Notes under the pieces: generated by a model
Databases searched by the model: none
What the model was told of the DNA's origin: nothing
What the model saw: only the letters and a program-made list of their open reading frames with translations
Part shown: piece by piece, positions 1 through 64,000 of the stretch
How positions within the stretch are numbered: the first letter of the stretch is position 1
Layout: the number at the start of each line of letters is the position of its first letter
Translations under genes and position numbers: made by a program
Assembly (NCBI RefSeq): GCF_018350175.1
Contig: NC_058368.1
Span: 84,756,001 to 84,820,000 of the forward strand
Source: Felis catus
Taxonomy: Eukaryota
DNA length: 64,000 bases
Direction of reading: 5' to 3'

Positions 1-71
1 CACATTCTATAAAGTACAAAAAACTGTTGACAAAGAAGAAAACAAGTTTTACAATTAATTCAAGAATATAA

Positions 72-3000
72 AGAGGAGATACAATGGTGGAAAAGCATGT
101 ATACCCTGGGCTTGTCTTATCCCTGAAATGCAGCTACTTCACCACCAAACCATTTTGATTAATCCGAGGATTAACACAACATCTGCATAACCTGAGTCAC
201 AGAACTCAGCACATATGCAATGTGGAGAGGTGAACTGGGGGAAAGAAAAGCCAGAGAAAGTAGGGAGTGGTTTTCACAGAGAGACGACAGGGAGAAAATG
301 AAACCTGGAGAGTGCAGCACATCAGATTGTGCAATAAAAACCATTCCCCCCAAAAGTATCTGGAGAGAAAAACACAGATGGAGTGAAAACACTCACAGGG
401 GAATGAATAAGAAATCTTTCTCCAAAACAATTGACAGGGAGAAAAGAGAGTTTCAATACCACCAGGATTCTATAAACAGTGGAGCACAGAGTCTGAAGTT
501 TCAGAGTCAGTGCCTGGTGATGCTCTGGTGAAGAATTAAGGACCAGACAGTGAGGTCTGAGGGGCCCATGTGCCAAACAGGGAAAAATGATTGCCCTGCT
601 TGGGGATTATTTGATAGAGGCTATACAGCTTCCCCAGACAAAGGTCCCAGTGGACCCTGGTGAGCAGCCATATTTGCTAGTATTGGGACTAAGACACCAG
701 AGTGTGGTGAAACCTGATGCCAGCTGTGTTGTCATAATCTCTGAACTTCTGTTGCTGTGTGATCACATGAAAATTTTCTGGGGAAAACAAACACCTGGAC
801 ATTGCTCACTGAGGCCCTCCCACAGAAAGTAGGCTTGAGTCCAAGCCATGGGTAATCTCTGAAGGGTGGGGTTTTGAAACACAGACCTATCTGAAATAAA
901 ACCCTGGTATGAGGTACCACCTGGCAGATGGACAGTTTGGACAAGGACAGGCTAGAGGTGGGGAGATGACAGAAGCCTGAGGCAAAGGAGGGGTGCTTGA
1001 TTGCATGTCAGTGAGAGCTTGAAGTACCTATACCAGAGACTAGGGAGCTGGGTGAAGCCATTTCCACCTCCTCTGCACATGCACATGGGCACCACATTGA
1101 CCCATCCAATTTACGTAGCGCCATCTAGTGGAGAGCTATGCTGTTACAACAAACCCTGATGATCTGTGCCTTCTAAGCACAACCCCCAGAATACCATTAT
1201 AAGTCAGTCAACCTCCTTGGTGTACAGACTATAGAGGGCTTCACAGTTTTAATTCTAGGGGAAACTGGATGCAATGTCATTAGGGTTTATTCTGTTGGCT
1301 GGTTCATTTATTCTTTTTCATTTTCTTGCTTCTGATTTTGCTTATATTGTTTTCTTCATTCTTTCTTTTCTTTCCTTTTCTTGGATACAGAAAGAGAAAA
1401 AATATTTTTATTCTTTTTACATTATTTTTATGGTTTTAAAATGTTTCTCCTATTTCTTTTATTTAATTGTGTTATTATTTTTTTAATTTTTAAATTTTTT
1501 CTTACTTTTTTTTTCCTTTAGATTTTTCTCTAGTCTATAAACCTTTTTTCAACAAGCAGACCAAAACACACCTAGGATCTAACTTCCTTTATATGATTTT
1601 TTTGTTTTGTTTTAATGTTTTATTTTTTATTATTTATTTTGTTAATTTTGTCTTCAACATAAGAAAATAAAGGAATTCACCCCAAAAGAAATAACAGGAA
1701 AAATGACAGCTAGAGACTTAATCAACACAGGTATAAGTAAGATATCTGAAATAGAATTTAGAACCAGGATAATAAGAATACTGGTTGGGGTTGAAAAAAA
1801 CCATAGAAGACACCAGAGAATCCCTGTCTGCAGAGATAAAAGAAAAAAAAAATCTTGTTAGGCCAAATTTAAAAATGCTATAACCAAGATGCAATCTCAA
1901 ATAGATGCCATGTCAGCAAGAATGGATGAAGCAGAGCAACGAATCAGGGATATAGAAGATAAAATTATGGAGAATAATGAATCATAAAAAAAGAGGAAAA
2001 TAAAGGGAAAAGAACACTATACAAGACTTAGGGAACTCAGCGACTTATTAAAAAGGAATAACAACTGAATCATAGGTGTCGCAGAAGATGAACAGAGAGA
2101 AAAGTGTGCAGAAAATTATAGGGGAAACTTTCCTAATCTGTGGAAGGACACACATCAAAATCAAAGAAACACTGAACTGCCTTTAGATTCAACAAAAACC
2201 AAACATCACAAAGGCTATTATTGTCAAATTCACAGAATACACATAAACGTAAAGAATCATAAAAAGCCACAAGGAAAAAAAGTCCTTAACTTAACAAAGA
2301 CAGATGAAGTTCACAGCAGACCTATCCACAGAAACTTGACAGGCCATAAAGGAGTGGCAGAATATATTCAATGTGCTGAACCAGAAAAGTATGAAACCAA
2401 GAATTCTTTATCCAGTACTGCTTTCATTCAAAACAGGAGAGATAAAGGTTTCCCAGACAAACAAAAACTAAAGGAGTTTGTTACCACTAATCCAGCCCTG
2501 CAAAAATTTTTAAGGGGGGATTCTTTAAATGAAGAAAAGATAAAACAAAACAAATCAGACCAAAAGCAACAAAGACTAGAAAAGACCAGAGAAAATCACC
2601 AGAAACTCCAATTCTATATGCAACACAGTGGCACTAAGTTCATATAATTCAGTACTCACTCTAAAGGTAAATGGACTAAATGCTACAAACGAATGACATA
2701 CGGTATAAGAATGGATGAGAAAATAAGACTCATCTATATGCTCCTTATGGGAGACACATTTCAGACCTAAAGAAAACTTCAGATTGAAAGTAAGGGGATG
2801 GAGAACTAACTATTATGCTAATGTTCATCAAAGGAAGCTGTAGTAGCCATATTTATATCAGACAAACTAAATTTTAAAATAAAGACTATAAAAAGAGATA
2901 AAAAAGGGCATTATAATTAATGGGTCTATCCACCAAGAGATCTAAAAAGTGTAATATTTATACCCCCAATGTGAGGCACACAAATATATAAATCAAATAA

Positions 3001-6000
3001 TCAAAAACATAAAAACATTTATTGATAATAATACCATAATAGTAGGGGACTTCAAAACATCACTGACATCAATGGACAGATCATGTAAGCAGAAAATCAA
3101 CAAGGATACAATGGATTTGAATGACACAGTGGACTGGATAGACATAACAGATATATTCAGAACACTTTTTCCTAAAGCAGTAGAATACACATTCCTCTCA
3201 AGTGACTTGGAACAGTCTCCAGAATATATCACATACTGGGTCTCAAATCAGCCCTCAACAAGTACAAAAAAAATCAAGATCATACCTTGTGTATTTTCAC
3301 ATATGCAAAACCACGGAACTCGAAATAAATCACAACAAAAAATTTGGAATGGCCATGAATATTTGGAGATTAAAGAACATCCAACTAAAGAATGAATGCA
3401 TTAATGAAGAAATTGAAGAGGAAATTAAAAAGTACATGGAAGCCAATGAAAATGAAAACACGACCATCCAAAACCTTAGGTACGCAGAAAAGTCAGAAGA
3501 AGGAAGTAAATAGCAATCCAGGCATTCCTAAAGGTGGAAGAAACGTCTCAAATAGATAACTTACTCCTAAAAAAAGCTGGGAAAAGAAGAGCAAATAAAG
3601 CCCAAAACCAGCAAAAGAAGGGAAACAATAAAAATTAGAGCAGAAGTCAATGATACAGAAATTAAAACAAAAACAAACAAACAAACAAACAAAAACCCAG
3701 TAAAACAGATCAATAGAACCAGGAGCTGCTACTTTGAAAGAATTAACAAAATTGATAAGTCCCTAGCCAGATTGATCAAAAATAAAAAAAAGAAAGGGCC
3801 CAAATAAATAAAATCATGAATGAAAGAGGAGAGATCACAACCAACACTCCAGAAATAGAATCAATAAATAGAATACTATGAGCAATTATATGCCAACAAA
3901 TGGGGAAATCTGGAAGAAATGAACAAATTCCTAGAAACATATAAACTGCCAAAGCAAATACAGGAAGAAATACAATAAATTGATCAGATTGAAAAGAAAT
4001 TGAATAAGTTGAATAAATAATCACAAGTATCCCAATAAACAAGAGTCCAGGACTGGATGACTTTCCAGGGAATTTCTACCAGACATTTAAAGAAAAGGTA
4101 ACACCCATTCTTTTGAAGCTATTAAAAAAATTAGAAATGGAAAGAAAACTTCCAAACTCTTTCTAAAAGGACAGTATTACCTTGATTTCAAAACCAGAAA
4201 GAGACCCCAGTTAAAAAGAGAACTACAGACCAATTTCTCTGATGAACACGGATGCAAAAATTCTCAATAAGATACTAACAAACCAGATCCAACAATACAT
4301 TAAAAGATTTATTCACCATGATCATGTGGGATTTATTCCTGGTATGCAGGGCTGGTTCAAAATCCACAAGTCAATCAATGTGATGCATCACATTAGTAAA
4401 AGAAAGGATAAAAACAACATGATCTTCTCAATAGATGCAGAAAAAGCATTTGACAAAATAAAGCATTCTTTCTTGATAAAAATCCTCACAAAAGTAGGGA
4501 TAGAAGGAATATACCTCAAGGTCATAAAGGCCATATATGAAAGACCCACAGCTTACATCATCCTCATTGGGGAAAAGCTTAGAGATTTGCCTCTAAGATA
4601 GGAACACAAAAGGGATGTCCACTCTCACCACTGTTATTCAACATACTATTAGAATTGCAGCCTCAACAATCAGACAACAAAAAGAAATAAAAGACATCCA
4701 AATTGGCTAGGAAGAAGTCAAATTTTAACTCTTCACACACAACATGATACTCTATGTGGAAAACCCAAAAGACTCCACCAGAAAACTGCTAGAACTGATA
4801 CATGAATTCAACAGAGTCTCAGGATATAAAATCAATGTACAGAACTTGTTTGTATTTCAGTCAACCAATAACAAAGCAGCATAAAAAGAAATCAAGAAAT
4901 TGATCCCATTTACAATTACACCAAAAACTATAAAATAACTAGGAATAAACCAAACCAAAGAGGTGAAAAATCTATACGCTGAAAACTCTAGAAAGATATG
5001 AAAAAAGTTGATGAAGACACACACACAAACATGGAAAAACATTCCATGCTCATGAGGTGTAAGAACAAATATTGTTAAAATGTCACTACTACCAAAAACA
5101 ATCTACTTATTTAATGCATTCTCTATTAAAATAACACCAGTATTCTTCACAGAGCTAGAACAAACAATCCTAAAATCTGTATGGAACCAGAAAATACCCC
5201 TAATAGCCAAAGTAGTGTTGAAAAACAAAACCAAATTTGGAGCCATAACACTTCAGGACTTCAAGCTGTATTAAAAAAGCTCTAATCATCAAGACAGTAT
5301 GATACTGGCACAAAAACAGACACATAGGTCAATGTATCAACAGAATTAAGAACCCAGAAATGGACCACAAATGTATACATGTGGACCCTAATCTTTGACA
5401 AAGTAGAAAAGAATATGCAATGGAAAAAAGAGAGTCTCTTCAGCAAATGGTGTTGGGAAAATGATAGTGACACGCAGAACAATCAACCTGGACCACTTTC
5501 TTACAACAAACACAAAAATTGACTCAAAATGCATAGAGATAAAAGGCATGAAGCCATTAAAATCATAGAGGAGAACACAGGCAACAACCTCTGTGACCTC
5601 GGCTGCAGGAACTTCTTACTTGTCATGTATCCAGAAGCAAGGGAGACAAAAGAAAAAGTGAACATTTTTTATTTGGACCTCATCAAGATAAAAAAAAAAA
5701 AAAAACTTCTGCACAGGGATGGAAACAATCAGCAAAATTAAAAGGCAACTGATGGAATGGGAGAAGATATTTGCAAGTAAAATATGGGATAAAGTGTTAG
5801 TATCCAAAATCTATAAACAACTTATCACAATCAACACCCTCCCCTCAAAACAAACCCCACCAATAAACCAGTAAATAAATGGGCAAAAGATATGAGTAGA
5901 AAATTTTCCAAAGAATATTTCCAGATGGCAAACAGACACATGAAAAGATGCTCATCACTCGTAATCAGGGGAATACAAATCAACACTACAATGAGACACC

Positions 6001-6732
6001 ACCTCACACCTGTCAGAATGGGTAAAATTAAGGCAATGACATATGGTGGCAAATATTAGGAGAAAGAGGAAAACTTTACACTGCTGGTGGGAATGCAAAC
6101 TGGTGCAGATAGTCTGGAAAACTGTATGGAGATTCCTCAAGAAATTAAAAATAGAACTACCCTATGGCCTAGCAATTTCACTACTAGGCACTTATCCAAA
6201 GGATACAAATTGCTGATTCAATGTGGCACATGCACCCAAATGTTTAGAACAGCACTATCGACAATTGACAAAGTGTGGAAAGAGCCCAAATATCCATCGA
6301 CTGATGAATGGATAAAGAACAGGTGCTATACATATATACAATGGAACACTACACTGGGATCAAAAAGAATGAAATCTTGCCTTTTGGAACTATGTGGATG
6401 GAATTAGAGTGTATTATGCTAAGTGAAATATATATATGATTTCAATCACATGTGGAATTTAAGAAACAAAAAAGATGAAGATGTGGGAAGGGAAGCAAAA
6501 ATAAGATAAAAACAAAGAGGAAGACAAACCATATGAGACACTTAAATACAGAGAACAAACTGAAGGTTGCTGGTGGGTTACTGGGTAGGGGGATGGGCTA
6601 ATGGGTGTTGAAAATTTAGGAGGACACTTATTGGATGAGCACTGGGTGTTTTATGTCAGTGATGAATCACTAAATTCTATTCCTGAAATCATTACACTGT
6701 ATGTTAACTCACTTGGATTTAAATTAAAAAAA
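72..6732 (+). mobile_element. Full-length, decayed LINE-1 of an older carnivore subfamily: 5'UTR, ORF1 about 1660-2530, ORF2 about 2620-6430, 3'UTR and A-tail
   Basis: The 5' end gagatacaatggtggaaaagcatg resembles the L1 start at 34086 (gagccaagatggcagaacaacatgg). ORF fragments are L1 peptides ([53 protein letters not shown]) broken by many stops and frameshifts. It ends in a 3'UTR and A-run at about 6730. Confidence 0.93.
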
Positions 6733-7205
6733 TATCAAGTTATATGTGATTAATTTTCTGTGTTGTTTTCCTGTTTATTTAAATCCACTCCACCATTGCA
6801 TTTATTTTTTCAGGTGTAACTTATTGGAGCTCTTTTTCTGTCCATATAACATTGTTATAAATTCTATATCAAATGTAAAACAAGATAATCTAGACCAAAC
6901 ACACGTATTATGTTTGCTCAACAATTGGAATAGAAAACATATATAATATTTACACTTCTCATCATCTACTGTATAAATAAGTGAGGCCCCAGCAATGAAC
7001 CCTAGGTGAAAAGATGCATAATCATACTTAGCAATGAGGGAATTGGTGGATCCAAGGCAGATCCTGGCCTTGAGGGATGTAATAACATTAAGTTGATCAT
7101 CAATGTTTCCTGAAGAAAGATTATTGATCAAAAAAAGGGGAATTATACAGAAAATTTCAATTTTTAATTCTGTGGGCTCTCTTGGGCTCTCAGGGAAACC
7201 ATATA

Positions 7206-7427
7206 TTTTTAAATATTTATTTATGTATTTATTTATTTATTTTGAGAGAAATAGAGCACACACTCATGGAAGAATGTGGGAGAGGCAGAGAGAAAAAATG
7301 AGAATCCAAAGCAAGCTTTGCACTGTCAGTGCAGAGCCTCATTGCAGAGCTCATTCCCACGAACTTTGAGAGCATGACATGAGCCAAAATCAGGAGTCAG
7401 ATGCTTAATTGAGCAATCCAGGTGCCA
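7206..7427 (-). mobile_element. CanSINE/SINEC, diverged
   Basis: tttatttatttttgagaga...ccaggtgcc is the reverse complement of the tRNA-derived head, CT-rich body and AATAAA tail. Confidence 0.88.
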
Positions 7428-7891
7428 CTTATCTTTCTGCTTTTAAGGTGTATTCTTTATCACTGTATTTTGCCAATTTAATTAGAATATGTCTTGGTGT
7501 GAATCTGCTTTTGTTGATATTTGGAGGGTTCTTTGTGCCCCCTGGATCTCCATATTTGTTTCCTTCCACAGATTAAGAAGATTTCTGGTATTATTTCTTC
7601 AAATAATTTTTTGTCCCCTTTTTATCTCTCATTTTCTTCTGGGACTCTTATAATATGAAGGTTATTTCACTTGACTGAGTCACTGAGTTCTCTCAGTCTT
7701 TTTTCTTTTTGCATCATTTTTTATTCTCTCTTTTGTTCAAATCGATTACTTTCCAATACTTTGTCTTCTGGATCATCAATTAATTCTACTTCTTCCAGTT
7801 TGCTGTCCATCCCATCAAGCATGTTTCTCATTTATTTTACTGAACGCTTTATCTCTTATATGTTATTCCTTATTTATTTTTCATGTTTATT

Positions 7892-7940
<49 letters not shown>

Positions 7941-9412
7941 GAGGATCTGAAACAGTCTCTGCACTGACATCTGAAAACCCAATGTAGGACTCAAATCCGC
8001 AAACTGCCAGATCATGACCTGAGCTGAAGTCAGCCTGCTTAATGGATTGAGGCACCCAGGTGCCCTTGGTATCCTTATTTCTGCATTAAGAGTCTTACTC
8101 ACATCCTCCACTCTTTTTTCACATCCAGGGTATATATGTAAAATAATTGCTTTAAATATTACATTAGGCATGTTATTCATGTTACTCATATCTGTTTTGC
8201 TCTGGCCACGCCTTTGTGTTGTTCTTTCATTTGGTATGAATTCCTCTGTCTTCTCATTTTGTCTCCATCTCTGTGCCTCTTTCTGTGTATTAAGAAAGTC
8301 TGCTACATCTCCTTTTCATGAGGATTTTGATCACTTAATGGAGAATAAGTGGTGTAGTCTCCCCCCCACACATACACATAGTGTCCCCTATTTCCCAGGG
8401 CATGACCCTTCTGGGAATATATCCAATGTGTTTGGTTTATACCCTTCTGATCACTTTATCCTTCAGTCCAATCATTTGTTGAGGCTTTCTTTGCATGTTG
8501 TGAACAGTGTTTGGTCCCTTACCTGAATGGGGTGAATTTTAAAAAGGTGTGTTTTGGTCTGCTTGTGAAATGAGATGTGTTGCCACCACTACTGGAACTG
8601 ACACCCACAAAACTCTTCAGAGTTGGGGTGTGGGCAGTGGTTTGGGCAGATATTCTGAGGGTGGGGCATGTTGTGTTGGCACTGAAACAAGTGTGACCAG
8701 GAAGGGTACTTTACTAGAGAATGGGGGCACAGCTCGGTGTAAGCAGTTAGGTAGCTAGTGATTGTACTACACAGGTTCCCACAGGTAGTCCTGAGCTTAT
8801 GCTGAGTGGTGGAGAGGGAGGTGCTGTCTGCCAGTTCCTTTTCTCCCAGAGAGTTCTCTCCATTAATGCTGCTTCTCTGGGAGAGGCTCCAAGATGAGCA
8901 AATAACCTCCACTCTGTGCTCCATGTTCTCTACATAATGTCTTTCCATACTGTGTGTTGGCAAGTTCTTTTCCTGTCTTTTTTTCTAAAAGTAGTCCCAT
9001 TGCCATCAGGCTCTATCCCAGCCAAGGCTGCTGATTTTTGAAACTTCAGGCTGAAGTCCAGTTTGTTGCCAGAAGTCACACAATTAAGCCCCTCTCATTT
9101 TCCAAGACAATTGCTATAGGGATTTATTTTCCCTGTACTCTCTCCTGTATGTTACTCTGTTTCTTGCCCTTCTACATGTCTGTTGCTCCCTCCTAACTGC
9201 AGAAACTATGATCCATTTCTCTCCTAAAGCATGTCTTCACATTCTTTGATGCTGCCTCTTCTCTTACTTTAGTTGTGGAGTTTATTCTGCCAGTCTGGTT
9301 CTGACAGTTTGATTTCTGAGGTATTTAGGATGATTTAATGGTTATATAGTTATATTCATGGGAAAAGGCATGCCTAAGATCTCCCTCTCTGCAACCACTT
9401 TCCAATCTCCTC
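7428..9412 (-). mobile_element. LINE-1 5' fragment (5'UTR plus partial ORF1), decayed
   Basis: Antisense ORF1-like sequence similar to 59270-59830, followed by 5'UTR-like sequence ending near 9410. Confidence 0.8.
7875..8065 (-). mobile_element. CanSINE inserted in L1 ORF1
   Basis: (GA)n body and caggtgccc end; flanked by the imperfect duplication t(g/t)atccttattt. Confidence 0.9.
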
Positions 9413-9419
9413 AGAGGGT

Positions 9420-9716
9420 ATTTTTCTGAATAAAATGTCAGAGAAAGAAAAATAACATGATTTCACTTATAGGGTGAATTTAAATAAACAAAACAAAATC
9501 ATACTCATAGATACAGAGAACAGATTGGTGGAACAGGGAGAACAGAGGAAACAGGTTTCATGAATGGGAAAATGGGTGAAGGGGGTTAATTGAATGGTGG
9601 CAAATGGTAACTAGAGTGTGATGAACACTTTATAGTGTATACAAATATTGTCTTATTATATTTTACTCTTGAAACTAAAATAATGTTATACACCAATTTT
9701 ATCTCAATTATAAAAA
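9420..9716 (+). mobile_element. Old L1 3'-end fragment (L1MA-like)
   Basis: cagagaaagaaaaataacatgatttcactta...atagatacagagaacagattggtgg...caattttatctcaat is typical of an L1MA 3'UTR. Confidence 0.7.
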
Positions 9717-10499
9717 TTATATCAACAACTATAATAACAAAGTGTTTATTGCCATGTGAAGGAGCCATCTCCATTTCCCATAGGTCTTTCCCCAATCACC
9801 TTCCCTGTATTATCCTTTTCCTGTACCTCCCCAGGCAGACTTGGAAGAGTGATTGGCTCAGGGTTTAACAGAGGAAAGACAAATAAATACTCTATTAATA
9901 AGAAAAAAATGTGGTTAATTGACAGAATTAATTTGTATTTTGCAAACTTCCCTCTTTTTCTTGTCACAGATATTATTGACAAACAACTTAGCAGCCCTGG
10001 AATTTAACTGCTAGAATTACATTTTCTATATCTAATGTATAGCATAATAACTATAATAAACACTTAGAATCACTGCAATGTATACTTTAAAGGTGCTATG
10101 AGAGTAGAGATTTAATGTTATCATCTTAACAACAGAAAGAAAATGGTAACTATGTGAGGGGTAGAATGTGTAAATAACCTTCTGTGGTAACCATTTGGGA
10201 ATCTATACATGTATCAAGTTATAATATTGTCCACCTTAATCTCACACAGTGATATATGTCTACTATATCTCAATAAAAATATTTTTAAAAGCAGAATTAC
10301 TTAAGAATAAAAAGTAACTGGGTACTATAGTATATAGTATACTATATATGGTATAAAAGTACACTATATATATTTTTTGAGATATAAAAGTAACCACCAC
10401 AAGGACCTACAGTAGATAATATGGCAATACCTGACTTATCATAGCATTATTATTATTATTAGGTATTATTAACTATTAAGTATTATTAAGTATTGTTAA

Positions 10500-12355
10500 T
10501 ACTTAATAAAATATTAAAAAGTAAAGAGCAGAGGACATGTTTGCATTTATTACGCATTGCAATCTGACTATGATCCCCAGAAGAGCCCAGAGTTCTATGG
10601 AATGCTTTCTAGGAATACCAAAACATCATTGAGAATTTCATATTCAGCTGCCTGTTTTGGCCAAAATTAATGGACAAATATATTGCTGTGTAACCAGAGC
10701 TACATATATAAGTGGTAAAGAAATTACACAGGAATAACATGGACCAAGTGGTGCCATAAACACTTTAAAAGCATAGGTTACAAAAGGGACATGGACGCTG
10801 ATACTCTTAAGCTGAGATATATGTGCAGCCACCAGGAATATTGCTTAATTTATAAAATTAATTAAAAATAAAGACGACGAGTGAAATCAGATGACAGTTG
10901 TCATCAGGAAAAATTAAATTATTATCTCCTATTTTGAATCCATACTCAGTCCCAGAACTTATCCAATTAAAAAGTCACCAGTTCACCTTGAAGAAAGGTC
11001 CAACAATGCCACAATAATTGTATGTGGGCACTATATATCAATCCTTTTCCAAAGAAACTTGCACCTACATAGAAGAATGGATTTGTCAGATCAGGCTTAC
11101 GTGAAAAAATACAATAGACTGGGTAGATTAAATATCAGATATTTATTCTCATAAGTTCTGGAGGCTAGGAATTCTAAGATCAAGCTACAGGCCAGTTTGG
11201 CTCCCAGTGAGACCTCTCTTCTTATTTTTACAGAAAGCCGCCTCACATGGCATTGCATGATTTTGAAGAGAAGGAGAATTATATCTGGTATCCCTCAAAA
11301 GCACACTAATCCTTAAATCAAAGCCATACCAATACGAGCTAATTTAACCTTAATTACTTCTATAACATTCTTATCCCCAAATCCCTCTTCATTTGCAGTT
11401 AGGGTATCCAACATAGAAATTTGAGATGGTGCAATGCACAGAGCAAGACACCCTAGGGAAAGCAAAATCCTGATATCTCTTGAGAGCTGTTAGTTACAGC
11501 ATCTGAGCTAATCTTAGAGGACTCTGTTTTGTAATGAAATGCCCTTCTCACTACAATTGACCCATATGGGAAATTCGTGCTCTCCATCACATCTACTTTT
11601 GCTCTTCTGAATAAAGTTCCAGGTTACTTATTGAGTACCAATGTTTGTTTATAAGAGACATATTAACAGTTCTTCTAAACCAAAACCTGGGAATGCCAGT
11701 AGATGTATTGAGCTCCACATACCAGCATAGTCTTTGTGGGCAAATTCCAAATTACCTTGTATCTTATATTGGAAGAAAACCATATTTTTATTGAGAATTG
11801 GTCATTATTCTTGGTTGTCTTATGTGCACACCAATCACCTGACCTACTTTCTATGTGCAGGCATAAAACTGTGTGAATGGTATTTAAGGTTTCCCTTCAT
11901 TTTGACTTCTGGCTGAGTGTAACTCATGGAATATCCACTTCACTATTCTGTGCTCCCATATTCCACTTCCCCTTTCAAGACTAAATTAATTGCTACCCAT
12001 TTGATAGGAGTGCTAGTATCAGACACCCTCAACTAAGTCTTTATCAAGGAATTGTTCTTGTTTGAGGAACACTGCCTAGGCCAAGGCCATGCTCCCTTCC
12101 TGGGGACAGGCCACATCCTACCAATGCTCTTGTTGGGGCACAAGAGGAACCCCTTTCCCTATAGCAAGACAACTTAGAAGGAAAATGTTAGAACTCCTCC
12201 TGGGGTAGCTGATAACTTTGTTATAACTGCAAGACAGTTCAACATCTCCCTGTGCCCAATTCTGCTTCCTTCATTCTTAGGGACTTATTCCTAAGGGAAC
12301 TCCACAATAACTTCTTGCATGCCTATCTCTGTCTCAGAGTCTGTGTCCCAAACAT
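10500..12355 (+). mobile_element. Ancient ERVL-class relic: internal fragments ending in an LTR16-like LTR (about 11930-12355)
   Basis: ccttgaagaaaggtcc...ccttttccaaagaaactt and gggaaagcaaaatcc...gttagttacagcatctgagcta resemble ERVL gag/pro sequence from memory. ctgtgcccaattctgcttcctt...aataacttcttgcatgcctatctctgtctcagagtctg resembles the LTR16 3' end. Confidence 0.5.
11084..11450. mobile_element. MaLR solo LTR (MLT1A/B-like) nested in the ERVL relic
   Basis: aaaatacaatagactgggtagattaaa...tttattctcataagttctggaggctaggaattctaagatcaag matches the characteristic MLT1 motif; tg...ca ends. Confidence 0.7.
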
Positions 12356-13169
12356 CATGAAATGTTTTCTGTGCATGGGTAGGATAACAACAGAATATTT
12401 TATCCTGCTGGCTTCTTGGTTTTGCACTCTGGCCAGGTGTGAGCACTTGTTAGATGGACTTTTCCACACAGTCTGTTTTAGTGATGTCTGGAAATTCCAT
12501 CCCACATTTCTTCAGGAGGAGTGGTGGACAATACATCCTATTCTTGCTAAGATTAAGGTCTAGTAAAAAATTTCTTGGTTTCTTTAAATTTTCCCACATA
12601 ATTAAAAATAATACTAAATGCATCTCAATGTAGACATCCCAGTTCACTGTGATTTCAGTTTTCTTATGGAGTTCTGAAAGGTATTTCCACTTTTTTCTTG
12701 ATATGAAGCTTCTGTGATCTTCATTATCATGTTCTCTGGGAACTTATAATTTGATATACATTGAAAAAAGTCTACTCAACATCCAAAGGCATAAGCACAT
12801 TTAAAATCTATGATGTTCTCTCTTTATAAACAAATAAAATACCAATTATTACGGATCACCTGGAGTAAGCAATTAAAACACACTCTTGTCCAGATGTACC
12901 TTTTTCCAATGAAATATTCTGCGATGCATGTATTTTATATATACATATATTAACAGGTGTGGAATGTGATACTTATATTTACTCTTACAAAATTCAATCA
13001 TAGAAGTGTTAAAAATGAATCCAAGAACCAAGATTTTCCCAGAAACTAAACTCCAAACATTGATAAAATATGAAGAAACAACTCAGATAGAATCAAACTG
13101 AAATTTAATTGGCACAACAGATGCAATCTGTTGTAGGTTAGTTTCAGTTATCATTTATTTTATTATTTA

Positions 13170-13383
13170 TTTAATTTTTTAATGTTTATTTATTTCTGAG
13201 ACAGAAAGAGACAGAGCATAAGTGGGGGAAGAGCAGGGAGAGAGAGAGACACAGAATCCGAAGCAGGCTCCAGGCTCTGAGCTGTCAGCACGGAGCCCGA
13301 CGTGGGGCTTGAACTCATAAACTGCAAGATCATGACCCGAGCCGAAGTTGGACACTCAACCGACCGAGCCACTTAGGCGTCCC
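13170..13383 (-). mobile_element. CanSINE
   Basis: Full body; TSD catttattttattattta on both sides. Confidence 0.95.
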
Positions 13384-13456
13384 ATTTATTTTATTATTTA
13401 AATACAAAGAAACATAAACTCTAAAATAAAAATGACATAATATGTCTCAGACTATT

Positions 13457-13876
13457 TGTCTGAAATTTTCTTGTCCAGTAAGAGAGCAGACACAGGATCG
13501 AATACAAGAGAGGCCAATCTCTGGGAGGAGACAAGAGCCCCCAGCAGGGGTTTGATCTTCATATTTATTGAACTTTCAAGATTTTGCATATGTGGTGAAT
13601 GTGCAGAAGGAAACAATCAGATAGTAATTAACTTCAGTGTGTAAGAAGCAAAGGGTCTGGGGGGCAAGTGGAGTTTGAAGTTGTGATCAAAGTATATTGG
13701 CACCTGATGTAAAGTAGTTTCCTGCAGGTAATATAACAAGTTACTTGTGATTGCATTATAAATCTCACTAAATAACCTTGGGTGCTTTTTCCCTGTGGCG
13801 GTGGCTTTCCACCCTAAGCTTTTTTTTTTAACCCATTTATTTAAGTATAAGGAATTCTTGAACGTATTTCCCCACA
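13457..13876. mobile_element. Possible solo ERV LTR
   Basis: About 420 bp bounded by tgt...aca, with an antisense AATAAA (tttatt, about 13564). No clean TSD is visible. Confidence 0.35.
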
Positions 13877-13990
13877 ATAATATAAATATAAACTTTGAAA
13901 CTTATGGAACACAGAGATTCTGTCAATTTAAGTTCCAAAAAATAGCTGAATTTCAAAATGAATTTCACATTTCTTTTTCTTTTTCAAGTC

Positions 13991-14250
13991 TTTTTTTTTT
14001 AATTGCAGTTAAACATACAGTGTAATATTAGTTTCAGGTGTAGGATTTAGTGATGAATCATTTACATGCAACATTCAGTGCTCATCACAAGTACCCTCCT
14101 TAATAGCCATCACCCATTTAATCTGTCACCCTGCCCACCTCACCTCCAGCAAACCTCAGTTTATTCTTTATACATAACAGCCTATTTTAAGGTTTGACTC
14201 TCTTTCCTCCCCCATATTCATATGTTTTGTTTCTTAAATTCCATATATAC
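13991..14250 (-). mobile_element. 5'-truncated L1 3'UTR fragment
   Basis: PolyT followed by cagtgctcatcacaagtaccctccttaatagccatcaccc, the antisense carnivore L1 3'UTR. Confidence 0.82.
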
Positions 14251-15506
14251 ATTTCATCATTTTAATTACTATCTTTAACAAAAGCTTGTCTCTTAACAAC
14301 AAATTCTTTAATCTTTCTTCCTTATCAAATTTTAAAAAGTAATGTCAGAATCAGATAAATCTACTCTTTAATGTATTTTAAATAGTCATCCCTTTCCAGG
14401 ATCATTTATGTACATTTTACTTTTCCTTGTAAATGATTCTCTCTTATTTTAATGAATCATGACTTTCCGAAAGGGCAAAGGAAATTATATTTAAGTTCTA
14501 GAGATATCTAAAATCTGTAACAATTAAATACCATTGTCATGGAAAGAGTCAGACTTATGCAGCATTGGCATATTAATAAGAAGGTATTTTTAGAAAAGAT
14601 GTCAAGAGGACGATCCCCTTAATAGGTCACAGTAGACACTGATATGAGCAAGTTTGATGTGGCCAGACTAGAAGAGGTATTTAGGGTGATGCTGCTCAAA
14701 GAGGATGCAGATGCAGCCTACTGGGAGTCATAATTTTATGTGAGTAGATCACACTAATCTCTTAATATTTAGTATTTTTAATGGATTTTGCACTCCAGAA
14801 AACTATAGTAATACTATATCCTCTGTACAGTTTTACATATAAAATCCATTGTTATCTAACCTACGATCCAAAGAACTAAAATTAATGCTAGCTTAGTAAG
14901 ATTAAAACTCTTGTACTAACCTGTCAATTCAGTCAAATAAATGATTTAGCTGTTACTATTTTATTTTGTACAGAAAGAATTGATTGATCTCAGTATCCTG
15001 GGGAAGAAGAGTCATACTTTTAATAGTAAGTGATGGCAACGGGGATCAGAAAAATACAGAAGGGAAAATTCTAGATAACCTCCTAAATATTCTGATTATT
15101 TTATGAGAGAAAAGAGAAGATGTATTTGTGCCTTCTAATAGTATTACAAAAGAGATGAGTTTGTGGTTTAAAGTAATGATATCACAATTTTACCACCATT
15201 CTAAGTGAAATATTAGGGAAACAGATAAAAAGACCAAAAACCTCTAATATTATCAAGCCATATATCAAAGGTGAAAAAAAAGTGTTTATTTTTCACAGTA
15301 TTAAATTTTCATATTGCCACACTAGTCAATGTTGAGTTTTCATCATTCTATTAAATACCATTGTAGATATCTTACTTGCAAGCTAAGTTAATTCCTCATA
15401 TAAGTTTCCACTGCACTTTATATCCATAGTGAATTTTCTTAGAAATTATTCTTTATAATCTTATGTGTGTAAATATATAAACATTCCAATTAATGGCAAA
15501 TAGTCT

Positions 15507-15528
15507 TATTTGTGTGTGTGTATGAGAC

Positions 15529-15559
<31 letters not shown>

Positions 15560-15701
15560 AGAGTAGCGGAAGGGCAGAGAGAGGGGAGGATGGAGGATCC
15601 AAAGCAGGCTTTGCAGTGATGGCAGAGAGCCTGATGCAGGGCTGGAACTCATGAACTGTGACATCATGACATCATAACTGACTGAGACACCTAAGCACCC
15701 C
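15507..15701 (-). mobile_element. CanSINE, diverged
   Basis: (GA)n body, gggctggaactcatgaactgtga, and a gcacccc end. Confidence 0.85.
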
Positions 15702-15948
15702 AGATAAGATTTTTAATTAAACATATAAATAAATATCATCACATCTTAGGAAAATATAAATACTTCTATTCATTGTATTTAATTGACATGTTTAGTTGAT
15801 TTTTACATTAAGTAATCTAAACACTATGAGCGTTGTAAGTAGTCAATAGGATTATGACAATTGTTTTTTATATATTTATTTCACCAGAAAGAAAGTGTAT
15901 AGCTATCACTTATATCCTTTGAAAAACAAAGACTTAATTATTTCACAT

Positions 15949-16141
15949 TTTTTAATGTTCATTTTTGAGAGAAAGAAAGAGCATATGCATGATAGCAGAA
16001 GAGGAGCAGATTGAGGGAGCACTGTCTGTGCTGACAGTGCAGAGCCGGATGCAAGACTTGATCTCACAGACAATGAGATCATGACCTGAGATGAAATCAA
16101 GAATAAGATGCTTAACTTACTGAACCGCCCCCAGGTGCCCC
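15949..16141 (-). mobile_element. CanSINE
   Basis: caggtgcccc end; TSD atttcacattt. Confidence 0.88.
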
Positions 16142-16313
16142 ATTTCACATTTAAAGATACACTTAACCACAAGTAGAAACATGATGATAAGAAATGCATT
16201 TTTTAACCTAGAAAACTGTGATTATTCTCATGTAAACTGTAATTATTCTCTAAAAATGCATACACTTATCTTTCATGATGCAAGCAAAATTTAGTGCAAA
16301 TTACTATATTTTT

Positions 16314-16318
<5 letters not shown>

Positions 16319-16354
<36 letters not shown>
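16319..16354. repeat. (TA)n microsatellite
   Basis: Perfect dinucleotide run. Confidence 0.95.
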
Positions 16355-16356
<2 letters not shown>

Positions 16357-16429
16357 AATCAAAATAACCAATAATGAGCATCTGTAACTCAAAATCCCAT
16401 TAAATAGTTACTTAAGTATATGACTGGAG

Positions 16430-16626
16430 TGGAAAAAACACAAATGTCCATAGACATTTATTGATATGAGTTTATAAGTAAAATGTAGTTTAGGCATGCA
16501 TACAAAGTAATATTATTCAGCCTCAAAATGGAAGAGTATTCTGGCACATTTTACAGCATGGATGAACATTGAGGATTTTATGTTGTATGAAATAAGCCAA
16601 TCTCTCTCTGTCTCTCTGTCTCTCTC

Positions 16627-16669
<43 letters not shown>

Positions 16670-16900
16670 TGCATAGCTCCACTTATCTGAAGTATGTAAG
16701 TTAGTCAAATATATAGAGGCAGAAGATAGAATGGCATTTGCCAGTGGCTGTGAGAATAAGGAAAGGAAGTTATTATATAATGGATACAAGAGTTTCAGTT
16801 TGAGAATATGAAAATTTTCCAGGGGATTAATATTGGTGATGATTATATAACAAAGTGAAAATAATGCCACTCTACTGGCAGTACACTAAAAAATAAGTAA
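16430..16900 (+). mobile_element. Old L1 3' end (L1MB-like) containing a (CT)n(CA)n microsatellite at about 16601-16666
   Basis: caaatgtccat...tattattcagcc...gcatggatgaacattgagga...atagaggcagaagatagaatgg. Confidence 0.72.
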
Positions 16901-17783
16901 GATAGTAGCAAAGAATTAAGAGGCTTGTCCAACACCCTACAGTTACTAAGATGCCTACTGCTTTTCAAATAGTTTTAATGTTCTGTCAATCTTCAACAAT
17001 AGGAGGATGGAAAATAATAACCTACACGTCAAATAAATTACATAGCAGGATTTTGAAGTTCTTCAGGAAAGTCATACTGAACTCTATATTTACAGATTTC
17101 ATTTAGTTACTAGAGGTACAGACTGCATGTTAGAGTTTCAAGGATGTGGAGATCACAGAATTTTAGCAAATGCAAAATACATTTAACAGGAGGAAATGTA
17201 TTTTCAACATGTCTAATTTTGAAATGATCAACTAAAAATGTCAAGTAGAATACTACCAGTACAGTAATGATGCTCAAGAACTGGAGTTAGAGGCTGAATA
17301 AGCCTTTTGCACTGCCTTTATCCATCCTGAATGGCATTAAATTAAGGGATGCCTGTGTAAAGTGAGGGCAAAGAGAATTGTCCATGGAAGAGGTGGACTC
17401 CTTTTATTATATAATTTCACTGAAGTATACAATATCTTTGAGAAATAATGAGTATCCCCATGTCTGCAGCTATTATTTATTCAACAAGCTAGACAAAATC
17501 AGAGATGAAAAGGCCTTTAAAGATTAGATTCCTTTCTGACTGAAGAGAATTTACCTCTGTGGTTGGGTGAAGAATGAAAAATGTTTACCTCCTCTTCCTT
17601 ACTCAGTAAAGTTGTGTTTCTGTGACTTTGAGGGGAAACAATTTCATTTGATTATACAAAGTATCTTCTTAATTAAAATCTGCATTTAGTATTGCAGTGT
17701 CACATTAAGGGAAATATTCTAAAGCCATTACTGCTAAACTAATTCACTAACAATTCCAAGTTAAGCTATGTTTCTTTCTGCAG

Positions 17784-17814
17784 ACTCAGTATTTTAGTTC
17801 CTAGACCTGAAAAT
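17784..17814 (+). other. Candidate 31-nt 5' non-coding exon of the OR2T-like gene
   Basis: Branch-like cactaac (about 17745), acceptor tttctttctgCAG ending at 17783, and consensus donor GTAAGT at 17815. A downstream acceptor ttcttcatttcCAG ends at 18344, 10 nt before the ATG. Confidence 0.5.
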
Positions 17815-18354
17815 GTAAGTCCTCTTGTTTGGAAAAACCATGGCTTCCATAATTAAATTATATCAATAAAGATGATCTGATTTTAATATGTTTTACATGT
17901 GTAACTCTTATATCAAGGACCTTGATTTTATATATTTAAAAAAAACTGATTTAACTCAGCTCCTAAGAATATTGACTATGCATGATATAAGGCAAAACAC
18001 AAACATAAATTACAAATTATGTAAAAAATATCCTCCTGCTCACATATGTTGCTGCCTGTGGTACAAAGACACACTTCATATTATTGTAATTTACCAAAAA
18101 TTTTTCATTATGTCAATCAATTAATGAATTAATTAATTCATTATGCCAATTAATAAAGGGTACTTATTTTGAAACTTTTAAAGAAAGAAAAAGTGGAAAA
18201 AGTTGAAATTAACTTTATGTCCACGTTAAAATATTTTGAAAATGGCAAATAAAATATTTGAAATAAGTTTTATCATTTTCAGATATGTAATTCAAATGGA
18301 GCACTGCAAATGATGAAAACTGTCATCTATTTCTTCATTTCCAGTTTGAAAATC

Positions 18355-19293
18355 ATGAAAAATGGGAACACCACCTCTGATTTCATTCTCCTAGGACTCT
18401 TTAACCACACAGGAACCCATCTATTTCTCTTTGCAATGGTTCTCACAATTGCCTTCGCCTCCCTAGTGGGAAATGCCCTCATGATTCTCCTGATTCACCA
18501 AGATGCCCGGCTCCACACACCCATGTACTTCCTACTGAGCCAACTCTCCCTCATGGACATGATGCTGGTCTCTACCATTGTGCCCAAAATGGCTACTAAC
18601 TACTTGACTGGAAAGATGTCCATCTCCCCTGCTGAGTGCGGGTTGCAGATATTCTTCCTTCTAACTTTAGGAGGGGGTGAGTGTTTCCTCTTAGCAGCCA
18701 TGTCCTATGACCGGTATGTGGCTGTTTGTCACCCACTGCGATACCCAGCCCTCATGAGCTGGCAATTATGCCTGAGAATGACTGTGGGGTCTTGGGTCCT
18801 GGGGGCAGTTGATGGGCTCATGCAGGCTGCTGCTACCCTGAGTTTTCCATTTTGCGATGCACATGAGATCAATCATTTCTTCTGTGAGGCCCCTACTCTG
18901 GTGGGTTTAGCTTGTGCCGACACGTTTGTCTTTGAGTATGTGATGTACGTATGCTGTGTGTTAATGCTCCTGGTCCCATTTTCTCTCATTCTGATTTCCT
19001 ATAGTCTCATCCTTGCTGCAGTTCTCCAGATGCATTCTAGAGAAGCCCGCAAAAAGCCTTTTGCCACCTGCTCCTCACATCTTTCTGTGGTGGGACTCTT
19101 TTATGGAGCTGCAATTTTTACCTATATGCAACCCAAATCCTACAGGTCAGCTCACCATGATAAAGTAGTGTCAGTGTTCTATACTATCTTCACCCCTGTA
19201 CTCAATCCCCTCATCTACAGTCTGAGAAACAGTGAAGTCAAGGGTGCCTTGAGAAAGTGTATGGGTCAGTGTTCTGCCTTAAGTCAGGGTTAA
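18355..19293 (+). CDS. Olfactory receptor, class II family 2 subfamily T (OR2T8/OR2T12/OR2T33-like), 312 aa, intact single coding exon
   Basis: N-glycosylation site [43 protein letters not shown] and [12 protein letters not shown] are all present. [11 protein letters not shown] and [16 protein letters not shown] are typical of the OR2T8/12/33 group. The start is placed at the Met after the splice acceptor, not at the ORF-track start 18310. Confidence 0.96.
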
Positions 19294-19523
19294 AATTACA
19301 TAGATTTGCTCTGAATTTAAAGTCTGTATAAAGTGACTGTGTAGGATTTTCTAGAGAAAAGGTATATATGTATTATATCTATATCCATTACTAGTTTAGT
19401 TTGAAATTCTGACAGGCCTTCATAGTTTGGATCTTTTACTATGCTCTCATGAATACATCAAATTGTGGATTGTTAAAAGTCTGTTAATCAAAATCATTAA
19501 AACACTTTTACATCACACCACAC

Positions 19524-19529
19524 AATAAA
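19524..19529 (+). terminator. Candidate polyadenylation signal AATAAA for the OR gene
   Basis: AATAAA about 230 nt after the stop codon. An ATTAAA also lies just upstream, near 19496. Confidence 0.4.
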
Positions 19530-19584
19530 TATTTGTTCAAAGAATGAGCCAAGTAGTCAAACAATTTTCAACATTAGTTGTTAA

Positions 19585-20500
19585 TTTGTTTTTAATTGTG
19601 GTATAACTTACAAACACTAGAATGCTCACATCTGAAGCTTGCTATTCACCCAGTGTCAACAACTTGGATTTAGCCCACTAGTAAAAGGCAATTCTGACCA
19701 GATCAGAATTTTTTTTCACGCACTTTTCCAGTAAAATCACTCAACCCAGATACAACAATTAGTCACACTTGTATCTCTGTCCTATAATTTGGTCTGTTCT
19801 AGAATTTTGCTTCAATGAAAACATAAAATAGGTATTTTTTAATAACTTGGTTATTTTAATTTTTATTGATTTAGTATGTTTTTAAAGATTCTACCACACT
19901 TTTACATCTATCAGCAGTTTTTTCTTCTTTATTTTTGTTGTTGTTCCTAAATAATATGCCCATCTCTGAATCTACTGCTTTTTGTTTATCTACTACTTTG
20001 ATGGATATGTGAGCTATTTTCAATCTGGAACTATTTTGATTAAAATAACTTTAACTTCCTTTTTGTGATCACATGTGTTTATTTCACTTGGTAGATGCAT
20101 GACTAAAATTTTAGTATGAAATGCAACAAAATGTTTGCTCAATTTTACATGCTCAGCCGCAAATCACAAGAATGCCACTTTCTCCAATTGGTACCAATTG
20201 TGGGTACCGTCAACCATTTTCATTTTCGCTATTCTAGCATGGATAGACTAACTCATTTTGGTTTCAATTTACATTTTTCTAATTATTAATGTTCCTGAGG
20301 ATTTGCGTATTAACTCACGGCCCATATGTGCATCTTTCTTTGTGAACTATCAATTTTCATATGGGGAAAAAACATAATATACAGAATATGATGTTAATAA
20401 GATTATTTGGAAATTTTTAAATAAAATTACATTTGGTTTACTTGCTATGTTTTTCTGGAAAACTGCTTTTATTCCATTTTCAAAGATTATTTTCATTAAA
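19585..20500 (-). mobile_element. Ancient L1M 3' fragments
   Basis: tttttaattgtggtataacttaca..., ttgatggatatgtgagctattttcaatctgg and cattttcgctattctagc resemble the antisense L1MC/ME 3' region. Confidence 0.55.
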
Positions 20501-20596
20501 ATTGATACTTTTGTAAAACATCTCTTCCTCAATATCCATTGGGCTTGGATTAAAAGTTTATATGTTTATTTGCTTTGATTATGCATCATAATATAT

Positions 20597-20825
20597 TTCT
20601 TTTTTTTTAAAGATTTTTTTTTCAATGTTTATTTATTTTTTGGACAGAGAGAGACAGAGCATGAATGGGGGAGGGGCAGAGAGAGAGGGAGACACAGAAT
20701 CAGAAACAGGCTCCAGGCTCTGAGCCATCAGCCCAGAGCCTGACGCAGGGCTCGAACTCATGGACCGTGAGATCGTGACCTGGCTGAAGTCGGACGCTTA
20801 ACCGACTGCGCCACCCAGGCGCCCC
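20597..20825 (-). mobile_element. Young felid CanSINE
   Basis: Near-consensus and CpG-rich; TSD attatgcatcata. Confidence 0.96.
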
Positions 20826-21018
20826 AATTATGCATCATATTTCAATTACATTGGTGTTATCATGTCTTGAAAATCTGCTACATTCTTCCCTAGTAAGTAC
20901 TTTTTGCCTAAAGAGCAAGGATAAAAAAATAGGTTACAGAACATAGGGTTCTAGTATTTTTTTCAGTGTATATTTCTAAACTTGTACCGGTAAATCATTA
21001 TATACTTATAAGCCAAGA

Positions 21019-21106
21019 AATATATATATGCATATGTATACGTACATACATACATATGTATGCATATACATATACATATGTATACATACACATATATATA
21101 TATACA
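21019..21106. repeat. Compound (TA)/(TACA) microsatellite
   Basis: Low-complexity alternating purine-pyrimidine tract. Confidence 0.85.
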
Positions 21107-21614
21107 TCTGCAGCCAAGAAATTTGGCATCTTTAGGGAGGTTGTTGTTTTCGCAAAGAAAATACTTATAAATATATATTTATTAATACAACTATATATTT
21201 TAAAATTTATATTTATGTCCTCTGCAAAGAACTAACAACAAAATAAGAAATGTAATTTAATACAATAGTTTAAAATATGAACTTTAGAAATTAGGGTTTT
21301 TTTTTCACTTTGTTATTTTGCTTAATTTTAACCTGCCTTTCAGAACTTTTTTGATGACATTTTAATCAAAATTGTATTCTCTATCTCACATAAATGAGAA
21401 AGAGGAATAATAAAGTTAAAATAATATCAGAGATACTGGAAAGATCCAGTTTTACAGGCTTCTGCAGTATTTTTGAAACGGCACCTACAGATGTTAGAAG
21501 GGCTAGTTGAGGAATTTTTTCTGAAACCTGAATGTCATGGTTCAACTTTTCTAATTGAGGTCAAAAATTTATTGTATTTTAAACCTTGTTTGTTCCTCTA
21601 CACATGGCCATACT

Positions 21615-21615
<1 letters not shown>

Positions 21616-21687
<72 letters not shown>

Positions 21688-21857
21688 CCAGAGCCTGAGT
21701 AGGGGAGGAGCAGAGAGAGAGGGAGACACAATCCAAAACAGGCTCCAGGCTCTGAGCTGTCAGCACAGAGCCCAATGCGGGGCTCGAACTCACAAACTGT
21801 GAGATCATGACCTGAGCCGAAGTCGGACGCTCAACCGACTGACCCACCCAGGTGCCC
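21616..21857 (-). mobile_element. CanSINE whose tail is an (AAC)n trinucleotide repeat
   Basis: (GTT)n of about 12 units precedes the body; imperfect TSD ggccata(c/a)tttg. Confidence 0.93.
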
Positions 21858-21926
21858 AGGCCATAATTTGACCAAAGGGGAATTTCATTATTTTATTTCT
21901 ATAGTCACTTTAAGAAGCATAAAGTG

Positions 21927-22048
21927 AGGGGCGTCATTGCCTGGAACCTGCTTTGAATTCTGTTTCTCCTTTTCTCTGCTCCTCCTCCTCTCATGCTCTA
22001 TTTCTCTTTCAAAAATAAATAAGTAAACATTAAAAATTAAAAAAAAAA
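21927..22048 (+). mobile_element. Internally deleted CanSINE
   Basis: The ggggcg start is joined directly to gcctggaacctgctt...aaaataaataa and the tail. Confidence 0.7.
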
Positions 22049-22460
22049 CATAAGATGAATTAGTTAAACCTTCATTGAGGGGAGTAAAAATAGTTTAACA
22101 CCATAAAATAACTATAAATAACAACAGTAAGAATAAACACAAAATGTTTTTTGTTCATTAAATAGTTTATGCATTTTGCTTAATATTTCACCTTCATTTT
22201 TTTTATTTTAATGATCGCCATAATCTGAGGACGTACACTCAATATTCTCATTTTTGAAAAGGGGAGGTAGTAAGTGTATTGGGATAAAATTCATGGTTGA
22301 TTTTCACACAGGTCTGAATTCGGTTGTCTAATTTTGAACAACTCACAGTTAGGAAAGGGAAGTTGTGACAGTAGGGCTGGCTATCCCCTCATACACACAC
22401 AACACAATCCCATGTGACTTTTTTTATATTTCTATTTTTTTTAATATTAAATTTATTTTC

Positions 22461-22684
22461 TTTTTTTTAATTTTTTTTCCCAACGTTTATTTATTTTTGG
22501 GACAGAGAGAGACAGAGCATGAACGGGGGAGGGGCAGAGAGAGAGGGAGACACAGAATCGGAAACAGGCTCCAGGCTCTGAGCCATCAGCCCAGAGCCCG
22601 ACGCGGGGCTCGAACTCACGGACCGCGAGATCGTGACCTGGCTGAAGTCGGACGCTTAACCGACTGCGCCACCCAGGCGCCCCT
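22461..22684 (-). mobile_element. Young felid CanSINE in the L1 3' end
   Basis: CpG-intact consensus; TSD ttaaatttattttc. Confidence 0.96.
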
Positions 22685-23220
22685 TAAATTTATTTTCAAA
22701 TTGGTTTCCATACAACACCCAGTGCTCATCCTAACAGGTGCCCTCCTCAGTGCCCATCACCCACCCTCCCTTCCCTCCCATCCCCCACCAACCCTCAGTT
22801 TATTCTCAGTTTTTAAGGGTCTCTTATGGTTTGGCTCTCTCCCTCTCTAACATTTTTTTTTTCCTCCCCCTCCCCATGGTCTTCTGTTATGTTTCTCAGG
22901 ATCCACATAAGAGTGAAAACATATGGTATCCGTCTTTCTCTGTATGACTTATGTCACTTAACATAACACTCTCCAATTCCATCCAACATATTTAATTCTT
23001 TCTCATTGCCAAGTAGTATTCCATTGTATATACAAACCACAATTTCCTTATCCATTCATCAGTTGATGGACATTTAGGCTCTTTCCATAATTTGGCTATT
23101 GTTGAGAGTGCTGCTATAAACATCGGGGTACAAGTCCCCCTATGCATCAGCACTCTTGAATCCATTGGGTAAATTCCTAGCAGTGCCATTGCTGGGTCAT
23201 GGGGCAGATTTATTTTTAAT

Positions 23221-23429
23221 TTTTTAAATGTTTATTTATATTTGAGAGAGACATAGACAGAATGAGACTGGGTTAGGGTCAGAGAGAGAGGGAGACACAG
23301 AAGCAGAATCAGGCTCCAGGCTCTGAGCTTCCAGCACAGAGCCTGATGTGGGGCTCGAACTCACGAGCTGTGAGATCATAACCCGAGCTGAGGTTGGATG
23401 CTCGCCTAACTGAGCCACCCTGGAGCCCC
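23221..23429 (-). mobile_element. CanSINE in L1 ORF2
   Basis: Full body; imperfect TSD ta(t/a)ttttaatttttt. Confidence 0.92.
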
Positions 23430-26400
23430 TAATTTTAATTTTTTTGAGAAACCTGCACTCTGTTTTCCAGACCAGCTGCCCAGTTTGCTTTCCTGCCAAC
23501 AGTGAAAGAGGGTTCCCATTTCTCCATATCCTCACCAGCATCTATAGTCTCCTGATTTGTTCCTTTTAGCCACTCTGATTGGCATGAGGTGGAATCTGAG
23601 TGTGGTTTTGATTTGTATTTCCCTTATGAGAAGCAACATTTTGCATCTTTTCATGTGCCTGTTGGCCATCTGGATGTCTTCTTTAGAGAAGTTTCTATTC
23701 ATGTTTTCTTCCCATTTCTTCAGTGGATTATTTGTTTTTGGGGTGTGGAGTTTGGTGAGTTCTTTATACATTTTGGATACTAGCCCTTTGTCTGATATGT
23801 CATTTGCAAATATCTTTACCCATTCTGTAGGTTGCCTTCTAGTTTTGTTGATTGTTTCCTTTGCAGTGCAGCAGCTTTTTATCTTCATGAGGTTCCAATA
23901 GTTCATTTTTGCTTCTAATGCCTTTGCTTCCCTTGCCTTTGAAGATGTGTCAAGTAAGAAATTGCTGAGACTGAGGTCAGAGAGGTTTTTTTCCTGCATT
24001 CTCCTCTAGGGTTTGATTGTTTCCTGTCTCACATTCAGGTCCTTTACCCGTTTTGAGTTTATTTTTGTGAATGGTGTAAGAAAGTGGTCTAGTTTCAACC
24101 TTCTGCATGCTGCTGTCCAGTTCTCCCAGCACCAATTGTTAATGACACTGTCAATTTTGCATGAGATATTCTTTCCTGCTTTGTCAAAGATTAGGTGGCC
24201 ATATTTTTGTGGGTCCAATTCTGGAGTCTCTATTCTATTCCATTGGTCGATGTGTCTGTTTCTGTGCCAATACCATGTTGTCTTGATGATTACAGCTTTG
24301 TAGGAGAGGCTAAAGTGTGGGATTGTGATGCCTCCCGCTTTGGTCTTCTTCAAAATTACTACACAGGGCTACACAGGGTATTTTGTGGTTCCAAACATAT
24401 TGTAGGATTGCTTATTCTAGCTTTGAGACGAATGAAGGCACAGTTTTGATTGAGACTGCATTGAATGTGTAGATAGCTTTAAGTAGTATTGACATTTTAA
24501 TAACATTTATTCTTCCAATCAATTAGTGTTTAGGAATTTGTCCATTTCTTCTAGGTTGTCCAGGGTGTTGGCATATAAATTTTCATCGTATTCCCTGATA
24601 ATTGCTTGTATTTATGAGGGATTGGTTGTAATAATTCCACTTCCATTCATGATTTTATCTATTTGGGTCATCTCCCTTTTCTATTTGCGAAGCCTTGCTA
24701 AAGGTGTGCCAATTTTGTGTATGTATTCAAAAAAACAACTCTTTGTTTCATTGATCTGCTCTACAGTTTTTTTTAGATTCTATATTGGTTATTTCTGCTA
24801 TGATATTTATTATTTCTCTTCTTCTCCTGGGTTTGGGGTGTCTTTGCTGTTCTGATTCTATTTCCTTCAGGTGTGCTCTTAGATTTTGTATTTGGGATTT
24901 TTCTTGTTTCCTGAGATTGGCCTGGATTGCAATGTATTTTTCTCTCAGGACTGCCTTCACTGCATCCCAAAGCATTTTCATTGTTGTATTTTCAATTTCA
25001 TTTGTTTCCATATATTGTTAAATTTCTTCTCTAATTTCCTGGTTGACCATTCATTCTTTAGTAGGTTGTTCTTTAACCTGCATGCTTTTGGAGATTTTCC
25101 AGGCTTTTTCCTGTGGCTGATTTCTAGTTTCATAGCATTGTGGTCTGAAAGTGTGCATGGTATGATCTCAATTCTTTTATACTTATGAAGGGCTGTTTTG
25201 TGACCCAGTATGTGATCTATCTTGAGAATGTTCCATGTGCACTCGAGAAGAAAGTATATTCTGTTGCTTTGGGATGCAGAGTTCTAAATATATCTGTTAG
25301 GTCCATCTGATCCAATGTATCATTCAGGGCTCTTGTTTCTTTATTGATCCTGTGCTTAGATGATGTATCCATTGTTGTGAGTATTAAAGTCCCCTGAAAT
25401 TATCACATTCTTATCTATAAGGTTGTTCATGTTTTTGATTAATTGTTTTATATATTTGGGGGCTCCTGAATTTGGTGCATAGACATATACAATTGTTAGC
25501 TCTTCCTGATGGATAGACCCTGTAATTGTTATACAATGTCCTTCTTCATCTCTTTTTACAACCTTTAATTTAAAGTCTAGTTTGTCTGATATAAGTATGG
25601 CTACTCCAGCTTTCTTTTGACTTCCAGTAGCATGATAGATAGTTCTCTATCCCCTCAGTTTCTATCTGAAGGTGTCCTCAGGTCTAAAATGAGTCTCTTG
25701 TAGATAGAAGTTAGATGGGTCTTGGTTTTTTTATACATTCTGGTACCATATGTCTTTTGTTTGTAGCATTTACTGCATTTACATTTAATGTTATTATTGA
25801 AATATATGGTTTTAAAGTCATTGTGATATCTGTAGGTATCATTCTTGTAGTGATGTCTCTGGTACTTTGTGGTACTTGCAACATTTCACTCACAAGGTCC
25901 CTCTTAGTACTCTTGTAGGGCTGGTTTAGTGGGATTTCTTGAGTTTTTGTTTGGGAAAACCTTTATCTCTCTTTCTATTCTGAATTACAGACTTGCTGGA
26001 TAAAAGATTCTCATCTGCATATTGTTTTGTTCTTCACATGGAAGATTTTTTGCCATTCCTCTCTGGCCTGCCAAGTTTCAGTAGATAGGTCTGCCACTAC
26101 TTTTATGGGCCTCCCTTTGTAGGTTAGAGCCTGTTTATCCCTAGATGCTTTCAGAATTTTCTCTTTATCCTTGTATTTTTCCAGTTTCACTATGATATGT
26201 CGTGCACAAGATCGATTCAAGTGACGTCTGAAGGGAGTTCTCTGTGCCTCTTGGATTTCAATGCCTTTTTCCTTACCAAGATCAGGGTAGTTCTCAGCTA
26301 TGATTTTTTCAAGTACACCTTCAGACCCTTTCTCTCTTCTTCTTCTGGAATTCCTATGATATAGATATTGTTCAGTTTGATTCCATCACTTAGTTCTCTA

Positions 26401-28577
26401 ATTCTCCCCTCATACTCCTGGGGTTTTTTTATCTCTCTTTTTCTCAGCTTTCTCTTTTTCCATAATTTTATCTTCTAATTGACCTATTCTCCCCTCTCCT
26501 CTTCAATCCGTGCTATGGCTGCCTCCATTTTATTTTGCTCCTCATTTATAGCATTTTTTAAACTCCTCTTGACAATTTCTTAATCCCTTGATCTCTGTAG
26601 CAATAGATTTTCTGCTGTCCTCTATGCTTTTCTCAAGCCTAGCAATTAATTTTATGACTATTATTCTAAATTCGTATTCCATTATATTGCTTAAATAATT
26701 TTTTGATCAATTCATTAGCTGTCATTACTTCCTGTAGTTTCTTTTGAGGAGAATTCTTCTATTTCATCATTTTGGCTAGTCCCTACAGTGGCTCCAATCC
26801 GCAGGGCACGTCCCCTGTGTTGTCAGGTGTAACTTGGTAGGCAGGGCCACAGTCAGACCCCTAAGGTTCCAAACTTTTGGAACCAAGAACAGGCAATCCT
26901 AATAGGAAAGCATACTGCAGTTCAGGCCAATATCATGAAGCAAGAAAGGTCTCAAACGCACAACCTAGCCTTACACCTAAAGAAACTATAGAATGTACAG
27001 CAAATAAATTCTAAAGCCAGAAAAATCAGGGAAATAATAAACATTAAAGAAGAAATGTTACAATATAGGAGAAAAAAAACAGTAGGACAGATCAACAAAA
27101 CTAAAAGCAGGTTTTGTGAAAGAATTAAGAAAAGTTTTAAACACCTACCCGGATTTATTGAAAACAAAAGAGAAAGGAACCGACCGGTCAAAATAATGAA
27201 TTAAAGAGGAGAGATCACAACAAATACCACAGAAATAACAACAATAATAAGAGAATACTATGAAAAATTATATCCCCACAAAATAGGCAATCTAGAAGAA
27301 ATGGACAAATTACTAGAAACTAATACCAAACTGCCAAACTGACGTAGGGAAAATTTGAAAAGACCCATAACCGGAAAGGAAATTGAATCAATAATAAAAA
27401 ATCTCCCAATGAATAAGAGTTCTGGGCCAGATGGCTTTCCAAAGGAATTCTACCAGACATTTGAAGAATAGTTACTATCTATACATCCCAAACTGTTCAA
27501 AAAAAAAATGGAAATAGAAGAAAAACTTCCAAACTCAATCTGCAAAGCCACCATTTTCTTCATTCCAAAATGAAAGGCCTTCTAAAAAGAATAATTACCA
27601 GTGAATATCCTTGAAGAATATTGGTGCAAAAATCCTCAACAAGATACTAGCAAATCAAATTCAACAGTACATTACAAAATTATTCACCATCATCATTGGG
27701 ATTTACTCATGGACTGCTGAGCTGGTTAAATATTTGCAAATCAATAAATGTGATACAAAGAATTAATAAATGAATGGATAAGAACCATATGATCCTGTCA
27801 ATAGATTCAGAAAAAGCAATTGACAAACATACAACATCCATTCTTCATACAAACCCTGAACAAAATAAGGGTAGAAGAAACATACCTCAAAAGCATAAAA
27901 GCCTTATAACAAAGAACCACAGCAATTATCATCCTCAAGGGGGAAAAACTGAGAGCCATTCCACTATGCTGAGGAAAAAGACAAAGATGTCCATCATTGG
28001 CATTACTATTTAACATAGTACTGGAAGTATTAGTCCTAGTAAACAGATAACAATGAATGAATGAATGAATGAATGAATGAATAAAGGCATAAAGATCAGC
28101 AAGAAAGAAGTCAAACTTTCACTGTTGCAGATGACATAATACTCTATGTAGAAAATTTGAAAGACTACTAAATATTGCTAGAACTAATACCTGAATTCAG
28201 CAAAGTCACAGCATATAAAACCAATGTGCAGAAATTTGTTGTATTTCTACACACCTATAATGAAGTAAAAAAAAAAAGAAATAGGGGAATCAATCACATT
28301 TAAAACTGCACAAAAAACAATAAGATACATTGGAATAAACCTAACATTGGAATAAAACTAATAAATCCATGCTTATGGATTGGAAGAACAAACATTGTTA
28401 AAATGTCTATACTACCCAAAGCAACCTACACATTTAATGCAATTCTTATAAAAATACCACTATAATTCTTCATAAAGCTAGAACAAACAATCCTAAAATT
28501 TGTATGGAACTTCAAAAGGCCCTGAATAGCCAAAGTAATCTTGAAAAAGAAAACTAAAGCATCATAATTCCATATTT

Positions 28578-28632
28578 TCTATTAAATATAATTTATTATC
28601 AAATTGGTTTCTGTATAACACCCAGTGCTCAC
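28578..28632 (-). mobile_element. Very short (about 55 bp) 5'-truncated L1 3' end
   Basis: aatttattatcaaattggtttc...aacacccagtgctc matches the young L1 3' terminus; TSD aattccatattt at 28566 and 28633. Confidence 0.85.
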
Positions 28633-29702
28633 AATTCCATATTTCAAGTTATATCACAAAGGTGTTGTTATCAAGACAGTATGGTGCTGGCACAAAAATA
28701 CACGCATAGATCAATGAAAAGGAATAGAAAACCCAAAAGTGAACCCACAACTCTATGGTCAATTAATCTTTGACAAAGTCAGAAATAGTATGTAATGGTA
28801 AAAAAATATCAAAAGTGGTGCTGGGAAAATTGGACCACAAAACATGCAGAACAATGAAACTAAACCACTTCCTTGCTACATACACAAAACTAAATGCAAA
28901 ATGGATGAAAGACCTAAAGTGAGGCAGGGAACCATAAAAATCCTTGAGAACACAAGCAGGAACCCCTTTGACCTCGGCCATACCAACTTCCTACTAGACA
29001 TGTCCTTGAAGGTAAACGAGGCAAAAGCAAAAATGAACTATTGGGACTTCACCAAGATAAAAGCTTTTTCAAATCACAGGAAACAAGTCAACAAAACTAA
29101 AAGGTAGTCTACAGAATGGGAGGCAATATTTTTGAACAACATGTGATAAAGGGTTAGTATCCAAAAAAAATAACTTATCAAACTCAACACTCAAAAAACA
29201 TGCAGTCCAGCTCATAAATGAGCAGAAGTTGTTAATAGGCAGTTTTCCAATGAAGACGTAGAGATGGCTAATAAACAAATGTAAAGATGGTCAATGTCAC
29301 TCCTCATAAGGGAGATGCAAATCAAAAGTACCTTGACATTTCACCTCACACCTGTCAGAATGGCTAAAATTAGCAACACAAGTAAGAACACGTGTTGGCA
29401 GGGTACAGAGAAACGGGAACCCTCTTGAGTGTTTCTGGGAATACAAACTGCTGTGGCCACTCAGGAGAGCAGTATGGAGATTCCTAAAAACAGTAAAAGC
29501 TAAACTAAGCTAAACTAAGAACAGAATTACCCTATGATCCAGTAATTGTACTGTTAAATATTTACCCAAAGAATTAAAAAATGAAGATTGGAAGAGGTAC
29601 AAGCACCCTGATGTTTATAGCAATATAATCAACAGTAACCAAACTATGGAGAGAGCACAAATATCCTTCCACTGAGGAATGGATAAAGACGAAGTGAGGT
29701 GT

Positions 29703-29742
<40 letters not shown>

Positions 29743-30042
29743 GGGATATTACTCAGCCATCAAAAATAATGAAATCTTACCATTTGCAATGATGTGGATT
29801 GAGATAGAATGCATTATGCAAGCAAAATAAGCCAGCCACAGAAAGGTAAACACAATATGATTTTACTCATATGTAGAATTTATAAAAGAAAACAGATGAA
29901 CACATTGGAAGGAGGAAATATAAGAGAAGGAAACAAACCACAAACTATTATTATTCTTAATAATAGATAAGAAACTGAGGCTGATGGAAGGAGGTTGGTG
30001 GGAGTAGAGATATGGGTGATGGGTATTAAAAAGGGCATTTGT

Positions 30043-30264
30043 TTTTTTTTTAATTTTTTTTCAACATTTATTTATTTTTGGGACAGAGAGAGACAGAGCA
30101 TGAACGGGGGAGGGGCAGAGAGAGAGGGAGACACAGAATCGGAAACAGGCTCCAGGCTCCGAGCCATCAGCCCAGAGCCCGACGCGGGGCTCGAACTCAC
30201 GGACCACGAGATCGTGACCTGGCTGAAGTCGGACGCTTAACCGACTGCGCCACCCAGGCGCCCC
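30043..30264 (-). mobile_element. Young felid CanSINE
   Basis: Perfect 16-bp TSD taaaaagggcatttgt at 30027-30042 and 30265-30280. Confidence 0.97.
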
Positions 30265-32552
30265 TAAAAAGGGCATTTGTGAGGAGCACTGGGTGTTGTT
30301 ACATATGACATAGTGTTGAATTACACTCTTATTCCTGAAATCAATATTGCATTCTATGTTAACTAAAATTTAAATGTTAAAAAATAATAGCAAATAAAAT
30401 AAATAAATGAATAAATACATATAAAAAATCCTAGTATAAATTGAAGAAAAAAGAAAATGAAAAATAAAACACCCAAAAGCACTGACTCAGAAAACATGAG
30501 AGGTGATTTTTGCAAATTTTTATATGCAGTGGAGCTCAAATTCTGGTTTTAGAAGTCTGTGCCATTGCTGGGTTTCACACTGGCAAGCATAGTTGTACAC
30601 CTGAGTAGGAAAGCAGTTTCCCAGGAGCAGACAACATGTTTTGAGGATCCCCTGAATCACATTAGAAGAAAATTCCCCTTCCTGGAGTGCATTTGTGAGA
30701 GATGGCACTGCTTGTCAAGGGATAAAAGAGCCGTTTGGTGCCATTAAGCTGCTTCTTTCTTTAGCATAGGCACAGAATGGCATACTGAGGGCAGCTAACC
30801 TGGATTCTGGCTTTTTGCTGAACTTTATCATGAGCCCCAAGCCCCTGCAATCATGCCACTGTCCACTGGGGACAAACTGGCACTAGCCTCAGTGCAGTGA
30901 GAACTACCTCCTGCCAGAAGATCAATGTGGTTCTGACTCATGCCAGGTCTTTAAAATGTGGAGTTTTGAAACCCAGCTGGTGTACCTGAGATAAAATATG
31001 GAGCACTGTTTCACCAGATGCTCAGATGGTTCAGACACAGGGTGAAGGTAGGGATCTGAAAGAAACCTGGGCCACACGAGGGGAGACTGACCCTTCTGTG
31101 AGAGCTTTCTAAATAGCAATGGCAGGAACTTCCCTCTCTTGGGACTGACTCCATTTTTATGCCCTGCAAATCAGCATAAACTGACTTCAGTGAGCAACAC
31201 TGCACCCACAGTGGATGCTAGATCTGCTTAAACCAACCCTACCCCTCTGCATTCTGAAGGTGCTTTTTTATGAGGGCAAGTGTGTCTGAGATCCAGAGCA
31301 GCACTGGGCCCCTTCCTCAGAAAGCCAGCACAAATACCCATGTTGCACCAAGTATGCTGACTATTAACTGCTGCAAATCTTCAGATCTAGTGGATATTGG
31401 ATCTAGCCTTTTTTTAACAAACAGGCCAAAGCACATCACATTAAAATTTGCCACACACTGGACAAGGCCCAAGAAGTCACCACTATATGCAAAGGGAAAC
31501 TGTGCAGAGGACCGACCTGAAGGAAAGAGCAGCCAAAACACAATAGCAGAGTGCACACAGCATACACCAGAAACACTTCTTGAAATACCAGGCCATTGGT
31601 GAGTATATGACATTTCTTAATATAGCCATTACTCTCAGGAGCAAGAGGCAAAACAAGATTTCCTAATACAGAGAAAACAGACACTTGCAAACAATGACAA
31701 GATAGAGGAATTTATCCCAGTAAAAAGAACAGAAGAGTTAATGGCCAGAGGATTAATCAAAATAGAGGTAAGTAAAATGTCTGAAATAGAGTTTAAAACA
31801 ATAATCATAAGGATACTAGCTGGGCTTAAGAAAAACATAGAAGACACAAGGGAGTTCAGAGATAAAAGACCTAAAAACTAGTCAGTGTAAAATAAACAAT
31901 GCTACAACTAAGATATGAAACCAACTAGTGGTAATGACCACAAGGCTGGAAGAATCAGAGGAATGAGTAAGTAATATAGAAGATAAAATTATGGAAAATA
32001 ATAAAACTGGAAAGTGGAAAAGAAAAATCTTGGATCACAAATGTAGGCTTAGGGAACTCAGCAACTCCATAAAGCATGATAACATTCATACAATAGGAAT
32101 CCTAGAAGAAGATGGGGGAAAGGGGGAAAGTACTATTTGAGCAAATTATAGCTGAAAACTTCCCTAATCTGAGGAAGGAAACTAACATCCAAATCCAGGA
32201 TGCACAAATAACTCCCATCTGCATCAACAATACCAGGCCAATACCAAGACATGTCATAATAAAATTTTCAAAATACAGAAATGGAGAAAACATCCTGAGA
32301 GCAGGAAGGAAATAGAAATCCCCTTCCAAAGAAAGACCCATAATGCTAGCTTCAGACTTAACAGTAGAAACTTGGTAGGCCAGAAGGGAATGGCATGATA
32401 TATTCAATGAACTGAATCATAAAAATATGCAGCCAGTAGTACTGTATCCAGCAATGCTATTATTCATAATAGATGGAGAGATGTAGAGTTTCCCAGACAA
32501 ACAAAATCCAAAGCATTTCATTACCATTGAACTAGACCTGCAAGTCATTTTA

Positions 32553-33292
32553 TTTTATTTTATTTTATTTTTATATGAAATTTATTGACAAATTGGTTTC
32601 CATACAACACCCAGTGCTCATCCCAAAAGGTGCCCTCCTCAATACCCATCACCCACCCTCTCCTCCCTCCCACGCCCACACTCTTCCAAAACTCAATCAG
32701 GAGGAAATAGAAAGCTTGAACAGACCCATAACCAGCAAAGAAATTGAATCGGTTATCAAAAATCTCCCAACAAATAAGAGTCCAGGACCAGATGGCTTCC
32801 CAGGGGAGTTCTACCAGACGTTTAAAGCAGAGATAATACCTATCCTTCTCAAGCTATTCCAAGAAATAGAAAGGGAAGGAAAACTTCCAGACTCATTCTA
32901 TGAAGCCAGTATTACTTTGATTCCTAAACCAGACAGAGACCCAGTAAAAAAAGAGAACTACAGGCCAATATCCCTGATGAATATGGATGCAAAAATTCTC
33001 AATAAGATACTAGCAAATCGAATTCAACGGCATATAAAAAGAATTATTCACCATGATCAAGTGGGATTCATTCCTGGGATGCAGGGCTGGTTCAACATTT
33101 GCAAATCAATCAACGGGATACATCACATTAACAAAAAAAAAAAAAAAAGAGAAGAACCATATGATCCTGTCAATCGATGCAGAAAAGGCCTTTGACAAAA
33201 TCCAGCACCCTTTCTTAATAAAAACCCTTGAGAAAGTTGGGATAGAAGGAACATACTTAAAGATCATAAAAGCCATTTATGAAAAGCCCACT
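32553..33292 (-). mobile_element. Young L1 with a 5' inversion (twin-priming structure)
   Basis: A (TTTTA)n tail and about 100 bp of antisense 3'UTR are joined at about 32673 to a + strand ORF2 segment (HTLPKL...IYEKPT). TSD tgcaagtcatttta at 32539 and 33293. Confidence 0.92.
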
Positions 33293-33350
33293 TGCAAGTC
33301 ATTTTAAAAGGGACTTTTTGAGTGGGAAACAAAGACAAAACAACAAAGCC

Positions 33351-33394
<44 letters not shown>

Positions 33395-33415
33395 AAAGAA
33401 AAGAAAGAAAAGAAA
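33351..33415. repeat. (GAAA)n tetranucleotide repeat in the L1 inter-ORF spacer
   Basis: Direct reading. Confidence 0.9.
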
Positions 33416-33554
33416 CCTTCAGAAACAACAAAGTTACAGGTAATACAATAGCACTAAATTCATATCTATAAATAATCGCTCTGTATGTAAATGAACTAAG
33501 TGCTCCAATCAAAAGATACAGGATATCAGAATGTATTAAAAAAAATAGAGACTC

Positions 33555-33791
33555 GGGGCACCTGGGTGGCTCAGTTGGTTGAGCGTCCGACTTGGGCTCA
33601 GGTCATGAACTCACAGTTCGTGAGTTGGAGCCCTGCGTGGGGCTCTGTGCTAAGCCTGGAGCCTGCTTCAGATTCTGTCTCCCTCTCTCTCTGCCCCATC
33701 CCCATTCATGCTCTGTCTCTCTCTGTCTTAAAAATAAATAAAACATTAAAAAAGTAATGACCTGACACCGAATTAGCATTAAAATATATTT
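33555..33791 (+). mobile_element. CanSINE with an extra 38-nt 3' segment
   Basis: ggggcacctgggtggctcag head; TSD aaaaaatagagactc ending at 33554 and 33807. Confidence 0.92.
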
Positions 33792-36700
33792 AAAAAAATA
33801 GAGACTCATATATATGCTGCCTACAAGAGACTCACTTTACACCTAAAGATACTTAAAGTCTAAAAGTGATGGGGTGGAGAATGATTTATTTTGCTAATGG
33901 GTACAGAAAGAAAGCTGTAGTTGCCATACTTATATTAGACAAAGTAGATTTCAAACCAAGGACAGTAAAAACAGATGAAGAAGAGCACTATATGAAAGAC
34001 AGAGGACTATACAACAAGATCTAGCAATTGTAAATATTTATGGCCCCAACCTGAACACCCACAACACATAAAACAATTAGTAACAGGTGGAGGAGCCAAG
34101 ATGGCAGAACAACATGGAAGTTTTTTGTGTGTCTAGCGTCCATGAAATACAACCAGACCAACACTAAACCATCCTTCACACCTAGAAAACTGTTTGGAGG
34201 ATTAACATTCTACACAACCCGAACCACAGAATTCATCAGGTACACAGCATGGAGAGGTGAATTTGGGGAACAAGAAGCCGCAAAAGGTAGGGAACTGCTT
34301 TTGCAGGTGGAGAGAGGACAGAGACTGGGGAGGGGGGTGAGAATACAGGAAAAGCACCCCTCCCCAAAAGCAGCTGGAGAGAAAGTGGAAAATTGGAAAC
34401 AACCACAGGGACTAAACTAAAAAAGGAGAAAGGATAAAGGAGAAAGGGGAGGGTTTAAATTCCATTAAGACTGAAAACAAGGGGAGCGCAAAGGCTGCAA
34501 CTCCACAGTTTGATATCTGGTGGTGCTCTGGTGGGAAAAGCGAATCCCCAGGAACAGAGTGGGGTCTGGGACTTTCTCGGGCCCACGGGGAAAAGCTGTT
34601 CCACTGCTGTACAACAATCCACCCCAGTAGGCTAGCAGCGCCATCTAGTGGAGAGCAAAACTATTACACTGAGCCCTGCCCAACTGGGCCAACTTTGCTC
34701 TTCAAGACCACAAGTCTTACCTCTGGACTGGTTTATGGACTATAAAGAGCTACATAGACTGACTTCTAGGGGAAAACAAATCAATATCAGTCTTACTTCA
34801 ATCTGTTAAGCAGGTTCATCTATTCAATGTTCTTTCTTTTTTTTCTCTTTTACAATTCTTTTTCTTGAATACAGAAAGATAAAAAAATCATTTTTATTTT
34901 CAATTTTTATTAAAAATATTTTCTTTAATTTTTATTACTATATTTTTTACTTTTGTGTAATTTTTTTTCAAATTATATTTTACTTCCATCATTTTATTTT
35001 AGTCTACTACAGTGTATTCACTTTTTCAAATTTCATACGATTTCCTTTTTTCTTTTTTTTTCTTTTTCATTTCCGTTCTTTTTCTTAAATACATAAAAAT
35101 CATAATTATCTTTAATTTTTATTAAAAATATTTTTCTTTAATTTTTTACTATATTCTTTACTTTCGTGTATATTTTTTCAAATTCTATTTTACCCCCATC
35201 ATCTCATTTTAGTCTATTTCAGTGTATTCATTTTTTCAAATTCTCAAACTATTTCCTTTTATTTCCCTCCCGACCCTTTTATTCCCTCTAATCTGTTAAA
35301 CCACTTTCGTCACCCAGATGAAAACACACCTAGGATCTAGCATCATCTATTCGATTGTTTGTGGGTGTGTTTTTAATTTTTAATTTTAATATTTTTAATT
35401 TTATGTTCTTTTATTTCAATTTTTCTATTCATTAATTCATTTTCTCTGGAAGAAAAGTTCCTTTTCATCTGGAAGAAATGGACAAATTCCTAGAAACATA
35501 TGCACTACCAAAAGTGAAACAAGAAGAAATAGAAAATTTGAGCAGACCCATAACCAGTAAGGAAACAGAATTAGTAATAAAAAATCTGCCAAAAAACTAG
35601 AGTCCAGGGTCAGATGGCTTTCCAGGCGAATTCTACAAAACATTTAAGAAAGAGTTAATACCTATTCTCTTGAAGCTGTTCCAAAAAATAGAAATGGAAG
35701 GAAAACTTACAAATTCTTCCTATGAAGCCAACATTACCTTGATTCCAAAACCAGACAGATACCACACTAAAAAAGGAGAACTATAGACCAATTTCCCTGA
35801 TGAACATGGATGCAAAAATCCTCAACAAGATATTAGCCAACCGAATGCAACAATACATTAAGACAATTATTCACCACGACCAAGTGGGATTTATACCTGG
35901 GATGCAGGGCTGGTTCAATATCTGCAAAACAATGAACGTGATTCATCACATCGATAAAAAAAAGGACAAGAACCATATGATCCTCTCAATAGATGCAGAG
36001 AAAGCAGTTGACAAAATACAGCATCCTTTCTTGAAAAAAAAAAAAAACTCAAGAAAGTAGGGATAGAAGGATCATACCTCCAGATCATTAAAGCCATATA
36101 TTAAACACACAATGCTAATATTATCCTCAATGGGGAAAAACTGAGAGCTTTCCCCCTAAGGTCAGGAACAAGACAGGGATGTCCACTCTCTCCACTCTTA
36201 TTCAACACAGTATTGGAAGTCTTAGCCTCTGCAATCAGACAACACAAAGAAATAACAGGCATACAAATCAACCAGGGGGAGGTCAAATTTTCACTCTTTG
36301 CAGATGACATGATACTCTATATGGAAAACGCAAAAACTTCCACCAAAGAACTGCTAGAATTGTTTCATGAATTCAGCAAAGTTGCAGGATGTAAAAATCA
36401 ATGCACAGAAATTGGTTGCATTCCTATACACCAATAATGAAGCAACAGGAAGAGAAATCAAGGAATCAGTCCCATTTACAGTTGCACCAAACATCATAAA
36501 ATACCTAGGAATAAATCTAACCAAAGAGGTGAAAAATCTATACACTGAAAACTATAGAAAACTTATGAAAGAAATTGAAGAAGACACAAAAAATGGAAAA
36601 AAAAAAGGTTCCATGCTCCTAGATAGGAAGAACAAATATTGTTAAAATGTCGATATTACCCCAAGCAATCCACACATTCAATGCAATCCCTATCAAAGTA

Positions 36701-37286
36701 ACACCAGCATTCTTCACAGAGCTAGAACAAACAATCCTAAAATTTGTATGGAACGAGAAAAGGCCCCAAATAGCCAAAGCAATCTTGAAAAAGAAAGCCA
36801 AAGCAGGAGGCATCACAATCCCAGACTTCAAGCTATACTGCAAAGCTGTAATCATCAAGACAATATGGTACTGGCACAAAAACAGACAGATCAATGGAAC
36901 AGTATAGAGAACCCAGAAATGGACCCAAAAACGTATGGCCAGCTAATCTTTGACAAAGCAGGAAAGAACATCCAATGGAAGAAAGACAGCCTCTTCAGCA
37001 AGTGGTGCTGGAAAAATTGGACAGCGACATGCACAAGAATGGACCTGGACCGCCTTCTTACACCATACACAAAAATAAACTCAAAATGGATGAAAAACTT
37101 CAATGTAAGACAGGAAGCCATCAAAATCCTCGAGGAGAAAGCAAGCAAAAACCTCTGATCTTGCCCGCAGCAACTTCTTACTCAACATGTCTCTGGAGGC
37201 AAGGGAAACAAAAGCAAAAATAAACTGCTGGGGCCTCATCAAAATAAAAAGCTTCTTCACAGCAAAGGAAACAATCAGCAAAACTA

Positions 37287-39437
37287 TAGAAAGATATGGG
37301 TTTAGAGTCATTGTGATGTCTGTATGTTTTATGCTTGTAGTGATGTCTCTGCGACTTTGTCTCACAGGGTCCCCCTTAGGATCTCTTGTAGGGCTGGTTT
37401 AGTGGTGACAAATTCCTTCAGTTTTTGTTTGTTTGGGAAGACCTTTATCTCTCCTTCTATTCTAAATGACAGACTTGCTGGATAAAGGATTCTCGGCTGC
37501 ATATTTTTTCTGTCTAGCACCCTGAAAATCTCGTGCCAATTCTTTCTGGCCTGCCAAGTTTCAAAAGAGAGATCAGTCACGAGTCTTATAGGTCTCCCTT
37601 TATATGTGAGGGCACGTTTACCCCTTGCTGCTTTCAGAATTATCTCTTTATCCTTGTATTTTGCCAGTTTCACTATGATATGTCATGCAGATCGATTCAA
37701 GTTACGTCTGAAGGGAGTTCTCTGTGCCTCTTGGATTTCAATGCCTTTTTCCTTCCCCAGTTCAGGGAAGTTCTCAGCTATTATTTCTTCAAGTACCCCT
37801 TCAGCACCTTTCCCTCTCTCTTCCTCCTCTGGGATACCAATTATGCGTATATTATTTCTTTTTAGTGTGTCACTTAGTTCTCTAATTTTCCTCTCATACT
37901 CCTGAATTTTTTTATCTCTCTTTTTCTCAGCTTCCTCTTTTTCCATAACTTTATCTTCTAGTTCACCTATTCTCTCCTCTGCCTCTTCAAGCCGAGCTGT
38001 GGTGGTTTCCATTTTGTTATGCATTTCATTTAAAGCGTTTTTCAGCTCCTTGTGACTGTTCCTTAGTCCCTTGATCTCTGTAGCAAGAGATTCTCTGCTG
38101 TCCTGTATACTGTTTTCAAGCCCAGCGATTAATTTTATGACTATTCTTCTTTTTTTAATTTAATTTTATTTTTTTAATTTTTTTTCAATGTTTTTATTTA
38201 TTTTTGGGACAGAGAGAGACAGAGTATGAACGGGGGAGGGGCAGAGAGAGAGGGAGACACAGAATCAGAAACAGGCTCCAGGCTCTGAGCCATCAGCCCA
38301 GAGCCTGACGCGGGGCTCGAACTCACAGACCGCGAGATCGTGACCTGGCTGAAGTCGGACGCTTAACTGACTGCGCCACCCAGGCGCCCCTATGACTATT
38401 ATTCTAAATTCACTTTCTGTTATATTATTTAAATCCTTTTTGATCAGCTCATTAGCTGTTGTTATTTCCTGGAGATTCTTTTGAGGGGAATTCTTCCGTT
38501 TGGTCCTTTTGGATAGTCCCTGGCATGGTGAGGACCTGCAGGGCACTTCCCCTGTGCTGTGGTGTATAACTGGAGTTGGTGGGCGGGGCCGCAGTCAGAC
38601 CTGATGTCTGCCCCCACCCCACCGCTGGGGCCACAGTCAGACTGGTGTGTGCCTTCTCTTCCCCTCTCCTAGGGGCGGGATTCACTGTGGGGTGGTGTGG
38701 CCCATCTGGGCTACTTGCACACTGCCAGGCTTGTGATGCTGGGGATCTGGCGTATTAGCTGGGGTGGGTAGGCAAGGTGCACGGGGGCAGGAGGGGCAGG
38801 CTTAGATCGCTTCTCCTTAGGTGATCCACTTCAGGAGGGGCCCTGTGGCAGCTGGAGGGAGTCAGATCCGCTGCCGGAGGTTTGGCTCCGCAGAAGCACA
38901 GAGTTGGGTGTTTGCGTGGAGGGAGCAAGTTCCCTGGCAGGAACTGGTTCTCTTTGGGATTTTGGCTGGGGGATGGGCGGGGGAGATGGCGCTGGTGAGC
39001 GCCTTTGTTCCCCACCAAACTGAGCTCTGTTGTCAGGGGGCTCAGCAGCTCTCCCTCCCTTTGTCCTCCAGCCTTCCCGCTTTTGGAGCAGAGCTGTTAA
39101 CTTATGACCTCCCAGACACTAAGTCGCGCTTGTTGTGGGAACACAGTCCGTCAGGCCCCTCCGCTTTTGCAAGCCAGACTTGGGGGCTCTGCTTGGCCTG
39201 CAAGCCGCCCCTCTGCCCCGGCTCCCTCCCGCCAGTCCGTGGAGCCCGCACCGCCTCGCCGCCCTTCCTACCCTCTTCCGTGGGCCTCTCGTCTGCGTTT
39301 GGCTCCAGCGACTCCGTTCTGCTAATCCTCTGGCGGTTTTCTGGGTTATTTAGGCAGGTGTAGGTGGAATCTAAGTGATCAGCAGGACGCGCGGTGAGCC
39401 CAGCGTCCTCCTACACTGCCATCTTCTCTTCTCCTCC
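37287..39437 (-). mobile_element. Young L1 5' half (complete 5'UTR, ORF1, first bases of ORF2), no poly(A), perfect 17-bp TSD
   Basis: Nearly identical to 58928-60824. aacaatcagcaaaacta lies at 37270-37286 and 39438-39454. Confidence 0.95.
38146..38390 (-). mobile_element. Young felid CanSINE disrupting ORF1 of the nested L1
   Basis: TSD tatgactatt; ORF1 resumes on both sides. Confidence 0.96.
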
Positions 39438-40029
39438 AACAATCAGCAAAACTAAAAGGTCACAGACCGAATGGGAGAAGATATTTGCAAATGACACATC
39501 AGATGAAAGGTTAGTATCCAAAATCTATAAAGAACTGATCAAACTCAACACCCAAAAAACAAATAATCTAGTGAAGAAATGGGCAAAAGACATGAAGAGA
39601 CACTTCTCCAAAGAAGATATCCAGATGACCAACTGACACATGAAAAAATGCTCATCACTCATCATCAGGGAAATACAAATCAAAACCACAATGAGATATC
39701 ACCTGACACCTGTCACAATGGCTAACATTAACAACTCAGGAAACAACAGATGTTCGCGAGGATGCGGAGAAAGAAGATATCTTTTGCATTGTTGGCAGGG
39801 ATGCAAGCTGGTGCAGCCACTCTGGAAAACAGTATGGAGGTTCTTCAAAAAGCTAAAAAGAGAACTACCCTATGACCCAGCAATTGCACGGCATTTATCC
39901 ACGGGATACAGGTGTGCTGTTACGAAGGGACACATGCATCCCCATGTTTATAGCAACACTATCAACAATAGCCAAAATATGGAAAGAGCCCAAATGTCCA
40001 TCAATGGATGAACGGATAAAGAAAATGTG

Positions 40030-40298
40030 ATATATATAGATATATATAGATATATATATATGTATATATGGCATATATATATAGCATATATATATGTATA
40101 TATATATAGCATATACATATGCCATATATATATATGGCATATGTATATGCTATATATATGTGTATATATATGCTATATATGTATGTGTATATATATGCTA
40201 TATATATGTGTATATATATGCCATATATATATGCACATATATATATGCTATATATATACATAGATATAGATATAGATATAGATATACACACACACACA
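40030..40298. repeat. Compound (TA)n-based repeat containing a perfect 60-bp palindrome (40100-40159)
   Basis: Checked base by base. The ORF track also shows the same peptide, MPYIYMAYVYAIY, on both strands. Confidence 0.92.
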
Positions 40299-40769
40299 AT
40301 GGAGTATTACTTGTCAATCAAAAATAATGAAATGTTGCCATTTGCAACTACGTGTATGGAACTGGAAGGTAGTATGCTAAGTGAAATTAGTCAGTCAGAG
40401 AAAGACAAAAATCATATGACTTCACTCATATGAGGACTTTAAGAGAGAAAACAGATGAACTTAAGGGAAGGGAAACAAATTAATATGAAAACAGGGAGGG
40501 GGACAAAACAGAAGAGACTCATAAATATAGAGAACAAACTGATGGTTACGGAGGGGTTGTGGGAGGGGGGAATGGGCTAAATGGGTATGGGCCAGTAAGA
40601 AATCTACTTCTGAAATCATTGTTGTACTATATGGTAACTAATTTGGATGTGAATTTAAAAGAAATAAAAAAATATCAAAAAATAAAATAAAACATAATGT
40701 ACCAAAATTTACTAGATGCATCTAAAGTAATGTTAAGAGGAGAATTTACGGTGATAATAGATTACATTT

Positions 40770-41995
40770 AACAAGAATGTCAACCTAATGCTCTGGTTAC
40801 AGCTAGCTGAACTGAAGGAATATATAGCTCAGACACAACAGTAAGGCACACACACAACCTTAAAGCACAGGGCTTTGGTGAACATAGGGCATTACACTAC
40901 AGGACACACAGTAACTTCTTAATAAGGCCACTACCTTCGACATCAAGAAATGTACTTACTTTCTAAAGACACAAGCACAAAGAGTTACACAAAATTGTGA
41001 GGTGGCTAAATATATCTAAAATTAAAACGAAGACAAAACTGCACCAAAGAGGTTAATGGAACATAAGTCATAAATAAGACTGATGAAAAATCCAAGTAAT
41101 GATCTTAAAGATACTTAATGGTTTTGATAAAGGAGTGGAGGATCTCATTGAGACATTCAACAAAGAGAGAAAATATAAAAAATATAACCAGTCTTAGGTA
41201 AAGAATTCAGCAATTGAATTTTTTTAACATTTATTTTTGAGACAGAGAGAGACAGAGCATGAACAGGGGAGGGGCAGAGAGAGAGGGAGACACAGAATCT
41301 GAAACAGGCTCCAGCCTCTGAGCTGTCAGCACAGAGCCCGACGCGGGGCTCGAACTCACGACTGTGAGATCATGACCTGAGCCGAAGTCGGATGCCCAAC
41401 CGACTGAGCCACCCAGGCGCCCCAAGAACTCAGCAATTTAATAAATACATTACAGAGAATTAATAACACATAAGAGAAAGCAGAAGAATGGATCCTTGAC
41501 CTGGAAGGCAGAGAAATGGAAAGCAACCAAGAGTAAAAAGGAAAAAAAAAAAAAAAGGAATAATAAAAAATGAGAATAAATTAAGAAAATCAACACAATC
41601 ATCAAGAGGAATAATGTTCATATTATAGAGATCCTAGAAAAAGAAGAGAGATATAACGAGTTGGAAAATTTATTTGAATTAATATTGGCTGAAAACTTCC
41701 CAATCTAGGGAAGAAAACAGAAATCTAGATCCAGAATGCACTGAGAGCTCCCAACAAAATTAACCCAAGGTGGTTTACACAAGTCACATCATACTTAAGA
41801 TGAGAAAAAAATGTTAGAATTTTACAAACAACACGAAAAAGAAAACAGTTGCATACATTAGAAAGCCAGTAAGATTATCAGTGGAGTTCTCAGCAAAAAA
41901 TTTACAAGCCAGAAGGAAATGGCATTATATACTCAAAGTGCTGAAAGTAAAGAAAAAAAGAAAAAGAAAAACTTGCAATATAGATTACTATATTC
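40770..41995 (+). mobile_element. Old L1 fragment (end of 5'UTR and ORF1)
   Basis: ggctgaaaacttcccaatctagggaagaaaacagaaatctagatccagaatgcac is ORF1-like and decayed. Confidence 0.75.
41219..41423 (-). mobile_element. CanSINE
   Basis: TSD aagaa(t/c)tcagcaatt. Confidence 0.94.
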
Positions 41996-42036
41996 AACTC
42001 TGAAATATTCAGAGTATATTCAACTATACTCTGAAA

Positions 42037-42150
42037 GCTCAGAGCCTGGAGCCTGTTTCAGATTCTGTATCTCCCTCTCTCTGACCCTCCTCTGTTCATG
42101 CTCTCTCTCTGTCTCAAAAATAAATAAATGTTAAAAAAATTAAAAACAAA
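42037..42150 (+). mobile_element. CanSINE 3' half
   Basis: gctcagagcctggagcctgtttcagattctg...aaaaataaataaatgttaaaaaa. Confidence 0.85.
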
Positions 42151-42151
42151 G

Positions 42152-43321
42152 TAAACTCAAAATGGATGAAGGACCTGAATGTGACACAGGAAACCATCAA
42201 AACTCTAGAGGAGAAAGCAGGAACAAACCTCTGACCTCATCCTCAGCAATTTCTTCCTTAACACATCTCCAAAGGCAAGGGAATTAAAAGCAAAAATGAA
42301 CTATTGGGACCTCATGAAGATAAAAAGCTTCTGCAATGCAAAGAAAACAACCAACAATACTAAAAGACAACTGAGGGAGTGGGAAAAGATATTTGCAAAT
42401 GATGTATCAGATAAAGGGTTATTATCTAAAATCTATAAAGAACTCACCAAACTCTACATCTGGAAAGCAAATAATCCAGTGAAGAAATAGGCAGAAAACA
42501 TGAATAGGCACTTTTCTAAAGAAGACATCCAGATGGCCAATAGACACATGAAAAGATGCTCAATGTCACTCATCATCAGGAGAATACAAGTCAAAACTAC
42601 TGTGAGATATCACCTCATGCCAGTCAGAGTGTCTAAAATAAACAAATCAGGAGACTATAGATGCTGGAGAGGATGTGCAGAAACAAGAACACTCTTGCAC
42701 TGCTGGTGGGAATGCAGAGTGGTGCAGCCACTCTGGAAAACAGTGTGGAGGATCCTCAAAAAATTAAAAATAGAACTACAATATGACCCAGCAATAGCAC
42801 CACTAGGAATCTACCCAAGGGATATAGGAGTGCTGATGCACAAGGGCTCATGTACCCCAATGTTTATAGCAGAACTTTCAACAATAGCCAATTTATGGAA
42901 AGAGCCTAAATGTCCATCAACTGACGAGTGGATAAAGAAGATGCGGTTTATATATACAATGGAATACTACTTGGCAATGAGAAAGAATGAGATCTGGCCA
43001 TTTGTAGCAATGTGGATGGAACTGGAGGGTATTATGCTAAGTGAAATAAGTTAGGCAGAGAAAGACAGATACCATATGTTTTCACTCATGTGGATCTTGA
43101 AAAACTTAACAAAAGGCCATGGGGGAGGGGAAGGGGGGAAAAGTTACAGGGAGGGAGGGAGGCAAACCATAAGAGACTCTTAAGGACTGAGAGCAAACTA
43201 AGGGTAGATGGGGATTGGGGGAGAGGGGAGAGAGGGTGATGGGCATTGAGGATGACACTTGTTGGGGTGAGCACTGGTTGTTGTATGGAAACCAATTTGA
43301 CAATAAATTATATTTTAAAAA
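42152..43321 (+). mobile_element. 5'-truncated felid L1 (ORF2 C-terminus and 3'UTR)
   Basis: [20 protein letters not shown]...[18 protein letters not shown] (CCHC domain); G-rich 3'UTR; aataaa at about 43302. Confidence 0.93.
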
Positions 43322-43811
43322 GTACTACATCCATTCATGGCAAAATATCTCAACAAAGTAGTTTCAACAAAATAAAATTCATATATGAAAACTCTACAGA
43401 TAACATTTGAGATGTCATCTGTGGACAATTCCATTAAAATCAAGAATAAGACAAGGATAACAACTCTCACCACTTTTATTCAACATAGTTCTGTAAGTCC
43501 TAACCACAACAATGGTTGTGGCATAAAAGGCATAAAAATTGGTAAGAAAGAAAGCCTTTATTGTATCTTTAAAAATTTTTGAATGACTTTTAAAATATTT
43601 TTAAAGTTTATTTATTTTGAGAATGAGAGAGAGCATGCGTGAGGGGAAGTATACACTCACTTCTTCAGTACCCGAGTCTCTGTCCTTTACTATATATTTG
43701 TCCTTACCAATGATATTTTTTCTCTGATATATTTTATTATTTCTCATTATGGCCTTTTCTTTTCAGCTTAAAGAAGATAGTTAAACATTTTTTTGTGAGT
43801 CTTATTAATTA

Positions 43812-44007
43812 ATTTATAATGTTTATTTTTAAGAGAGAGAACAGAAGCAAGGGAGGGGCAGAGGGAGAAGGAGACACAGAATCTGAAGCAGACTCCAGGA
43901 TCTCAGCTGTCAACACAAAGCTCGACATGGGGCTTGAACCCACAGAATGTGAGACTGTGACTTGAGCCAGAGTTGGATGCTTAATGGACTGAGCCACCTA
44001 GGTACCT
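43812..44007 (-). mobile_element. CanSINE within old antisense L1 fragments (about 43650-44570)
   Basis: SINE body with a gagccacctaggtacc end. Confidence 0.88.
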
Positions 44008-44267
44008 GCAAGCCAACTTAGTGGTGATAAACTTCTTTAGCTTTTGCTTCTCTGGGAAACTTTAATTCTCCTTCAATCTTGAATGATAACCTTGCAAGGT
44101 GGAGCATTCTTGGTTGTATGTTTTTCCTTTAAGCACTTATATTTTGCCATTCCCTTCTGGATTTCAAAGTTTGTGCTGAAAAATCAGTTGCTAGCCTAAT
44201 TTACTTGTATGTGATTGTTTCTATCTTGTTGCTTGTTATATTCTGTCTTTATTTTTACCTTTTGACA

Positions 44268-44457
44268 TTTTAAAAAATGTTTCATTCATTTTTGAGAGAG
44301 AGAGAGAGAGAGACAGAGAGAGAGAGAGAATCTAAAGCAGACTCCAGGCTCTGAGATGTCAGCACAGAGCCTGACTAGGGGATCAAACTCTTGCACCAAC
44401 AGATCTGGTCACCTAATCCAAAGTCAGATGCTTAACCGACTGAGTAACCCAGGTGCC
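44268..44457 (-). mobile_element. CanSINE, diverged
   Basis: (GA)n body and caggtgcc end; imperfect TSD cttttg(a/c)catttta. Confidence 0.86.
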
Positions 44458-44663
44458 ATTAACTTTTGCCATTTTAGTTACAGTATGTCTTGGTGTAGCT
44501 CTTTTTGTTTTTATCTTATTGAGGCATCTCTACTTCTTATACCTGGATATTATCTGTTTCCTTTCCATGGTGATGACACTTTTAACCTTTACTCCTTCAA
44601 GCAAATTTTGCTCATGGATGTTGGGAATATAAAATGATGTAGCTATCATGCAAACAGTATGGC

Positions 44664-44706
<43 letters not shown>

Positions 44707-44757
44707 TATGATCCACTAACTTAACTTCTGGGTATATATTTAAAATAAATGAAATCT

Positions 44758-45248
44758 GGGGCATCTGACTCTTGGTTTTGGCTCGGGTCATGATCTCGTG
44801 ACTTCATGGGTTCAAGCTCTGCATCGGGCTTTGTGCTGGCATTCTCTCTTTTTTTTTTTATTTTTTTTTCAACGTTTATTTATTTTTGGGACAGAGAGAG
44901 ACAGAGCATGAACGGGGGAGGGGCAGAGAGAGAGGGAGACACAGAATCGGAAACAGGCTCCAGGCTCTGAGCCATCAGCCCAGAGCCCGACGTGGGGCTC
45001 GAACTCACGGACCGTGAGATCATGACCTGGCTGAAGTCGGATGCTTAACCGACTGCGCCACCCAGGCGCCCCAGGCATTCTCTCTTTCTTGAGATTCTCT
45101 CTCTCTTCCTCTCTCTCTCTGCCTCTCCCCCACTTACACTGTCTCTGTCTTTCTCAAATAAATAAATAGACTTTAAAAATACATACATACATAAATACAT
45201 ACATACATACATACATACATACATAAATACATAAATACATAAATAAAT
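44758..45248 (+). mobile_element. Older CanSINE host with a (TACA)n tail, split by a younger antisense SINE
   Basis: Head fragment at 44758-44851; CT body and tail at 45074-45248. Confidence 0.8.
44852..45072 (-). mobile_element. Young felid CanSINE nested in a SINE
   Basis: TSD ggcattctctcttt at 44838 and 45074. Confidence 0.95.
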
Positions 45249-45741
45249 AAAGTGAAATCAGAGCCCCAAAGATATATTTATATATTTCTGTCTTAGCAGC
45301 ATTATTCACAAGGGACAAAACGTGGAAGAAACTAAAACATCCACTGATGGATGAGTGGATAACAAGATATGGTATATACATACAATGCAATATTACACAG
45401 CCCCTCAAGTAAAGGAAATTCTGGCATATACTATAATATTTTTGAACCTTGAGGGCATCATGCTATGTAGAACTAGCCAGTCATAAAAAGTCAAATATTT
45501 TATAATTCCACTTATTTGAGTTAAAGTATTCAAATTCAGGGTGACAGAAAGTAGAATGTGCTTGTCAAAGACTGTGGGAAGTGGAAATGCCACATTTGCC
45601 AGATTTGTTAATGTGTGTAGAGATTCAGTTTGGGAAATGAAAAGTCCTGGAGATTTGTTGCACAGCAGTGTGAATATGTTTAACATTTGGTGTGTACACT
45701 TAAATTTCATGAAGAGAGTAAATTTTCTTGTGTGTGTTCCA

Positions 45742-46005
45742 TAATTATATATGGATATGAATTATATTATATATTAATTATACATTAATTATGTATATTA
45801 ATTATACATTATGTATAATTATGTATATGTATATGTATACATTATGTATACATTATGTATAATTATGTATATTAATTATACATTAATATATAATATAACA
45901 AAATATTTATGAGCATGAAATATATATTGTATATTAATTATATATTTTATGTATGATATTCATATTAATATATATTCATACTTATAGAATTATGCATATA
46001 TATAT
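45742..46005. repeat. AT-rich low-complexity minisatellite-like tract (tatacattatg / taattatg units)
   Basis: Direct reading. Confidence 0.85.
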
Positions 46006-46828
46006 TTGTGGAAAAAGCAAAAATGGAATTTACCATCTTGATTAATATATATGTAGTGTAATATATAAAAATTATAAATTATCTTAAACCAAAAAAAATC
46101 AGGAAAACTTAAATTTCAATATTGGGACAAACTGAAGTTCCAGAAGAAAAGAGTATTTTTATGATGTAAAAATGACTGAAAACAAAATCTCTAACTTTGA
46201 TTTTCTCGAGCTATACTATAAATCAAGTTTTTACAAGAATTCCTTTATTTTTCAGAAAATGCATACATACTTTTCCAGTCACTCACTCATTCATTTTTTC
46301 ATAATCATTTACTAATTCCTAGATTAGCAATTTATTAATTACCAAATAAAAACTAAGAATGTGGAGCCCCTGAAATACAAATATGTGTATGCATTCCCTT
46401 CTTTTAGGAAGTCGAAGAGAATGATAGCAATTATGTCATTATTATTCACCACAGAAAGTGTATTTACAGAGATATGCACACAGTTTTTGTTTCTAAGACA
46501 TTATTCACCTAACCTTCCAATGGCTGACAGAAGTGAAAAGTGAGGACAGGTAGAGTAAGCAGCTATTGAGGGCAATTCTATGAAGATGTAACATATAAAC
46601 AGAGCCATAAAGATGACTCAAATTTAGAGTTATATCAAAAATATGAATGTATACCAGGTGAGTTAATCTTTTGACAACCCTCAGTTCAATATTTGGAAAT
46701 ATCTCATATTTATTTAGAGCAAAACTATGTTACTACTCTGGGGTGAATACAGAAGAAGTTACTAGGGCATTCAGAGACAATTTAACTCTGATTCCATAGT
46801 TTTATTTTTCATTAAAAATAAATATTAG

Positions 46829-46990
46829 AGGAGTGTCTGTATGGCTCAGTGGGTTAAACATCTGACTATTGATTTCAGCCCATGTCATGATCTCTGGGTC
46901 GTGAGTTCAGGCCTCAAATTGGTCAGGCCCCAAATTGAAGCCTACATAAATTAAAAAAAAAAAAAGAAATTAAACAATAAATAAATACAT
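46829..46990 (+). mobile_element. Diverged, internally deleted CanSINE
   Basis: ggagtgtctgtatggctcagtgggttaaacatctgact head followed by an A-tail. Confidence 0.78.
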
Positions 46991-47445
46991 ATATACATAT
47001 ACATAAACTAACAGAAACATCAACAACAACAACAACAACAACAGAAAAAACATGCAAAGGTAATAACAACAAACTCAGCAGTTAATTAGAAGCTGTTCTT
47101 TGGAATGAATCTATCCATATATTGCCTTCCTTTGATGGCCTCTATTTTGACATGACACAACTACCTACCACTACCCTATTTACATATCTCAGCAAATTTT
47201 CTTTTTTACCCACAGTAAATAATCTTCATACTAGATATCCATGGTAGATGAATAGTCTATTTTCTTTACCATCAAACACTCATAATTATTGTATTTTGAC
47301 TAGGTACTTCGATAGATACCCTAGTTGTGTACTTAGCTGTTTTGAATATTTAATCCACTCTGCAAGGTCAAAATTAAGAATGGAATAAGAGTAGATGTTA
47401 TTTCAAATACTAGCAGGGTTGAAGACAGGAAAACAGTATGATCAT

Positions 47446-47640
47446 ATGAAAGATAAAGTTAGAGAGGGAGGGAGCCAAACCAGAAGGGACTCTTAAAAAC
47501 TGAGAATAAACTGAGGGTTGATGGAGGGTGGGAGGGAGGGGAAAGTGGGCGATGGGCATTGAGGAGGGCACCTGTTGGGATGACCACTGGGTGTTGTATG
47601 GAAACCAGGTTGACAATAAATTTCATATACAAAAATACAA
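47446..47640 (+). mobile_element. Short felid L1 3'UTR insertion
   Basis: gagggcacctgttgggatgaccactgggtgttgtatggaaaccaggttgacaataaatttcata. Confidence 0.9.
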
Positions 47641-48681
47641 AACTGCCAAAACAAAGCTTAACAACAATAAATTTCTTGTTTGTGCATAAAGAGCATTAAT
47701 CCCGATTTTCTAATGAGTAGCCAAGCACTTGATGAAAATGAAACAATATGAATATTTACTTACATAAATGATACCTTTTCTGGAGATAACAATGTACACT
47801 TACTTGGTTAACTGCCCTTTATTCTTGTTATAATCAACTCCATTATAAGTCACAGCTGACAGTTTTCTGCTTTGGTAGTTCTCATAGTACACATTATTAG
47901 TGAGATCTTTCAAGTCTTGCATGTGTGTTCTGTCATAAATAAACAACATATCAACAGTTAAAAAAAGAAAGATTAAACAAATAGAATTGTTGCAAAAAAC
48001 TATCGCACAGATACACCTATGTATATAGGAAGAAGCCAGATGTGTGCATTTATTCAATAGCCTCCACATCTGTATTATATAATTTGAGGGATAAATCTAG
48101 TTTTCCATGAGGTACTGTGTGATGTGATAGGAATAATGCCACAAATATATGTCCAGGTCCTTTGGGGGAAGCCAGTAGGTAGATTTATACCATATATATT
48201 TTGGATTATGTATCTTAAATAATATCATTCCTTTTATTCAAGAATGTCTATGTTTTTATAACCTGCACCAGTTCTGCAGGTAAGGGAAACAATAATTGGA
48301 TCTTTTAAATAATGGAAAGTTGTAAGACAATTGCCAGAAGTGAATTCATGGCAATATTTCCAGATATGAAGCTGCTAGCTTCCTGGGACTTGAGAACAGA
48401 GACTTCCCCTGCTGGTAAGGAAAGGTCAGTGGGATTTGGATGTTGAAGATATTTAATTTTTTTTAATCAACTTAGATTTTTCAAATTCAATTTCTCTTTC
48501 CAATCAGTTACAAAATTTTGTAAAGTTTTACTGAGGTAGCAAATTCAGCTTGTTTTATACTTTAGGTCATCTTCATAACAGGATATTTATTCTGTTTGGT
48601 TCAACAAGGAAGAAAAAAATGATTTTTTCCAAGATAGTCATTAAAGTTCTTTGGTTCTCTGACTGGTTGGATTAGGAAATT

Positions 48682-49186
48682 TATTTTGTTAATATGAAAT
48701 TTATTGTCAAATTGGTTTCCATACAACACCCAGTGCTCATTGCAACAGGTGCCCTCCTCAATACCCATCGACCCACCCTCCCCTCCCTCCCTCCCCCCAT
48801 CAACCCTCAGATTGTTCTCAGTTTTTAAGAGTCTCTTAAAACTCCCTCCCTAACTTTTTTTTTTCCTTCCCCTCCCCCATGGTCTTCTGTTAAGTTCTCA
48901 GGATCCACATAGGAGTGAAAACATATGGTATCTGTCTTTTTCTGTATGATTTATTTCACTTAGCATAATACTCTCCAGTTCCATCCACATTGCTACAAAA
49001 GGCTATATTTCATTATTTCTCATTACCAAGTCATATTCCATTGTGTATAGAAACCACAATTTCTTTATCCATTTGTCAGTTGATGGACATTTAGGCTCTT
49101 TCCATAATTTGGCTATTGTTAAAAGTGCTGCTATAAACATTGGAGTACAAGTGCCCCTATGCATCCGTATTCCTGTATCCACTGGG
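48682..49186 (-). mobile_element. 5'-truncated felid L1 3' end (about 500 bp)
   Basis: Collinear with 54910-55415. Confidence 0.93.
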
Positions 49187-51729
49187 ACATTTAAAGGACT
49201 GAGTTTGTCATTTTCTTCTTGAAATTTGTTTGCTAAAATCAGAAAAATACATTCCAGTCTATAAATAATGGGTTATTTATTTCTACCATACTAAATTCTG
49301 TAAGAGTAAGTTTTCATGCAAAATTTTGCCTTTGTTGCACTTGATTCTCACCAATTACCAGTGATAACTCAATTTTTTTACAGTATACTCTGGAATACTA
49401 GCGTTTTATTTTCCACTGGTAATTGTTTTATTGATTTATTTTCATCTAGTCACATGAGGATATCAGTTTCAGATTCTTGCCACTGAGGTTCTTCTTCCTT
49501 AGTGACAAATGTTGTGTAACTGCAATTCTATAATTAAAATCCAATTATGATTTTCCAAGCATAATTAATTTTACCATAATGATTTAGATGCTTATTTGTA
49601 CTTTATAAGGGCTGGTAGAGTAAAGACAATTTTTGGATGGTCTTGGGAAGTCACCGGGAGGCTGCTGCAGATCTCAGAATGTATGTGATACTCCCACTGA
49701 TGGTCTTAATCTCTATCACCAATATAGTATATTTCCTAGAAGCTCACCTGGAAGCAGATTTAAAACTCACATCTGCCTACACATCTGCTTCCCTCAAAGA
49801 ATAACTCTATTTATTCTCTTATATTTTCCACATCATGGATAAATCCCTGTCATTGATAAGTGCTACTCATGAACCATAAAAGCAATGGGATTCTAGGAAT
49901 GCAGCTCCCAGTTTACTTCTGCCATGAAGCTAAGATCTTAGACATGAGTAGCGAGTGCCCACCTGACAACAGTTAGTACTGTATATGAAGATGGTCACTG
50001 ATGTTAGAAGTGTGACTTTTAGATTTTATGCTTCTTTAATGAAAAGGTGGTTTTAATAAAAAACCTTTATATTCCCAATTATTCCTAGTGTTAACAAAAC
50101 CAGATAAAACCATGAGTTTTCTTCAAGAAAATTATAAAGCATTACTGTAACATGTGCTATTTTAAAACTCGGTGGAAACTGAACAAAATAAATTAATTTA
50201 ACAGAATAAGAGGATAAGTTTATTCCAAAATTGTTTTTGCATTCTGCCTTTTATTTAGTAACAATAGTGCTGATACTTATGTTTTATTTTTTCTAAATAT
50301 TTTGGTAGCTCTTGAATAGTGAGCTTAGTTGTGAAAGGAGACATAGGCTGCATTTTAATTATATGATTGTTGTAATGAAATGAGAGTGTGATGAAGTCAC
50401 TCTAAATTGTTTATTCCTAATACATTTGGATTTTAACAGTTTATTAAATTTTTCTAAGTAGAATAAAAAACGCTAAACCTTAAGTGATATTAAACTTGCA
50501 TGGTTAGAACACACGAGTATGATCACAGACACTGAAGTAGTATTATACACAGTGCCTTACTTATAGAGACATTAGTAAGTCTGAGGATTTAATAGACATG
50601 TAACATACTTACAACTCTGGCTGTCACATAGAAAGTTTTCAATAAATACTAACATTAGCTTGATCTTACACAAGCCCATGTTAGAAAAATCCTTATCTCA
50701 CCTTAAAATCAACACCACATCAAATTAATCTCACCTTGTGACCTAATTGCAACTAACCTCAACATGTTACCTATTTCTTTCCAGTAACCAAACTTGTCCA
50801 AATGTATCATTCTCAGATAAAGATCAATTTCTGAAAAAAAATATATCTTCTTCCTTGTACAGAAAAAGTGGGGATCATTTTGGAATGAGAATTATCAGGG
50901 AGACTTTAATGAAGTACATGTAATTACATCACAATGTACAAAAATTCACAATGGTAGATGTATATTTCTGGTTGAAAAAGATGCAGGAAATGTGATATTA
51001 AGGAATGGAGCCACACATGTAGTTTATTAAAATAACATGTTGAAGCTTTCAGAAAGGGGGGAAAAAGTTCTACTATCTGAAGGGTGGCTGAAGTCTCAAA
51101 AAAATGGTAAATAAGAGAAAACAATGGAGACATTCCTTTGAAATTCTGAAAGAAACTGGTTAGTAACCTTGAATTCTCTTTCAAGCCTAACTACAAATCA
51201 GAAATAAAGAAAAAAAATAAAGAGGTTTTTACACATACATGGACCAAAAACTATGCTATGAAATTGTATTTTGCTTTAGCAAAATGAGATGAAGCCCAAT
51301 ATCATATGGTGGTGGCCCCGATGGAGATTGGTTGATAACATCAATTGATAATATCTAAAATTGGGAAATCAAGAAATAACAGCACAAGCCTTAATTTAGA
51401 CATGTGTCATAAATACAGAATAAATAGCTAAAAGAATTTGAAGTGTTTGGTTTTGGAAGAGGAGAGGTTGGAGAAATATTATTGTTGTTTTATTATAAAC
51501 TTTTTAGAACTATTTGAAGTTGAAGTTCTGTACATGAATACCTCAATAAAAATAAAAACTATATTAAATTTTAGTTCTATGAAAAAATGCATGTTGATTG
51601 TTATACAAGTTTCTAATTTGTATATTTGATATTACCATAAGGTAAAATATAATTATTCATGGTAGGTCAATCCACACTCCTAAAAATATTTATTCATAAA
51701 GTTCAAACTCAACTCCATACAGAAACCTT

Positions 51730-51930
51730 TAGTATTTTCTGTGCATCTGGCACTATTCCAAGATAATTGTTGTAATCAACAAACTTTATACACACAAAAC
51801 CGTGTACATGCATTCCCTTATTATCCCATTTTAGGCATGCAGAACCAAAAGAAGTAGAAGTCAATTAACATATTTTAGGTCACTAACCTTGGTGAAGTCA
51901 GGGAGAAAAAAGTCTACTTGCTCTGAATCT
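51730..51930. mobile_element. Probable MIR/L2 relic
   Basis: ttattatcccattttaggcatgcagaaccaaa...ggtcacta resembles the MIR core. Confidence 0.45.
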
Positions 51931-52893
51931 TAAGCGACAACTATTGTATAAGAAACAGCTATTAAATTCTGAACTGGGATTTCGCCATGGCAATTTTTAA
52001 GTTCTCAAGGCGGAGGCATGTGGTGTTGATAAACAAATGATTATGCAGATGAATTATATTTGGTTTTGCTTGTTTTTGAGGGAACATGCTTGTTTAGCTG
52101 AGGCATTTGAAAGATGGAATAATTGGAATGTAATTATTGTGGAATGTAATTATTGGAATGGAAAGTGGAATGAAATAATTGTGCTACTCCCTCCCTAAGA
52201 GAACAGAGAGGCAAACAAAGGACATTTACTGTGAGGAAAGTGCAGGTAGAATTTAATTTCTCACAACTTTTTGTGGTAGAGAGATTTTGTGGGCTATCCT
52301 ACCTCCTTAGCTTGTCAGTAATATATGGCCCTGACATCAAAGGAAGATGAATCACTCTGGATAATTTTATGCATTCACAGAAATAGTTTTCTGGTGATAT
52401 ATTGAGGAAAGTCCAATAAAAGGTAATAGTTTCTATATAGTATTTATAAAATAGATTTATTTGACACCAAAAATTTAATTGAATATTAGGCTTTATGATG
52501 AAACATTGTTCTGTTTGTGTGAGTAGTTACTTTATTCAACCTCTTCAGCCTTTCCTTTGCAACACAACTAAAAGTAATATCATAAAATAATATATTTGTA
52601 TGTTTAATTTTGTATAAATATTAGTGCAATTGAGGAATACTTTAAATATTGTTTTTATGTATTTATCACATGTCTTATGTCATACATTCTTAAGAGATGT
52701 TCAATAACAAAAGAAGTAAAACTGAGGTAAGACAATGTTAAATTAAATTTTATATAAATATATTTTATATTGTTAGACTAAGGGATAAAATGAAATTGAG
52801 ACATTGTAAAATGAGGATGGTATCAAAATGGATAAAAGTGGGCCTAAATATATTTGTAAATTATACCCAGGGTAATGAATTGAGAAGCAGAGA

Positions 52894-53800
52894 ATGGAAA
52901 GAAGGATCAATAGAATCACTGGAACTGAATTTGTTCTTTTGGGGCCGTTTCACCATATCCACACCCCAAAGCTTCTTTTCAATCGTCTTCCTGTTTTTTC
53001 ATGCAGTCCTTGTTGGCAATGTTATAATGATGATTCTTATTTGGTTTGATTGTCGCCTCCATAGTCCTATGTATTTCCTTCTCAGTCAACTCTCCTTGAT
53101 GGATCTTTTATATAACTCTACTTTGGTCCCCAAGATAGCCATTGACATTATGTCTGGAAGAAACAGCATTTGCTATATTGGTTGTGGAACTCAGCGTTTC
53201 CTCTTCATGACTCTTGTGGGAACAGTGTCTTCTTCTGTCAGTAATGGCATAAGGCTGCTATATAGCTACATGCCATTCCCTCCATTACTCAGTACTCAAG
53301 TGTCCAATAGTCTGTGCATTCATGGCAACTGGCACATGGCTGAGTGCACTTCTCAATGCCTTTATCCATGTTTTCTATATTCTGAGTCTCCTTTACTGTG
53401 CTTCCAGGGAGAGACATCATTTCTTTTGTTGAGACCCCACCACTCCTGAAACTTGTTTGTGCTGACACTTCTCTTTATGAAAGTGGCCTTTTTGTCAGTG
53501 GTGTTCTTTCTCCTTTTTCCAATATCTGCCATCATGGCCTTATATGGTCAGATCGTCTCCACTGTTTTTGGATTAAGAGCAAACTTGGGGGCAACCTGTT
53601 CTTCCCATATGACTGTTGTTTCTTTCTACAATTGAACAGCCATCATCAAGTATTTTCTTGCCAAAGCTTATCACACTGCTTAGCAGGACAAAGTGGTCTC
53701 GATCTTCTACACTATCCTTACACCCATGCTCAACCACCTCATCTAAAGTCTACAAAACAAGGAGGTGGCTGGAGCTTTCAGGAAAGTCCTGGGAAGATAA
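52894..53800 (+). pseudogene. Olfactory receptor family 2 pseudogene (OR2AJ/OR2L/OR2AK-like)
   Basis: ATG at 52894 (MERRINRITGTEFVLLG), [40 protein letters not shown] and QDKVVSIFYTILTPMLNHLI*SLQNKEV. It has several frameshifts, in-frame stops (MAYDRY reads MA*GCY) and a short deletion before TM6. Confidence 0.93.
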
Positions 53801-54244
53801 TTACCTTAATAAATTGATAAATGTTGCTAATAGGACATGAAAAGATGGACCCTGATTGCAGAGGGATAATACTACAACAGAGACAGGCAATAGAGAGGAA
53901 GCAAATGCTACTTTTCTTTGAACACTTTATGGCCAAATAAATACACCCTATCCTTGGCACACTGGTAATGGAGTAGAGCACTCCTTTCTGTTATGCCTCT
54001 ATGATCTTTCAAATTTATTAAGCAAAATGCTATGAGTCAGAAATCTTCCAATCATCAATCAAGATAAAACACAGCTGTATTTATTGTCTTCATTTTTGTA
54101 TTAAGCAAGAGAAAAATGTGGACTCTATGGCATATTGACCCTATACTAAATTTTATACTAATTATTTTTAAATACCAGTAATATATAAACATTTAGGAAG
54201 TAAACATTTATAATACATTGCTCAAAACCTTAGTTTTCCAATTC

Positions 54245-54426
54245 TTTTTTAATGTTTATTTATTTATTTTGAGAGACAGAGAGAGAGTGAGAAAGATAAA
54301 ATCCCAAGCAGACTCTAACGGTTACTACAGAGCCCAGTGCAGGGCTCAATCTTATGAACCATGAGATTATGACTTTAGCTGAAATCAAGAGTCAGAGTCT
54401 TAAGTGACTGAGTCACCCAGGCATCC
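54245..54426 (-). mobile_element. CanSINE, diverged
   Basis: TSD ccttagttttc(c/t)aattctt. Confidence 0.9.
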
Positions 54427-54808
54427 TTAGTTTTCTAATTCTTAAAAGAACATATTTAATTTTGAATATGTAACATTTTAGTTTTGAAATTTGTTATTGG
54501 ATATTTTTTTATCTACAAATGCTAGTTGAGATAATCTGTCATTTTGATTTATACTTTTTCTCTGCTAACAAGCAAATCAAATTTGAAGTGTGCCCCACAA
54601 ACGCAGATTTGTCTTCCTGTTCTTACCACTTCATGTTAGAAGTGATATAATAATTTTGCCTTCTTTTGTTTTACTAATTCCTACAAGCACAATATTGTAG
54701 CTTTGATAATATTAAACTAATGAACTTCAGTAACTTGACTTAATTAATTGTTGTATCTGCCTAGTTTTTGCAAATTTATCGTATTGTTCCCTTCCAATTT
54801 ACATATCA

Positions 54809-54855
54809 CTAATATAATATAATATAATATAATATAATATAATATAACATAACAT
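54809..54855. repeat. (TAATA)n pentanucleotide repeat
   Basis: Direct reading. Confidence 0.9.
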
Positions 54856-55129
54856 ATACTTATACATATATATTTTTCTGTAGAGCACCCCATTTCTTTC
54901 TTTTTTTTTTATATGAAATTTATTGACAAATTAGTTTCCATACAACACCCAGTGCTCATCCCAAAAGGTGCCCTCCTCAATACCCATCACCCAACCTCTC
55001 CTCCCTCCCACCCCCCATCAACCCTCAGTTTGTTCTCAGTTTTTAACAGTCTCTTATGCTTTGGCTCTCTCCCACTCTAACCTGTTTTTTTTTTTTCCTT
55101 CCCCTCCCCCATGGGTTCCTGTTAATTTC

Positions 55130-58100
55130 TCAGGGTCCACATAAGAGTGAAACCATATGGTATCTGTCTTTCTCTGTATGGCTTATTTCACTTAGCATCA
55201 CACTCTCCAGTTCCATCCACGTTGCTACAAAAGGCCATATTTCATTTTTTCTCATTGCCACGTAATATTCCATTGTGTATATAAACCACAATTTCTTTAT
55301 CCATTCATCAGTTGATGGACATTTAGGCTCTTTCCATAATTTGGCTATTGTTGAGAGTGCTGCTATGAACATTGGGGTACAAGTGGCCCTATGCATCAGT
55401 ACTCCTGTATCCCTTGGATAAATTCCTAGCAGTGCCATTGCTGGGTCATAGGGTAGGTCTATTTTTAATTTTCTGAGGAACCTCCACACTGCTTTCCAGA
55501 GCGGCTGCACCAATTTGCATTCCCACCAACAGTGCAAGAGGGTTCCCGTTTCTCCACATTCTCTCCAGCATCTAGAGTCTCCTGATTTGTTCATTTTGGC
55601 CACTCTGACTGGCGTGAGGTGATACCTGAGTGTGGTTTTGATTTGTATTTCCCTGATAAGGAGCGACGCTAAACATCTTTTCATGTGCCTGTTGGCCATC
55701 CGGATGTCTTCTTTAGAGAAGTGTCTATTCATGTTTTCTGCCCATTTCTTCACTGGGTTATTTGTTTTTCGGGTGTGGAGTTTGGTGAGCTCTTTATAGA
55801 TTTTGGATACTAGCCCTTTGTCCGATATGTCATTTGCGAATATCTTTTCCCATTCCGTTGGTTGCCTTTTAGTTTTGTTGGTTGTTTCCTTTGCTGTGCA
55901 GAAGCTTTTTATTTTCATAAGGTCCCAGTAATTCACCTTTGCTTTTAATTCCCTTGCCTTTGGGGATGTGTCGAGTAAGAGATTGCTCCGGCTGAGGTCA
56001 GAGAGGTCTTTTCCTGCTTTCTCCTCTAAGGTTTTGATGGTTTCCTGTCTCACATTTAGGTCCTTTATCCATTTGGAGTTTATTTTTGTGAATGGTGTGA
56101 GAAAGTGGTCTAGTTTCAACCTTCTGCATGTTGCTGCCCAGTTCTCCCAGCACCATTTGTTAAAGAGGCTGTCTTTTTTCCATTGGATGTTCTTTCCTGC
56201 TTTGTCAAAGATGAGTTGGCCATACGTTTGTGGGTCTAGTTCTGGGGTTTCTATTCTATTCCATTGGTCTATGTGTCTGTTTCTGTGTCAATACCATGCT
56301 GTCTTGATGATGACAGCTTTGTAGTAGAGGCTAAAGTCTGGGATTGTGATGCCTCCTGCTTTGGTCTTCTTCTTCAAAATTCCTTTGGCTATTCAGGGCC
56401 TTTTGTGGTTCCATATGAATTTTAGGATTGCTTGTTCTAGTTTCGAGAAGAATGCTGGTGCAATTTTGATTGGGATTGCATTGAATGTGTAGATAGCTTT
56501 GGGTAGTATTGACATTTTGACAAAATTTATTTTTCCAATCCATGAGCAGGGAATGTCTTTCCATTTCTTTAAATCTTCAATTTCCTTCATAAGCTTTCTA
56601 TAGTTTTCAGCATACAGATCCTTTACATCTTTGGTTAGATTTATTCCTAGGTATTTTATGCTTCTTGGTGCAATTGTGAATGGGATCAGTTTCTTTATTT
56701 GTCTTTCTGTTGCTTCATTGTTAGTGTATAAGAATGCAACTGATTTCTGTACATTGATTTTGTATCCTGAAACTTTGCTGAATTCCTGTATCAGTTCTAG
56801 TAGACTTTTGGTGGAGTCTGTCGGATTTTCCATGTATAATATCATGTCATCTGCAAAAAGCGAAAGCTTGACTTCATCTTTGCCAATTTTGATGCCTTTG
56901 ATTTCCTTTTGTTGTCTGATTGCTGATGCTAGAACTTCCAGCACTATGTTAAACAGCAGCGGTGAGAGTGGGCATCCTTGTCGTGTTCCTAATCTCAGGG
57001 AAAAAGCTCTCAGTTTTTCCCCGTTGAGGATGATGTTAGCTGTGGGCTTTTCATAAATGGCTTTTATGATCTTTAAGTATGTTCCTTCTATCCCGACTTT
57101 CTCAAGGGCTTTTATTAAGAAAGGGTGCTGGATTTTGTCAAAGGCCTTTTCTGCATCGATTGACAGGATCATATGGTTCTTCTCTTTTTTTTTGTTAATG
57201 TGATGTATCAAGTTGATTGATTTGCGAATGTTGAACCAGCCCTGCATCCCAGGAATGAATCCCACTTGATCATGGTGAATAATTCTTTTTATATGCCGTT
57301 GAATTCGATTTGCTAGTATCTTATTGAGAATTTTTGCATCCATATTCATCAGGGATATTGGCCTGTAGTTCTCTTTTTTTTACTGGGTCTCTGTCTGGTT
57401 TAGGAACCAAAGTAATACTGGCTTCATAGAATGAGTCTGGAAGTTTTCCTTCCCTTTCTATTTCTTGGAATAGCTTGAGAAGGATAGGTATTATCTCTGC
57501 TTTAAACGTCTGGTAGAACTCCCCTGGGAAGCCATCTGGTCCTGGACTCTTATTTGTTGGGAGATTTTTGATAACCGATTCAATTTCTTCACTGGTTATG
57601 GGTCTGTTCAAGCTTTCTATTTCCTCCTGATTGAGTTTTGGAAGAGTGTGGGTGTTCAGGAATTTGTCCATTTCTTCCAGGTTGTCCAATTTGTTGGCAT
57701 ATAATTTTTCATAGTATTCCCTGATAATTGTTTGTATCTCTGAGGGATTGGTTGTAATCATTCCATTTTCATTCATGATTTTATCTATTTGGGTCATTTC
57801 CCTTTTCTTTTTGAGAAGCCTGGCTAGAGGTTTGTCAATTTTGTTTATTTTTTCAAAAAACCAACTCTTGGTTTCGTTGATCTGCTCTACAGTTTTTTTA
57901 GATTCTATATTGTTTATTTCTGCTCTGATCTTTATTATTTCTCTTCTTCTGCTGGGTTTAGGCTGCCTTTGCTGTTCTGCTTCTAGTTCCTTCAGGTGTG
58001 CTGTTAGATTTTGTATTTGGGATTTTTCTTGTTTCTTGAGATAGGCCTGGATTGCAATGTATTTTCCTCTCAGGACTGCCTTCGCTGCGTCCCAAAGCAT

Positions 58101-58952
58101 TTGGATTGTTGTATTTTCATTTTCGTTTGTTTCCATATATTTTTTAATTTCTTCTCTAATTGCCTGGTTGACCCACTCATTCGTTAGTAGGGTGTTCTTT
58201 AACCTCCATGCCTTTGGAGGTTTTCCAGACTTTTTTCTGTGGTTGATTTCAAGCTTCATAGCATTGTGGTCTGAAAGTATGCATGGTATAATTTCAATTC
58301 TTGTAAACTTATGAAGGGCTGTTTTGTGACCCAGTATATGATCTATCTTGGAGAATGTTCCATGTGCACTCGAGAAGAAAGTATATTCTGTTGCTTTGGG
58401 ATGCAGCGTTCTAAATATATCTGTCAAGTCCATCTGATCCAATGTCTCATTCAGGGCCCTTGTTTCTTTATTGACCGTGTGTCTAGATGATCTGTCCATT
58501 TCTGTAAGTGGGGTGTTAAAGTCCCCTGCAATTACCACATTCTTATCAATAAGGTTTCTTATGTTTATGAGTAATTGTTTTATATATTTGGGGGCTCCGG
58601 TATTCGGCGCATAGACATTTATAATTGTTAGCTCTTCCTGATGGATAGACCTTGTAACTGTTATATAATGTCCTTCTTCATCTCTTGTTACAGCCTTTAA
58701 TTTAAAGTCTAGTTTGTCTGATATAAGTATGGCTACTCCAGCTTTCTTTTGGCTTCCAGTCGCATGATAAATAGTTCTCCATCCCCTCACTCTCAATCTA
58801 AAGGTGTCCTCAGGTCTAAAATGAGTCTCTTGTAGACAGCAAATAGATGGGTCTTGTTTTTTTATCCATTCTGATACCCTATGTCTTTTGGTTGGTGCAT
58901 TTAATCCATTTACATTCAGTGTTATTATAGAAAGATACGGGTTGAGAGTCAT
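55130..58952 (-). pseudogene. L1 ORF2p (APE endonuclease, reverse transcriptase, CCHC), inactivated
   Basis: [25 protein letters not shown] and FADD motifs are present. Lesions: a +1 frameshift in an 8-A run (about 57374-57381; 7 A in the copy at 32946), a TGA at 56393-56395 (likely CGA>TGA) and a TGG>TGA at about 56288. Confidence 0.93.
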
Positions 58953-59002
58953 TGTGATGTCTGTATGTTTTATGCTTGTAGTGATGTCTCTGCGACTTTG
59001 TC

Positions 59003-59896
59003 TCACAGGGTCCCCCTTAGGATCTCTTGTAGGGCTGGTTTAGTGGTGACAAATTCCTTCAGTTTTTGTTTGTTTGGGAAGACCTTTATCTCTCCTTCTA
59101 TTCTAAATGACAGACTTGCTGGGTAAAGGATTCTCGGCTGCATATTTTTTCTGTCTAGCACCCTGAAAATCTCGTGCCAATTCTTTCTGGCCTGCCAAGT
59201 TTCAAAAGAGAGATCAGTCACGAGTCTTATAGGTCTCCCTTTATATGTGAGGGCACGTTTACCCCTTGCTGCTTTCAGAATTTTCTCTTTATCCTTGTAT
59301 TTTGCCAGTTTCACTATGATATGTCTTGCAGAAGATCGATTCAAGTTACGTCTGAAGGGAGTTCTCTGTGCCTCTTGGATTTCAATGCCTTTTTCCTTCC
59401 CCAGTTCAGGGAAGTTCTCAGCTATTATTTCTTCAAGTACCCCTTCAGCACCTTTCCCTCTCTCTTCCTCCTCTGGGATACCAATTATGCGTATATTATT
59501 TATTTTTAGTGTATCACTTAGTTCTCTAATTTTCCCCTCATACTCCTGGATTTTTTTATCTCTCTTTTTCTCAGCTTCCTCTTTTTCCATAACTTTATCT
59601 TCTAGTTCACCTATTCTCTCCTCTGCCTCTTCAAGCCGAGCTGTGGTGGTTTTCATTTTGTTATGCATTTCGTTTAAAGCGTTTTTCAGCTCCTCGTGAC
59701 TGTTCCTTAGTCCCTTGATCTCTGTAGCAAGAGATTCTCTGCTGTCCTGTATACTGTTTTCAAGCCCAGCGATTAATTTTATGACTATTATTCTAAATTC
59801 ACTTTCTGTTATATTATTTAAATCCTTTTTGATCAGCTCATTAGCTGTTGTTATTTCCTGGAGATTCTTCTGAGGGGAATTCTTCCATTTGGTCAT
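59003..59896 (-). CDS. L1 ORF1p (coiled coil, RRM, CTD), open frame of about 297 aa from [10 protein letters not shown]
   Basis: [30 protein letters not shown] and YPASLSF motifs; no stops. Confidence 0.9.
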
Positions 59897-60824
59897 TTTG
59901 GATAGTCCCTGGCATGGTGAGGACCTGCAGGGCACTTCCCCTGTGCTGTGGTGTAGAACTGGAGTTGGTGGGTGGGGCTGCAGTCAGACCTGATGTCTGC
60001 CCCCAGCCCACAGCTGGGGCCACAGTCAGACTGGTGTGTGCCTTCTCTTCCCCTCTCCTAGGGGCGGGATTCACTGTGGGGTGGTGTGGCCTGTCTGGGT
60101 TACTTGCACACTGCCAGGCTTGTGATGCTGGGGATGTGGCGTATTAGCTAGGGTGGGTAGGCAAGGTGCACGGGGGCAGGAGGGGCAGGCTTAGATCGCT
60201 TCTCCTTAGGTGATCCACTTCAGGAGGGGCCCTGTGGCAGCGGGAGGGAGTCAGATCCGCTGCCGGAGGTTTGGCTCCGCAGAAGCACAGAGTTGGGTGT
60301 TTGGGCGGAGCGAGCAAGTTCCCTGGCAGGAACTGGTTCTCTTTGGGATTTTGGCTGGGGGATGGGTGGGGGAGATCGCGCTGGCGAGTGCCTTTGTTCC
60401 CCGCCAAACTGAGCTCTGTCGTCAGGGGGCTCAGCAGCTCTCCCTCCCTTTGTCCTCCAGCCTTCCCGCTTTCCGAGCAGAGCTGTTAACTTATGACCTC
60501 CCAGACGCTAAGTCGCGCTTATTGTCGGAACACAGTCCGTCAGGCCCCTCCGCTTTTGCAAGCCAGACTCGGGGGCTCTGCTTGGCTGGCTAGCCGCCCC
60601 TCCGCCCGGCTCCCTCCCGCCAGTCCGTGGAGCGCGCACCGCCTAGCCGCCCTTCCTACCCTCTTCCGTGGGCCTCTCGTCTGCGTTTGGCTCCGGCGAC
60701 TCCGTTCTGCTAATCCTCTGGCGGTTTTCTGGGTTATTTAGGCAGGTGTAGGTGGAATCTAAGTGATCAGCAGGACGCGCGGTGAGCCCAGCGTCCTCCT
60801 AAGCCGCCATCTTGCCGCTTCTCC

Positions 60825-63800
60825 AGGGCACTAACCTTGACACTACACATGATTATGGCCCTAACCAGCCCAAATACTGTCTTTAAAAGGGCAACAGATG
60901 AAGGACACATTAAGGTTGCCAGATTACTCAGTCAAGAGCACAGAAGGGAACCAAGCCGATTTCTCTGAGCAGTATCGTGATGGAGAGTAGATTCAGAACA
61001 AAAGCATCACCCTCACAGACACCATCAATGTAATATCTGAACATGATCCCTAAACCTGACCTTCACCTAAACGCTCAAACTCAAGTCAGCCCACCAGGGA
61101 AATCTCAAAGTTTCAGGTGGATAGGCTCCTGCCATCTCCTGAGCCATAACTGAAACCTTGCCATGGTTCTATCACTACATGGTCCTGATTCATGTATCTG
61201 AGGACACAGTGGATGTGGGACTCTTGACATATGCCAGATTACTCAGGCAGGAATACAGAAAGGAGCCATGCCATTTGCAATGACCAGGATGGAGCATGGA
61301 GTATTATTTTGAGCAAAAACCTCACACAAACCCACACCATCAGCCTAGTCCCTGAACATGAACCCGATGCCCAACTATCACTGTAACACATGCTCTCAAT
61401 TAAGACCTCTGGGGAGGTGTCTGCATTGCCAGTGGATAGGCCCCTACCATCTCCTGGGCCTGAATCCTAACCCAGACATGTCTCCAGGCCAAGATTGGCC
61501 CAAATCATAAGCATATGGAAAAGAAAACAAACAAACAAACAAACAAACAAACATGTGGAACACATGAGGACATCAGATCATTGAACAGGGAACAGAGAAG
61601 TAAACCTTGACATTTGCCACTCCCAGAATGAAGCCACAGAGTATGATTCTGAGTGAAAACTTCAACCTTCTCCACACTATCAATCAGCCTAGCCCCTGAA
61701 CACGTAATCTAAGCCTGGCCCTCACCCTAAACCTTGCCCTCACTCAAGTCAGCCCTCCAGGGAGGTCTCTGCCCTGATGGCAGATAGTCTCCTAACATAT
61801 CCAGGATCCTAACCCAAACCCTAGCCAAGGCTCTGGCCCTATCCAGGCCCAAATCCTAGGTTAGAAGAAACAACTGATTTGGGAAACATGAACAATGCCA
61901 GATTACTCAGCCAGAAAAACAAAAGGGACCATGACATTTGCAACGACCTCAATGAAGCTAGAGAGTAGATTACAATGGAAAACTTTGCCCTCCCCTACAT
62001 AACCAGCCTTGACCATGAACATGAATCCAAAGCCTGACCCTCACTTTAGCCCTTGCCTTCCATTCAATTATCCACTGAGGTCTCCTCACTGCAAATGGAT
62101 AGGCCCCTAGTATCTCCTGGGTCCTAACCCTAACCTTAATCATGGCTCTGGCCAAACCATGCCTGAATCCTTGGTCTGAGGAAACAAGGATGAACGACAT
62201 ATGCATGATGCCAGATTACTCAGCCAGATACACAGAAAATTTCCATTTGCATGAACCAGGTGGATGTGGAGAGTAGAATAGAATGGGAAATCTCACCGAA
62301 ATCCAAACCATCCGCCTAGCCCCTGAACCTGAAAGCTAATCTGGATACTCATCCTAATACCAACTCAAATAAGTGCTCCAGGAATGTCTCTGTCCTTCCA
62401 GGGTATAGGATCCTAGCCTCTCTTGGACACTAAACCTAAGCCTAGGTATAGCTATGACCATATCAGGGACCAAACCCTAGATCTGAGGGAATAACCTAAG
62501 TGAAACACATGAAGGACATTAGGTTACTCAGCTAGAACAGAGAAGGGTTCTATGCTCTTGCAAACACCCAGAACTGGAGATAAGATTAGGATTAAAAATC
62601 ACACCCCAACCAACACAATCAGCCTGATTCTGGAAATTGAATCCAACCCTAACCCTCACTCTAACAATTGTCCTCAACTCAGGCCTCCTGGAAGGTCTCC
62701 ATACTGCTGGCAGATAGACCCCTAGCATCCTCTTGGCCCAATCCTTAACTCCAGCTCTGCTGTAGCATACCTGGGCTTGAAAGCTAGATCTGAGAAAACC
62801 ACACGTGAGGGACAAATGAACAAAGCCAAACTCCTCAACCTGGAACACACAAGTGAAGCATGTCCTTGGAAGTGACTGGGAGGGAGTTGGAAAATAGATT
62901 AGGGCTGAAAATATGACCCAAACATATGTATCCTAGCCCCTGGACCTGAAACTGAACCCTAAGCCTTACTCTCATCCTAACAAACACTCACCCTTCCACC
63001 CAAATCTCCCAGGAGGCCAGCAAACTATAAACTGATAGGCCCCTATATCTTGCAGGTACTAACCCTAACCCTAAACATGACCCTGGAACTACCTGGGCCT
63101 GCATCCTAGGTCTGAGGTAAAAATTGATTTGATACACATGAGTGGACCTGAATTATTTAGTGAGGAACACTGAAGTTATGCATACCATTTACAAGAGCAG
63201 AGTGGACCTGGAAATCACGACCGTGAGCAAAAAACGAACCATAACCCACAAAATCACATGGACTCTGAGCACAAAACCTAAGCCTGACCCACACCCTAAC
63301 ATGGGCTCTCAACCCATACATCAGAGGATATTACCTCTCTACTGGCAGATAGGCACCTGCCATCTCCCAGGAACAAACCCTAACCCTAGCCATGGCCCTG
63401 GCCCTAGCCCTAAATGGGTACACATCCCAGGTCTGAATAAGGAATAGTTTTGGACACATGACCAGAGCAGAATTATTTAGCGAGGAACCCAGAATTCCAG
63501 ATTTCCAGGAATGGGGTGAACATGGACAACATTATTTGGAGCAAATAATTAGCTGGAACACACAAAATAAGCAGGCCCCTGACCCCCAATCTAATGCTTT
63601 AGCCACATCCTAACACTTGCCATTAACTCAACATTCTATGGACAGCAACACACTAATGGCTGATAGGTCCCTGCCATCTCCCAGGGCTTAACCTTAACCC
63701 TAGATCTGTGGAAAAAAATGAATTTAGGGCATATGACTGGCCCAGAATTATTCAGCAGGGACCCAGAAGTTAACCATGCAGTTTACATGACTGGGATGGA

Positions 63801-64000
63801 TGGGGAACATTATTGTAAGCAATATCAAACCATAACCCAAACAATGAACCAGACCCTGGGCCAAAAACCTGAGCGTGACCCACACCCAAACACTTGCCCT
63901 CAATTTAGCCCTCCAAGAAGGTCACCAGACTACTGGTGGATAGGCCCCTGCCACCTCTCAGGACCTAACACTAACCCAAGCCATGGTCCAGCCCTAAATG
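60825..64000. repeat. Diverged tandem (satellite-like) array with a period of about 315 bp, about 10 units, running off the window end
   Basis: The anchor (g/a)atta(c/t)tcag recurs at about 60922, 61237, 61576, 61901, 62214, 62522, 62829, 63151, 63471 and 63746. A second anchor, gataggccc, recurs with the same period. TAACCC-like hexamers occur throughout. Confidence 0.93.

Follow-up and report, generated by a model that had tools for sequence, protein, structure and literature searches.

The window, the whole 64,000-nucleotide stretch of Felis catus DNA analyzed here, is an L1-rich olfactory receptor cluster. An open olfactory receptor frame occupies positions 18262 to 19293 (Pfam 7tm_4, E = 5e-49), and a frameshifted olfactory-receptor-like sequence at about 52950 to 53800 lies immediately left of a young full-length L1 on the minus strand (54890 to 60824). 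This L1 has an open ORF1 (59003 to 59983) and an ORF2 in pieces, and its 5' end adjoins a tandem array that fills the rest of the window. Around the L1, no target-site duplication of at least 6 bp was found, and no array sequence continues beyond its far end; these features could reflect either a deletion that accompanied insertion or recombination between a pair of L1 copies. An older L1 carries an insert of about 750 bp (32539 to 33305), flanked by 13-bp direct repeats and composed of a short antisense L1 3' end and a sense mid-ORF2 piece. The insert resembles a 5'-inverted insertion that has lost a large internal portion.

The tandem array

The array spans positions 60825 to 64000 on the plus strand and consists of ten degenerate head-to-tail units of about 314 bp and a partial eleventh. 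Successive units, measured in register, are spaced by 315, 340, 324, 313, 308, 307, 322, 320, and 275 bp (mean 313.8, range 275 to 340 bp), which agrees to within 1 bp with the anchor spacings of the original prediction. A profile of the ten units, which are its own training set, recovers each of them at E ≤ 1e-60 and detects the partial eleventh at 63939 to 63998 (E = 5e-8). Pairwise identity between units averages only 0.59 (range 0.50 to 0.70), identity to the 316-bp consensus is 0.68 to 0.78, and the Kimura distance among units is about 0.32, alignment noise included. Judged by this divergence, the units are old. Tandem Repeats Finder, proposed with the original prediction as a check, does not report the array in its output. 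GC content is 0.46 across the array and 0.54 in the consensus, with a CpG observed/expected ratio of 0.09 in the array.

The left limit at 60825 is the point where the full-length minus-strand L1 ends, while the right side runs past the window edge. Contigs from three public runs reproduce the array sequence with 0 to 4 differences at a depth equal to each run's baseline, and they continue past 64000. The array is a decayed single-copy block. On the left, the contigs enter the adjacent L1 by just 24 to 27 letters, below the 31-letter bridging threshold, so that the junction is consistent with the contigs rather than formally bridged by them.

All units lie on the plus strand, and the ten main units each carry an L1-like core. 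Unit 0 (60825 to 61119) is without its first 20 or so bases and has its core at 60896 to 60995. Unit 1 (61120 to 61434; core 61211 to 61307) gives a blastn match to an L1 copy in the window at 29741 to 29827 (E = 2e-4). Unit 2 (61435 to 61782; core 61551 to 61650) is lengthened by an (AAAC)n run at 61525 to 61553. Units 3 (61783 to 62097; core 61875 to 61973), 4 (62098 to 62403; core 62188 to 62281), 5 (62404 to 62712; core 62496 to 62589), and 6 (62713 to 63033; core 62803 to 62902) follow. Unit 7 (63034 to 63347; core 63125 to 63223) holds the sole perfect 12-nt telomere run of the array, at 63060. Unit 8 (63348 to 63661; core 63445 to 63535) is followed by unit 9 (63662 to 63938; core 63720 to 63813), which has a deletion of about 40 bp, and by the start of unit 10 (63939 to 64000), cut by the window edge. 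Units 7 to 9 (63034 to 63938) are closer to one another (0.66 to 0.70) than the array mean, hinting at a later local duplication or homogenization.

L1 and telomere-like components of the unit

In each unit, 100 to 130 bp correspond to the C-terminal coding region of L1 ORF2. The original prediction had drawn this conclusion from a comparison of 61892 to 61962, within unit 3, with the L1 copy at 29738 to 29808, and its 49/71 identities were confirmed. The L1 ORF2 3'-end origin that it proposed also held up against shuffled controls with window L1 profiles. A profile built from the 3' ends of nine L1 copies in the window matches consensus positions 93 to 192 at 18.9 bits (E = 4e-8), compared with a maximum of 1.5 bits among 1000 shuffles of the whole consensus and 3.7 bits among 2000 local dinucleotide shuffles of the segment. 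The reversed consensus gave no match to this profile. Leaving out the L1 copy used in the original comparison gives a score of 15.4. A profile limited to four old copies scores 22.8 and one limited to four young copies 5.7, which places the L1 source of the array in an older L1 lineage.

The array and L1 are identical at 82 of 143 columns (overall range 57 to 69%), and pairwise alignments reach back to consensus position 62 in three of the nine window L1 copies. Conversely, a profile of the array's L1-like segment, its rows taken from a joint alignment with L1 and the cat satellite FA-SAT, finds six matches in the rest of the window, all of them L1 3' ends and all at one position in different L1 copies. 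The L1-like segment codes for the C-terminus of ORF2p, roughly residues 1221 to 1254 of the human protein as read off the alignment. It breaks off about 65 nt short of the stop codon and lacks both a 3' UTR and a tail. At the protein level, unit 3 had no match in Pfam or PDB or by blastp; as both L1 positive controls escaped Pfam too, the Pfam test is uninformative. The idea that the unit is a monomer of an L1 5' UTR array was rejected, as the unit profile matches the full-length L1 at the ORF2 3' end only; it likewise has no significant match at the other L1 5' ends in the window. A weak match (E = 0.03) of the array's right part to 30823 to 31153, upstream of an old L1 ORF1, was not reproduced by the unit profile.

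The telomere-like hexamers noted in the original prediction are present far in excess of chance. TAACCC occurs 11 times in the array against 1.7 ± 1.4 in 200 shuffles, and 111 9-mers lie within one mismatch of the telomere repeat against 6.9 ± 4.2 in shuffles, all of them on one strand. Each unit contains two degenerate TAACCC runs, at consensus positions 16 to 83 and 192 to 283, that together make up about 48% of the unit; about 50 bp are neither L1-like nor telomere-like. With a single perfect 12-nt run and hexamer runs that account for only about half of a complex unit, the array is not an interstitial telomeric sequence with an uninterrupted (TTAGGG)n tract, and this classification was rejected.

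Relationship to FA-SAT

FA-SAT is the cat's principal satellite (Fanning 1987, as cited in PMC5714208; GenBank X06372). The original prediction had excluded it because of its 483-bp period and had suggested a separate carnivore family. At positions 63364 to 63400 in unit 8, high-depth contigs and RNA reads are stacked whose variant letters match a FA-SAT primer listed in Table S1 of the PMC5714208 supplement. A motif scan yielded 66 loci, 62 from metagenomes and 4 from genomes. FA-SAT accounts for six of them, spread over four contigs; these have a 483-bp period, 60 to 64% GC, and published FA-SAT primers, and all six published FA-SAT oligos were located in loci L043 or L063 with 0 to 2 mismatches. 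The other 60 loci had no match, or short matches to telomere-like profile columns only, and were dropped. No non-cat copy was found among the 66 loci. An exact FA-SAT primer scan gave no matches in viral or metagenome contigs, and a shorter shared FA-SAT motif gave none in viral contigs.

Comparison with a FA-SAT consensus, built from five monomers with an anchor at either end, of which one contig supplied four, reveals that the whole unit, its L1-like segment and two telomere-like runs included, is colinear with FA-SAT. The doubled array consensus and the doubled FA-SAT agree at 289 of 423 ungapped columns (68%; score 281 versus 83 ± 12 in 100 shuffles). For the L1-like part alone (consensus 62 to 200), 87 of 124 columns agree (score 90.5 versus 26.8 ± 3.7 in 500 shuffles). 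FA-SAT itself has no direct match to any of four L1 profiles, while the array's L1-like profile matches FA-SAT monomers in five of the six FA-SAT loci, scoring as high as 18.4 bits, and is silent at the remaining 60 loci. The L1 origin of FA-SAT therefore rests on the array as a bridge. A primer-fit test (46 versus 28.7 ± 3.5, maximum 41 of 300 shuffles) was discarded when the alignment with FA-SAT revealed that its best match, B_Rev at consensus 82 to 101, was misplaced.

Despite this homology, and the complete and partial telomere motifs found in both, the array differs from FA-SAT in several respects. Its period is 313.8 rather than 483 bp, and it is without a 168-bp duplication present in FA-SAT. 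Its GC content is well below the 64% or so of FA-SAT, which has a CpG island, and its consensus contains 1 CpG where FA-SAT contains 31. Its units are 59% alike, compared with 84% for the FA-SAT monomers compared here and about 90% among monomers as cited in PMC5714208, and it is a single-copy block. By its alignment, the array clearly belongs to the same lineage as FA-SAT and is likely an older form of it. The original reading of an L1-fragment/telomere-like junction thus stands for the ORF2 3' end and the telomere-like make-up, but its separation from FA-SAT does not: the gap in period corresponds to the 168-bp internal duplication, and the supposed separate carnivore family is an old layer of the FA-SAT lineage.

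In the text of PMC5714208 consulted, the origin of FA-SAT is ascribed to telomeric motifs and L1 is treated as flanking sequence. Searches of the literature turned up no earlier account of L1 sequence within FA-SAT, nor of a precursor with a 315-bp unit. The family may nonetheless already bear a name in RepeatMasker, Dfam, or Repbase as a carnivore or SUBTEL-type satellite, perhaps with its L1 link noted, which would leave just the connection to this window as new; this is a real possibility, if not the one we favor, and it touches novelty rather than anatomy. In its favor, the family is old and appears to be multi-locus, and Fanning reportedly cloned a FA-SAT-related TAACCC-rich sequence from dog in 1987. 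The dog satellite Sat76CF, listed with a 312-bp period and no sequence (PMC3422206, Table S1), is a candidate canid relative and points in the same direction. However, no family of about 315 bp appears among the covered rows of the cat tandem-repeat catalogue (25 of 28 items and one further row), SUBTEL_sa has a period of 6 in the dog table (PMC3422206, Table S1), and the available text of two reviews of transposon-derived satellites (PMC9659126, PMC6947457) names cetacean and Phodopus cases, not FA-SAT. Four primers of dog CarSat1 / Sat1CF show no clear fit to the consensus (summed score 26 versus 19.8 ± 3.2, shuffle maximum 32), and the listed periods of 737 and 37 differ.

Proposed origin and decay of the unit

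FA-SAT contains an internal repeat in which positions 17 to 109 match positions 185 to 277 at an offset of 168 and 73% identity, and 483 − 168 = 315, the period of the array unit. The same repeat appears in the BLAST table of PMC5714208, where q189-275 matches q21-107, and goes undiscussed in the text of that paper examined. The duplication starts at the post-L1 hexamer run and extends as far as the beginning of the other one; because its limits fall at the two runs, misalignment between TAACCC runs would explain the duplication. Over 179 columns, the array has 17 private changes and the two internal copies of FA-SAT have 42 and 26. In the first 80 columns, the post-L1 run of the array matches the inner copy of FA-SAT at 21 sites versus 8.

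The L1-like segment allows this relationship to be polarized. Of its 138 columns, 45 are common to all three sequences, 35 are shared by array and FA-SAT, 34 by array and L1, 9 by FA-SAT and L1, and 15 differ in all. Seven of the nine window L1 copies served as the outgroup, in place of the actual source subfamily; with them, the array consensus agrees with L1 at more sites than FA-SAT does (34 versus 9, p = 2e-4). On the FA-SAT branch, 24 of 51 sites changed from AT to GC and 3 of 28 from GC to AT (p = 0.001), and the GC content of the segment climbs from 34% in L1 to 47% in the array and 63% in FA-SAT. GC-biased gene conversion during homogenization is a suggested cause of this gain. A CpG-decay test was ambiguous, with TG and CA at 27% of FA-SAT CpG sites against a 15% background, and a FastTree of the L1-like segment, weakly supported, was left out of the evidence.

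Could the 315-bp unit instead be a secondary product of an early 483-bp FA-SAT, shortened by recombination between its internal copies? Those copies are a natural substrate for such a deletion, and the identity between array and FA-SAT is near that between the copies themselves (68% and 73%). Nevertheless, this course of events is improbable. A deletion would retain the post-L1 segment of FA-SAT, whereas the array run matches the other copy, and the array is the closer of the two to L1. Furthermore, old 483-bp arrays in the PMC5714208 table, in the part available, are still 70 to 88% identical to the monomer, while the array units reach at most 69%. A deletion very soon after the duplication is conceivable, and it too would imply an ancestor of about 315 bp.

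We prefer the reading, and give it a probability of roughly 0.78, that the array is a decayed single-copy block of units of about 315 bp, each with a 3'-cut L1 ORF2 fragment between two telomere-like runs, and that it likely represents the ancestor of FA-SAT before its duplication. From the observed L1 match, telomere-like runs, full-unit colinearity, 168-bp internal repeat, and polarity, we infer the following history. A piece of an old L1 would have joined telomere repeats, most likely at a chromosome end. The junction unit would then have multiplied in tandem and reached several sites in subtelomeric and pericentromeric regions. Out-of-register crossing over between the two TAACCC runs of a unit would have duplicated about 168 bp and produced the 483-bp FA-SAT monomer. 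FA-SAT would have kept homogenizing and gained GC until its L1 ancestry was lost to recognition, while blocks such as 60825 to 64000 would have ceased homogenizing and decayed. A sense L1 cut at its 3' end and followed by C-strand TAACCC is the orientation expected if a telomeric G-overhang had primed reverse transcription. The mechanism of the first step is suggested by this orientation only, and an ordinary L1 insertion into telomeric repeats followed by deletion is possible as well.

The components of this history have counterparts in known systems. Endonuclease-independent L1 retrotransposition at mammalian chromosome ends was described for an engineered human L1 (Morrish et al. 2007; PMC2881922). 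There too, L1 is joined to telomere repeats, as is the tail-less sense piece of the cat array; however, that system is an engineered element in cell culture, whereas the cat case would be a natural event of ancient date whose product was amplified afterwards. Satellites derived from L1 have been described in cetaceans and Phodopus (PMC9659126, PMC6947457), and the array resembles them in its head-to-tail monomers and its significant L1 segment. The common cetacean satellite (Kapitonov et al. 1998, cited in PMC9659126 and PMC6947457) is likewise a mammalian monomer with a 3' part of L1, but it holds the 3'-terminal/3' UTR portion, while the cat array holds a C-terminal coding piece of ORF2 between telomere-like runs. 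PROsat of the rodent Phodopus roborovskii (Paço et al. 2015, cited in PMC9659126) also includes a small region of L1 ORF2. It is still 88% similar to L1, in contrast to 57 to 69% for the cat array, and in the likely amplified descendant of the latter L1 is no longer detectable.

The preferred reading gives the main cat satellite a testable origin, in a 315-bp L1/telomere junction unit that later acquired a 168-bp duplication. It means that GC-biased change can wholly erase a satellite's direct resemblance to its parent transposon while the link survives in decayed arrays, which suggests that using such arrays as a bridge is a general route to satellite origins. Relict 315-bp blocks may also serve as markers of old chromosome ends. 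According to a claim in PMC5714208, conservation of FA-SAT is about 95% between cats and animals as distant as flies and oysters. A monomer that contains a mammal-type L1 and is some 30% removed from its own older cat layer fits this claim poorly. In a bolder scenario, tentative and as a whole rather unlikely, FA-SAT, which makes up 1 to 2% of the cat genome, would go back to one telomere-primed insertion of L1 at a mammalian chromosome end of ancient date, re-capped by telomerase. Its 315-bp junction would have become a satellite, reached 483 bp by crossover between its own telomere runs, and been GC-converted until its source could not be recognized. Relict blocks would then mark old chromosome ends and centromeres, and the "frozen" conservation across Bilateria would be an artefact of contamination.

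Today the array is probably inert and without a function of its own. A role as a platform for telomere proteins, or as RNA transcribed from the adjacent L1 5' UTR, is very improbable, even though the array lies directly beyond the L1 5' end and FA-SAT transcription has been reported (PMC5714208, PMC7017282). Against it stand units that are only 59% alike and the presence of just one perfect 12-nt telomere run, and no Rfam match near threshold was found on the array. In one oligo-dT library, of which about 2% was read, 22 of 30 bins have zero depth, and two of the eight with depth lie over the L1. The array reads listed from it carry 4 to 5 or more differences and FA-SAT letters, and thus look like FA-SAT from elsewhere. 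One metatranscriptome run was rejected as expression, its cover of the array being even and DNA-like. Finally, the view that the L1 resemblance reflects chance or purine-rich composition in a purely telomere-derived family, as the FA-SAT literature assumes, is barely tenable: low identity, single-unit E-values of only about 1e-4, and the lack of a protein-level match or of a direct match between FA-SAT and L1 speak for it, but it is largely refuted by the shuffle controls, the silent reversed consensus, and the convergence of all six best outside matches on one spot of different L1 copies.

Related loci

Diverged units, arranged in the same order, also occur on other contigs whose depth is similar; these are possibly a continuation of the array itself. 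The supplementary BLAST table of PMC5714208, in the part that covers A1, A2, A3, and the head of B1 and gives coordinates only, contains weak matches to FA-SAT 2-110 that recur at spacings of about 310 bp. These spacings are 315, 294, 626, and 316 bp at the tip of A3, 621 and 1533 at 85 to 89 Mb on A1, 924 on A2, and 314 at the tip of A1. For four of these five loci in the covered part of the table, multiples of about 310 are a better fit than the spacings that 483-bp repeats allow; the single 314 agrees with either, since single spacings of 314 to 315 can also arise inside 483-bp arrays. On A2 and A3, these matches lie near old 483-bp arrays in the same table. The array was not identified with particular matches in it, as its units reach 68.6% where the table has 77.9%.

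Two of the FA-SAT loci (L063:1-515 and L065:1-737) are whole contigs of bacterial assemblies, from Vibrio aquaticus and Cellulomonas carbonis, that are cat FA-SAT over their full length, at 95% and 93% identity to the consensus. They are most likely contamination, and FA-SAT therefore travels as a contaminant.
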